This document shows positions 1 to 64,000 of a DNA stretch of 64,000 bases, piece after piece (positions within the stretch are counted from its first letter, which is position 1; each line of letters begins with the position of its first letter). Position numbers and translations under genes: made by a program. The notes under the pieces were generated by a model. It ran no database searches, was not told the origin of the DNA, and saw nothing but the letters and a program-made list of their open reading frames with translations. The DNA is taken from positions 14,942,001-15,006,000 of the forward strand of contig NC_043007.1 in the NCBI RefSeq assembly GCF_006345805.1. The letters are read 5' to 3'. Source of the DNA: Octopus sinensis. Its lineage: Eukaryota.

Positions 1-470
1 GTCACCCGAGAATTTCGCTTTTGCAGAAAGTAGGCGACACTTTGAAAATTGATCAGCTTGATCAAGGAGAGCGTTGAAAGTAGCACCTGGTGCAGATTAT
101 TCCATACTCTCTGCTTCCGTCTATCCTCAGCTGTATCAGGAACTGACAAACCTTGCTGTCTCTCCACATATCAGATGTATTTGACTTTACAAATACATTC
201 TCAACTTTTAGGTCACTTTAAATGAAACCCTTGATTCAATAACACTGTGTACGAACTCTATACTTGGAATGACCAATTTTAAATACTATTGGATTTTACT
301 CATAAGGTATTGGAATCATAAGGTATTGGAATCTTATATGGAATCTGCCTAAATAATGGATCTACAAATGCAATATCCCTGCATATCTCACATTTATTTT
401 CATTCCTCCACTTCCCTCTCTATTTCGTATCTTATCTAAATTAACTATTGCTTTACCAACTTCTCACACC

Positions 471-518
471 GTCTCCGATGAAGGGATATAATAGATATCC
501 TAGAAAGAGCTGTAAGAC
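471..518 (+). ncRNA. Degenerate type-I hammerhead ribozyme motif (H1)
   Basis: GTCT-CCGATGA-A-GGGATAT..ATATCCT-A-GAAAG-AGCT-GTA-AGAC; helix I GTCT/AGAC; U4C and C15.2G lesions. Confidence 0.55.
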
Positions 519-576
519 GTTATATTTATAAATGTTCTAAAATCTTCACAGCCTTGGTTTTTTTTTTTAAATCTCG

Positions 577-731
577 ACTGGCTGCGTGGTAAGTAGCTAG
601 TTTATGAACCACATGGTTCCGGGTTCAGTCCCACTGCGTGGCACCTTGGGCAGAGTGTCTTCTACTATAGACTCGGGCTGACCAAAGCCTTGTGAGTGGA
701 TTTGGTAGACGGAAACTGAAAGAAGCCTGTC

Positions 732-775
<44 letters not shown>

Positions 776-989
776 TTGTGTGTCTGTATTTGTCCTCCCA
801 ACATCGCTTGACAACCGATGCTGGTGTGTTTACGTCCCGTAACTTAGCAGTTCGGCAAAAGAGACCGATAGAATAAGTACTGGGCTTACAAAGAATAAGT
901 GTCCTGGGGGTCGATTTGTTCGACTAAAGGCGGTGCTCCAGCATGGCCACAGTCAAATGACTGAAACAAGTAAAAGAGTAAAAGAGTAA
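577..989 (+). mobile_element. tRNA-derived SINE family A (~410-450 bp, internal TA/TG microsatellite)
   Basis: GGCTG(T/C)GTGGTAAG...GGTTCAGTCCC head; GACTGAAACAAGTAAAAGAGTA tail; partial copies also at ~1452-1680, 19405-19885, 29778-30162. Confidence 0.85.
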
Positions 990-2154
990 GGGGTATTACT
1001 AAAGAAAATCGAGTTCGGTTTACCAGCTGATGATCTGAAACGAGTAACTCTGAGTACCGGATATCGGAGACTTTCTGTTGTAATGTGTTTGTCTATTAAG
1101 AGGAGACTAGGAAAAATGTTGGCATTATTTATACACCATTACACATGTTCCATTTGCTGATAGGAGTTACAAATTGTACATGTTGGCGAAACATGTAACA
1201 CATCTGCTATTGGAAATTCTTCAAATCAAATAATCAAGCAATATTATTAGCAGTATTAATAATATTATTAATATTAATAACAATGAAGGCACATGGCTCA
1301 GTGGTTAGAGCTTCGAGCTTTAGATTGTGAGGTTGTGAGTTCGAATCCCGGACTGGGCTACGTGTTGTGTTCTTGAGCAAGACACTTTATTTCACGTTGC
1401 TCCAGTTCACTCAGCTGTAGAAATGAGTTGTAACGTCACAGGTACCACGCTGTTGGGGGGACAAACACAGACACAACACACACACACACACACATATATA
1501 TATAAATACATATACACGACGGGCTTCTGTCAGTTTCCGTCTACCAAATCCACTCACAAGGGTTTGGTCGGCCCAAGGCTATAGTAGAAGACACTTACCC
1601 AAGGTGCCACGCAGTGGGACTGAACCCGGAACCATGCGGTTGGTAAGCAAGCTACTTACCACACAGTCACTCCTGCACCTATATATACACATCCTTTTAT
1701 GTCAATATTAAAAATCCGTATGTAGATATTATATTCGTTTGGGGTATGCATAAGAGTCGAAAAATACTGGAAATTTTTTTTTATTACAGAGCAATTACAT
1801 ATCAAAACAGGAAATTGGAAAACATGTTTGTCATTGTTTATTCAACATTACACATGTTTCGTGTGCTAAGATGAGTTACAAAATTGTACATATACAAGAA
1901 AACATGTAGGATATCTCTTATTAGAAGTTGTTACTACCCACAAGGAGCTAAACACAGAGAGGACAAACAAGGACAGACAATCGGATTAAGTCGATTATAT
2001 CGACCTCAGTGCGTAACTGGTACTTATTTAATCGACCCCGAAAGGATGAAAGGCAAAGTCGACCTCGGCGAAATTTGAACTCAGAACGTAACAGCAGACG
2101 AAATACTGTTAAGCATTTCGCCCGGCGTGCTAACGTTTCTGCCATCTCGCCCGG

Positions 2155-2518
2155 CCCCACAACCATCGAAATAAAGTACCTTGCTCGAAGCTAGTACGCG
2201 AAATGACTGACCATAGGATTGCACCTAGAAAGTTACCCTCCCAGGCACAAGTCCGGGCAAGGTTGTTTATGGAAGACCAGCAGTCGCCCATGCATACCGG
2301 CCGCCCCTCTCCACGCCACTAGTGTTATCCAAGGGAAAGGCAAAGGGGCCGATACAGCTTGGTACCTGTGACGCCATTTCTACAGCTGAGTGAACTGGAG
2401 CAACATGAAATAAAGTGTCTTGCTCAATAACACAACATGCAGCCCGGTCCGGGATTCGAACCCCCCAACCTCACGATCGTAAGCTCGACGCTCTAACCAC
2501 TGAGCCATGCGCCTTCGC
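2155..2518 (-). mobile_element. tRNA-derived SINE family D
   Basis: GAAGGCGCATGGCTCAGTGGTTAGAGCG..CTTACGA..GGTTCGAATCCC head, then GAGCAAGACACTTTATTTC..CAGCTGTAG core; partial copy at 1283-1432. Confidence 0.75.
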
Positions 2519-2576
2519 AAGATATATATGTATGTATGTATGTATGTATCTGTGTATGTATGTATGTATGTATGTA

Positions 2577-2997
2577 GGATCTTTTCTGTTTGAACGGCAG
2601 TTTTTTCTAGCGGTGTCATATGAAATTGTCACCCATAATTATGACCCTAGTATCGATCTATTGCATTTCAATCTGTTTTAGGGTTAGGGTTAGGGGTGGG
2701 GGGAAGTGTATCTGTTTTTCTTCACAAATGTAAATAAACCCAGTCTGTTTCTTAAACGAGGGACATATTCAAACGGCACAGAATGTTTTTTTACCTCAAT
2801 AGACGTCGTTGATTGGTTGAAATTGCAGAAATTGAAGAAAAAAACAACAACAAATATCTTACAAACTATAGAACTTTCTGAATAAAGCCAAGAGAAAAAA
2901 ATGTTTTATAAACACATTCCACCAGTATACGAAGTTTAAAAGTGTTTAGTCACGTGGAAATTATTATAAAAAACTGCCGTTCAAACCGAAAAGATCC
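2577..2997. mobile_element. Merlin-like MITE, copy 1
   Basis: TIR GGATCTTTTC(T/G)GTTTGAACGGCAGTTTT; 8-bp TSD TGTATGTA; internal short (TTAGGG)n. Confidence 0.8.
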
Positions 2998-3200
2998 TGT
3001 ATGTATGTGCATTTATGTATGTATGTATGTATGTATGTATGTATGTATTATGTATGTATGTATGTATGTTTGTATGTATGTTATGTATGTATGTATGTTT
3101 GTATGTATGTATGTATGTATGTATGTTTGTATGTATGTATGTATGTTTGTATGTATGTATGTATGTATGTATGTATGTATGTATGTATGTATGTATGTAT
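2998..3200. repeat. (ATGT)n microsatellite
   Basis: Direct reading; one of dozens of SSRs. Confidence 0.95.
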
Positions 3201-3663
3201 GTGTGCGTGCGTGAGTGTGTGTGTGGAGCCATTTGTCAATGGCTCGAGTAACCAGTTGTAAAAGAGTTGACTAATTGCTTGGCCCAGATTTAATGCTCAA
3301 GTAAATATTAAATGACGTCAGTGTCTTATCTGCGCAGTTTTCATACCATTATCGCAGCAGTCCTAAATGTTTGCTCGTTGACTCAATGCCATTGACTCTG
3401 TCAAAGCTCAATCTCAGATAGCCACTGTCTACAATGGGTTATTTTTATATCTGTCATCGAATAGTAACTGCGCAAAAAAAAAAAAAAATATTTGGGTGTG
3501 TGCCATGTTTTCACAAATTATTTTAGATGGCTACGTAGACGCGATTAGGCATAGATGACCTTTGGGATTTCCCAACACTTGACCTAGAGCAGTGGTTCCC
3601 AAATTTTTCCTGGCTACCGCCCCCTTGGCACCCAGGCTACATTCCAAGCGCCCCACCCAACAA

Positions 3664-3893
3664 CCTATTTCTTTACTACCCACAAGGGGCTAAACACAGA
3701 GAGTACAAACAAGGACAGACAAACGGATTAAGTCGATTATATCGACACCAGTGCGTAACTGGTACTTATTTAATCGACCCCGAAAGGATGAAAGGCAAAG
3801 TCTACCTCGGCGAAATTTGAACTCAGAACGTAACGGCAGACGAAATACCGCTAAGCATTTCGCCCGGCGTGCTAACGTTTCTGCCATCTCGCC
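3664..3893 (-). mobile_element. tRNA-derived SINE family B (~235 bp)
   Basis: GGCGAG(C/A)TGGCAGAAACGTTAGCACGCCGGG...GAGTTCAAATT...GTAGTAAAGAAATAGG; other copies ~1927-2152, 7133-7312, 24196-24395, 28773-28960, 35578-35813, 47667-47809. Confidence 0.85.
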
Positions 3894-4445
3894 CCACCCC
3901 ACAACCACCGAAATAAAGTACCTTGCTCGAAGATTGTATGCGAAATCGAACCTACGGCCTTACTGTTAGTGAGACCGATACCCTAATAACTAGGCCACTT
4001 ATCTTCCGTGTAGGGAAATACGCAGGACCGTCTTGAGGGACGGGCATACTAGGCAGTTGCACGGGACTATCACGTGGCCTAAGAGCCCAATTCTGATCAA
4101 TATACGTTGTGGCTTACTGTCAATAAATTAATACAATAGGGTCCAGGGCAATGATATGTCCAGACGGGGCCAAAAATATTGCTAAGATAACCAAGGAAAT
4201 GTGTGTTTATATATGCAGGTGATATGTTTGTTTGTTTTGTTCTTTTTAGTGTGTGTGTGTGTGTGTGTGTGTGTTATTGGGTTAAATCCAAGCAGTGTCC
4301 TCATGAAACACATCTGTTTATTTATTTATTTATTGCGCAGAGGTGGGGGGGAGGGGCTAAACATAGGGAGGGCAAAGAAGGACAGACAAAGGGTTTAAGT
4401 CGACTACATCAACCCCAGTGCGAAACTGGTACTTATTTAATCGAC

Positions 4446-4480
<35 letters not shown>

Positions 4481-5087
4481 TGTATGTATGTATGTATGTG
4501 TGTATGTATGTATGTCTGTCTGCGTTTTATCTCCCCTCCATCGCTTGCTAACCGATGTTGGTGCGTTAACGCCCCCATAACTTAGTGGTTCGACAAAATA
4601 CACTGCTAGAATAAGTATTAGGCTTACAACGAATAAGTCCTAGAGCGATTTGTTCGATTAAAGACGGTGCTCCAACATGGCCGCAGTCAAATGACTGAAA
4701 CAAGGAATAAAAGAATACATATATATATGTGTGTATGTGTGTGTCCATATTTGCAGGACTTAACAGCTGTTTCTGTACCTTGTTGTAATTCTACAGAAGA
4801 AGAGTGAAGTGGCTTCTTCCCGGGTGAAAGCCATGGCATGAAAGTGATCGGTTTCCCTCTGATAATTCGTTCCCAAACTTCGTTGATATAGCTTTTATCA
4901 CCAGCTCTGCTTCCCGCTTCTGAATAGGATAGGCCATGATTTTATTCGACTCTTAAGGTCGAATAAAATCCGGTTTACCAGGATGCAGAGGTAACATATC
5001 GGGGGTAGCTTAGCTACATGTCTTTTAGTATTGTTGGTAAACCATTGCGGTCCGTAGTTGAATTTAAGCTTATTTTATGTATGGATG

Positions 5088-5392
5088 GTGGAGGTACATG
5101 GCCTAGTGGTTAGAGCAGCGGAATCGCGGTCGAAGGATCGCGTGTTCGAATCTCAGACCGGACGATATGTGTGTTTATGAGCGAAACACCTAAGCTCCAC
5201 GCGGCTCCGGCAGAAGGTAATGGCGAAACTTCTGCTGACTCTTTCGCCACAACTTTCTCTCACTCTTTCCTCCTGCATCTTGCAGCTCACCTGCGACGGA
5301 CCGGCATCCCGTCCAGGTGGGGAACCTATACGCCAAGAAACCGGGAAACCGGCCCTTATGAGCCAGGCATGGCTCGAGAAGGAACAAACAAC
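5088..5392 (+). mobile_element. tRNA-derived SINE family C, tail type 1
   Basis: GTGGAGG..ATGGCCTAGTGGTTAGAGCAGCGG head; sister copy at 56653-56956. Confidence 0.85.
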
Positions 5393-5501
5393 ATGTATGG
5401 ATGATATTGAATCTTCCTTTATGTCGATATAATTAATGGCTGCTCTTTCTCCTTGTACAACTGAAACGTCAAACGACTTATATCAGCTTATTTCTGGAAG
5501 C

Positions 5502-5880
5502 ACTCCGTCGGTTACGACGACGAGGGTTCCTGTTGATCTAAATCAACGGAACAGCCTGCTCGTGAAATTAACGTGTAAGTGGCTGAGCACTCCACAGACA
5601 CGTGTACCCTTAACGTAGTTCTCGGGGATATTCAGCGTGACACAGAGAGTGACAAGGCCGGCCCTGTGAAATACAGGTACAACAGAAACAGGAAGTAAGA
5701 GTGAGAGAAAGTTGTGGTGAAAGAGTACAACAGGGGTCGCCACCACCCCCTGCCGGAGCCTCGTGGAGCTTTAGGTGTTTTCGCTCAATAAACACTCACA
5801 AACGCCCGGTCTGGGAATCGAAACCGCGATCCTATGACCGCGAGTCCGCTGCCCTAACCACTGGGCCATTGCGCCTCCAC
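5502..5880 (-). mobile_element. SINE family C, tail type 2
   Basis: Same head; tail ends GTCGTCGTAACCGACGGAGTGC; tail-only copy at 11242-11425. Confidence 0.85.
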
Positions 5881-6125
5881 TATCAGCTTATTTACATGTA
5901 TCCTAACAGAAGGTGAAATCACATCTGAATTATTCGGCATTTCATTCTTGAAATTTGCAGTGAGTTCGTTATTTCCTGGGAACAAAGGCCCTATTTTATA
6001 ATGTAGTATGGCTGATTCTCCAGCAAATATATAGAAATTTTTAGAATTTGCTTTTATCTTCTCTACAGCTTCGCTTTCTCCTTCTGATGTTTCCTTTCCG
6101 TGGAAGTGTTTGGTTTTATTTTCTA

Positions 6126-6525
6126 CTAGCTGTATAGCCCGGCGTTGCTCGGGTTTGTTTTCTTTTCGACCCTTTTGAATTGGAATTTTTGAAAAGTAAA
6201 AATTTTGCATTATGTAGCTTGTTATTCTCTTTAAGTGAACATTTTTCTGGTTGAAATACACCGAAAAATGGCGACACAGCAGTCAAAAATTCGTAAAAAA
6301 ATAGGGATTTTCATAGAAAAAAAAGCACCTTTTTGATGTAAATAATTTTTGGTCTTAACATGGTCCAATTTGAATTTTTTCTTCTACGGAATGAAGAGCA
6401 AGCCTTCTTCTATCACACTCTCAATTTTGGTCAACTTGCGCCGCGCAGGGTCTCGGAGGAGATAGTGTTAGTTGAAGCCTACCAAACCTGCCACACACAG
6501 ACAACTTCAGCTTTATATAGAGAGA
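6126..6525 (-). mobile_element. Non-autonomous Helitron
   Basis: On minus: A|TC...CCCGAGCAACGCCGGG hairpin...CTAG|T, no TSD; truncated sister copy at ~23385-23645. Confidence 0.8.
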
Positions 6526-8627
6526 TTTAGGTGGTGTTTCGCGCTGTCTTCATTTAGTTTCCTCCGTCTTTGCTTCAATTTTCCATGACGCCCCATAGCA
6601 AGTATTATATGTATTGTCTGGCTTCTCAAGGGCATAAGAACAAATGAATTCGTTCGTTTCCCACCTAATTTAAGCCATTGATCTGTAGTATCTTGAGAGC
6701 CTCTGCGATTAAACTGTCAGAAGATGAGTGTTAGGTTATAATCTATGCCATTCGAAAGAACTATCTTCAACTTGCCAGTTTCTTTTCATCTTTTGGATCC
6801 TACTTGTTCTTCTTTTACATATTTTTTTTTAAAGTAGGCATTAATAAGCTTTCAGCTGTTGATTTATGGTTGTTATAGAAATTTATTCATCTTGTGACGG
6901 AATAGATGAATTCAAATTAGTATATATAGAAAGAAGTAATTGAAAAGAGAAATGAAACTGTCAGAGTTTGTGCGTAAGAGGAAAATAGTAAGAAACAGAC
7001 ACAGTTATGATATCTTCCAGTTTAATCTATTTTACTATGTAAAAGTAGGAAGAGAGAGAGAGAGAGAGAGAGAGAGAAGAACAATAAGACTGACAGCACC
7101 ATAACAGTTTAGACATGGTTAAGAAAGGCAAAAAGTCTTTACGTTCTGAGTTCAAATTCCGCCGAGGTCGACTTTGTCTTTCATCCTTTCGTGGTCGATA
7201 AATTAAGTACTAGTTACGCACTGGAGTCGATGTAATCGACTTAATCCCTTTGTCTGTCCTTGTCTTGTCCCCTCTGCGTTTAGCTCCTTGTGGGGCAATA
7301 AAGAAATAAGAAAGGCAAAAAGTAGCGGTGAAAAGAATTGGATGAGACATTTTTTAGCCAAATGTAATGCGTGAAATGTTTATTGCACACGCGCGCGCGG
7401 ACAGACAGACAGACAGACACACACACACACACACACATTAATGCATACATGCATACATGCATACGACTCGGTTAATTTCAGTCAGATCTGAGATATTTAC
7501 AGTTCTTTGGAAAATCCTTGTCCACTACTGTTATATATGTAGCGAATCTTGCATGTATGATGTGGATTCGATCCACCATAGCCAAATTTAAATCAACACG
7601 GCTACAGAACTTTTCCTACGGCGGAACAATGGTTTTTCCATGACAGCAGTTTTACATTTTCCAGATGCCATTAACTAGGCCAAAATAATGCCTTCACCAC
7701 TTGACCCTTTCTAACCTTTTCTACTTCACCAAAGGCTACAATAGAGATAACAAGACCACCAACTAAATCTATTGTTCTCAACGATATATCTATCCTTCTG
7801 GATCTTTATTTAAGCAAGCACATCCCGTGGGTCATATATCCGAAAAAGAAACACACTCGAAAAGTTAGACCAGTAATGTATTTGCATGAAGTCAAATATA
7901 TGCCCGGTCATTGAGTGGTCAATGGTTTCGCATCCATAAAGCACTTAACTTTATAGAAAACTCGTCAGACTCCAATGACCGCGGGAATATAGCATCTCTT
8001 CCAAATGGAGGTAGAAAACCGCTATGGTCAGTTAATTTGTAAAAAAAAAAAAATATAAAAAAAATTCTCTGTTGTCTGAGCCTTAAACGGGACAGATTAT
8101 CACCCTTAGATCGATCCGGTCAAAAAATCTTATGGTCCTAACCGACGCACGGGAAATCTCCACCCTTAAATTGGTTCCGGTCTGCAAATATTTGCGTCCA
8201 TAAAGCGCATCCATATAGCTAATCGCTGTATGGATGCAAAATCATTGGTCACTATGATCGAATATATTTTTAACTTCAAGTAGATATATATATATATATC
8301 TATATATATTGTATTTCAGGACGGGTCATTTTCTTTCCAAATAAACACACGCACTATATATTTGTTCGTCACTCGTTTATTACTGCTCATATTTTAACTC
8401 TTGTCCAGTGTCCGGAAATCTTTCTTCACACATCTGTGGCCGCTTCAGCAACACTTTACGTTTTTGTGTGTGCTCTTGTTCCACTTACTCCAAAGAGGTC
8501 ACAGATGTGCGAGGAAAGATTTCCGGAAAAAAGTTGTTTATTTGGCAAAAAAGAAAAAAGAAAACATCTGTTTAAACACCCAATTTCACATCAGGAATCT
8601 TGCAACACAAATTGATAAACACACACA

Positions 8628-8679
<52 letters not shown>

Positions 8680-8748
8680 ACACACACACACACATTCTCT
8701 CATTTTTTTCTCTCATTTTTTTTTCTCTCCTTGTTTCTTTCTGTGTTC

Positions 8749-8784
8749 CTTTCTGTCGAAGAGCGTGGGCTCGAAACGTAAAAG
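8749..8784 (+). ncRNA. Minimal type-I hammerhead motif with A6U lesion (H2)
   Basis: CTTT-CTGTCGA-A-GAGC-GTGG-GCTC-GAAAC-GTA-AAAG. Confidence 0.7.
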
Positions 8785-8867
8785 ACTTTTTAAATTCCTG
8801 AGCGTTATGCTAATACATCTGTTTTGTACACCACCTGTCTTCGTCTTTTGTTTTTTTCGTGAATTCT

Positions 8868-9127
<260 letters not shown>

Positions 9128-10200
9128 CTAGCTGGTGTACCCGGTAATTTCCGGGGATTAAAAAGTTCTATTGAAATGCCTTATTACTCTGATAGAAGAA
9201 AGCAATTTAGTTATAACTGCCACAAAAGGTGTATTTTCCTTCAGGAAAAAGTACAAAACGCTGTCAGCTGGAGGAAGGAGAGAGTTTTTGGAGGTTGGTG
9301 AGAGAGGTTTTCAGAGGTTGGCGAGAGGCAAAGACATTATTCTGCTTAGCGAAGGCATCTGGGAAATGTATAAGCGCTGTTGAAGTGTTAAGTGAAATTT
9401 GGCAATCGAGGATCGAATCCACGCTATGCCTGCATGAAGCCACTACAAATACGTTGAGGAAAATTTATCTACTGTTATGGAAAAGTGTAACTGTGAAAAT
9501 GCAAAATTATCGGAGTAATGGGCATTCAAAAAAGTATGTATGTATAGAAATGCATGAATGAAGTCTTTAATGTTTAAGATTCAAATTAAGGAAGTGCAAT
9601 AATAATGTTTAGCAGTTCAAAACTGTGAGTAGTGAAATGCAGAATTAGGACAACATGTTTCTTCTTTAAATGTTTTGGAGTGAGAGTATGTGTTGTTTGT
9701 ATCTAGCTTTGAATGTTCTGCCTGTTCCACCAATAAATTTTAGCCATTATGTTCTCCTTGTACTACTGTTATCTCACAGAATGCTTCTTATGCAAGGGGA
9801 ATATTCTTTATGTTGTATGTCTCGTTTCTCTGTTTGTTTTGTTCGTTGTCGCTTGTATTCTCTCCTGGTGCTGTATGAACATTTTATGTGGTTTTAGAGT
9901 CAAGTTTTGGCTGCTATTTCCAGCGTGGTGGTATCTCTTAAAATTATAATTTTAATAATAATTATTACCTTTGAAGGTTTTTATTCCCATGCTGGCCACC
10001 TGATAAGATCGGTATTTAAATAACGATCTTATTCTTATTTATATAAATTTATATATTTATTTCGTCATTATATTCACTGCGGTCATATTTTGGCCATATC
10101 GCAGGAAGAGTTTTCGGCGGGCAATTCGAACTGATCGTGTACGTACGTGCATATGTATGTATACGTTCGTATATGTAAGTATTCGTATGTTGTATATATT
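9128..10200 (-). mobile_element. Probable Helitron-type element (different subfamily)
   Basis: CTAG terminus at 9128 with CCCGG..CCGGG hairpin; other end approximate; internal ~180 bp recurs at ~15010-15195. Confidence 0.45.
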
Positions 10201-10232
10201 TACACACACACACACGCACGCACGCACACACA

Positions 10233-10282
<50 letters not shown>

Positions 10283-10398
10283 CAAATAGATGTCTTTTAA
10301 ACTCTTCCGCACATACAATAACAGCCATATAAACAATCCATCGTACTCGCATCATCAGCTGCACCACGACATCACTATGGTTTCGACACCTATATATA

Positions 10399-10443
<45 letters not shown>

Positions 10444-10531
10444 CATGAACTTTAACATATGTCCTGTCAATGGTTTCGTATCCATAAAGTGCATACCTTT
10501 ATAGACGACTCCTCAGATTCTAATGGCAGTG

Positions 10532-10568
<37 letters not shown>

Positions 10569-10596
10569 GAGAAAGAAGCAACAAGAATGGATTAGT

Positions 10597-10687
10597 TTTT
10601 AGTACAATTGTTTCATACAAAGACAGGCTTTATTACAAGTTGCAAAAATTGCAGCAGATAAAAGTGTCCCGTACTCATCAGCTAAAA
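10597..10687 (-). ncRNA. Type-I hammerhead ribozyme with intact core (H3)
   Basis: Minus strand: TTTTAG-CTGATGA-GTACGGGACA...TGTCTTTGTAT-GAAAC-AATT-GTA-CTAAAA; 6-bp helix I; predicted cleavage between 10603 and 10602. Confidence 0.85.
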
Positions 10688-11429
10688 TACATATGAGTTC
10701 TCTAGACATATATGGTTAACACCATATAGTTTTTCTGGTGCATCTAAGTTAAGTACCACATTCAAGTAAATTCATTGGAATTTACTTGAATCTTAATTGC
10801 TTTTATATATATATATATATATAATATATATATATATATGTATATAAGTATACAAAATTAGAAAATGGAGAAACATACTTAAATCAATCAAACATCAACC
10901 ATCAGATAATACCCAATCAATACTTTATTACACCATTACATAACAGCAAAGACATTATACAAAATATATTGTAAATATAATTAGAAAAGGAAATAGAAAT
11001 ATAAAATACAATTTATGTTTCTCCATTTTCTAATTTTGTATTATTAATTTACGGTAATATTTTTACCTTTGCCTACATAATACAGTAGATGAATTAATTG
11101 CATGGCAATTTTTAACATTTATATATTAGTCTTGTTGGGTACCTCTCTAGCAGTATATTGGATATATGTTATCCCATGGTGGGTTGAATTTTCAACCCCT
11201 ATCTCATTTTATATATATATAAATATATATATATACACACGGCACTCCGTCGGGTACGACGACGAGGGGCTCCAGTCGATCCGATCAATAGAACAGCCTG
11301 CTCATGAAATTAACGTTCAAGTGGCTGAGCACTCCACAGACATGTGTACCCTTAACGTAGTTCTTGAGGAGATTCAGTGTGACACAGAGTGTGACAAGGC
11401 TGGTCCTTTGAAATACAGGGACAACAGAA

Positions 11430-11830
11430 AGACGTATGGCTTTAATACTTCTAAGTTGTATTCGTTATCGGTTTTGATTCGAGGATTCTAAATAGAAGCT
11501 TGTTTATAGCGAGGGTCGTTTCTCTTGAATACTTTGTAGTACCTAAAGTCGGTTGGGAATTGTTTGGTGATTAATGCTTGGAAGTTCTTTTTGTGCCACA
11601 TTTTAAAACAATTGAATCTTGAAAGGAGGTTGTACGAGATTATTTTCTTTGGTTTTCATTGGCTTATGGTTTGTTGGCACGACTTTGGTAATGTATTTAA
11701 ATTTTCTCTTTGATCTTGCTCGCATTAAGAGCTTCATTGTAGAATGATGCTGTTTAGCTGAATATTGTTTCATTGGATGATCCATAGCACTGACGAACTA
11801 CTAAGTCGTTCATTGTGCTCTCCAGTAAGT
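11430..11830 (-). mobile_element. Penelope-like element fragment (RT-EN linker)
   Basis: Frameshifted ...NLVQPPF..K...KHF..I.KIF..TLAISYS-like region typical of PLEs. Confidence 0.5.
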
Positions 11831-12046
11831 AAATATCTCACTTAGTTGGAAAAAATGTAATGACTATGTGACACTTAGTATTTGTATTAGTCCCTTCACA
11901 TATCGGCGTAGGGGAAAACTCTGATGGTAATTTCCCCACTTTTATAAGGCACTCATCATTTCTAGTTATATATGTTGTTACTTCTTTCATTTTGCAATTC
12001 ATTGTCGATATATACCGACCACTTGTTATATCAACAACTGCTACAT

Positions 12047-12490
12047 ATTGTTAGTTAGTTAGTTAGTTAATTTGGCTCAAAAGCAAATAGCAAGGCCATG
12101 TAGGGGGACATGGAGTTAAGTACAGGGTGGTGTTCATGTAAAGAGTTCAGGCCACTTGAGGTCCAGGGAGGCTTTGAACAAAGCGGTCGTCGGCATCTTC
12201 ACCATCTCGTCTGGCAGCTTGTTCCACGGATCCGCAACCCGGACGGAGAAAGCTCCTCTCCTTCGATTGAGATGAAATCGTCGCAGGTAGAGCTTTTCGG
12301 AATGACCCCGCAGCCGACGCTCTGTAGCAGGAGTGAAGAACAGCTCTTTCGAGAGGTTACACTTTCCGCTTATGATGTCGTGGACGAGAATGAGATCACC
12401 ACGGCGGCGGCGTTTTTCAAGAGAATAAAGGTCGAGCGTCCTCAGCCTTTCTTCGTAGGACAAATTTTGTGGCTAAACGAGTAAAATTTA
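12047..12490 (-). mobile_element. CR1-group LINE 3' fragment
   Basis: SYEERLRTLDLYSLEKRRRRGDLI...FSVRVADPWNKLP; (TAAC)n tail. Confidence 0.85.
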
Positions 12491-12729
12491 TTTGTTCAAC
12501 AGCGGCTGATGAAGTGATTAGTTACCAAAACATCTAGATGTACTGGAGGAAACTTGTGATAAATATTCCATATGTTCTTTATGTGGTATACACACACACA
12601 CACACCACACACACACACACACACACACTCATACACACACACACTTAGATGTAAATACATGTGTGTGAGTCTGGGTAGATATGTATATAGGTATATAAAC
12701 ATATATAGATAGCTTGATATAAATATAGA

Positions 12730-14935
12730 TATAAACCTGTCTCATATTGAGACCGCGTGGCAGCACTTTGAAACCATTGTCACCGACACATGCTCTAAAC
12801 ACGCTCCCAAGAAATCTACTAACACAAACAGACACCGGCTCCCTAAAAAGAAAAAAACACTCATCAGGCGCATCAAAAGACTCAACAAAAAAATCAACCA
12901 ATTAAAATATTCCCACACGCAACATCCACATTCAACAACAATGAAAAGACTAGAGCTGGAAAAACTTCATCTGCAGACTAACATGAAAACCTCCATTGAA
13001 AATCAAAGAGCTGTGGAGGAACAATGGGTAATCAAAAACATCAAACAGAACCCAAAAGTGTTCTATTCTTATGCAAATAAGCATAGAACCACTGTCTCAC
13101 CTATTGGGCCATTGATTGATGAAAACGGCATTCCCCAACACGATGCTAAAGAAATGGCAGAAATACTGCAGAAACAATATTGCTCTGTCTTCAGTGTTCC
13201 CACTGATATTGATGTGAGGGAAACGAACGAAGCTGACTCCCAACACAAAATCGCAGACATAACCTTCACTGCCACCGACATCGTAGCAGCAATAAATGAG
13301 GTCAAACATTACTCCGCTGTAGGCCCTGATAGATTTCCCGCCAGTCTCCTGAAGGAATGTAGATATCAACTTGCAGTCCCTCTGACCAACCTCTGGAGAA
13401 ACTCGTTAGACGCAGGTTATATACCGAAAAAGTTTCTATCCCAGTCGGTCATCCCGGTTTTCAAACAGGGAAACAGATCCCTCGCAGTCAACTATCACCC
13501 AATCTCACTCACCTCCCACATCATTAAAGTGTTTGAAAGAGTGTTAAGATCAAGGATAGCTGACTTCCTGGAGACCCACAAACTCCTAAATTCAAACCAA
13601 CATGGCTTTCGCTGTGGCAGGGACTGTCTAACACAGCTCTTACACCACATTGAAGATGTACTCAAAGCCTTGGGAACAGGTTCGAACTCTGACGTCATAT
13701 ACCTTGACTTCAGTAAAGCGTTCGACAGGGTAGACCATAACATCCTACTCTCAAAATTGGCAAATGTTGGAATCCGTGGAAAAGTTCTACACTGGATTCA
13801 GTATTTCCTAGCGAATAGAACACAACATGTTGTAGTTGATGGAGTCCACTCAAACCCAGCAAAAGTCACCAGCGGTGTTCCCCAGGGAACTGTTTTGGGT
13901 CCGCTACTCTTCATAATTTATGTAAACGACCTTTCCAGTGTCGTACATCACTGCAAAGTGAAAATATTCGCTGATGACACTAAGCTCCAGCAAATCGTCA
14001 ATGAAGAAGCAGACCGAACTCAACTCCAGTCTGACCTATATGCTGTGAGTCAATGGGCAGACAGAAACAAAATGCAACTGAATGAGGGAAAATTTGAGCT
14101 GATGCATTTTGGAAGAAATTCCTCACTAAAACAACCATACTCTCTTCCTTCAGGGGAACCGCTCACAGCCTCTAACAATATCAGAGACCTGGGTGTAATT
14201 GTTGATGACGATCTCAGTTGGAGTGCACACATCAACAAGAAGGTCGATACAGCTCGTAGGATGAGTTCCTGGATCTTAAGAACTTTCCGGTCCAGAGAAC
14301 AAGGTGTCATCATACCACTTTTTTCATCCTTTGTACGGCCACACCTTGAATACTGCTGCCCACTGTGGTCTCCTCACACAAGACAAAACATCTCCAGAAT
14401 TGAGTCACCCCAGAGGGCTCTTACTAAACAAATTGAAGGCATGGCTGCTCTCGACTATTGGGATCGCCTTAAAGCCTTGAAACTTTACTCCCTCTAGCGT
14501 CGCCGTGAGCGGTACATCATTTGTACGATGTGGAAAATATACCGCCAACTTTGCCCAAACGACCTAAACATTAGCTTCAAGGTTCATCCGAGACTTGGAC
14601 CACGGGCTATACGTCCCCTGCCAAATTCAAAATCACAACATACATGTACACTGCAACATAATTTCTTTTCCTCAACAGGCCCTGCCCTATTTAACATTGT
14701 CCCGAGGGAGATCAAAGAGGAAAAGGATCCCATCAACTTCAAACAGAGTCTGGATAGATTCCTTCAAAGAATACCAGACAAGCCACCCATAATTGGATAC
14801 AACTCACCCAACAAGAACTCACTACTTGAACAAAACTTGACTTAAACAGGATTCGAATAATCCTATCAGGTGGTGCTATTAAGTTAGACATGGCCTGGAC
14901 CAATCTCTGGTCGAAACATATCTAAGTTTCTAAGT
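12730..14935 (+). mobile_element. 5'-truncated CR1/L2-group LINE ORF2 (reverse transcriptase)
   Basis: Frame open from ~12730; YLDFSKAFD, GVPQGTVLGPLLF, FADD motifs; single TAG at 14495-14497, then in frame to 14845; endonuclease domain absent; CTAAGTT tail repeats. Confidence 0.93.
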
Positions 14936-15231
14936 TTTATAATATATACACACAGATCTGGAATCATCCAGTAATTTCTTTCTTTTTTTTTTGCTAGTTT
15001 ATTTTGTCTCTTGTCTTTTCTCCTGGTGCTGTATGAACATTTAATGTGGTTTTAGAGTCAAGTTTTGGCTGCTATTTCCAGCGTGGTGGTATCTCTTAAA
15101 ATTATAATTTTAATAATATTTATTACGTTTGAAAGTTTTTATTCCCATGCTGGCGGCCTAATAAGATCGGTATTTAAATATCGATCTTATCCTTATGTGT
15201 TCTTTATGAGGTTTGTTATGTGGTATATTTG

Positions 15232-15535
15232 AGGCCATCCAACTAAAATGCAAATATATGGGAAATTACCACATGTATCATCTCTTGTGAAAGGTAGGAG
15301 AGTCCAGTTTGCTGGACATTGTTGTAGAGCTGAAAAAGAAGTAATTTCTACTCTTCTCCTCTGGAAGCCATCTACTCGCAATACCAGAGGGCGCACACTC
15401 TCCTACCCTGATGTAATCTCCAGGGATACAGGCATCCAGAAACAGGACCTCCGTAATGCTATGATGGACCGTGAAGTCTGGCGTAACATAGTAAATTCCA
15501 TTGTCTCGACCACGGTCGAACAATGATGATGATAT
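15232..15535 (+). mobile_element. RTE-type LINE 3' fragment, copy 1
   Basis: RRVQFAGHC...RGRTLSYPDVISRDTG...MMDREVWR; (TGA)n tail. Confidence 0.75.
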
Positions 15536-17489
15536 TTGAGGTTTGTTCACACAGAAGTAATCTTTCAGATCGATTATCTGTTGAGATGAACTAAGATTGT
15601 ATTGCCTGGGTTCATGTTGGCCTGGCTACTATACAAGCCACGCATGCGTATGAGAGTTCCGATCATATTTCCTCAGTAGACCAATCTGAATGTATCTTTA
15701 ATTACCTTTCTAAGGAGTTATTTCTCATTGATGACGTGGCCACTTCCTCCTTTTTCCATTTCCGATCGATTTATGTGCCAATCATTTATGATGTTAACAG
15801 CTTCTTTATACTGTATAGCTAAACATATAACTGTCATTAGTTCAACAGCATTATATCTCGCTTAGATAAAGTGGATCTTTACCTTTTGACTTACAGATTA
15901 AAAAAAATAATTTTTTGTAACTAAACACTTTCAAACTTCGGACACTGGTAGACTGTGTCATATAAAACATCTTTTACTCTTTGTATTTTTGAGAAAAACT
16001 TATATTTACGAAGTTATTTCACGTTAAAGTTCTCATATTTCAGTGACGATAAAGTAAAATCGCGCTTATTAGTTTCACGAGCTTCTATCTATAATATAGT
16101 TACTGGCAGGAATTTAAGCGTCTCATAACTAAAAAAATATGACTAGAAAATATGGTTGAATACTCGGCCACGAGAGAGACTTACATCACGGTTAAGGATC
16201 ATAATGATAATTTTGACATTAACGCCAGATATAGACCAATGAACTCAGTTGAAACAGAAATAGAACTTAATTATCTCGAAGATTGGAAGGTAGATTAATA
16301 ATAAAATTAGGAAAGGACAAATTTACAATTAAAGACTATTAATAATATCGTTATCGAATAGTTTAAAAAGATTATAGATAAAAAGAATTTTATAACGTTG
16401 ATTTATATCGGTCGATAATCTCTTCTCTTAAAGCATTAGCATACTTTAAAAGATATTGGAATGTAGGTAAAATTGGTCTTTGGGATAATCTTACATCCCA
16501 GAAACACTTTTCTACATGGTAGGAACTCGACTTGGGTTAAGAAAACCGACACTGCAAGCACTTTCGGCGATAGCATGATGGCGTATAGCACAGATACATG
16601 TGTCCTTGTTAGCCAAAGCTGAAAGAAAAATGCGCAATGAATCCGGTTAGGTATTCTTACGGTTCTGACAATCTCTCACTCTGGATCAGTACTTTTTTTG
16701 GTGTCACTTTACGTACAGTCTACCTGGCCTTTCACACTTCAGCGTGCAGTTTGACTCTTGTATAATTCACACAGACGTAGAGTCATACCAGGGACCATTC
16801 ATTGAATCGTTGTATATTCTCAATGATCGGCTACCATAGGAAAACTGAAATTTACTTTCTACATGTGTATGGCCCTACGCGCTGTAGTAGATCATTTCTG
16901 GTATGCGTATAAGAAACCCAACAAATATCACCACAGCAGGGCAATATAAAGGCCTAACCATAACCAAAAGTCCTAACCAAAAGCCTAACCATAAATCATA
17001 ATCCTACACCCTAATCCTAATCATAACCCAAATCAGGTCATTTCACATCACAGAATACAGATACTGCGCTAGACAGTACTCTTGTAGGGATTTGAACCCC
17101 AACCGTGCAATTATCAGTTTACAGCTATGAGTAAGCAACGACATGTTCACGTGGACAACCTAAAAACCGATAAATTAGGTTGAAGCTATGCCGTGGACAA
17201 CATTTCAAATGTTCCGGAGATTCGCACCCTTTTCCACTAGTTAAGCAGTTTCGCACCAAAATCACGGCAGAACGCTGTTGGTAATCAAGCAAAAAAAAAT
17301 CTCGTTTTTCACTCAACAAGACTTATAACAATTTTTGGAGGACTTGTCTCTTTTGTTTTCAACTTTTCCAAATAGTTAATGACTAAGGAAACACAGGTGA
17401 ATCAATTCCTTATATACTTCTGACAACCAGTGAGTCTTTGCTAATTCATGTATAATACATGCATTTTTTTTTCTATCAATAAAATCTGT

Positions 17490-17907
17490 GGATCTTTTCG
17501 GTTTGAACGGCAGTTTTTAAAAATAATTTCCACGTAACTAAACACTTTTAAACTTCGTATTCTGGTAGAATGTGTTTATAAAAAATCTTTTTCTCTTGGC
17601 TTTATTGAGAAAATTCTATAGTTTGTAAGATATTTGTTGTTCTTTTTCTTCAATTTCTGCAATTTCAACCAATCACTGACGTCTATTGAAGTAAAAAACA
17701 TTCTGTGCCGTATGAATATGTCCCTCGTTTGAGAAACAGACTGGGTTTATTTACATTTGTGAAGAAAAAAAGATACCCTTCCCCCCATCCCTAACCCTAA
17801 CCCTAAAACAGATTGAAATGCAATAGATCGATACTAGGGTCATAATTATGTGGGACAATTTCATATGACACCGCTAGAAAAAACTGCCGTTCAAACTGAA
17901 AAGATCC
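17490..17907. mobile_element. Merlin-like MITE, copy 2 (opposite orientation)
   Basis: Same TIRs; 8-bp TSD AAATCTGT. Confidence 0.85.
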
Positions 17908-18303
17908 AAATCTGTTGTTAAACGTTCGCGAGTATGATTTTGTTGTACTACATGCAGCTAGCCTGGCCTTACTTTCAGTTAATGAAGCTACAGCATCGGT
18001 CTTTCTCGCGATAACTCAAACCCGCAAAAATGGCGACCCAACTCGAAAGGCCGACAACGACAAACCACGCGACAATGGTCTCAAACAAACACAATAAATA
18101 CACAGCTCGTGGCACTAAAGTAATGCCCATTTTTTTTCATCGACTCCGGACTGATGAAAGACAAAGTGGACCATCACAGGATGTGAATTGTGCGAGCAGA
18201 GAATCGGAACAAATATTGCATTATATTCTATTCGATACACAAATAACACTGCTGCCTTATAAATATTGTGAGTCTCTTGCGAACATTAAAGATTTAAAAG
18301 GTT

Positions 18304-18309
18304 TTTATT
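18304..18309 (-). promoter_or_regulatory. Candidate polyadenylation signal for PGGHG
   Basis: AATAAA on the minus strand ~80 nt past the stop; AT-rich context makes a chance match possible. Confidence 0.3.
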
Positions 18310-18388
18310 CAAAATTACCCAGCTATAATGTTTTAATACATAGCGTTTCACTCTTTTAGTATTTCTTTTAGTTTTTCGTTCATCTATT

Positions 18389-18832
18389 TTAAACAAGGTG
18401 AAAAGGAAACACAAAGCTTACGATTAATAACATTGCACACGACTTCAACGAACAGGAAGATGAATAACCAGGGTTAAAAGAGTCATTTACAAAAAGAGCT
18501 GACCTCTCGATAGAAGTAACTACCTTTTTTCCGAACGGTAATGGTATATCTAGCCCAGACTCTTTAAGGCTTAATATAAAATCTTTATCTCCTGGCTTCG
18601 TTAACGTTATCGACATAATCGCTGCATTGAAACTCAGAGTGAAACTGCCGCCACGATAGTCAATGTTGTGTAGAGTGATATTAGTCGATCCCTCTGGAAG
18701 CTGCGGATCGAATTCAAGACGGTCTTTATATATTCTGAAACCACCATATCCAAATGTCAAACTCTGCAGAAAGCCGCCCATTCCAGTAAGGAAATTCACT
18801 GCTCCAGTTCCATCATTATATTCGGACCACAT
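18389..18832 (-). CDS. PGGHG: PGGHG-like terminal coding exon 11
   Basis: TTTTTCCCAG acceptor; MWSEYNDGTGAVNFLTGMGGFLQSLTFGYGG; ends in hydrophobic AMLLIVSFVFPFHLV-TAA. Confidence 0.95.
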   Translation of the reverse strand: MWSEYNDGTGAVNFLTGMGGFLQSLTFGYGGFRIYKDRLEFDPQLPEGSTNITLHNIDYRGGSFTLSFNAAIMSITLTKPGDKDFILSLKESGLDIPLPFGKKVVTSIERSALFVNDSFNPGYSSSCSLKSCAMLLIVSFVFPFHLV

Positions 18833-19072
18833 CTGGGAAAAAGAAGATAGAAAAAATACATATTAGATTTTAGCCAATATGAGAAGAATGGCTGGTTCGT
18901 CCAGTTTTAGGTTTGTTTTTCCAAGCTAGTAGGGTCAGACGAAACTTATTGAGACAGGCTTCATGTCCTCTCCAGTTTCTTCTCCAGTCTTGCGCAGGCC
19001 TGGGCTAGATGTGGGAAAATCCTGGGTAGCCCAATCGTCAGGATTCCTCTCTCGACCTTGCTGACGTAGTCC

Positions 19073-19161
19073 AAAGAATACTTTACCTGAAAAGTGGGAA
19101 AGAATTGACAACAGAAAGTCTGTTGTCAATTCTTTCCCATTTTTCAGGTAAGGTATTCTTT
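19073..19161. repeat. 42-bp-arm inverted repeat with 5-nt loop
   Basis: 19073-19114 pairs with 19120-19161; only two non-Watson-Crick positions. Confidence 0.95.
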
Positions 19162-19558
19162 TTGTCATTTCACCAGCTATCACAGGTAGAGAGCAGAAAC
19201 TAGGGAATGCTTTGCCTAGAGGAGATTTAAAAAAGAAACAACAACTCAAAACACTTTTTTTTTCCGCACGGATAATTTAAATGAAGATAGGTGGAACAGT
19301 CAAACACACACACACGCACACAAGCACACACATATGCGATAGAAAACAAAGCATAAGCATGCCTCAGACTGAACCCATTGCCTGTCCTACTGCGTTTACA
19401 AGCGCAAGCATTGCTATGTGGTTAAGCAGCTCACTTTGCAACCTTGTGCTCTCAGTTTCAATACCACCGCGCGGCAGTTTGGGCAAGTGTCTTCTACTAT
19501 AGCTACTGCCGACCACTACATTGTGAATAAAGTTGGTTGACGAAAACTGTGTGGAAGC

Positions 19559-19630
<72 letters not shown>

Positions 19631-20250
19631 CGTACTTGTGTGTGTCTATGAGTCTGTGTTTGTCACCTCCTCACTGCTTGACAATCAGTGTTGGTTTGTT
19701 TATATCTCCGTAACGTGGCGGTTCAGCGAAAGAGACCGATAGAAAAAGTACAATTCTTAAAAAACAAAAAAAAAAACAAAAACAAAACATAAGTACTCGG
19801 GTGAAATTGTTCGATTAAAACCTTTCAATGCCTCGTCATGGCCGTAGTCCAATGACTGAAGCAAAGGAAGAAAGTAAAACAGAAAAGAAAGGAAGCTTTG
19901 GATATGAGTCACTCATTGTGTTAACCGTGAGTAAAGACATGATTGGTCCATTGTACCACGGTTCTTTGTAATTTTGTTGTTTACGTCTTTACATTATTTA
20001 GTAATTCTCATCAAAATTTAATACAAGGGGCTTTAGTCCACACAAATATCTTTAAAAAGTATTGCAAATATCTTTAATAAGTGTTGTTAATCACTCCACA
20101 AAATCTGCTTTTGTTTAATAAGAAATAACCTGATTTTTGTTTGCAAGGGAGAGCAAGGTGTTTGTGAAAGAACATACCATGAAAGAGGGTGTAGCGAAGA
20201 ATATTCAGCAGTTAAGTTACTGTACCCGATGGTGCGATTTGCTAGAATAT

Positions 20251-20669
20251 TACCTATTTCTTTACTACCCACAAGGGACTAAACACAGAGGGGACAAACA
20301 AGGACAGACATAGGTATTAAGTCGATTACATCGACCCCAGTGTGTAACTGGTACTTAATTTATCGACCCCGAAAGGATGAAAGGCAAAGTCGACCTCGGC
20401 GGAATTTGAACTCACAACGTAACGCAGACGAAATACCTATTTCTTTATTACCCACAAGGGGCTAAACACAGAGGGGGACAAACAAGGACAGACATAGGTA
20501 TTAAGTCGATTACATCGACCCCAGTGCGTAACTGGTACTTAATTTATCGACCCCGAAAGGATGAAAAGCAAAGTCGGCCTCGGCGGAATTTGAACTCACA
20601 ACGTAACGCAGACGAAATACCGCTAAGCATTTCGCCCGGCGTGCTAACGTTTCTGCCAGCTCGCCGCCT
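20251..20669 (-). mobile_element. SINE family B, head+body+body dimer
   Basis: Body duplicated at junction GCAGACGAAATAC|CTATTTC; same junction at ~57998. Confidence 0.85.
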
Positions 20670-21000
20670 CACGTAATGAAACATTCTGACCAATCAAAAC
20701 TTCACCTAGAGCTGACTCCAACAATAATTCCATCTTTTGGTGCGTTTTTTATTTTGAGTCAAACCATCACTATAAATTCGGTGCACCTTAGCTGCTTAGA
20801 CAGAGAACATTGAGAGACAGCCGAGACGGGACAGCGGGCAGATGGTGAACGAACGCAGACAGTTGCTGATCCAAGCTAACAGCTACTAAACAATGACGAA
20901 AGCCAACAGCAACACCAGCACCAACTAACCACATGCTAAGAACAAATAACATTCAAACTCTCTCCAAGTTTTGTCGTTCGTTGTAACGACAGCAGTTTTC

Positions 21001-21412
21001 TTTACTCTTTTACTCTTTTACTTGTTTCCGTCATTTGACTGCGGCCATGCTGGAGCACCGCGTTTAGTCGAGCAAATCGACCCCGGGACTTATTCTTCTT
21101 GTAAGCCCAGTACTTATTCTATCGGTCTCTTTTGCCGAACCGCTAAGTGACGGGGACGTAAACACACCAGCATCGGTTGTCAAGCAATGCTATAGGGGGA
21201 CAAACACAGACACACAAACATATACACACACATATATATATATATATACGACAGGCTTCTTTCAGTTTCCGTCTACCAAATCCACTCACAAGGCATTGGT
21301 CGGCCCGGGGCTATAGTAGAAGACACTTGCCCAAGATGCCACGCAGTAGGACTGAACCCGGAACCATGTGGTTGGTTAGCAAGCTACTTACCACACAGCC
21401 ACTCCTGCGCCT
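21001..21412 (-). mobile_element. SINE family A, full length
   Basis: Reverse complement of the family A sequence. Confidence 0.9.
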
Positions 21413-21463
21413 ATGTGTACGAAAAGAACCGATATTTTGTTTATCATAAATCTCAATAGATTT

Positions 21464-21880
21464 GGAGTGGCTATGTGGTAAGTAAGTTGCTTACCAACCA
21501 CATGATTCCGGGTTCAATCCCACTGCGTGGCATCTTGGGCAAGTGTCTTCTACTATAGCCTCGGGCCGACCAAAGCCTTGTGAGTGGATTTGGTAGACGG
21601 AAACTGAAAGAATCCCGTCGTATATATATGTATATATATATATATATGTATGTGTATGTGTATATGTTTGTGTGTCTGTGTTTGTCCCCCCAACATCGCT
21701 TGACAACCGATGCTGGTGTGTTTACGTCCCCGTCACTTAGCGGTTCGGCAAAAGAGACCGATAGAATAAGTACTGGGCTTACAAAGGATAAGTCCTGGGG
21801 TCGAGTTGCTCGACTAAATGCGGTGCTCCAGCATGGCCGCAGTCAAATGACTGAAACGAGTAAAAGAGTAAAGAGAGTAA
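21464..21880 (+). mobile_element. SINE family A, full length
   Basis: Family A head to tail. Confidence 0.9.
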
Positions 21881-22074
21881 GAGATATCCGTGTTCATGTT
21901 CATAACAGTGGTGACCCGAACATTTCGCAGCCTCGTCTTCTTCGTACAGGATTGCTCCGAATTAGGTCCTAAATAATTTCTTTCTTGAATGGGCAATAAA
22001 AAACCCCAAATAAAACAAAGCAAAATACAGAAACAAAACAAAACAAAAAAACAACCCATCCCAATCCCACTCAC

Positions 22075-22203
22075 CTTAAAAGGTTCCATAACGTTTTTGA
22101 AATTCCTTTTAAAGTTGGCATTGCCTTGTGATGAATTCTTCAACTCCAACCAACCAATAGAAAACATCGACCATGTCATAGCTGGGCCATTTTCATCGGA
22201 TAC
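22075..22203 (-). CDS. PGGHG: PGGHG-like coding exon 10
   Basis: CTCTTTAG acceptor; VSDENGPAMTWSMFSIGWLEL...EPFK; donor AAG|GTGAGT; 43 codons, phase 0-0. Confidence 0.95.
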
Positions 22204-22238
22204 CTAAAGAGAATAAAAAAAATCAGGAAAGAAGGAAG

Positions 22239-22273
22239 GTTTAACGTTTCGAGCGGAGCTCTTCGTCAGAAAC
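22239..22273 (-). ncRNA. Minimal type-I hammerhead ribozyme with intact core, in the PGGHG intron 9 3' end (H4)
   Basis: Minus strand: GTTT-CTGACGA-A-GAGC-TCC-GCTC-GAAAC-GTT-AAAC; predicted cleavage between 22243 and 22242. Confidence 0.8.
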
Positions 22274-22514
22274 ATAGGAAAAGGAAAGATCCAAAGAAGG
22301 GAAGACAGAGGAAAAAAATCGCCAACGGTACACACGCGGTCACCGACTTGTATGCCAGTAAATACGGTATTAGAAGATTCTTATTGTTGTTAAACCTACA
22401 TCAATCTAAAAACTAAGCTAACGACCACTGATGACTTTTTCCTGCGGTCTCACATTTCTAAACGAATTTCTATAAGTTTTTGACAGCTGGCAAATGGCTG
22501 AGTATTCTATAGAT

Positions 22515-22681
22515 ACGCAGGAGTGGCCGTGTGGTAAGTAGCTTGCTTACCAGCCACACGGTTCCGGATTCAGTCCCACTGCGTGGCACCTTGGGAAAGT
22601 GTCTTCTACTGTAGCTTCGGACCGACCAAAGCCTTGTGAGTGGATTTGGTAGACGGAAACTGAAAGAAGCCTGTCGTATAT

Positions 22682-22726
<45 letters not shown>

Positions 22727-22968
22727 GTGTGTGTGTGTGTGTGTTTGTGTGTTTGTGTGTCTGTGTTTGTCCTCCCCAACATCGCTTGACAACCGATGCT
22801 GGTATGTTTACGTCCCCGTTACCTAGCGGTTCGGCAAAAGAGACCGATAGAATAAGTACTGGGCTTACAAAGAATAAGTCCCGGGGTCGATTTGCTCGAC
22901 TAAAAGGCGGTGCTCCAGCATGGCCGCAGTCAAATGACTGAAACAAGTAAAAGAGTAAAGAGAGTAAA
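22515..22968 (+). mobile_element. SINE family A, full length
   Basis: Family A head to tail. Confidence 0.9.
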
Positions 22969-23039
22969 GATTATACGTGGACCGTTAATGTAATCCTAAA
23001 TCAGAACGAAAAGAAGCAGTATACTTTCTATTTAGGGTG

Positions 23040-23370
23040 GTTTCCGATATGAATGACCAATCTGATCTAAATTCCTTATACCGCATTTTTAGTTTATTAA
23101 TATACGTAGCCAGCGCTGTTGCATTTTTTGCTCCTAGGTTTTGAGAATGTGCCGACGTGTACTCTATATCTCGTTTTAAAGTCCTTAGTACTCCCTATGT
23201 ATACTTTCTTAGGTTGATTGGCAGTTATAACATTAGTCTTGTGTACCACGTTTTTCTTTAAGCAGGAACCCCTTAATGGACATAAATTGCGGTTCCGAAA
23301 ATTGCACGCTTTATTCCGGTTACACATCCCTGTGCGTTCTTTATCGATGCTATTATTAATACTATTCGTA
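23040..23370 (-). mobile_element. Penelope-like GIY-YIG endonuclease fragment
   Basis: CNFRNRNLCPLRGSCLKKNVVHK...VYIGSTKDFKTRYRVH. Confidence 0.8.
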
Positions 23371-23666
23371 TACCAAAATAAACCAAAAAAATGGCGACAC
23401 AGCAGTCACAAAATCGTAAAACAGGGATTTTCATAGAAAAAAAGCACCTTTTTGATGTAAATAATTTTTGGTGTTAACATGGTCCGATTTGAATTTTTTC
23501 TTCTACGGAAGATAGAGCAAGCCTTCTTCTATCATACTCTCAATTTTGGTCAACTTGCGCCGCAGGGTTTCGGAGGAGATAGTGTTAGTTTGAAGGGTAC
23601 CAAACCTGCCATGCACAGACAACTTCAGCTTTATATAGAGAAAGATTATATTCACACACACACACA

Positions 23667-23731
<65 letters not shown>

Positions 23732-24459
23732 ACACACACACACACTCTCTCTCTCACACACACGCGCGTACACACACGTGTATATATGCACATGCGTGTA
23801 TGCTTGTGTGTATGTGTGCACACGTCTGTGTCTTTCTCTTGTCTTGACTTTTGCGCGCCGACTGAAAACTACGTCACCGTCGCACGCTGACGGTGACATT
23901 TGTTTAGATTTTCACAAAACGGTCTTTGAGCTGTTCGTTCTATGGAAGACGAATGGAACTATTTTCTTGTTTGGAAACAAGTGACGGTTGACGACAGAAA
24001 GACCGTCAGCCGTAGAAAATCGGCTTCAATAACTTTTCTCTGATTCATTCATACGTTGAAGTGTGGACGGTAAAACTATGATGTGTATGAATATGCTTGA
24101 ATGTATGAATATTCATGAGTGTATGTATATGTATGAATGTATGTATGAGTGTGTGTGTGTGTGTATTTGTTTGAAAATGATAATAATAGTCCTTTCTATT
24201 ATAGGCACAAGACCTGAAATTTGGGAGAGGGCGACAGTCGATTACATCGACCCCAGTGTTTCACTGGTACTTAATTTATCGAACCCGAAAGGATGAAAGG
24301 TAAAGTCGACCTCGGCAGAATTTGAACCCAGAGCGTAGCGACGGGCAAAATACTGCTAAGCATTTCGTCCAGCGTGCTAACGATTCTGCCAGCCTTAATA
24401 TACATAGTAATAGTGACTGATTTAATGTTTGTGCTGTAATCAGGTTTAACCAAGCTTAC

Positions 24460-24560
24460 CGTTTCGTATTTGACCAGATCGTTGTATCTTACAGATTTTG
24501 GCATATTCATCATCAGTGGAAAACCAAGAAGAATGACATCCGCTTGTTTCACTTTAGTAC
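24460..24560 (-). CDS. PGGHG: PGGHG-like coding exon 9 (KQAD motif)
   Basis: TTTTCAG|GT acceptor; VKQADVILLGFPL; donor ACG|GTAAGC. Confidence 0.95.
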
Positions 24561-25025
24561 CTGAAAATAAAACACACACCGCTGTGGATAAACATATTCT
24601 CACAATACATAGACCTCCTGCGTTCATAACGTCAACATACGTACACACTCACAGAAACATGTATACGCACATGCACATACACTCAAACATATATATTTTT
24701 TCATGTCTTCTTTTTTTCTTTTTAATTGTATGAATGTGTACGTGTGTGAGTATATGTATATGTATATGTATATGTATGTATATACTTTATATGTGTATGT
24801 GTGTGTGTGCATATATGTTTATGTATATATGTATGTATATGAATGTAAGACTGTGTCCGGTACATATGTGCGACTTTTGTGCACACGTGTCCCTTTCATT
24901 TATACGCATATGCATGTTTGTATAAGTGAGGATGTAGGTGTGTGATGGGAGGATGTATATGTAAATATATGTATATATATGTGTGTACATATATCTATAT
25001 ATCTCTCTCTCTATATATATATCTA

Positions 25026-25060
<35 letters not shown>

Positions 25061-25064
25061 ATAG

Positions 25065-25745
25065 TTAAACGCAGGTGTTATTAAAATATTTATACTTCCG
25101 ACATATGTTTCGAAGAAAACATTGATATTATTCCGAAGGGAATAGAATGATATAAAACAATGTAATTATCTCGTCAGGGAAAAAAGAGAAACAAAACACA
25201 TCAATAAGCCATTTTAACTGAATGAGATTACCGTGTATATAACGAAGGGGATCGCTAGCAAGTTATTGTTTTAATAACCGTTAATAGATTTAACGTCAAT
25301 GGCAATTTAGAGAAAGAGAAGGAGGAGAACGCAAGAAATTAATATAAAATTAAGAGTGGAGAAATATAGTGCGATAGGTGAATGGGAATAAAGCTTAAAA
25401 ACGTGGAAATAGATATATGTAGTGGAAATGAAATGTAAGAAGACAGTTAAAGGTTGAAATTTATAGATTGGTAGACATTACTTGTAGGAACTAAAGGTAT
25501 GTTTTTGCTAATGTTTGCAACGATAAACGCATTCTTTTAACGTGTTTACAAGAGAATTCTCCAACAACAGAACGAGATATTGTTCTTCGTTACAGAGCGG
25601 ACAAAGAGATTTACCTTTATCATATGGAAAGGATCTAGATAGAATATTCCATTCCAAATCAAACTGTTTATTATGTTCCTTTAGAGAACAAATTAATTTA
25701 CTAAGCCCAGTCTCACTGGGCTTAGTATATAGGATACGGTGATTA
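25065..25745 (-). mobile_element. Penelope-like element 3' end (endonuclease C-terminus, UTR, hammerhead H5)
   Basis: LEWNILSRSFPYDKGKSLCPLCNEEQYLVL...CKH followed by the ribozyme. Confidence 0.7.
25095..25182 (-). ncRNA. Type-I hammerhead with intact core and eroded helix II, at a PLE 3' end (H5)
   Basis: Minus strand: TTTCC-CTGACGA-G...C-GAAAC-ATAT-GTC-GGAAG; distal helix II ACATTG/CAATGT. Confidence 0.75.
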
Positions 25746-25977
25746 ATGATATTGTAGGAAAGTAAAAAGTAATGGGAAAAATAGAATTAATAGTTTTGAT
25801 TGTGTTCGGCTCTATGAATTTAATCTTTTTAAAATGTTTTCGTCAATTGCTTGATACAAGAAAAAAGAAATTGGAAAAATCCTGAGCAAAACAGAAATTC
25901 TAACTGAACAAAAAATATAGAAAGAGAAAGTTGCGTTTATTTCCACCACACAACACTTATCATCACACACACATACA

Positions 25978-26027
<50 letters not shown>

Positions 26028-26486
26028 TATGTGTGTGTGTGTGTGTGTGTTTTAGTTTTTGTTTACTTATACACATCAACAAATGAACTAATTTGAACAA
26101 CTCTGTGTGGTTGTTCAATTTGCTAGAAATAACAGGAAAATCTCTCTCATACTATTCTCTTGTTAGTATTAAGGAAAAGGAAAAAATAGAATTAATATTT
26201 TTGATTTTGATTGGCTCTATGAATTTAATGTTTTAATGCTTTTGTCCATTACTTGTTACAAGAAAAATGAAATTGGAAAAATCCTGGCCAAAACAGAGAA
26301 ATTGTAACTCAACAAAAAATATAGAAAGAGAGAGAGAAAAGGTGGTATTCGAAAGTCGAAAGACGTCTTTTAGCTGAGGTGTGATTTTATAATTAAAACA
26401 AATTCATAATTTAAATTTCGGAACAGAAGACTTAACATGTTATCTGGTGTATGGCTGAATTCAAATGGGTAGAAGACCTAAAACAA

Positions 26487-26542
<56 letters not shown>

Positions 26543-26949
26543 TTGGGACGTCAGTTTTAGTTCAATCATAGAAAGGCATTCAAATACCTATCAGCCACTC
26601 CCTCTCAATCTCTCTCACTTCCTCTCTCCCTTGATCGACACACTCGTCGGATTTAAGTATCTTAATTTTCCCATTAAGGTAGTTTCTGCTTCGTTGGCCC
26701 AGTGGGCATGGGTGTTGAGAAGTAGTAATAAAACAGAAATTACAAAAGATCTAGTTAAGATTTTTTTATTAAGCAACAAAATTTCTTTCAACAATTTCTT
26801 TCTCTTAAGCATGACACCCGCGTCAGGTACGTACAAAAACCAAATTGGTGTATAAATATTATTGATAAATGTCTAAATATATATGTATTATGCTACATGT
26901 ATGCATGAAAACACCTTTGTGAATATGAGGATGTAGTTGCATATATATA

Positions 26950-27343
26950 CTAACAGTATCGCCCGGCGTTGCTCGGGTTTGTAAGGGAAATAACTATAAA
27001 AGCATTTATAGAGAGTTACTTCCCTTATATAAACCGAGCGAAAATGCATTAAAAATGCGGAAAAATTATGGTAAATTTAAAAAAAATTGTAGATTCATCG
27101 TAGACGCGAGTTACTTCCCTTATATAATAGCAAAAAAATGCATTAAAAATGGGAAAAAATGATGATAAAATTTTTTTTAAATCGTAGACTCATCGTAGAC
27201 GCGCGCTAATACCCAGAAGGGCTCGATATGAATCACGACTATAAGATACCCGGTTTTGGTTAAACTGCACCGCAAAATGTGGGAGTAGTTAGGAATCTAA
27301 ATCGTAGGAGACAGACACCCAACTTCACTTTTATATATAAAGA
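26950..27343 (-). mobile_element. Non-autonomous Helitron
   Basis: Same termini as 27916-28311 (3' end CTAG mutated to TTAG). Confidence 0.8.
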
Positions 27344-27915
27344 TTTGAATGGAGGCAATACCAGCGGAAAACTAGAGGAACATGACCTATTATCCAATAG
27401 AATATTCAATATATATATGTACTTTCTTGGACATTAACGAATCAATATAAAGTTCCAGATAATACAGTAGTAAAAACATACAAGTATAAAAACATATGAA
27501 AATTTGATATTTAAAAATACGCAAATATTTAAAAATATATAAAAAGAAGTAGGCATTTAAAAAATATATAAATACATAAAATAGATACATAAATAGATAT
27601 AAACTATAGATATAAGAAACGTCGATTTGATATAAGATAAAAACTCGTAGGTATTTAAAAATATTTAAAAATGCTCATATATATAAATACTGTGTATTTA
27701 TATATATAGAAAACGTCAACATAATATAAAACTTATTGAATTAATAATTCACTCGATAATTATTAATTCACACGATAAGATATAAGGTAATAAAGAATCA
27801 TAAGTTACAACACGGAGTCCGGGGGTAAGTTTGAAATTATACAACATTAAGAGGATATACTAATATACGAAGATAATGTTCCATCGACGGGCCGTTTCGG
27901 AGACGTGCCTGATAA

Positions 27916-28311
27916 TCTTTATATATAAAAGTGAAGTTGTGTGTCTGTCTCCTACGATTTAGATTCCTAACTACTCCCACATTTTGCGGTGCAGTGTAAC
28001 CAAAAGCGGGTATCTTATAGTCGTTATTCATATCGAGCCCTTCTGGGTATTAGCGCGCGTCTACAATGAGTCTACGATTTAAAAAAAAAATTACCATCAT
28101 TTTTTCCCATTTTTAATGCATTTTTTTGCTATTATATAAGGGAAATAACTCTCTAAAAATGTATTATTGAATCTCAGAACGTAAAAATCTACAGTAACAC
28201 CCCCCCTTTGTGGTTAGCCATATTGAGATGGCTATTATACTTTACATCTCTAAAAATGCTTATATAGTTATTTCCCTTACAAACCCGAGTAACGCCGGGC
28301 GATACTGCTAG
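27916..28311 (+). mobile_element. Non-autonomous Helitron
   Basis: A|TCTTTATATATAAAA...CCCGAGTAACGCCGGG-CGATACTGCTAG|T. Confidence 0.85.
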
Positions 28312-28433
28312 TATGACAAATTTAATGTTTTAATGAAACAGACACTTCCCTCATCAGGATGCTTCACAACACGAAAGACACAATGATAGCAACATATAAC
28401 AGAATCACATTAGATAACCAATGCTTAACCTAC

Positions 28434-28649
28434 CTTGCTTATATCCATCATATTCTGGGTGGTACTGCAGCTTAGAATCAAATGGTAAGTACATATCATC
28501 CTTCACAATTTCGTAAACCTCTGTCTTTATAGACTCTTTACCCAGACGTTTAAGGCAGTCGACAGCCACTTCAAGACTCTTGACAGCTATGTAGTTGGTA
28601 TAGATGGAATTATCAACAGGATAATTGTATTCATCAGGGCCCATAACAC
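28434..28649 (-). CDS. PGGHG: PGGHG-like coding exon 8 (general-acid motif GPDEY)
   Basis: TTCAATAG|GT acceptor; GVMGPDEYNYPVDNSIYTN...YHPEYDGY; donor CAAG|GTAGGT. Confidence 0.95.
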
Positions 28650-29491
28650 CTATTGAATAAAGAGAGAACTTGGCAATGAGTTGTTTTATAATGCAGAACA
28701 AATAACATAGCATTTTGCTTGCTAGAGGTTCCTATAAGATAAAAATAGCAGTCAAATTTCTCATTACACACGACAAGCTGGCAGAATCGTTAGCATACCG
28801 GGCAAAATGCTTAGCGGTATTTCGTCCGTCTTTACTTTCTGAGTTCAAATTTGGCCGAGGTCGACTTCGCCTTTTATCCTTTCAGAGTCGATAAATTAAG
28901 TACCAGTGTAATCGACTAGTCCCCTTCCCCAAATTTTCAGGGTCTTGTGCCCAGAGTAGAAATGATATTTAAACAAACAATGGTCATGTCTGCATTGTTT
29001 GGGTTGTCATTGATCGTAACCTACTTTCTCATGCTTCAAAGCAGTGTTTCTCACAAGGGAAGCCATGATTCTCGAAATACAATAAAACAAAATAAATATT
29101 TCGTTTTTGTATCTGGTTTGCAAGATTCTGTATGTGGATTCGTGTGTTGAAACAAATTTTGTTGTGTCTGGAGAGAGTCATACTGCCTTAATATCCAGCA
29201 CCCTCACCGGTTTAGAAATATTAGACCAACCACACTGCTCAAAAACAAAGCTTACCTTAGCAAAATTTGAAATCACATGTTGAGAGCGTAAGTTGATTTA
29301 ATTAACACCAGTATTCAACTGGTACTTATTCTATCGACCCTGAAAAGATGAAAGGCAATGTCGACCTTGGCAGAATTTGAACTCAGAACGTAAAGATGGA
29401 CAAAATGCCGCATTTTCCCCGGCGTTAAGCATTTTGCTTTAGACTATATCAAATATCAAAATTATATTAATCATTATAAAATCCATATTAC

Positions 29492-29701
29492 CTGTTATAA
29501 TGTATTTCATCTGCTTCTTGTCGAGTGCCGCCCTGTGTATCCAAAATTCTGCGATATTTTGAAGCATTTCTGCTCCTCTTTCTTCCTTGAAAAAATCTAG
29601 GTCGTTTGTCATGTACAGATACTGTTGGGCGGCAAAAGCAATGTCTCCTGTCACGTGTTGTTCGTAAAGGGCCACCCAACGCGCGTTGGTTGTTTCCATA
29701 C
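29492..29701 (-). CDS. PGGHG: PGGHG-like coding exon 7
   Basis: TTACAG|GT acceptor; EQHVTGDIAFAAQQY...IAEFW; donor ACAG|GTAATA. Confidence 0.93.
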
Positions 29702-29985
29702 CTGTAATATGGTATATGAGTAGTCTTTTACATAGATGTGAGGGTATGATATTTACAGAGAGAAGAAAACAAGTGAGTTACTCTTTTACTCTTCTACTTG
29801 TTTCAGTCATTTGGCTGTGGCCGTGCTGGAGCGCCGCCTTTAGTCGAACAAATCGACCCTAGGACTTATTCTTTGTGAGCCTAGTACTTATTCTATCGGT
29901 CTCTTCTGCCGAACCGATAAGTTACGGGGACTTAAACACACCAGCATCCTTTGTCAAGCGATGCTAGGGAGACAAACACACACAC

Positions 29986-30066
<81 letters not shown>

Positions 30067-31423
30067 CATATATACGACGGGCTTCTTTCAGCTTCCGTCT
30101 ACCAAATCCACTGACAAGGCTTTGGTCGGCCCGAGGCTATAGCAGAAGACACTTGCCCAAGGTTGTGACTTTTGTATCTCTTTTGTAGATTTTAATTGAC
30201 ATAAGACTAACTTCATTGGACGTTGTACGAGAAGACAAAACCTTAAACTGTTGATGTCAACTGGAAAATGAAGAAAGCCAGGAAAGACAGAGAAGACATT
30301 TTCTTCGTCTTACCCGCAGGTTAGAGAAAAGATCAACCCAATAATATGTTGACCAAAACCTTATGAGTAAACTCACCGATAGAATAAATACTAGGCTTAA
30401 GAAATAAGTCCTGGGGTGGATTTATTCGACTAAAACCCATTCAAGGCGGTGCTCCAGTATGACCGCAGTGAAATAACTGAAACAAGTAAAAGAATAAAAG
30501 AATGGGAGATTAATCCTTGCCTTGCTTGGGCACGTCAGTCCACACTGGACCACCATACTAGACTTACAAGCCAGTCTTGAAGCTTGAATGCCTTTAATAC
30601 TGAATGAAAAACAACACTGGACTACCATAACTAGACCTAGAAGCCAGTCTGGAGGTTTGACGAGCCTTTAATAATGAATGATAAACAACACATTCATACA
30701 TGAATCTGTATATGTATGTCAGTGAACGCGCATGCGCGTTCGTGTTTTACCATTTTTGCTACAGACTTGATCGTACCAAATTATTTTATTAAGAATGTTT
30801 TCTTTTCTTTTATATTTGTTTTGTTTACTTGTTTCAGACATTAGATCCCGGCCATGCTGGGGGTACCGTTTTGAAGAGTTTAGTCGACCAAGTTGATCAC
30901 AATACTAATTTTTTTTTTGGTTTAAATCTGACATTTATTCTCTCGATATTTTTTTGCCGAACTTCTAAGTTACGGGGACATAAACAAACCAACATTGGTT
31001 AACAAACAGTATCAAGCAATGGTGGGGACAAACAAACAAATAAACATGCGCACACACAAACACACAAACACACAAGCACACACGCTTCCCTATAGTTTCC
31101 GTCCACCAACTACACTCACAAGGTATCTATCAGCCCGGAAATTTACAAGACATCTACCCAAGATGCCACGCAGTGGGACTGAACCCGAAACCATGTGGTT
31201 GCAAACCAACGTGAAATGAAATGCTTAGCTCAAGAATACAACGCATAGCCCAGTCGAGGAATCGAAACGACAATCTTACGATCATGAGACCAACATCTTT
31301 ACCGCTAAGCTATTTGTCTCCACTAGACTGTTTGAAATATAGCACAGATGCAAGCTTGTGCAACATTGTGTGTATGTATGCAAGTAAAATCGTGTGAAAA
31401 TAAGCATAAAGTTAACCACAGAC

Positions 31424-31607
31424 CTGTTTGCGCACTTTCCCATGGGTACATAGCTCCTTTGTGACCGTTCATGGCAGCCCTTGCTCGAGCAGCATCTAAA
31501 GTACGGGTTCTGGTCTTCATAAGGACTTTAGCCAAGTCTGCATTGAACATGAGTATTGGAGGGAACATCCATATGTCTTGGTCCCAGAATACATGTCCAC
31601 CATAGTC
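31424..31607 (-). CDS. PGGHG: PGGHG-like coding exon 6 (FWDQD motif)
   Basis: DYGGHVFWDQDIWMFPPILMF...GAMYPWESAQTG is a GH65 signature; acceptor TTGAAAG (weak pyrimidine tract); donor ACAG|GTCTGT. Confidence 0.93.
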
Positions 31608-31690
31608 CTTTCAATATATACAGTGAAATAATAACAGGTTGGGTTGATTCTGATACTCCTGTTCACACACATTTACACACACATTCAATC

Positions 31691-31721
<31 letters not shown>

Positions 31722-31735
31722 TGTATGTATGTATG

Positions 31736-31776
<41 letters not shown>

Positions 31777-31789
31777 TATATAATAATAT

Positions 31790-31829
<40 letters not shown>

Positions 31830-31831
<2 letters not shown>

Positions 31832-32273
31832 ATATATCTCGTAGTGTCTGTGTGCGTGTGTAAAAGATTATAACGGTCGTATTTTCCAACTGATTTTCTC
31901 CAAACTGGGAACATACAAACTGGGAACTTATGGTTTTAAACTCTTAAAATTTTTCACGTAATGAGTAATAGACAGCCCTCGGGACAGAAAATACCCGTTC
32001 CTGGGTTACGTGGAGAAGGGAGGTAACTCTTTGCGAAGTAACTTTCAGAAATTGATTGTCTCCCTTACATTAGTCATTTAAGAAAATAAAAAAAATATTG
32101 CTTTTTATATTAGATTCCCATCTTTGAAAGATTTTAAAAATATTTACTTCCGGCTTTCTGGCGCCAGTGACGTCTATACATCTCTCTATCTCTCTGTGTC
32201 TCTCCATCTATATCTCTCTATCCAATCTTTATCTCTGTATCTATCTATCTCTCTGTAACTATATGTCTATATC

Positions 32274-32323
<50 letters not shown>

Positions 32324-33875
32324 CTTATTTGTCTTACTAGATAGCTCTCTCTCTCTCTCTCCCACTCTCTCTATATCTCACTCTCTATTGTTTTCACTTT
32401 CATTTTTCATATGCTATTGTTTTCACTTTAAATTTTCAATCACTTTTGCAAAAACAACAAATTACTGACAAAAAGAAGTTCACAATTACTGATGAAAGTA
32501 ATTTCATACATAATTTGCTGACAGAAATAGCTTCATAAATTTCACTTCAATCCGTACATTTCGTTAAATTTGCTTACAAATTTCTTATTTACTTTTGCAA
32601 CGTTTTGTATTCTTTTGTTGTTGACACAATTACTGATAAGAGCAAGATCATAATTTACTGACAGAAGTAACTTCAACAATTTCACCTAAATCCGTACACT
32701 TAGTTTATTTCCCCCAAAATTTCTTATTTACTTTGCCAACGGTTTTGTGTTTTTCTGTTGTTAACGACTTTTTTTTTGTTCATTCAATACTGGGTGTTTG
32801 GTTCACTGATAAATTTCATTTCAACCCGTACAATTCATTATTTTCCGTAAAAATTTCATAATTACTTTCTGCCAGTCGTATTAAGAAATACAATTTCCGT
32901 TACTCAGTTATTTTCATTGTTTACTATCTTCTGCACCCATGTATTTCTGTATGCGTAAATAACCATGCCTAGAAGGAATGTGTCAAATTTGTCTACAATG
33001 TCAAGGTCAACCAAAAGAATGTCTTTGTCCAGGGAAAGAGAGACAGCTGCAGAAAAGGAAGCTTATCAAGAAACGAACAGACTGTGCACTTCTAAAGCCA
33101 GTGCATCTCAAAGTGATGAACAGAGGTATGCACGGCTAACAAGGAATAAGATCTCCACTGCAGAACAAAGAGCAGCTGCAATAGCTCAGAGAAGTAACTT
33201 CCATGAAGCAGCTTTCAATTATGATCCAGCAGTTCATTATGCAGATAACACTAGAGTTACTTTTGTGCAATGACAACTGAGTGCATACACTGTAAAGCAA
33301 GGAAGTGGCCTGGAGAGACACCTGCACTGTGCTGCAGTGGTGGAAAGGTTAAACTCTCTGCAATCCCCTAATCTCTGGAGCTGTTGAAGAAACTGTTGTC
33401 ATAAACTGACCAAGATTCTAAGCACTTCCAAAACAAAATTAGGCAATACACCGCTGCACTACAGATGACATCATTTGGAGCCACAAGAGATTTAACTGAG
33501 TCAGGATTCATGCAAACTTTCAAGATCCAAGGTCAGGTTTATCATCGGATTGGCTCTCTACTACTTCTGTCAAATGAACAACCAAAATCAGCCTTTCATT
33601 GTTTATAATCTGTACCTGTTTTTTGGTTACGAAATAAGCGAGACAAAATATGTTCTTGAATTACGTATATTTTCTTTAATAATACATTTATGAGTTGAAA
33701 ACTTTCTTTTAATATTTCACTTAACGTCTATGTTCCATACTGGCATGGGTTGGAGGGTTATTAATGAAGAAAGTTGGTATCTTAGATAATAGCAGTTGAG
33801 ACCTGTGCAATCCAGACGACGTTTTAAAATTTCATTAGTCTCTTTAACCCCGAGCAACGCCGGGTATTTCTGCTT
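31830..33875 (+). mobile_element. Internally deleted Helitron with RepHel N-terminal pseudo-ORF
   Basis: ORF from 32965; after a frameshift at ~33265: CIHCKARKWPGETPALCCSGGKV...QMTSFGA...FKIQGQVYHRIGSLL; 3' hairpin CCCGAGCAACGCCGGG at ~33850; 5' boundary approximate. Confidence 0.8.
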
Positions 33876-34177
33876 ATATATATATATATATATATGTATA
33901 AAATTTAGATAATACATATTATTAGATTAGTGTGTTTAAATGCTGAGTAGAGCACTGGCACAGTTTAGGCTACCTGGTGTCACCCGTAGTTGTGGCACAC
34001 TTCCGCTGGATTTACTTCAGGAATTTTGCAGTGGCAGTTAGGGTAACAGTATTAATTAATACTCCCCCCCCCCCACACACAGAAGTTGTTCATAAATTAT
34101 CTTTATAGCATCTACAGTTTATTGTATTGCCTAGATGCATTGCGTGCAACCAATGGAACCCATGTGGACGTGTTCTG

Positions 34178-34215
<38 letters not shown>

Positions 34216-34633
34216 CAATGGGCTTCTTTCAGTTTCCGTCTATCAAATCCATTCACACAAATTTGGTCAGCCCTTAGGCTATAGGAGAGGATACTTGCTT
34301 AGAGTTTCATGCAATGGAACTGAACCCAGAACCACGTGGTTAAGAAGCAAACTTCTTACTACACAGCTACGCCCTCTATGTATGCGTGTATGTATTGCTG
34401 ATTTCAGTCACTCAACTACGGCCATGCTAGGATATTATCTTCAGGGGATTTAGTCGAACGCATGAACCCCAGAATAAGCTTTGGGACAAACCATAAACAC
34501 AGCCAAGGAAACAGGCACACACATATGCCAAATTTAGAACCAGAAGTGAACTTCTTAACCACAGACGTATGGACATACATTTATACACACACATACGCAC
34601 ACGAAAATATAGAGAGCCAACAAAAATACTTAC

Positions 34634-34863
34634 AACATCTTCAATTATTCCATGTGCCAAACCAGTCGGTGAGAGACCAACGAAATCTGGATCGCCAGAG
34701 GTACCATTTGACGGTAGTGCACTGAGAATGTAATATTGTGCTGCATATGTTATCTGTGCCAAATTATGGTCTCCTCTCACGTCAATGTAACCGTTCTTCC
34801 AAATTTCCAACCAAGCGTTGGCGTGTTCATTCATAAGGACATTTTTCTTGGCCATTTCCATTG
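34634..34863 (-). CDS. PGGHG: PGGHG-like coding exon 5
   Basis: TTTGGCAG|CA acceptor; HANAWLEIW...YYILSALP...GLSPTGLAHG; donor GTT|GTAAGT. Confidence 0.92.
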
Positions 34864-34890
34864 CTGCCAAACAAAATAAAGGAAAATATA

Positions 34891-35324
34891 GGATCTTTTC
34901 GGTTTGAACGGCAGTTTTTTCTAGCGGTGTCATATGAAATTGTCATCCATAACTATGATCCTAGAATCGATCTATTGCATTTCAATCTGTTTTAGAGTTA
35001 GGGTTAGTTAGGGTTAGGGTTAGGGGTGGGGGGAAGGGTATCTTTTTTCTTCAGAAATGTAAATAAACCCAATCTGTTTCTTAAACGAGGGACATATTCA
35101 TACGACACAGAATGTTTTCACCTCAATAGACGTCATTGATTGGTTGAAATTGCAGAAATTGAAATAAAAACAACAACAAATATCTTACAAACTATAGAAT
35201 TTTCTCTATAAAGCTTAGAGAAAAAGATGTTTTATAAACACATTCTACCAGTATACGAAGTTTAAAAGTGTTTAGATACGTGGAAATTATTTAAAAAAAA
35301 CTGCTGTTCAAACCGAAAAGATCC
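34891..35324. mobile_element. Merlin-like MITE, copy 3
   Basis: Same TIRs; 8-bp TSD AAAATATA; 26 nt from the exon 5 acceptor. Confidence 0.85.
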
Positions 35325-36228
35325 AAAATATATTATATGTTTGCCATTTTGATTTAATAAGTAAGATGGTAGAATGTTTATTCATTCAAGATAAAGGCCG
35401 TCGACTTGGACTGATACAACTTGACACCGTTGTCGTCGAAGGAGTTGTTGTCAGGATGCAATAAGCTGGGATAGATTTTGCAAAACATCTCGTCTGATGG
35501 GACCTAATTAGCTGTCTTATGTTGCTGAGATTATATTTAATTCAAAACACTTTACTATTCTTCTAAGCTAACAAAATACCTATTTCTTTACTACCCACAA
35601 GGGGCTAAACACAGAGAGGACAAACAAGGATAGACAAACGGATCAAGTCGATTATATCGACTCCAGTGCATAACTGGTACTTATTTAATCGACCTCGAAA
35701 GGATGAAAGGCAAAGTCGACCTCGGCGGAATTTGAACTCAGAACGTAGCGGCAGACGAAATACCGCTAGGCATTTCGCCCGGCGTGCTAACGTTTCTGCC
35801 AGCTCGCCGCCTTTAAGTGTGTAATTTGTCTGTAGAGCTAACGATTCCACCAGCTAGTCGCCCTGATACTGAAAATATAATGAGGTGAATTCGTCTGCCT
35901 TCGAAACGAGATACACTTACATAATTCTTGATATTCCCTCGATGAAGGACCAAAGGCAACAACTTAATGCATTTAATGCATTGACTGAAAAGAGGAAGAT
36001 TTTTTTGAATAACAAAACAAAGAAAGAAAATGCAGAGATTCGGTTATTTGCAACAGGATCATGTCTAGAAAAATTGAAATTAAATTAAGAAGAAAAAGTG
36101 ACGACCAAGAAGAAAATTGCTTAATGTTAACTAAGGGCAGCTTATTGTGAACTTCTAGGAGAACTGAAACAAATATTAGTGTTTCAACGGGAAAATTATT
36201 ATAGAAAAAAAGTGAAATCCTCACGAAC

Positions 36229-36407
36229 CTTTTTCATATGCATCGATAACTTGGTCTTTCTGGGTTCCTAACGCCGTGAGAAAATAAAAAGTTTTCTTTT
36301 TGTCGTTGGACAGGACTAGCTTAGACGGAACATTAGTGTAAAGCATGTGAACTGACTTTTCTTTAGCATCATATTCTTCACTGTCAATGTTCTCACCATG
36401 GAAGTAT
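36229..36407 (-). CDS. PGGHG: PGGHG-like coding exon 4
   Basis: TTTTTTAG|A acceptor; YFHGENIDSEE...FYFLTALG; donor AAAG|GTTCGT; phases consistent. Confidence 0.8.
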
Positions 36408-36552
36408 CTAAAAAAAAATTGTAATGATAATAATAATAACAACAACAACAACAACAACAACAATAATAATCCTTTTTACTGAAATTTCCCCTAAGCATTT
36501 TGTCTGGCGAGCTAACGATTTTGTCAGCTTGCCACCTTAATAATAAAAAAGA

Positions 36553-36677
<125 letters not shown>

Positions 36678-36934
36678 GTTTCAAATTTTGCCCCACTTTA
36701 CATTGAGCCCAGTATTTCACTGTTTCTTAATTTATCGACCCCCCCCCCACCAAGAGGATTAAAAGTATTTTAGTTACCGAGGTAACTAAAATACTTCTTG
36801 AGTGCTCTACCAACAAAGATATGAAATTAGAAAAACTTATAAAGAAATTTATGCATCATATGTGTGATCAAATGCTGAATATCAACCCAACTGTAACAAA
36901 TACTGGATGTATGCATGAACACATATTTCTACAG

Positions 36935-37023
<89 letters not shown>

Positions 37024-37771
37024 TATATATACGAAAGGCTTCTTCAGTTTCCTTCCTTCTGCCTACCAAGTGTGTATATATATATTATATATAGATGTGT
37101 GTTGTGTGTGCGTGTGTGTGTGTGTGGTGTGTGTGTGTGTGTGTGTGTGTGGTGTTGTGTGTGTGTTTGTGTCGTGTTTGTCCCCCCCCCCCATCACTTG
37201 ACAACCGATGCTGGTGTGCTTACGTGCTTGTAAAAATGGAAATTTTACCGGTGAGTGTGTTAAATTATAAGGCACAAAAAGAAAATGACTCTCCCCTGAC
37301 AGTATAATAGATGCTTCAACACACGAACTCACATAAAGAATCTTGCAAACCAAATCCCAAACGATATATATATATATATATATATCATATATTAATAAAT
37401 AAAACATATGCATATATATATACATATATGTACGTACCTACCTCTACATGTATATATACACGCATATATGAGTACAGTACACCAAATAAACGTCGAACAC
37501 AATGAAAAACGAAAACATAGACACAAACCCAAGGAACTGGACATTTTTCTTAAACATCAAAAAAAAAAAAGAGTACAGGACAAATAACACAAGGTAAAAA
37601 CCCCTTCTTCAGTCGCCATGGTTTCATCTACTCTACGTTTCGAAGGTGAAGGCGAGACGTATCTTCGATAGAAACTTTCGTTCCTGCGAAAAGCAAATCA
37701 AATAAAATTTGACGTCTTTTTGCAGAGGGGTAAAAATGGTAACAAAAACAGGACAGTAACGACAGTACAAA

Positions 37772-37804
<33 letters not shown>

Positions 37805-37867
37805 TGTATGTATGTATATTTAAGGGGATAATAAAAGAGTTTAGATAGGCACAAAATGAATAATTAC

Positions 37868-38090
37868 TTGACATTCTCTAGACCTGGTACGTTATGGGTC
37901 TCCTTCACAGATTTAAGATCATCGCTGGAAGTGTAGTTGAAATCTAAGTTTACTTCGAAGTCTTTGTTAGAATTTCCAGTTCGTTCAAGGGTTATTTCAA
38001 CAACAAGAACTTCTTTTAGTTGTCGGTGGGCATAAATTGTTTCGACACAACTCCCCAAATTTTCCACAAAGCTTACGTGCGTAAACAAAC
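37868..38090 (-). CDS. PGGHG: PGGHG-like coding exon 3
   Basis: TTACAG|GT acceptor; IYAHRQLKEVLVVEI; donor AA|GTAATT; phases consistent on both sides. Confidence 0.85.
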
Positions 38091-38378
38091 CTGTAATATT
38101 TAAACAAAAGAAATAAAATAGTTAAACAGAGAACATTATAATACAGTCGCTGTTCTTGTTATTGTTGTTGTTGTTGTTGTTGTTGCTAATGTTATTATGT
38201 TATTATTTAATTACATTTAAGATGGACGAGCTGGCAGAATCGTTAGAACGCCGGTTATGTGCTTGGCAGCTATTTTGTCTATCGTTACGTTCTGAGTTCA
38301 AATTCCACTGACAGACACGTCTATATGTATGTATGCTTGTTTATCAACAGATATAGATATCACAAAAACATATACTGA

Positions 38379-38392
38379 GTGACACACACACA

Positions 38393-38433
<41 letters not shown>

Positions 38434-38693
38434 CACACACACACACACACACACATATTGTGGTTTTATGTTCAACAACGATTGTTGCTCGTAGAAGGAT
38501 CAAACTATCACACACACACACACTCACACGCACACACACTCACACACACACACATATTGTGGATTTATGTTCAACAACGATTGTTGCTCGTAGAAGGATC
38601 AAACTATCACACACACACACACACTCACACACACACACACATATTGTGGATTTATGTTCAACAACGATTGTTGCTCGTAGAAGGATCAAACTA

Positions 38694-38725
<32 letters not shown>

Positions 38726-39254
38726 TAACACACACACACACACACACACACATATTGTGGTTTTATGTTCAACAACGATTGTTGCTCGTAGAAGGATCAA
38801 ACTATCACACACACACACACACACACACTCACACACACATATTGTGGTTTTATGTTCAACAACGATTGTTGCTCGTAGAAGGATCAAACTATCACACACA
38901 CACACACACTCACACACACACACATTAACACACACACACACACACACACACATATTGTGGTTTTATGTTCAACAACGATTGTTGCTCGTAGAAGATCAAA
39001 CTATCACACACACACCACTCACACACACCCACCACACACAACAACCCACAACACTCACACACACACACCACACATATTGTGGTTTTATGTTCAACACGAT
39101 TGTTGCTCGTAGAAGGATCAAACTATCACACACACACACACTCACACACACACACACAACACACACACACACACTCACACACACACATATTGTGGTTTTA
39201 TGTTCAACAACGATTGTTGCTCGTAGAAGGATCAAACTATCACACACACACACA

Positions 39255-39291
<37 letters not shown>

Positions 39292-39440
39292 ACACACACC
39301 ACACCACATATTGTGGTTTTTATGTTCAACAACGATTGTTGCTCGTAGAAGGATCAAACTATCACACACACACACCTCCACACACAACACACACACACCC
39401 ACACACACTCCACACACACACACCCATACACACACATTAA
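38379..39440. repeat. Composite minisatellite: nine 53-bp cores separated by variable (CA)n
   Basis: Cores start at 38456, 38555, 38642, 38753, 38840, 38953, 39075, 39188, 39309. Confidence 0.95.
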
Positions 39441-39564
39441 CACACAATACACTTATATTATCCACCGATGTCAATGACGCTCACCGGTAAAATTTCCACT
39501 TATTTCTTTAGGAAAATAAGAATACGAAATAAGTGGAAAATTACCTCTCCCCAGACACAACAGA

Positions 39565-39610
<46 letters not shown>

Positions 39611-39726
39611 TAATCCAAACAAGAAAACACAGAAAAAAAGAGAAAAAAACACAGCAACGCAGGACGTGGAACATTAAAGTATTATTATTAAGGTACCGCA
39701 AGAGAATAGTCAAGAAAACAACTTAC

Positions 39727-39935
39727 CATGTTGCACGTTTAATGCGTATTTGTCGTTTGTGTGGTCCTTTGTGGAAATGGCGGCTTTAATCCCAGCTACC
39801 GTTGGAATCCGTGCTCTGTGGCTTTTCAGCGTCAAGCCGTTGTAAAGACCATTCATAAATATAGTGTCTGATAAAACCACAGTTGAAATATAACCATTAC
39901 CAACAGTTGGGTGCTTACGAGTATTATTAGGCATC
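39727..39935 (-). CDS. PGGHG: PGGHG-like coding exon 2
   Basis: TTTGTTAG|G ATG...; HPTVGNGYISTVVLSDTIFMNGLYNG...SHRARIP resembles the PGGHG N-terminal domain; donor CATG|GTAAGT. Confidence 0.9.
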
Positions 39936-39979
39936 CTAACAAATATAAAATTGAGCGCATATATATATATATATATATC

Positions 39980-40281
39980 ACGAGACCGACCAGACCATCA
40001 GATGTTGCTACACATCGCTGGTCACAATGCGCTTTGCATTGTTTTAGCCCTTCGAATGACGCCACCTCGCTGGCTAAGCGAGCAGGCCAACAGAAGAAAG
40101 AGTGAGAGAAAGTTGTGGTGAAAGAGTACAGCAGGGATCACCACCACCCCCTGCCGGAGCATCGTGGAGCTTTTAGGTGTTTTCGCTCAATAAACACTCA
40201 CAACGCCCGGTCTAGGAATCGAAACCGCGATCCTACGACCGCGAGTCCGCTGCCCTAACCACTGGGCCATTGCGCCTCCAC
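39980..40281 (-). mobile_element. SINE family C, tail type 3
   Basis: Same head; tail ends AACATCTGATGGTCTGGTCGGTC. Confidence 0.8.
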
Positions 40282-40307
40282 ACACACACATATATATATA
40301 TTGTATA

Positions 40308-40373
<66 letters not shown>

Positions 40374-40655
40374 TATATATAATATATATAATATATATAT
40401 AATATATCTATATATATATAATATATATAATATATAAGTTCATATAAGTAATCTCTATCATTCTATATAATTTAATCATTAATGTTCTTTTTATATTTAA
40501 CATTCACTAAAAAATATCCCTCCTCTTTCTATAGGCTACTTCTGTCTGACTTTATATCCTATACGTTTTTACAGACAATAAATAGTGTTCAGTAAATCAC
40601 TATACATATCCATCATTTTCTGTTAAAATGTCTTATTGACGAGTTTCATTTCTTC

Positions 40656-40742
40656 ACTTCCCTGAAGAGAAGATTACATGCTTTAAACATTATTATTTCC
40701 TTTGGAATATATCAGTGAAATCTTCGAACATGTGTCGGAAGT
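40656..40742 (+). ncRNA. Type-I hammerhead, same family as H5, one A missing from GAAA (H6)
   Basis: ACTTCC-CTGAAGA-GAAGATT...AATCTTC-GAAC-ATGT-GTC-GGAAGT; 6-bp helix I and 7-bp helix II both perfect. Confidence 0.75.
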
Positions 40743-41344
40743 AAAAGTATTTGAATTATACCTGCGTTCGGATGAAACTTTCAGGAATGTTTGGCTTCGT
40801 GACTTCGTGACTGGCACGAACCGATTAGATTTGGGGATTGATCCGGTACTGGACAAGGATTCTGGATAATTTTTCTGTTTTTTTTATTTTTACTTAATTT
40901 TTGAGAGTAGCCGGGTTCATTTTTAGTATTCTCGTTTGTGAGAGCAATCAAGTTTATTTCAGATGTTCTCATTTAAAAAATCATTTCTGGCTAATCGTTG
41001 AAAGGGAGTTGGTGTTGCCTAAGGTGGAGGTTTGCTCTTGTTATTATTACTACCTGCAGCCTACGGTACAATGCTGTCTGTTCTTTCCAACTATCTTAGA
41101 CTTTCCTTATTATTTTTGCCGTGCCAAGAAGGTGAAATTTCTATAACAATTCTACTGGGCACTCTATTCCGATTTCCTTTATATTCTTTTTGATGCTTTC
41201 CGAAACTGTCCCCAAGGACCCAACAATAATTAGCACTAAGTTCATCTTCATTTTCTATTGCCGGGCTATTGTTAACTTCCCTATAAATTTCTCATATAAA
41301 ATGATTACAAAAGAGATTATAAAATGCTGTAAAGTAAAACTCAC

Positions 41345-41529
41345 ATATCGGTTTCAAAAACCGTGTCGTCTACTGGCAAAAGTATATCTTTATCTTTGAG
41401 CATCTGTTGATAATATCCAAGATGTAAGCCATCTCCATTGTAGCCTCTAGTTGAACTGTACGAGTCGGAAGTTGCAGAAACCTGTCCTGTCAAACATGTT
41501 AGCAATAGTAGACAAACAACCAATAGCAT
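41345..41529 (-). CDS. PGGHG: GH65 protein-glucosylgalactosylhydroxylysine glucosidase-like gene, coding exon 1 (signal peptide)
   Basis: ATG at 41529 directly after acceptor TTTTTCTCTTAG; encodes MLLVVCLLLLTCLTGQVSA...VFETD; donor AT|GTGAGT (phase 2) matches the next exon. Confidence 0.8.
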
Positions 41530-41888
41530 CTAAGAGAAAAATAAATAAATCACTCAATTCATTACGTTAATGTGGTTGGAAAGCAAGCTTCTTACGACAC
41601 AGAAACCACTTCTGCATATATATATATATATATATATAATATATATAATAATAAATATTAGGGAATAATCCAATTTACAGGGAAAAATCAGATTTAGGAT
41701 TAAATCCAATTTTATAGTAAAATATTATATAATATTAATTCGAGACAAAACCACTATTTTGCAAAACAAACAAGGAAAGACTTAATCAATACGTAAACAT
41801 TTTTAATATAAAGAAATTATATTAAAAATTTTTATGTATTGATTAGTTCTTTCCTTATTTGTTTTGCAAATAGTGGTTTTGTCTCGAA

Positions 41889-41934
<46 letters not shown>

Positions 41935-42509
41935 TATATATTATATATATCAATAAATGGTGGGTTTGTTTGACCGTACGTGGAGAAATGATAGGCAAGG
42001 AAAAATTGTAAAAATGCAGAATGCTAGATTGAAAGAACATTTTAATGAAATGAGAAATTGAAAAATATATAAATATATATTTATTCAAACCGGTTTTCGT
42101 CAAGAATAGTTATGTAACAAAAGTTTTTTTATAAATGAGAAAGGGGAAAAAAGAAAGTTGCATTGTTTTTTGCAAAAGAATAATAATAAATGTGTACAAA
42201 AATTAAAAAATAAGTACTCCGATACATTGTGAGTTCGTTGTGTATCTTGAGTTTAGTGATAGTTCACGAAAAAGTTACCTTGAGGTTGTTTGGTTTAATT
42301 AAGGATGTTGGCAAAAACAGGAAGTAATAGTAATTGTGGTTCTTCAGTTCCTGTGTTGTGAATAAGGGGAGACAACTCTTTTGAGTTCTTCAATTTTTGT
42401 TTCACAAAATCGTCTGTAATAAAGGCTGCTCATCAACCCCAAATTATAAAATCCTTATATATTTGTGTGAGTCCATCCATGAAGAATGAGGTAGAAAAGG
42501 GAAGTTTGA

Positions 42510-42910
42510 TCAACGAGGAGTTTGTATATTAAGTTGTGTTTGGAATTTTTCAATAAAGAGATTCTCCTTGTTAATTCTCTCCTGTGTGGTGATCCCGTCT
42601 TTACATTGGTAGAAGGGGAATATATGGAATTTGGGGTTTAAGTCTTTAGCGCATAAGTCTATGTGGTCACTCAGTGGAATTTGTCGGTATTCCGGGAGAT
42701 TTATTTGTTCTTTATGCACCGCTACTCGTTTACGTAACGGGAGACTCGTTTTCCAACATAATTATGTTGGCAACCAGCGCAATGAGAACGTAATAAGGTT
42801 CTCGGAGGAACAGGAAGTTAGTCTTGATTTTAAACTTCGTACCTTGTTTTGAAGGTAAATTCAGAGCCTTCAAGTAGGAGGGGGCAGGTACCACAGTTTG
42901 GGCGTGCACA
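42510..42910 (-). mobile_element. Penelope-like GIY-YIG fragment
   Basis: Frameshifted RPNCGTCP...YVL.CAGCQHNYVG...RVAVHKEQI...KENLFIEKF. Confidence 0.75.
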
Positions 42911-42987
42911 TGCAGTAAAAAAAAAAAATATATATATAAATATATAGATATATAATATATATACATATATATATGTATGCATGTATG

Positions 42988-43019
<32 letters not shown>

Positions 43020-43446
43020 ATATAGTATATATATATATATATACATGCATATATGAGTACAGGACATTATCAACTGTAAACAAGAGTACAAAAACAAATG
43101 AGTTGAAAACGGAAACAACGAAGAACGACCCTTCATCATTTGTCGGCTGTCTATCTACTCCTCATTTAGAGCATTCAGTGTCAATATGAGTCTTCGAGAA
43201 CAGTTGCTCCCACAACTTCCCAAATAAAATTTCGGATTTATGGATGGTCAAAGTTGGGAACAAAAACAGGACAGTGGAAACATGTAAGGAAACCGAACTT
43301 AAACAAACATGGAGGGTTGTCTGACCAGAACGAAGGGAAATAGTGAATGTTGGGAGAAGAATATTTTCTTTGAAAAGAGAAGAGATAGAAATATATATAT
43401 ATATATATACACATACATGTATACCTACAAGGATAGTTATAAATTA

Positions 43447-43943
43447 CTAGCAGTATCGCCCGGCGTTGCTCGGATTTGTAAGGGAAATAACTATATAAGC
43501 ATTTTTAGAGAGTTATAGCCAAAAAATAGCAAAAAAATGCATTAAAAATGGAAAAAAAATTATGGTAAATTTTTCTAAAAATCGTTGACTCATCGTAGAC
43601 TTTTTAGAGAGTTACTTCCCTTATATAATACAGAAAAATGCATTAAAATGGAAAAAAAATGATGGTAATTTCTTAAAAATCGTTGATTCATCGTAGACAT
43701 TTTTTAGAGAGTTACTTCCCTTATATAAAGCGAAAAAAATGCATTAAAATGGAAAAAAATGATGGTAAATTTTTTAAAAAATCGTAGACTCATCGTAGAC
43801 GCGCGCTAATACCCAGAAGGGCTCGATATGAATCACGACTATAAGATACCTGGTTTTGGTTAAACTGCACCGCAAAATGTGGGAGTAGTTAGGAATCTAA
43901 ATCGTAGGAGACAGACACACAATTTCACTTTTATATATAAAGA
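43447..43943 (-). mobile_element. Non-autonomous Helitron with internal subrepeat triplication
   Basis: Same termini; ~85-bp TTTTAGAGAGTTA...ATCGT(A/T)GA(C/T)TCATCGTAGAC unit present three times. Confidence 0.85.
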
Positions 43944-43989
43944 TATTATGCAATAGAAATTTATACAGGGTCAAAGGATTATCAGCTGA

Positions 43990-44290
43990 CAGAGTTGTGC
44001 CAGGCTCCCAACAGCGAAGTGGGCTCAGACAACATCAACAGGATTTTTCGCTTAGTATATGGGATAAGTTAATTCAGAACTATTTGAAATTAGTTCAAAA
44101 ATCAACATTCTACCTTCTTAAAGAAGAAAGGACACACAGGCCAATGTTGTTCTTAATAGAGAAAACGTGGTGGACATGGTTGTGGTGTCTTTGTTCATGG
44201 GTCTACGCTAAGCATACTACGGTAGAGGGATTTATTTTTGTAGCCCCTTTTTATTCAGAGTTGCCCTGTACAAACCATTATACACGCTTT
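43990..44290 (+). pseudogene. Possible highly decayed Tc1-like transposase fragment
   Basis: Frameshifted pieces FYLLKEERT / GGHGCGVFVHG / AYYGRG resemble the Tc1 DDE region; weak. Confidence 0.25.
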
Positions 44291-44360
44291 TAATGTGCTA
44301 TTTCTTCTGTGTGAATATATGCATGAAATAGTGTTTGTATAGTGAGTACGTGTAAGAGTA

Positions 44361-44391
<31 letters not shown>

Positions 44392-44851
44392 GTGTGTGTG
44401 TGTGCTTGCGTCCGTGCAGGTATACCTATATGTGTCTCTTCCCAGTGTAAAATATTTTTCAAGGGAAAGAACTGTTAAGTTACGTTGTAAGGGAGACAAT
44501 TTATAGTTAGAAAAAAACCTCTCCAGACTTCATAAAGCTTGTGGACAAATTTTCTCATAGATTAACATCATTGTATTGCATCTTTTATCTTTTAATCGAT
44601 CCAGTCAATAGAAAGCTGCCATGCTGGGGCACCACATTGAAGGGGAACAAACAGATGTACACACATAGATATATACCTTTATATATATATATGTATATGT
44701 ATGTATATGTATACATGTATATGTATACATGTATATATATGTATATGTATGTATATATTTCTTATATACATTACAATCCACCACGTGGGGACAATCTAAA
44801 TTCCTCTTTTCTGTTACTACTATATATATATATATATATATATATAATAAG

Positions 44852-45369
44852 ATTAGGGAGTAAATCCAAACTTAGAGGGAAAAATTAGATTTGGGATTAA
44901 ATCCAATTTTATAGTATAAATATATATTATATTAAATTAGAGATAAAACCGCTATTAGGTAAATCAATTTTAATTGGATTTTTATATTTTATTTTTTATA
45001 TTTTTTATAAATTTTTTAATTAATTTATTTCTATGTATTGGTTTATGATTTCACTGTTTGATTTGCCTAATAGTGGTGTTTTATCTCTAAGTTAATATAA
45101 TATAATATATATAATATATATTAATATATATATATTATATATATATATATATATATAATCAAACAGTGAAAAATCATAAGCCAATACATAGAAATAAAAT
45201 TAATTAAAAAATATATAAAAATATAAAAAATAAAATATAAAAATCCAATAAAATTGATTTACCTAATAGTGGTTTTATCTCTAATTTAATATAATATATA
45301 TTTATACTATAAAATTGGATTTAATCCTAAATCTAATTTTTCCCTCTAAGTTTGGATTTACTCCCTAAT
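44852..45369. repeat. Fold-back element with ~210-bp arms
   Basis: 44852-45063 is the near reverse complement of 45157-45369; related partial fold-back at ~41655-41900. Confidence 0.9.
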
Positions 45370-45401
45370 ATTATATATATATATATATATATATTATATA
45401 T

Positions 45402-45633
45402 CAATTGCAGCAGCGTGAAGGTGTTTATAAGCCATTTAAGAAACACCAAAACCGTTCGATTCACTTCAACATTTAAGTTTAATTTAAACTTAAATGTTGA
45501 AGTGAATCGATCGGCTTTTGTGTGTTTCTTAAATGGCTTACAACACCTTCCACGCTGCAATTGTTTTCGTTTCAGCACACGATCTCAGATCAAATTACTT
45601 GCTATGCGAGTACATCTCCGTAATAATATATTA

Positions 45634-45685
<52 letters not shown>

Positions 45686-45906
45686 CAATTGCAGCGTGGA
45701 AGGTGTTTATAAGCCATTTAAGAAACACCAAAAAAACCGTTCGATTCACTTCAACATTTAAGTTTAATTTAAACTTAAATGTTGAAGTGAATCGATCGGC
45801 TTTTGTGTGTTTCTTAAATGGCTTACAAACACCTTCCACGCTGCAATTGTTTTCGTTTCAGCACACGATCTCAGATCAAATTACTTGCTATGCGAGTACA
45901 TCTCCG

Positions 45907-45910
<4 letters not shown>
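45402..45910. repeat. Tandem pair of ~165-bp palindromes, each with a ~60-bp tail
   Basis: CAATTGCAGC...GCTGCAATTG at 45402-45563 and 45686-45849, separated by (TA)n. Confidence 0.9.
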
Positions 45911-45952
<42 letters not shown>

Positions 45953-46079
45953 TATATATATATATATATAATAACAATATATATATATATATATATATAT
46001 ACATCTCATCTAAACTGCTGATTTGATTCACTCGGCTTAAATAGTTTTCCTTTCTGTCGTTTATCATAACGGCAACATT

Positions 46080-46630
46080 TTTTTACTTGAGCAAACGAAC
46101 ATCGCAAAGCTGTGACACGAAGTGATAGTGATACATTGGGATATAGCTGATCATGTATGGAAAAATGGAGACTACCTCCCCTTGTGGGATGAAGTTAAAA
46201 TAATAGACAGAGAACACCACTGGAAAATACGAAAACCCAAAAGAAGCAGCACATATGCTAGGACACTACAACCCCCGAAGCAGACCGAGTGCAGATATGA
46301 ACAGCATATGGGAACCAACATTAAGGAAGGATAGAAAAATATTAGATTTATATGCCCTAAAATTCACTCCATAATTGCCCATTGGCATATGACATAGTGG
46401 TTAAGAGCACGGGTTACTAACCCCAAGATTACGAGTTCGATTCCAAGCAGTGACCTTAACAATAATAATAATAATAATAATAATAACATCGAAAAATACC
46501 TTAGGAATGAGAACTCAGGTTCGAAATTTCCCCAAGACACCTAAAGAAGGCTGGAGGGTATATCAGCTGAAACGTTGTGTTAACAACAAACAAGATGAGG
46601 ACAAATACCCGTCGAATGTAAATAATGAGT
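46080..46630 (+). mobile_element. Penelope-like endonuclease C-terminus + tRNA-like segment + (AAT)n + hammerhead H7
   Basis: IADHVWKNG..PLWDEVKIIDREHHWKIRK; A/B-box-like TAGTGGTTAAG / GAGTTCGATTCC at 46384-46455. Confidence 0.7.
46537..46580 (+). ncRNA. Minimal type-I hammerhead with G5A lesion (H7)
   Basis: ACAC-CTAAAGA-A-GGCTG..CAGCT-GAAAC-GTT-GTGT. Confidence 0.7.
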
Positions 46631-46955
46631 TAAATTAGTGTCAAAATATTTTAATGCAGGGACTTTTGAGTACCGTCTGTAATTAGATATTTTATCACAA
46701 ACACAACTAATATATATCATTGTATGTCGTTGATTGCCTCACGCAGGCTGTTTATTCTGTGTCAAAATTTATCTGAAAGAACCGTGAACTTTAAACTGAA
46801 GACTAGGTGTTTTGTGATTGTTTCTGCCAGTAAATATCAGCTATCAAGATTCACAAATAAAATATTTTTATGTATGGGGAAGAGAAGGGGAATTCTAAGC
46901 TTTTCGAGTGCAGTACTATTGTAATAACTACTGGCTTACAAGGAGAGGATTTCAC

Positions 46956-47665
46956 TAGGAGGCTGGGCTGAAAAGTTCATAGGCTGACTATGAAGGAATG
47001 ACGCTTGAGTTGTGGAATCTTGCATGCATTAATTACAGGCGTAGGAGTGGCTGTGTGGTAAGTAGCCTGCTCACCAACCACATGGTTCCGGGTTCAGTTC
47101 CACTGCGTTGCACCTTGGGCAAAGTGTCTTCTACTAGAGCCTCGGGCCGACCAAAGCCTTGTGAGTGGATTTGGTAGACGGAAACTGAAAGAAGCCTGTC
47201 GTATATATGTATGTATATATGTGTGTGTGTATTTGTGTGTCTGTGTTTGTCCCCCTAGCATTGCTTGACAACCGATGTTGGTGTGTTTAGGTCCCCGTAA
47301 CTTAGCGGCTCGGCAAAAGAGACCGATAGAATAAGTACTAGTCTTACAAAAAGTAAGTCCTGGGGTCGATTTGCTCGACTAAAAGGCGGTGCTCCAGCAT
47401 GGCCACAGTCAAATGATTGAAACAAGTAAAAGAATAAAAGAGTAAATGAGTATATTAATAAATGCATTGTTTCTTTCCAGGTAAACTGACTGTTCAAAGA
47501 TGATTTTAAAGTAACTAGTAGTGACTTTTCTTGAAAATGGATAAGGTTTCGCATCGTGGGGTCATCTTCAAGAATCACCATAACCCTCCTAAATCCAGCT
47601 GCCTACTTTTGCACTGTTGGTAAAGCTGGAGCGTCGGCCCCTAATGCAGCAACCAGGTCAGCACG
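46956..47665 (+). mobile_element. Mariner remnant (TIR-like end, MDK start, inverted internal piece), interrupted by a SINE
   Basis: AGGAGGCTGGGCTGAAAAGTTCATAGGCTGAC end; + strand MDKVSHRGVI at 47537; - strand ADLVAALGADAPALPTVQK*AAGFRR..LEDDP. Confidence 0.65.
47037..47444 (+). mobile_element. SINE family A inserted in the mariner remnant
   Basis: Family A head to tail. Confidence 0.9.
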
Positions 47666-47810
47666 AAGGCGGCGAGTTGCCAGACTCATTAATACGCCAG
47701 ACGAAATGTTTTGCGGTATTTCGTCCGTCTTCACGTTCTGAGTTCAAATTCCGCCGAGGTCGACTATGCCTTTCATCCTTTCGGGGTCGATTAAATAAGT
47801 ACCAGTTACA

Positions 47811-48176
47811 GGGGCACTCGGAGCACTAACAACCAAGTTCGAGAAATATGTCAGAGAAATTGGAATTGACATGAGAGCAGAGGAAGCCTCAAAAAACTGC
47901 TCTATTGGGGACAGCTAGGATTTTGAGATTGGTACTTGGATGTTGAATGTCTCCCACGATAATTAACAACCAAGTATCAAAGCCTATAATGTGCGGTAAG
48001 AGACCCTGTGAAACCTCTGACAGCAGGCTGCTGTTCGCTCTCACGGAATCTAGCAGAAAAACACAAGACCGAACGCTCTGAGAAGTAAAACAACAAAAAA
48101 CAAAAACAAGAACAAGAACAACAACAACAACAACAAAAACAAGAACAAGAACAAGAACAAGAACAACAACAGCAGC

Positions 48177-48211
<35 letters not shown>
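47811..48211 (+). mobile_element. R4/Dong-clade LINE 3' fragment with (CAA)n tail
   Basis: GALGALTTKFEKYV...KTALLGTARILRLVLGC*. Confidence 0.75.
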
Positions 48212-48212
<1 letters not shown>

Positions 48213-49465
48213 AGACACTGAAGGTTTCAATATTGGCGGCACAAAACCAAAGCTTACTCATCAAAAAACTACCAGGCTAACGTTCTTCGAAACAGTTCCG
48301 ACTCTAAATGCAGATTCCGCGATAAATTTGATGAAACAATTGACCATCTCATCTCGAGATGTCCCGTGCTGACACCAAACGAATACATTTGATACATTTG
48401 ATACGTCTCGGGATGTCATGTGCTGACACCAAACGAATACATAAATCACCATGATAGGGTAGGGCAGTATTTACATTGGAAAATATGTAAACACTACAAA
48501 ATCAGCACTCCTGCTTACGGAGCCAGTCGTTGAATGTAAAAATGTCACTATCCTCTGGGATTTTCCAGTCAACACCGACAGAACGATCCAGGCTAATCGA
48601 CCAGACATAATCATTAAAGACAGAGAAGAAAATACTTGTAAACTAATAGACGTAAGTGTTCCTACTAATAAAAAAATGTATCTGTAAAGGAATTTGACAA
48701 ATTAAGTAAACATAAGGCGCAGGAGTGGCTGTGTGGTAAGTAGCTTTCTTACCAACCACATGGTTACGGGTTCAGTCCCACTGCGTGGCACCATGGGCAA
48801 GTGTCTTCTACTATAGCCTCGGGCCGACCAAAGCCTTGTGAGGGGATTTGGTTGACGGAAACCGAAAGAAGCCCGTCGTATATATGTGTGTGTATGTATG
48901 TTGTGTATCTGTATTTGTTCCCCCAACATCGCTTGACAACCGATGCTGGTGTGTTTACGTCCCCGTAACTTAGCGGTTCGGCAAAAGAGACCTATAGAAT
49001 AAGTACTAGGCTTTCAAAGAACAAGTCCTCGGGTCGATTTGATTCGACTAAAGGCTGTGCTCCGGCATGGCCGCAGTCAAATGACTGAAACAAGTGAAGA
49101 AAAATAAGGACCTGGAAATTGAAATACAAAAGATGTGACATCTTAAAGTGAGAACTGTTCCTGTTATTGTGGGTTCCCTTGTTATGATAAGAAAGGGATG
49201 TCAGAAACATATAGATAATACTCCAGGAGAACCACGTCTCAGAGAAATCCGAAAGATTGTGCTGACAAGTACTGCCAACAGACTTAGAAAAACCCTATCA
49301 ATTTTAATGTCTGTGTTGTATTACATGAAGATATTTCGCTACTGCCCCTATCACATCCCTTCCACAAGCTTTCAGTCATACTGTAATATCTCTTATCCTT
49401 CACTCGCCCTAGGACGCTGGGTGTGTCTCGGCGAGTGATTGTAACACACATGAAGATTAAAAGTA

Positions 49466-49510
<45 letters not shown>
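48212..49510 (+). mobile_element. R4/Dong-clade LINE 3' fragment (zinc knuckle + RLE) with (TAA)n tail; SINE inserted at 48717-49103
   Basis: KCRF..DETIDHLISRC; HDRVGQYLHW; NRPDIIIKD..LIDVSVP; SINE flanked by ATAAGG duplication. Confidence 0.8.
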
Positions 49511-50672
49511 CTAAACAGCTTAGACAGAAAGACAAGGAAGTTGCTAACTAGATGTGGATCACTCCACCCAAAAAGTGACACAGACAGACTGTATGTACCA
49601 AGAAAAAGAGGGGGAAGAGGACTTATTGGATGCGAATACAGTATCAGAGCAGAAGAAAACAACATAGCATGGTATGTAAAAAATGCCACAGAACTGCTAT
49701 TATTAGAAGTAAGAAGGTCAGGCTTCTGTAGGATGAAACATTGCAAAGCTAAAGCACTATACAAGAAATTGAAAACGAATGAAACTGAAAATAGGTGGAT
49801 AAAGAAAAGAATGCACGGTCAATTTCATTGAGATGTTGAAGATGAGACAGACAGAGAAAAAAAGATGGCTGCGGATGACTAAAAGTGATTTAAAACCGGA
49901 AACGGAGGCTCTAATCTGTGCTGCCTAAGAGCAAGCACTAAGAACCAACTACATAAAATATAGAATAGACAACACAGCAGAAAATGCTAAGTGCAGAAAA
50001 TCTGTGGATAAAAAGGGTGAAACTGTATGGCATATTACCAGCCAATGTACGTCACTAGCCCAGAAGGAATATAAGAGACGCCACGACAATACAGCCAGGC
50101 TTGTCCATTGGACACTTTGCAACAAGTATGGACTTGACTGAGCAAAAATTTCGTACGACCACAAACCTGAAGACATCGTCGAAAATGGAAATGCAAAGAT
50201 CCTATGGGATTTTATGATTCAGTTCGACCATGAGATAAAGTATAGGAAGCCGGACATAGTCTTAATTGAGAAAGAAAACAAACTATGCTGGATCATAGAT
50301 ATATATAGCATGCCCATCTGACAACAAAGTATGCGATAAGGAAGAAAGAAAAGTCGAGAGATATGACAGGTTAGCTTGGGCAGTTAAGCAGTTGTGGTCG
50401 ATGAAAAAGGTAGCAGTAGCACCAATAATTGTCGGAGCCCTGGGAACAGTGAGCAAAAATCTCGAGAAGTATACGGAACAAATACGGGCTGCAATAAGGG
50501 TGAAGCACTTGCAGAAAACAGCACTGCTTGGAACCGTTCGAATACTCTAGAAGGTGCTCGAAAAATAAGAGGTGTTACCTTAGTTCACTGGTAGTGAACA
50601 GCTGACACTGTAGTACATCTCCAGCTTTAGAAGCTGTGCAATGGCAATAAAATAATAATAATGATAATGATT
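49511..50672 (+). mobile_element. R4/Dong-clade LINE 3' fragment with (TAA)n-like tail
   Basis: LHPKSDTDRLYVPRKRGGRGL; ETEALICAA; CCHC knuckle; KPDIVLIEKE; IIVGALGTV; LQKTALLGT. Confidence 0.88.
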
Positions 50673-50782
50673 AGCGTATTGTATATACTGCTCAGGTGCA
50701 CTGATACCTCGTCAGAAAAAGGGTTAAAAAACGGAGGGAAAGCAAGAATAAATCAGGAAAGCATCGCAGATATTTGGCTTAC

Positions 50783-50960
50783 CTTCGAAGGAAATACGCT
50801 GCTCGCCTAATATAGTAAACGTCTGAGTTTCTTCGTGAAAGATAAAGAAGTAATGAATAGCCTAACCCAGCAACAGGTTTTAGTTTGTTATCCAGAATGT
50901 TTACTAGCAGAATAATCAGGAGTAGCGGCAGTATTTAGAAGAGCAGGATTATAATACGTG
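50783..50960 (-). other. Candidate non-coding 5' UTR exon of PGGHG
   Basis: Unique-looking sequence with no obvious ATG, ending in strong donor GAAG|GTAAGC; coding exon 1 starts at an acceptor, so an upstream exon is implied, but its identity is a guess. Confidence 0.25.
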
Positions 50961-51249
50961 GTGGTGGTGGTGGTGGTGGTGGTGGTGGTGGGAGATAGAT
51001 GAATTTACTATCTGTGCAATAACGAACCTGGCGGTGACGATGGCGGTGGCAATTGCGGTGTGGTGATGGTGGTGGTGGTGGTGGTGCCTGAACGTGGTCT
51101 CTCGGTCTGCTTGAAATAACAGCTAAATTTCATGCATGTTTCATCATCACAACGGAGGGATTGTATTTCGCAAGTGTCTTCTACTATAACCTCGGGCTGA
51201 TCGAAGCCTTGTTAGTGGATTTGATAGACGGAAACTGAAAGACGCCTGT

Positions 51250-51319
<70 letters not shown>

Positions 51320-52099
51320 ATGTGATATATATATATATAACTTAGCGGTTCGACAAAGGAGACCAATAGAATAAGTCTAGCAGTCGATTTCTCCGACTAA
51401 AAACCGGTGCTCCACCATGGCCACAGTCAAATGACTGAAACAAGTAAAAGAAAAGAATATACATACATACATACATACATACATGCATACACATATACAT
51501 ATATATGCATACTGTATGTACACACAAACATAAACACACACACACGCACACACACACACATATATATATACACACGGGGGTGGGGTGCGTGTGTGTGTCT
51601 GTCTGTTCACCAACATCGCTTGATAACCGGTGGAGAATGGAGTGGTCATGACTGGAATGCCTTCGATCGTAGGCTGAACCTCAACGAGATGCACGTGCAT
51701 TTCGGTTTCCATGACAATTGCTTGCGACTGCCACCCACGACATTCAATGCAGCTGCGTTTTGGTGTTTCGTTTCAATGAGAGTTGAAAGGTTATCTGCAA
51801 ATTGGGTCTCAGCCACAAACTAGCATGCCTTGGAATATCTACACTTACATCTCCGGCGCAGGAGTGGCTGTGCGGTAAGTGGCTTGCTTACCAACCATAT
51901 GGTCCTGGGTTCAACCCCACTGCGTGGTACCTTGGTCAAGTGTCTTCTACTACTTCACTCTCATTATTGTTACATGCTATTAGATCGATTTGGGTGATCT
52001 ACCAATTAAATATTGCAGTGACATGCTATTTGTATACAATATTTGATTTAATTTTTTGTTTCACTGTTGTAGTTTGGGTGCTAGCCTTCAAGAGAAGAC

Positions 52100-52585
52100 C
52101 CTCCATCAGGCATTTGCCATATCCTGAACGCCTTACTTCCCTGGGCATGGATACATTGAAACTCCGACGTCTGGCAGCTGACTTGACAGACACCCGCAAA
52201 ATTATTAACCATTTTACTAACAATAACTCTGAGCACCTTTTCAAACTCCACCTGTCTAACACCCGTGGACATATTTACAAAGTCAGAAAACATCACAGCT
52301 CCCGTGACTTTCGGATACACTTTTTCACGCTAAGAGTTGCTGAAGCATGGAACAAACTGTTGTTAGTTGTCGGAGCACTGCATCCTTCAAAACTTCAATG
52401 CTTCCTGAGATTCGCCAACACTACACCTGATTTTCTCCCCTCCATACACACGCAAGCATGTATCTGACTCATACACTGTTCACTTTCCAGACATTTGTAC
52501 ATTACTGCATATGCTTTATAAGCTCTTTTGACAAGTTGTGGTGCACCTGAGCACTGTATACAATAATATTCATTATTATTATTAT
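52100..52585 (+). mobile_element. L2/CR1-like LINE 3' fragment
   Basis: YPERLTSLGMDTLKLRRL...TRGH...FFTLRVAEAWNKL; (ATT)n tail; sister copies at 53605-54495 (Helitron-split) and 57190-57547. Confidence 0.8.
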
Positions 52586-52981
52586 TATAAATAGTCTAGT
52601 ATCTAAAATGCATTTACGTTAGTGCAACCGTTGGCATTTTTGATTTTTCATAATCAGTTAGACCGGGTTGAAAGTATGCCTGTAGCATTGTAATCTTCTC
52701 CAGATAACCCCATTAAACTGGCATTCACAGGTCTGCTCCGGAATCTTGTGGTTGGGAAACACTCTTTTTACCACACAGCCACTCTTGCGCCGATAATATT
52801 TTTATTTACTTATTTATTTATTTATTTATTTATTTCGTTTACTCGGTTAGGCCCGAGGCTGTAGTAGAAGATACTTGCCCATGGTGTCACGCAGTGGGAC
52901 TGAACCCGGAACTATGTGGTTGGCAAGCAAGTTTCTTACCGCACAGCCGCCCCCTGAGCCTATTTTAACTTAACAAATATC

Positions 52982-53198
52982 TTTACTCTCTTTTACTCTT
53001 TTACTTCTTTCAGTCATTTGACTGCGGCCATGCTGGAACACCGCCTTTAGTCGAGCAGATCGGCCCCAGGACTTATTCTTTGTAAGCCTAGCACTTATTC
53101 TATCGGTCTGTTTTGCCGAACCGCTAAGTTATTGGGACATAAACACACCAGCATCGGTTGTCAAGCGATGTTGGGGGGGGGTAGGGTGACAAACACAG

Positions 53199-53270
<72 letters not shown>

Positions 53271-53430
53271 TATTTACATACGACGGGCTTTTTTCAGTTT
53301 CCGTCTACCAAATTCACTCACAAGGCTTTGGTCTGCCTGAGGCTATAGTAGAAGACACTTGCCCAAGATGCCGCGCAGTGGGACCGAACCCGGAACCATG
53401 TGGTTGGTAAACACACAGCCACTCCTGCGC
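52982..53430 (-). mobile_element. SINE family A
   Basis: Reverse complement of family A. Confidence 0.85.
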
Positions 53431-53713
53431 GCTTAGATTTCATATATATTTGTTTTAAACCTTTGATTCTTAACAAATGCGCTAGCTTCAGGGTTCGATG
53501 TAAACACAGACAAATTTCCAAGGAGAGGCACGGAGGGTCCTGGCATTTAGAGATGCCTTGATGTTTCGAGGAAATATAATTGCCATATTCTGGTAAATAT
53601 ATTTTGCCATATTCTGAACGCCTTACTTCTCTGGGCACGGATACTTTGAAACTCGGACGTCTGGCAGCTGACTTGACAGACACCCGCAAAATTATTAACC
53701 ATCTTATTAACAA

Positions 53714-54112
53714 CTAGCAGTATCGCCCGGCGTTGCTCGGGTTTGTAAGGGAAATAACTATATAAGCATTTTTAGAGATTTAAAGTATAATAGCCATCTC
53801 AATATGGTTAACCACAAAGGAGGGGGGGTGTTACTTTAGCTTTTTACGTTCTGAGATTTAATAATAAATTTTTAGAGAGTTACTTCACTTATATATGCCA
53901 AAAATGCATTAAAAATGGGAAAAATTGATGGCAATTTTTTTTTTAAATCGTAGACTCATCGTAGACGCGCGCTAATACACAGAAGGGCTCGATATGAATC
54001 ACGACTATAAGATACCTGGTTTTGGTTAAATTGCACCGCAAAATGTGGGAGTAGTTAGGAATCTAAATCGTAGGAAACAGACAGCACACAACCTCACTTT
54101 TATATATAAAGA
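53714..54112 (-). mobile_element. Non-autonomous Helitron inserted into an L2-like fragment
   Basis: Splits CAA|TAAC; the empty site is visible at ~52220; no TSD. Confidence 0.9.
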
Positions 54113-54644
54113 TAACTCTGAGCACCTTTTCAAACTCCACCTGTCTAACACCCGTGGACATATTTACAAAGTAAGAAAACATCACAGCTCCCATGACTTT
54201 CAGAAACATTTTTTCACACTAAGAGTTGCTGAAGCATTGAACAAACTGCTGGCATCAGTTGTTAGTTGTCGGAGCACTGCATCTTTCAAAACTTCAATGC
54301 TTCCTGAGATTCGCCAACACTACACCTGATTTTCTCCCCTCCATACACACGCAAGCATGTATCTGACTCATACACTGTTCACTTTTCAGACATTTGTACA
54401 TTACTGCATATGCTTTATACGCACTTTTGACAAGTTGTGGTGCACCTGAGCACTGTATACAATAATTTCATTATTATTATTATTATTATTATAATATTGA
54501 AAACAGAAATGAAATTCATAGTTTAAACACAAAAAATAGAAAAATCCTTATCGTCATTTGTTGTTTACCAAAGTTCAACATAATTTCATTATTTCAGTAC
54601 TCGCCTTGTTAAATAATAATTTCAATGAAAATTGGAAAGAGTGA

Positions 54645-55006
54645 GCGAGAGAGAGAGAGAGAGAGAGGGGGATAATAAAAAAGAATGAGGAAGAGAGAGA
54701 GTGAGAGAGAGATAGGGTGAGGGAGAGAGATTAAGAGAGATAGAGTGAAGGAGAGAAAGAGTGAGATAGAAGAGAGAGAGAGAGAGAGAGAGAGGGAGGG
54801 GAAACAGAAAGAGAGAAAGAGACAGTGAGGAGGAGAGAGTGGGAGAGAGGATGAGGAAGAGAGAGTGGGAGAGAGGGTGAGAGAGATAGTAAGAAAGGAT
54901 GAGGAAGAGAGAGAGAGTGAGAGAGATAGGGTAAAGGAGAGAGATATATATAGTGAGAGAGAAAGAGTGAGAGAGAGAGTGTGAGAGAGATAGAGTGAGA
55001 GAGGAG

Positions 55007-55037
<31 letters not shown>

Positions 55038-55038
55038 C
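54645..55038. repeat. GA-rich polypurine tract
   Basis: Direct reading. Confidence 0.9.
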
Positions 55039-55134
55039 TGAGTCCATGCAATAGCGAAAAATAGTGGTGCCTGTTAGTTGGGATAGTTAATAAGAAAATA
55101 TTAATATAAACCCCCAAATACACACACACCACAC

Positions 55135-55178
<44 letters not shown>

Positions 55179-55765
55179 CACAAAATCCAGCTTCTTTTTT
55201 GATTAAAGTGTGTTTTTCTTTTGCAAAACATGGCGGTGTTGGTGGGAGCAGACATGTTGTTTTATACGACCCGATTCGTTGAATGAGGCTGAGAGACAAA
55301 CAAAAGTCGGAAGGTCACTTTTAACACTAATATTGTTCTGTTCGCTTTTTTTTTGTTCTGTTTTGTTTATATCTTCTGCATATTCAGATATCTCAGTATT
55401 GCGCTGGTAGAATCGTTAGCGCGCCGGACAAAGTGCTTCGCGGTTTTTCGGCCACCAACACGTTCGAATCCCACCAAGCCTTGTGCTTATTGTAGAAAGC
55501 AATAATTACTCATTTCTCGCTTTCAGTAATTTTGACTGCGGCCATGCTGGAGCACCGCCACCAGTCGAAGAAATCGACCCCTCACTGGACTCATTCTCTG
55601 TAAGCCCGGTACTTATTCCATCGGTCTTTTTTGCCGAACCGTTAAATTACGGGGACGTAAACGCACCAAGATCGGTTGTCAAGTGATGATGGAGGGACAA
55701 ACAGACAGAAACACACAATTATATATATATATATATACACACACATGTATACATATATATATATA

Positions 55766-56132
55766 TCTCTATATATAAACGGCAGTTTGTCTGTGTGTGT
55801 TTCTGTGTGTCTGTTAGCTTGTACCCTCACCCTGACCACGGCTTTCAACCGATTCTGATGAAACTTGACACCACAACATAGCCCAATGTCATAATTCAAA
55901 ACTAACGCAGCGAAAATTTTGAAAGTTCCCCCAGTTCTGAAAAAAATCGATAAATTCGACATGGGGTCGAGAATCAGAAACACAAACCACAGACTGTCTA
56001 GGGACGCAACTCGACCTTTTTAACTAAAACAAATTTTACCATCATTTTTTTCCCATTTTTTGGCTATAACTCTTAAAAATGCTTTATAGTTATTTCCCTT
56101 ACAAACCCGAGCAACGCCGGGCGATACTGCTA

Positions 56133-56133
<1 letters not shown>
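55766..56133 (+). mobile_element. Non-autonomous Helitron (different 5' half, same 3' end)
   Basis: A|TCTCTATATATAAA...CCCGAGCAACGCCGGGCGATACTGCTAG|T. Confidence 0.8.
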
Positions 56134-56174
<41 letters not shown>

Positions 56175-56487
56175 CATATATACATATAAATAAATGCGTC
56201 CCTTTTAAAGCCTAGCCAGGCTCATGGGCCCGGTTTCCTGGTTTCCATGGCGTATGTGTTCCCCCGCCGGACGGGGCGCCAGTCCATCGCAGCGTTACTC
56301 ATTTTTGCCAGCTGAGTGGACAAGAGCAACGTGAAATGAAGTGTTTTGTAAGTTTGCTTCCCAACAATATGGTTCTGGGTTCGGTCCCACTGAAAAGACA
56401 CCTTCAGCAAGTGCCTATTACTATAGCCTCGAGCCGACCAAATCCTTCTGAGTGGATTTGGTAGACGGAACCTGAAAGAAGCCAGTT

Positions 56488-56653
<166 letters not shown>

Positions 56654-57189
56654 GTGGAGGCACATGGCCTAGTGGTTAGAGCAGCAGACTCGCGGTCGAG
56701 GAATCGCGGGTTCGAATCTCAGACCGAGCGATGTGTGTGTTTATAAGCCAAACACCTAAGCTCCACGCGGCTCCGGCTGAAGGTAATGGCGAACTTCTGT
56801 TGACTCTTTCTCCACAACTTTCTCTCACTCTTTCCTCCTGCATCTTGCAACTCACCTGCGACGGACTGGCGTCCCGTCCAAGTGGGGAACCTATACGCCA
56901 AGGAAACCGGGAAACCGGCCCTTTGAGCCAGGCGTGGGTTAAGAAGGAACAAACAATCTATCTAATATGTAAATGTAAGATCCAAGGATCCAAGTGTGGG
57001 AAGTTAATAAGTTTCGAACAGCCTGTAGAAGGCATAAAAGCACAACTTGCTGGAATAATAACAATTTATTGACGTAGAAGGTTGTAAATATTCCCCGTAT
57101 CGAAGTTCGATTAGCTTAAAAAAGTTATTTTATAGTTCGTGGTGCACCTGTGCACTGTATACAGTAATTTCATTATTATTATTATTTAA

Positions 57190-57765
57190 AAACTCCACCT
57201 GTCTAACACCCGTGGACATGTTTACAAAGTCAGAAAACATCACAGCTCCCGTGACTTTCGGATACACTTTTTCACGCTAAGAGTTGCTGAAGCATGGGAA
57301 CAGACTGCCGGCATCAGTTGTTAGTTGTCGGAGCACTGCATCCTTCAAAACTTCCATGCTTCCTGAGATTCGCCAACACTACACCTGATTTTCTCCCCTC
57401 CATACACACGCAAGCATGTATCTGACTCATACACTGTTCACTTTCCAGACATTTGTACATTACTGCATATGCTTTATAAGCTCTTTTGACAAGTTGTGGT
57501 GCACCTGAGCACTGTATACAATAATATTCATTATTATTATTATTATAATAGTCTAGTATCTAAAATGCATTTACGTTAGTGCAACCGTTGGCATTTTTGA
57601 TTTTTCATAATCAGTTAGACCGGGTTGAAAGTATGCCTGTAGTATTGTAATCTTTCCAGATAACCCCATTAAACTGGCATTCACAGGTCTGCTCCGGAAT
57701 CTTGTGGTTGGGAAACACTCTTTTTACCACACAGCCACTCTTGCGCCGATAATATTTTTATTTAC

Positions 57766-57804
<39 letters not shown>

Positions 57805-57833
57805 TTTTCGTTTACTCGGTTAGGCCCGAGGCT
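57190..57833 (+). repeat. Near-identical direct duplicate of 52243-52860, ending at the gap
   Basis: Identity continues ~300 bp beyond the LINE tail up to the Ns. Confidence 0.9.
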
Positions 57834-57933
57834 NNNNNNNNNNNNNNNNNNNNNNNNNNNNNNNNNNNNNNNNNNNNNNNNNNNNNNNNNNNNNNNNNNN
57901 NNNNNNNNNNNNNNNNNNNNNNNNNNNNNNNNN
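57834..57933. other. Assembly gap (100 N)
   Basis: Run of n. Confidence 1.
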
Positions 57934-58233
57934 CCGAAAGATGAAAGGCAAAGTCAACTCGGCAGCATTTGAACTCAGAATTGCCGCAGACGAAATACCA
58001 TTTCTTTACTACCCACAAGGGGCTAAACACAGAGAGAGAACAAAAAAAGGACAGACAAACGGGATTAAGTCGGTTATATCAACCCAGTGCGTAACTGGTA
58101 CCTATTTAATTGACCCCAAAAGGATGAAAGGCAAAGTGACCTCGGTGGAATTTGAACTCAGAATGTAGCAGCGGACAAAATACCGCTAAGCATTTCGCCC
58201 GGCGTGCTAACGTTTCTGCCAGCTCACCGCCTT
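57934..58233 (-). mobile_element. SINE family B dimer abutting the gap
   Basis: Junction GCAGACGAAATAC|CATTTCTTTACTACCC. Confidence 0.75.
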
Positions 58234-58584
58234 TCAGTAGTATTATTGAAAACTTATAGCGTATAAGTACTAATATATTACGGATCAGTGTTGCTTTTGG
58301 AAATGAATATTCAATAGTTTGTTCAGCTGTATCATATACTCGTGAACATGGTGTGGAAGTGACGTGAACTGTTAACATTATTCTCACGTGGATCAAACGT
58401 GAAACTCAATGACAGGGTCATGCCCTAGAACTGCAGCTATGAGTGCATACGTGTGTGTGTGTGTATGTGTGGCTGCGTGTGTGTGGCTGTGTGTGAGTAT
58501 GTGTGTGAGTGTATGCTTATGAATATATATATAACTTTTTACATACGCCTAAGTGCTCGTGGCTGAGAAAAAGAAGAAAATTGC

Positions 58585-58625
58585 TATACTAATGGCGGAT
58601 ATTGTGGTAGAAAGACGTGTATATC
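58585..58625 (+). ncRNA. Degenerate hammerhead motif (H8)
   Basis: TATA-CTAATGG-...TGGTA-GAAAG-ACGT-GTA-TATC; recognisable mainly by comparison with H9. Confidence 0.4.
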
Positions 58626-58991
58626 ACTGACTTATTGCTTTAAGACAATCAGACTGTCTTTTCTTCAATTACATGTCAATTTTGGAAAATGACTGACACT
58701 TCAGATTATCTCTTCTCATTTAGAGCTGGAACTAATAGCTACCAAACGATTAGTTTACCTACTCCAAAAGGGGGACAGTTTCAATAACCCCCAAAATTAT
58801 TTTGTATGTTATGTAATTTGCTTATAATCGATTTTGCAGTTCAAATAGATGCCACTGGCAATTCGGAGTTATTTCTCTTAGCTTATTTTCTTTTCATATA
58901 TGCAAATTACCTCGGCCATGTGTTCTACTCTTGTTTTATATTTGTTTAAATGTCTCAGCTGTTAAACATACGTTCCGGAAAGTACTTTATT

Positions 58992-59029
58992 GATACTGAT
59001 GACATCTATTGAGGTAGAAACACGTGATC
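58992..59029 (+). ncRNA. Degenerate hammerhead motif (H9)
   Basis: GATA-CTGATGA-C-ATCT-ATTG-AGGT-A-GAAAC-ACGT-G(--)ATC; cleavage triplet damaged. Confidence 0.5.
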
Positions 59030-59205
59030 TTCTTGTCTTCAGACAATCAGACTGTACATGAATATGAAGAATGTCGCTCTTTCGCATTTGGAGTTGGTGC
59101 CAATTGATATCAGACGACCTACTCTCTTTAGAGGCGGAAATAATTTTAATAAATCAATAATTTATCTCATAAGTTATTTTAATATACGTACAGTCATTTT
59201 TGTTA

Positions 59206-59251
<46 letters not shown>

Positions 59252-59290
59252 ATATATATATATCACCTCGGATCTTCTTTCTTCTCCTAT

Positions 59291-59324
59291 GTTTCGACGA
59301 AGAGCTCCGCTCGAAACGTCATAC
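59291..59324 (+). ncRNA. Minimal hammerhead, same family as H4, U4 deleted (H10)
   Basis: GTTT-C(-)GACGA-A-GAGC-TCC-GCTC-GAAAC-GTC-ATAC. Confidence 0.7.
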
Positions 59325-59412
59325 CCTCCTTCCCTTTTTTCCTGAGCGCCTAATAATACTTTATTGTTCCACTCTTTGCGTTTGTTGTCTTTTTTGTTTT
59401 CTTGTTGGATTA

Positions 59413-59449
<37 letters not shown>

Positions 59450-59559
59450 GGATATATATGAATACATACACACACACACTCTTTATTATTAAAGCCGCAA
59501 AAACATCAAAGAAACTGCTACTCAGAGTTTCACATACCCGTTCGTCAGACAGTTATGAT

Positions 59560-59760
59560 TCAGGATGGAACAAGAAATACTCTCTGGAGAGAGCAGCACC
59601 AGATAAACATGAAACGTATAGAAGTTCAATGAGGTGCAATTTGTGTCTAACTGAAAAATTCTTCATCCTTTTCCACGATAAATACGCTCTGAACTAAAAG
59701 GTTGGAGCTCTTAAATTTCTGTAGATAATCCACGGAGTATGAAATGTCGAGCGAAAAAAT
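59560..59760 (+). mobile_element. Penelope-like endonuclease C-terminal fragment
   Basis: RCNLCLTEKFFILFHDKYALN; hammerhead H10 lies ~250 bp upstream. Confidence 0.7.
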
Positions 59761-60421
59761 ACCATACGGGTAACATTGACTTTCGCATTGGAATTCGACT
59801 TAGAACCGGCACCACTTTGTACAACATTTGTTTTACATTTTTGCCTTTCAAGTAAAACTTCGACTGGAAACGAACTATATATTTTATTTTTATTATATAT
59901 ATATAATTTTATTTTTATTATATATATTATTATATTATATACATATAATTATTTTATTTTTATTACATATATTATTATATTATATACATATATATTATTT
60001 TATTTTTATCATATATATTATCATATTATATACATATATATTATTTTATTTTTATTACATATATTATTTATATATATTTTAATTTTTATTTTCATTATTT
60101 TATTTTTATTATTTTTACTGTCATTATTTTTATTTTCATTATTTTATTGTAACTTTTACTTTTAAATACACCTTTTAATAATCATATGAAAGTTTTTTCT
60201 TACATCGTAATTTAGCCCATAGAACCTTTCACGTTGATTTTTTAATGTACACATAAAAAAGGGCAGCCATCATTGCCCAAAATGTGTTGTATAGATACTG
60301 AACACCCGAATGAATTTTTTAACCATTTTTTTTTAGTTATTATTTTTGAATTTTTTGTTATTTTATTTTATTATTATTATTTTTATTATTATTGCTTAAT
60401 TATTTTACTATATTCGTTTTA

Positions 60422-60500
<79 letters not shown>

Positions 60501-60581
60501 GTTGTTAATAAGACAGGAATGCTGACAGAATCTTAGGGGGCTGGACAAAACGTTTAGTAATATTTCAAAATCTCTCGTGGA

Positions 60582-60890
60582 GGCGCCATCCAACTAAAAT
60601 GCAAATATATGGGAAACTACCACCTGTGTCATCTCTTGTGAAGGGTAGGAGAGTCCAGTTTGCTGGACATTGTTGTAGAGCTGAAAAAGAAGTAATTTCT
60701 ACTCTTCTCCTCTGGAAGCCATCTACTCGCAACACCAGAGGGCGCACACTCTCCTACCCTGATGTAATCTCCAGGGATACAGGCATCCAGCAACAGGACC
60801 TCCGTAATGCTATGATGGACCGTGAAGTCTGGCGCAACATGGTAAATTCCATTGTCTCGACCACGGTCGAACAATGATGATGATGATGAA
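60582..60890 (+). mobile_element. RTE-type LINE 3' fragment, copy 2
   Basis: Near-identical to 15232-15535, same 5' start. Confidence 0.75.
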
Positions 60891-61215
60891 TATTTCGCCA
60901 GTACCTAAGTTCAGATTTAAATTTCACTGAAATTGGCTTTTGACTTAATTTCATAAAAAAATTCTCATATACAAATTTATATTACATAAAATATTTGTTT
61001 TTAGTATTTTAGATTTAATTTTATGATTGATTTAAAAAATTTAATATACACCTCTGAAATTGCTTTTCCTTATTCCTTCGTTCAACAATATTTTTATAGT
61101 CAACACACCAGACTTGCAGTTGTGAATATATACGTATTATATACGTGTATCGTATACGTGTATAATGTATGTATGTATGGGTATATATCTATGTAGATAT
61201 ATACTATATATGTAT

Positions 61216-61259
<44 letters not shown>

Positions 61260-61362
61260 GCGTGTGTAAATGTGTGTATTATATATATATATGTGTGTGT
61301 GTATGCATGTATAAATGTCTGTATTAATATAAGTTATAGATATAATATATATATATTATATA

Positions 61363-61393
<31 letters not shown>

Positions 61394-61416
61394 TATGTAT
61401 GCATATATATATTTGC

Positions 61417-61448
<32 letters not shown>

Positions 61449-63320
61449 GCATATATATTCATATATATATGTATATATATGCATATATATATTCATATAT
61501 ATATGTATATATATGCATATATATACATACATATATATATATGTATGTATATATATATATGTGTGTGTGCGTGTGTGTGTGTGTCTGTGCGCGCACACAC
61601 ACACATATATATAATAAAAGATTACAGGTAGTTGTCACTGACATCCAAACATTTATAAACAGGTATACTAACTTCAGCATAATTAATTTATAAATGATAT
61701 AATGCTATTAACAACTAGCCGTTCATCCTTTATTTTTTTTAAACTCTCATTAGTTCGACCACTGCATTTCCTGTAGCCAACTCCTGTTTACCTGGATTCC
61801 GTCTCTCATCGTATTTGATCTAGTCTGAACACTAATCTACCTGTATCTATTATACGGCTATAATAGTTTTGTAGAATAGCGCCTGGCGAAATGGAGTGGT
61901 TACATAACCATGCAAAATTACGTAATGCCATCAGTTATGTAATGGACTTCATATTCGGAAACAAACCATGTTATTGAAACACGTGTAGTGTTGTTTTGAA
62001 TCACCCATTCGTTTTTGTTTACTAAATGATACACCGCATAATATGTACCAATTATATACCTTTGCTACATATATAGATTTGTAGGGCACCGAGAACAAGC
62101 AGGCAACAGTTTAAGTCTGTATGGACAGATTTATTAACCAGCCGAATTATCTGCGATACTTTCGAAGTAACGTGTTTAGCCACAGTTACGCGGAAATGCT
62201 TCTACCTTAATTTGTCAAGATATATTTAGTACCCTCTGTATATATGTATGTATATATATATAAGTATGTATGTACATATATGTATGTAGATTTATATATA
62301 TATATATATATATATCTATATATATATATACATCATACATATATATATATATATAATAATATATATATATATATATAATATATAAAGACTTGTTTTATTT
62401 ATATTCCTGAGCGCCATACTAATACAATTGTTTGTTTGTATTCCACCTGCCTTCGTCTTTTGTTTATTTTCATAAAGCTTCCCGTTATATATATATATAT
62501 ATATATATATACATTATATATAAGGGCTTAGTAAAATAAATTACTTTGCCACATACTGAACTCATTAGAAATAGCAGCTAAAGAAATTTCTTTAGCTAAT
62601 TTAATTAATTTTACCCTCAATTGTTGAAATTATATATATATATGTAAAACATTGACCCAAGAATTCTGGAGTCGGAGTCGTGGAGTGATCTTTTCAATCA
62701 AATCGGTTTGTTATTAAGGTGAACTCTTTTACTCTTTTCTACCTGCTTACGCAGCTACCGAGCAAATTACCAATCTATTCAAACAAAAAAATTGAACTGA
62801 GAGAAATAACTCGTGTCCAGTGGCTTGTATTTGAAGAAGATAAATGAATACAGATATATTAAATGCCATACAACATAAATTCATGATTTATCAAAATTAT
62901 TCTCGCCTCTAGAGGCTGTGTCATATTTACCATACGAGAAGGGGAGATAATCTTAAAAGTCAAGAATTTCTTCAAAATGTACGACATTAAGGACAGGGTC
63001 AAGCTTATTGTCTGTTTGTTAGAGTACAGTCGTGATAACATGTTTCTAGTTCAATAGCGCCCTGGTATATCTTCAGGTCTATCTATTTACCAGACACTAA
63101 ATGTGTAACAATCGCTTGATTTCACTCACTTTTATCTTATCAATCCTTACTGTGAAGTTGACAATCTACATTATATGAAAAGATGTGCTTTACTACAAAA
63201 TGTATTGATTGTGTATGCCAGTATATATGTATGTATGTATGTGTGTACATATGAAGATAAGTATATAAGTATGGAGATAAGGATGTAAGCATATGTATAT
63301 ATATATATATATATATTATA

Positions 63321-63373
<53 letters not shown>

Positions 63374-63854
63374 ATATAAGTATGTGTGGTGTGTGGTGTT
63401 TGTATGCTTATAATTACGTATTTGTTTCTGTGTTTCTACGTTACAAGGCCTACATATTTTATATATACATACATTTATATATATGTATATATATATATAT
63501 ATAATAATATATATATATATATAATATATATAATTATATATTATATATATATATATATGCACACACACACATATATGTATATATATATCTATATAAATAT
63601 ATATATATATATCTGTATCTGTGCACATGTAGGTAGTTTCTATACTTTAGATAACCTAAAGCAAAATGTTCACATTTTTAGTCTAAACACAGATACACAC
63701 CCACACACACACAACCACACACTCCTCGACACACAAACGCACTCGTCGCTCGTTTCACACGTTGTTCCTAGCCTTCTTCTGTTTTTTTTTATTAGTAACA
63801 TTAAATGGACCGATGTGAGAATGTGATTGTGAACCGAGATGTATTTATTTAATG

Positions 63855-63972
<118 letters not shown>

Positions 63973-64000
63973 TATATATACACACATACACAATAGCGTT

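What the first reader, a model, noticed from the sequence alone, without database searches (positions are those of the whole stretch)
22204..22273. Intact sense-strand hammerhead predicted to cut ~40 nt upstream of the exon 10 acceptor
Seen: H4 (GTTT-CTGACGA-A-GAGC-TCC-GCTC-GAAAC-GTT|AAAC) lies where a branch point would be expected, and the repeat's CT-rich flank contributes to the pyrimidine tract ahead of the AG at 22205-22204. Helix III is only AACGTT, so cleavage likely needs a second RNA copy. Known: intronic ribozymes next to exons exist (CPEB3 HDV-like, amniote intronic hammerheads). Inference: a possible dimer- or trans-activated switch coupling ribozyme-repeat RNA abundance to PGGHG splicing; it may also be simply inert.
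Basis: partly seen in the sequence, partly recalled or inferred. Interest (0 to 1): 0.75.

Follow-up and report, generated by a model that had tools for sequence, protein, structure and literature searches.

The report
Transposon-borne minimal hammerhead in intron
The hammerhead-like motif is really there on the gene's strand 39 bases before the exon, but it belongs to a young, truncated copy of a short mobile element present thousands of times in this genome, and it is most likely inert rather than a splicing switch.

Summary
Observation confirmed. Window 22273-22239 (- strand) reads helix I GUUU / CUGACGA / extra A / helix II GAGC-UCC-GCUC / GAAA / loopless ACGU / U17, then AAAC. The predicted cut is 22243|22242, 39 nt before the AG at 22205-22204 of a 129-nt exon of a GH65 (PGGHG-like) gene on the same strand.

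The motif is not gene-specific. It lies in a 121-nt, 3'-truncated copy (22343-22223) of a ~265-nt interspersed element that usually sits in (TA)n tracts. The identical 35-mer occurs 717 times in the genome. A U4-to-C form with a broken core occurs 3409 times.

The motif matches the 'minimal hammerhead' of Penelope-like retroelements: extra base after A9, G10.1-C11.1, and a palindromic helix III without a loop. In published assays single motifs of this type show no detectable cleavage, and tandem copies cut only weakly.

No second sense copy lies in the window. ViennaRNA puts the active dimer (-7.3 kcal/mol) far below two free monomers (-15.4) and an inactive dimer (-24.7). A spliced mRNA contig contains the exon.

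Verdict: ordinary transposon debris. It may supply the branch point and part of the pyrimidine tract. The switch idea is unsupported, and cleavage and conservation in other species could not be tested. Earlier scan notes read similar copies in other genes the same way.

The parts
22223..22343 (-). 121-nt, 3'-truncated copy of a ~265-nt interspersed element (family 1). Full copies continue for ~140 nt more and end in (TA)n. This copy is not in a (TA)n tract.
   Evidence: Homology to 30 genomic copies runs from 22343 to 22225/22223 and stops. Alignment of 32 copies. Flanks.
22239..22273 (-). Minimal type I hammerhead motif: helix I GUUU/AAAC, CUGACGA, extra A, helix II GAGC-UCC-GCUC, GAAA, loopless ACGU, U17.
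   Evidence: Only descriptor hit in the window, against 0 in 262 Mb of random sequence.
22242..22243 (-). Predicted scissile bond, after U17 (22243) and before A1.1 (22242). Prediction only.
   Evidence: Read from the hammerhead numbering of the sequence. No read-end data could be had (contigs only).
22222..22226 (-). Best branch-point candidate CUGAU. The A at 22223 is 19 nt before the AG. Its first four bases are the last bases of the repeat fragment.
   Evidence: Sequence, yUnAy consensus (established knowledge), and no AG between it and 22205. Inference, not mapped.
22204..22221 (-). T-rich tract and acceptor AG (22205-22204). Not part of the repeat.
22075..22203 (-). 129-nt coding exon of the GH65 (PGGHG-like) gene. 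An in-frame TAG lies just upstream, and the donor GT is at 22074-22073.
   Evidence: The X2 contig of depth 89.8 covers 22117/22127, 24505 and 18700-18834. Neighbouring GH65 exons.
59270..59425 (+). Older, 5'-truncated family-1 copy on the other strand, ending in (TA)n. Its hammerhead is broken: CGACGA (one base lost) and GUC-AUAC in place of GUU-AAAC.
8705..8972 (+). Copy of the related family 2 with a decayed core (CUGUCGA), followed by (TA)n.
39566..39686 (-). Fragment of the 3' half of family 1. It has no hammerhead part, so it cannot act as a partner.

Best explanation
The motif is the minimal, dimer-dependent hammerhead carried by a short non-autonomous retroelement (~265 nt), probably mobilised by Penelope-like elements.

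One young copy landed, or was later trimmed, so that its first 121 nt now end 19 nt before the acceptor of a GH65-gene exon, in sense orientation.

As a lone copy in the pre-mRNA it cannot close helix III. It folds instead into a hairpin that pairs the core with the cleavage site, so it does not cut at any meaningful rate, and the intron is spliced normally.

Its only plausible contribution to the gene is passive. The CT-rich tail and the terminal CUGA of the fragment now form part of the pyrimidine tract and probably the branch point.

Shown: motif, repeat membership, copy numbers, subfamily history, gene strand, exon present in mRNA.
Inferred: Penelope-type mobilisation, lack of cleavage, branch-point use.
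For: Repeat membership:
- At least 494 candidates; 40 scored at 93-100% identity.
- The homology stops at 22343 and 22223.
- Full copies are ~265 nt and flanked by (TA)n.

Copy numbers of the exact 35-mer:
- 717 with CUGA.
- 3409 with CCGA.
- 155 for a control CpG decay at the next CpG.
- Reversed-pattern controls gave 0.

Genuine hammerhead lineage:
- Family 2 is homologous over the whole element. Within the 35-nt block it differs only at N7 and two loop-II bases, the unconstrained positions.
- The degenerate core pattern has 9760 matches against 491 for the reversed control.
- The motif has the non-descriptor traits listed for Penelope min-HHRs in PMC4209133: an extra base between 9 and 10.1, G10.1-C11.1, and a palindromic 15.2-16.2.

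Penelope-style insertion:
- (TA)n targets.
- A head-to-head pair of an inverted 5'-truncated copy and a full copy at L089, as described in PMC8557442.
- At least 5029 GIY-YIG candidates, with ORFs up to 883 aa, in the genome.

Inertness:
- Single min-HHRs gave no detectable cleavage in vitro, and dimers or trimers only low cleavage (PMC4209133; review PMC6765202).
- Hammerhead-like monomer fold -4.6 against MFE -7.7 kcal/mol. Double hammerhead -7.3, against -15.4 for two monomers and -24.7 for an inactive dimer.
- No other intact sense copy in the window.
- A spliced contig contains the exon.
Against: - No experiment or read-end data exists for this RNA. Only assembled contigs were available, so low-level cleavage cannot be excluded.
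- Nearest-neighbour energies ignore tertiary contacts and proteins. One Penelope hammerhead is protein-assisted in vitro (PMC11167929).
- Other family transcripts may be abundant: contigs of runs guessed to be RNA pile up on the repeat.
- The link to Penelope-like elements is indirect. Neither 30 endonuclease loci nor 8 loci with intact 762-883-aa ORFs carry this family next to the ORF.
- A 3'-truncated copy outside (TA)n is atypical for target-primed insertion and is unexplained.
Confidence: 0.82

Rival explanations
1. Weak ribozyme brake. The motif cuts a fraction of the pre-mRNAs upstream of the branch point. It would do so by pairing its ACGU palindrome with transcripts of other family copies, or with help from a Penelope-element protein. 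Transposon expression would then lower the gene's mRNA.
For: - The core is intact and in sense orientation.
- The hammerhead block has been kept between two families.
- Hundreds of identical motifs could supply partners.
- Dimer cleavage of such variants is known (PMC4209133, PMC6765202).
- Protein-assisted cleavage was seen for the anole Poseidon-type element PAc (PMC11167929).
- Retrozymes are depleted from introns in vertebrates (bioRxiv 10.64898/2026.07.22.740005).
Against: - The trans contact is a 4-6 bp palindrome worth -3.5 to -5.5 kcal/mol.
- The active dimer is 8 kcal/mol worse than two free monomers and 17 kcal/mol worse than an inactive dimer.
- Helix I has only 4 bp, and there are no loop-loop contacts.
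- The mRNA with this exon is assembled at good depth.
- The copy looks too young to be a selected device.
Confidence: 0.07
2. Chance look-alike. The family is not a ribozyme carrier at all. The CUGA of this copy is CpG-to-TpG decay of the commoner CCGA form, and it merely completes a hammerhead-like string.
For: - CCGA copies outnumber CUGA copies 3409 to 717.
- CCGA to CTGA is a CpG transition.
- Some copies with the subfamily-B backbone carry CTGA.
- No Rfam hit.
Against: - The older family 2 has CUGA-A-GA, where no CpG is involved, and the rest of the motif is identical. CUGA is therefore ancestral.
- Decay at the neighbouring CpG gives only 155 copies, so most of the 717 are an amplified subfamily.
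- The descriptor gave 0 hits in 262 Mb of random sequence.
- All four extra min-HHR traits are present.
Confidence: 0.05
3. Exapted splice signals. The insertion matters to the gene not as a ribozyme but because its tail now provides the branch point (CUGAU, A at 22223) and extends the pyrimidine tract. This is compatible with the best explanation.
For: - The repeat ends exactly at CCUGA, 19 nt before the AG, and no AG lies in between.
- The only other yUnAy match is CUGAC inside the core, 62 nt upstream.
- The 18 nt of non-repeat sequence before the AG hold one A, at 22214, only 10 nt from the AG.
Against: - The branch point is not mapped.
- Distant branch points do occur.
- The state of the intron before insertion is unknown.
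Confidence: 0.3

Closest known systems
Minimal hammerheads (min-HHR) of Penelope-like elements (Cervera & de la Pena 2014, PMC4209133; Lunse, Weinberg & Breaker 2016, cited in PMC6765202)
   Same: - Type I order.
- CUGANGA and GAAA boxes.
- An extra base between 9 and 10.1.
- G10.1-C11.1 pair.
- Helix III reduced to a palindrome without a loop, so activity needs two copies.
- Thousands of copies per genome.
- AT-rich or (TA)n insertion sites and head-to-head insertions.
   Different: - The motif here sits in a ~265-nt non-coding element, not in a pLTR next to an RT/EN ORF. No autonomous partner was found.
- Helix II is 4 bp, whereas the paper often reports about 6 bp.
- The largest subfamily has lost U4.
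SINE-like hammerhead elements and non-LTR retrozymes (Schistosoma Sm-alpha, newt satellite 2, mussel/coral/axolotl retrozymes; PMC7229834)
   Same: Short non-autonomous repeats carrying a type I hammerhead. Weak helix III and dimer dependence, as in the amphibian cases.
   Different: - Retrozymes are tandem arrays that yield 170-400-nt circular RNAs.
- This family is mostly dispersed single copies. The locus here is a lone, truncated copy, so no monomer can be excised.
Conserved intronic hammerheads of amniotes (RECK, CTCL, DTNB; de la Pena & Garcia-Robles 2010, summarised in PMC6155905)
   Same: A hammerhead in the sense strand of an intron, thought to descend from retroelement ribozymes.
   Different: - The amniote motifs are complete type I hammerheads with loop-loop contacts, are active as monomers, and are kept at the same intron across classes.
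- The motif here is a minimal form. It has at most one private difference from its nearest genomic copy (L002) and shows no sign of locus-specific conservation.
CPEB3 HDV-like intronic ribozyme
   Same: A self-cleaving motif inside an intron, in sense orientation.
   Different: A different ribozyme class. It is single-copy, conserved across mammals, and folds on its own.

Membership tests
Hammerhead ribozyme (core definition) | Conserved boxes C3-U4-G5-A6-N7-G8-A9 and G12-A13-A14, with A15.1-U16.1 and a non-G at position 17 | tested here: met
   CUGACGA at 22269-22263, GAA at 22250-22248, A15.1 at 22247, U16.1 at 22244, U17 at 22243.
Hammerhead ribozyme (core definition) | Three helices around the core, helix III closed in the same molecule | tested here: not met
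   Helix I is 4 bp and helix II is 4 bp. Helix III is ACGU with no loop and cannot close in cis. The monomer MFE pairs the core with the cleavage site.
Hammerhead ribozyme (Rfam Hammerhead_1/3/II, HH9, HH10 models) | Score at or above the curated threshold of a covariance model | tested here: not met
   No hammerhead match at gathering score in the window. None at E<=10 in 21700-22800.
Hammerhead ribozyme | Site-specific self-cleavage giving 2',3'-cyclic phosphate and 5'-OH ends | not testable with these tools
   Only assembled contigs were served, with no raw reads.
Penelope-type minimal hammerhead (min-HHR) | Extra nucleotide between 9 and 10.1, G10.1-C11.1 pair, palindromic 15.2-16.2, loop 3 absent or palindromic | tested here: met
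   A at 22262; G at 22261 pairs with C at 22251; C15.2-G16.2 lies within ACGU. Criteria quoted from PMC4209133.
Penelope-type minimal hammerhead (min-HHR) | Location in the pLTR of an element encoding RT plus a GIY-YIG endonuclease | tested here: inconclusive
   Penelope-like ORFs are abundant in the genome, but 38 such loci do not carry this family beside the ORF. The insertion style, (TA)n targets and a head-to-head pair at L089, fits Penelope-like elements.
Non-LTR retrozyme | Tandem repeats, each with a hammerhead, giving small circular RNAs | tested here: not met
   This is a lone truncated copy. Among about 200 listed genomic positions only a few lie within 2 kb of each other. Circular RNA was not testable.
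Domesticated intronic hammerhead (amniote type) | Kept at the orthologous intron across distant species | not testable with these tools
The copy has at most one difference from its nearest genomic copy, L002, over 119 nt. That points to a recent insertion (inference).

The most novel reading that the evidence does not exclude
Sense-strand intronic copies of this minimal hammerhead, this one included, might be cut when family RNA or a Penelope-element protein is abundant. Bursts of transposon expression would then lower the output of many host genes at once, and a copy placed just upstream of a branch point would be the most effective position.
Probability: 0.04. Interest if true: 0.7.

Novelty: new member of a known kind. 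Interest (0 to 1): 0.15.

Why it matters
For this gene it matters little. The motif is explained by a common mobile element, and nothing ties it to regulation of the GH65 gene.

Two side results are of some use.

First, this genome holds several hammerhead-bearing repeat families, about 20 times more core-pattern matches than a reversed control. Single 'intact hammerhead near an exon' findings in this genome should therefore be read as transposon copies by default.

Second, the most prolific subfamily lost core base U4 and still reached thousands of copies. This is a natural experiment suggesting that ribozyme catalysis is not needed for spread of this element. It agrees with the in vitro result for an anole Penelope element (PMC11167929).

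Tried and rejected
- Rfam, at gathering score and at E<=10: no hammerhead hit. This is expected for a loopless helix III and does not count against a min-HHR.
- RNA evidence: the look-up of sequencing runs gave only Logan contigs with guessed kinds. Read laying was swamped by repeats, and splice joints and read ends were not listed. Only indirect evidence of splicing came out, and nothing on cleavage or on presence of the insertion in the related organism D.
- Penelope link by adjacency: 30 GIY-YIG loci with +-1.5 kb flanks, and 8 ten-kb loci with intact ORFs, showed no family copy beside the ORF.
The age comparison (7.7% against 5.8% pairwise distance) therefore rests on a biased sample of 26 copies.
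- Pfam on the 43-46-aa exon peptide alone: no hit. Gene identity rests on the neighbouring exons.
- Exons were searched one by one by reference.
- The big protein searches, structure tools and complex prediction were not used, because no protein question was open.
- Rejected idea: that the acceptor AG itself derives from the repeat's 3' half. The similarity is only T-richness, and the exon is coding.

Full report
**What is there**

On the - strand, window 22273-22239 reads, in hammerhead terms:
- helix I 5' strand GUUU
- core box CUGACGA
- one extra A
- helix II GAGC-UCC-GCUC
- GAA
- A15.1-C15.2-G16.2-U16.1 with no loop between them
- U17
- helix I 3' strand AAAC

The predicted scissile bond is between 22243 and 22242. 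That is 39 nt upstream of exon base 22203; the acceptor AG is at 22205-22204.

A strict minimal-hammerhead descriptor finds exactly this site in the window. The descriptor requires a 4-bp helix I, CUGANGA, an optional extra base, a 4-bp helix II closed by G...C with a 3-8 nt loop, GAAA, a loopless Watson-Crick 15.2-16.2 pair, U16.1 and a non-G at position 17. It finds nothing in 4096 random 64-kb sequences with the window's dinucleotide statistics, both strands searched.

No Rfam hammerhead model matches, either at the curated threshold or at E<=10 in a 1.1-kb slice. This fits the missing helix III hairpin.

**Gene context**

GH65 central-domain matches (PF03632) lie on the - strand at window 31422-31607, 29490-29699 and 28435-28650. 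The ORF at 18392-18832 (-) carries the GH65 C-terminal domain. The exon after the motif is 22203-22075 (129 nt, 43 codons; an in-frame TAG lies just upstream and the donor GT is at 22074-22073).

In run X2 one 2358-nt contig of depth 89.8 touches 18700-18834. Differences carrying the same depth value mark 22117/22127 and 24505, so a spliced transcript very probably contains this exon and both neighbours.

The motif is therefore in the sense strand of an intron of a GH65 (PGGHG-like) gene. I did not verify the number 'exon 10'.

**The motif belongs to a repeat**

A 121-nt query gave at least 494 genomic candidates, and the 40 that were scored were 93-100% identical. Against 30 fetched copies the homology of the window runs from 22343 to 22225/22223 and stops.

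Among themselves the copies continue for about 140 nt more. The full unit is ~265 nt and is flanked on both sides by (TA)n in most copies. The window copy is thus 3'-truncated. It is not in a (TA)n tract, which is unusual and unexplained.

The window copy has at most one difference from its nearest genomic copy over 119 nt (L002), so the insertion looks recent (inference).

Other family pieces in the window:
- an older 5'-truncated copy on the + strand at 59270-59425, with a broken core
- a family-2 copy at 8705-8972 (+), with a decayed core
- a 3'-half fragment at 39566-39686 (-), without the hammerhead part

No second intact copy lies on the gene's strand in the window.

**Copy numbers and history**

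| 35-mer form | Copies in the genome |
|---|---|
| CUGACGA (as in the window) | 717 |
| CCGACGA (U4 replaced by C) | 3409 |
| CCGAUGA (control: decay at the next CpG) | 155 |

Reversed-pattern controls gave 0 in all three searches. Most CUGA copies are therefore an amplified subfamily, not scattered CpG decay.

An older, related family (family 2, L061-L068) is homologous over the whole element. Its motif is CUGA-A-GA-A-GAGC-UUU-GCUC-GAAACGUU-AAAC. Within the 35-nt block the two family consensuses differ only at N7 and at two loop-II bases, which are positions a hammerhead leaves free. If three changes fell at random among 35 positions, of which about five are free, the chance of this is about 0.002 (my calculation).

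Family 2 has no CpG at this place, so CUGA is ancestral and CCGA derived. The most prolific subfamily lost a core base and still spread. In a small, biased sample the CCGA copies are also slightly less diverged in the 3' half (5.8% against 7.7%).

**Which known kind it is**

Cervera and de la Pena (PMC4209133) defined the 'min-HHR' of Penelope-like elements. It is a type I hammerhead whose helix III is missing or is a small palindrome. Its recurrent traits are an extra base between 9 and 10.1, a G10.1-C11.1 pair, and palindromic 15.2-16.2. All of these are present here.

They report no detectable cleavage for a single motif and low cleavage for dimer and trimer constructs. [quoted passage not shown]

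Several things fit a Penelope-type origin:
- Penelope-like elements often insert in (TA)n and form head-to-head pairs with an inverted 5'-truncated copy (PMC8557442).
- Locus L089 shows exactly such a structure for this family: (TA)n, an inverted 5'-truncated copy, a full copy, then (TA)n.
- The genome has at least 5029 GIY-YIG candidates with open frames up to 883 aa.
- The degenerate pattern CUGANGA-N-G...CGAAAC has 9760 matches against 491 for the reversed control, in several distinct families.

However, I could not find this family next to an RT/EN ORF in 30 + 8 loci. Mobilisation by Penelope-like elements is therefore an inference, not a result.

**Would it cut here?**

ViennaRNA at 37 C, on a 45-nt segment:

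| Structure | Energy (kcal/mol) |
|---|---|
| Hammerhead-like monomer (helices I and II) | -4.6 |
| Monomer MFE | -7.7 |
| Double hammerhead (active dimer) | -7.3 |
| Two free monomers | -15.4 |
| Inactive extended dimer (uses the GAGCUC and GUUUC/GAAAC self-complementarity) | -24.7 |

- The monomer MFE pairs U4-G8 with C15.2-A1.1. This hides both the core and the cleavage site.
- The bare AACGUU self-duplex is worth -3.5 kcal/mol.
- Helix I has only 4 bp, and there are no loops to make the tertiary contacts that fast natural hammerheads use (PMC6155905).

These numbers ignore proteins and tertiary structure. One Penelope hammerhead is protein-assisted in vitro, although its catalytic mutants still insert, and no RNA-seq reads end at its site (PMC11167929).

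Taken together, a lone copy in this intron is expected to be inert. If it did cut, the break would lie between the 5' splice site and the probable branch point and would destroy that transcript.

**Splice signals**

Between the predicted cut and the AG, the only good yUnAy match is CUGAU at 22226-22222. Its A at 22223 is 19 nt from the AG, and no AG intervenes. Its first four bases are the last bases of the repeat fragment.

The CUGAC inside the core (A at 22266) is 62 nt away. The 18 non-repeat bases before the AG hold a single A, only 10 nt from it.

The fragment may therefore now supply the branch point and about 15 nt of pyrimidine tract. This is inference from the sequence and was not mapped.

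**Limits**

- No raw reads were available. The single read-laying run was swamped by repeats and gave nothing on read ends or on the related organisms.
- Cleavage, branch point, polymorphism and conservation in other octopods therefore remain untested.

Earlier notes of this scan on other genes of the same genome (POLRMT, VPS11, NF1) reached the same reading for similar motifs. I treat them as agreement, not as evidence.

**Verdict**

This is a real minimal hammerhead motif, correctly described, but it is an ordinary transposon copy. The switch hypothesis has no support, and inertness is the best explanation (about 0.8). Novelty: a new member of a known kind. Interest is low.

Noticed in passing
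genome-wide; alignment of L001-L030: The subfamily whose hammerhead core is broken (CCGACGA, U4 to C) has 3409 exact 35-mer copies, against 717 for the intact form. Outgroup family 2 shows that the intact form is ancestral. Ribozyme catalysis therefore seems dispensable for spread of this element.
   Followed up: partly
L069-L071, L073-L075 (G000 contig C1, several places): A different repeat family carries a fuller type I hammerhead. It has CUGA-N-GA, helix II of the GAGCC...GGCUC type, GAAAC, a 7-nt loop, GUC, then helix I UCGCGA. It is followed by a sequence with a tRNA-like GGTTCG box.
   Followed up: no
L072, L079, L080 (G000 contig C1): A third kind has a 6-bp helix I abutting GAAAC with no helix III at all (for example GCGUCA-CUGACGA...GAAAC-UGACGU). 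It includes a 6-bp helix II with a GGAA loop. These are further minimal hammerhead families in the same genome.
   Followed up: no
L088:901-1100 and L088:6836-7035: Two 100% identical 200-nt direct repeats lie 5935 nt apart and flank ORFs of 479 and 781 aa, the second with a C-terminal GIY-YIG domain. Each repeat has CUGACGA...GAAA followed by the palindrome AUCGGUCCGAU. This is possibly a pLTR hammerhead of an autonomous Penelope-like element, but it was not found in seven other loci holding long PLE ORFs (762-883 aa).
   Followed up: partly
window 12941-14497 (+): A 518-aa open frame with reverse-transcriptase-like motifs (for example YLDFSKAFDRV), downstream of the GH65 gene. Probably a LINE fragment.
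   Followed up: no
window 21458-21875, 22514-22960, 47038-47440, 48716-49108 and others: tRNA-derived SINE copies with an internal (TA)n/(TG)n microsatellite. One lies in the same intron about 170 nt upstream of the hammerhead fragment. They caused the weak microRNA-like Rfam hits.
   Followed up: no
window 38420-39390: A tandem array with units starting about 87-122 nt apart, each a short unique unit plus a (CA)n run.
   Followed up: no
L028/L029 (G000:C1:44319649-44320622): Two family-1 copies lie 873 nt apart in direct orientation. A SINE is duplicated along with them, so this looks like a local tandem duplication rather than a retrozyme-like array.
   Followed up: partly
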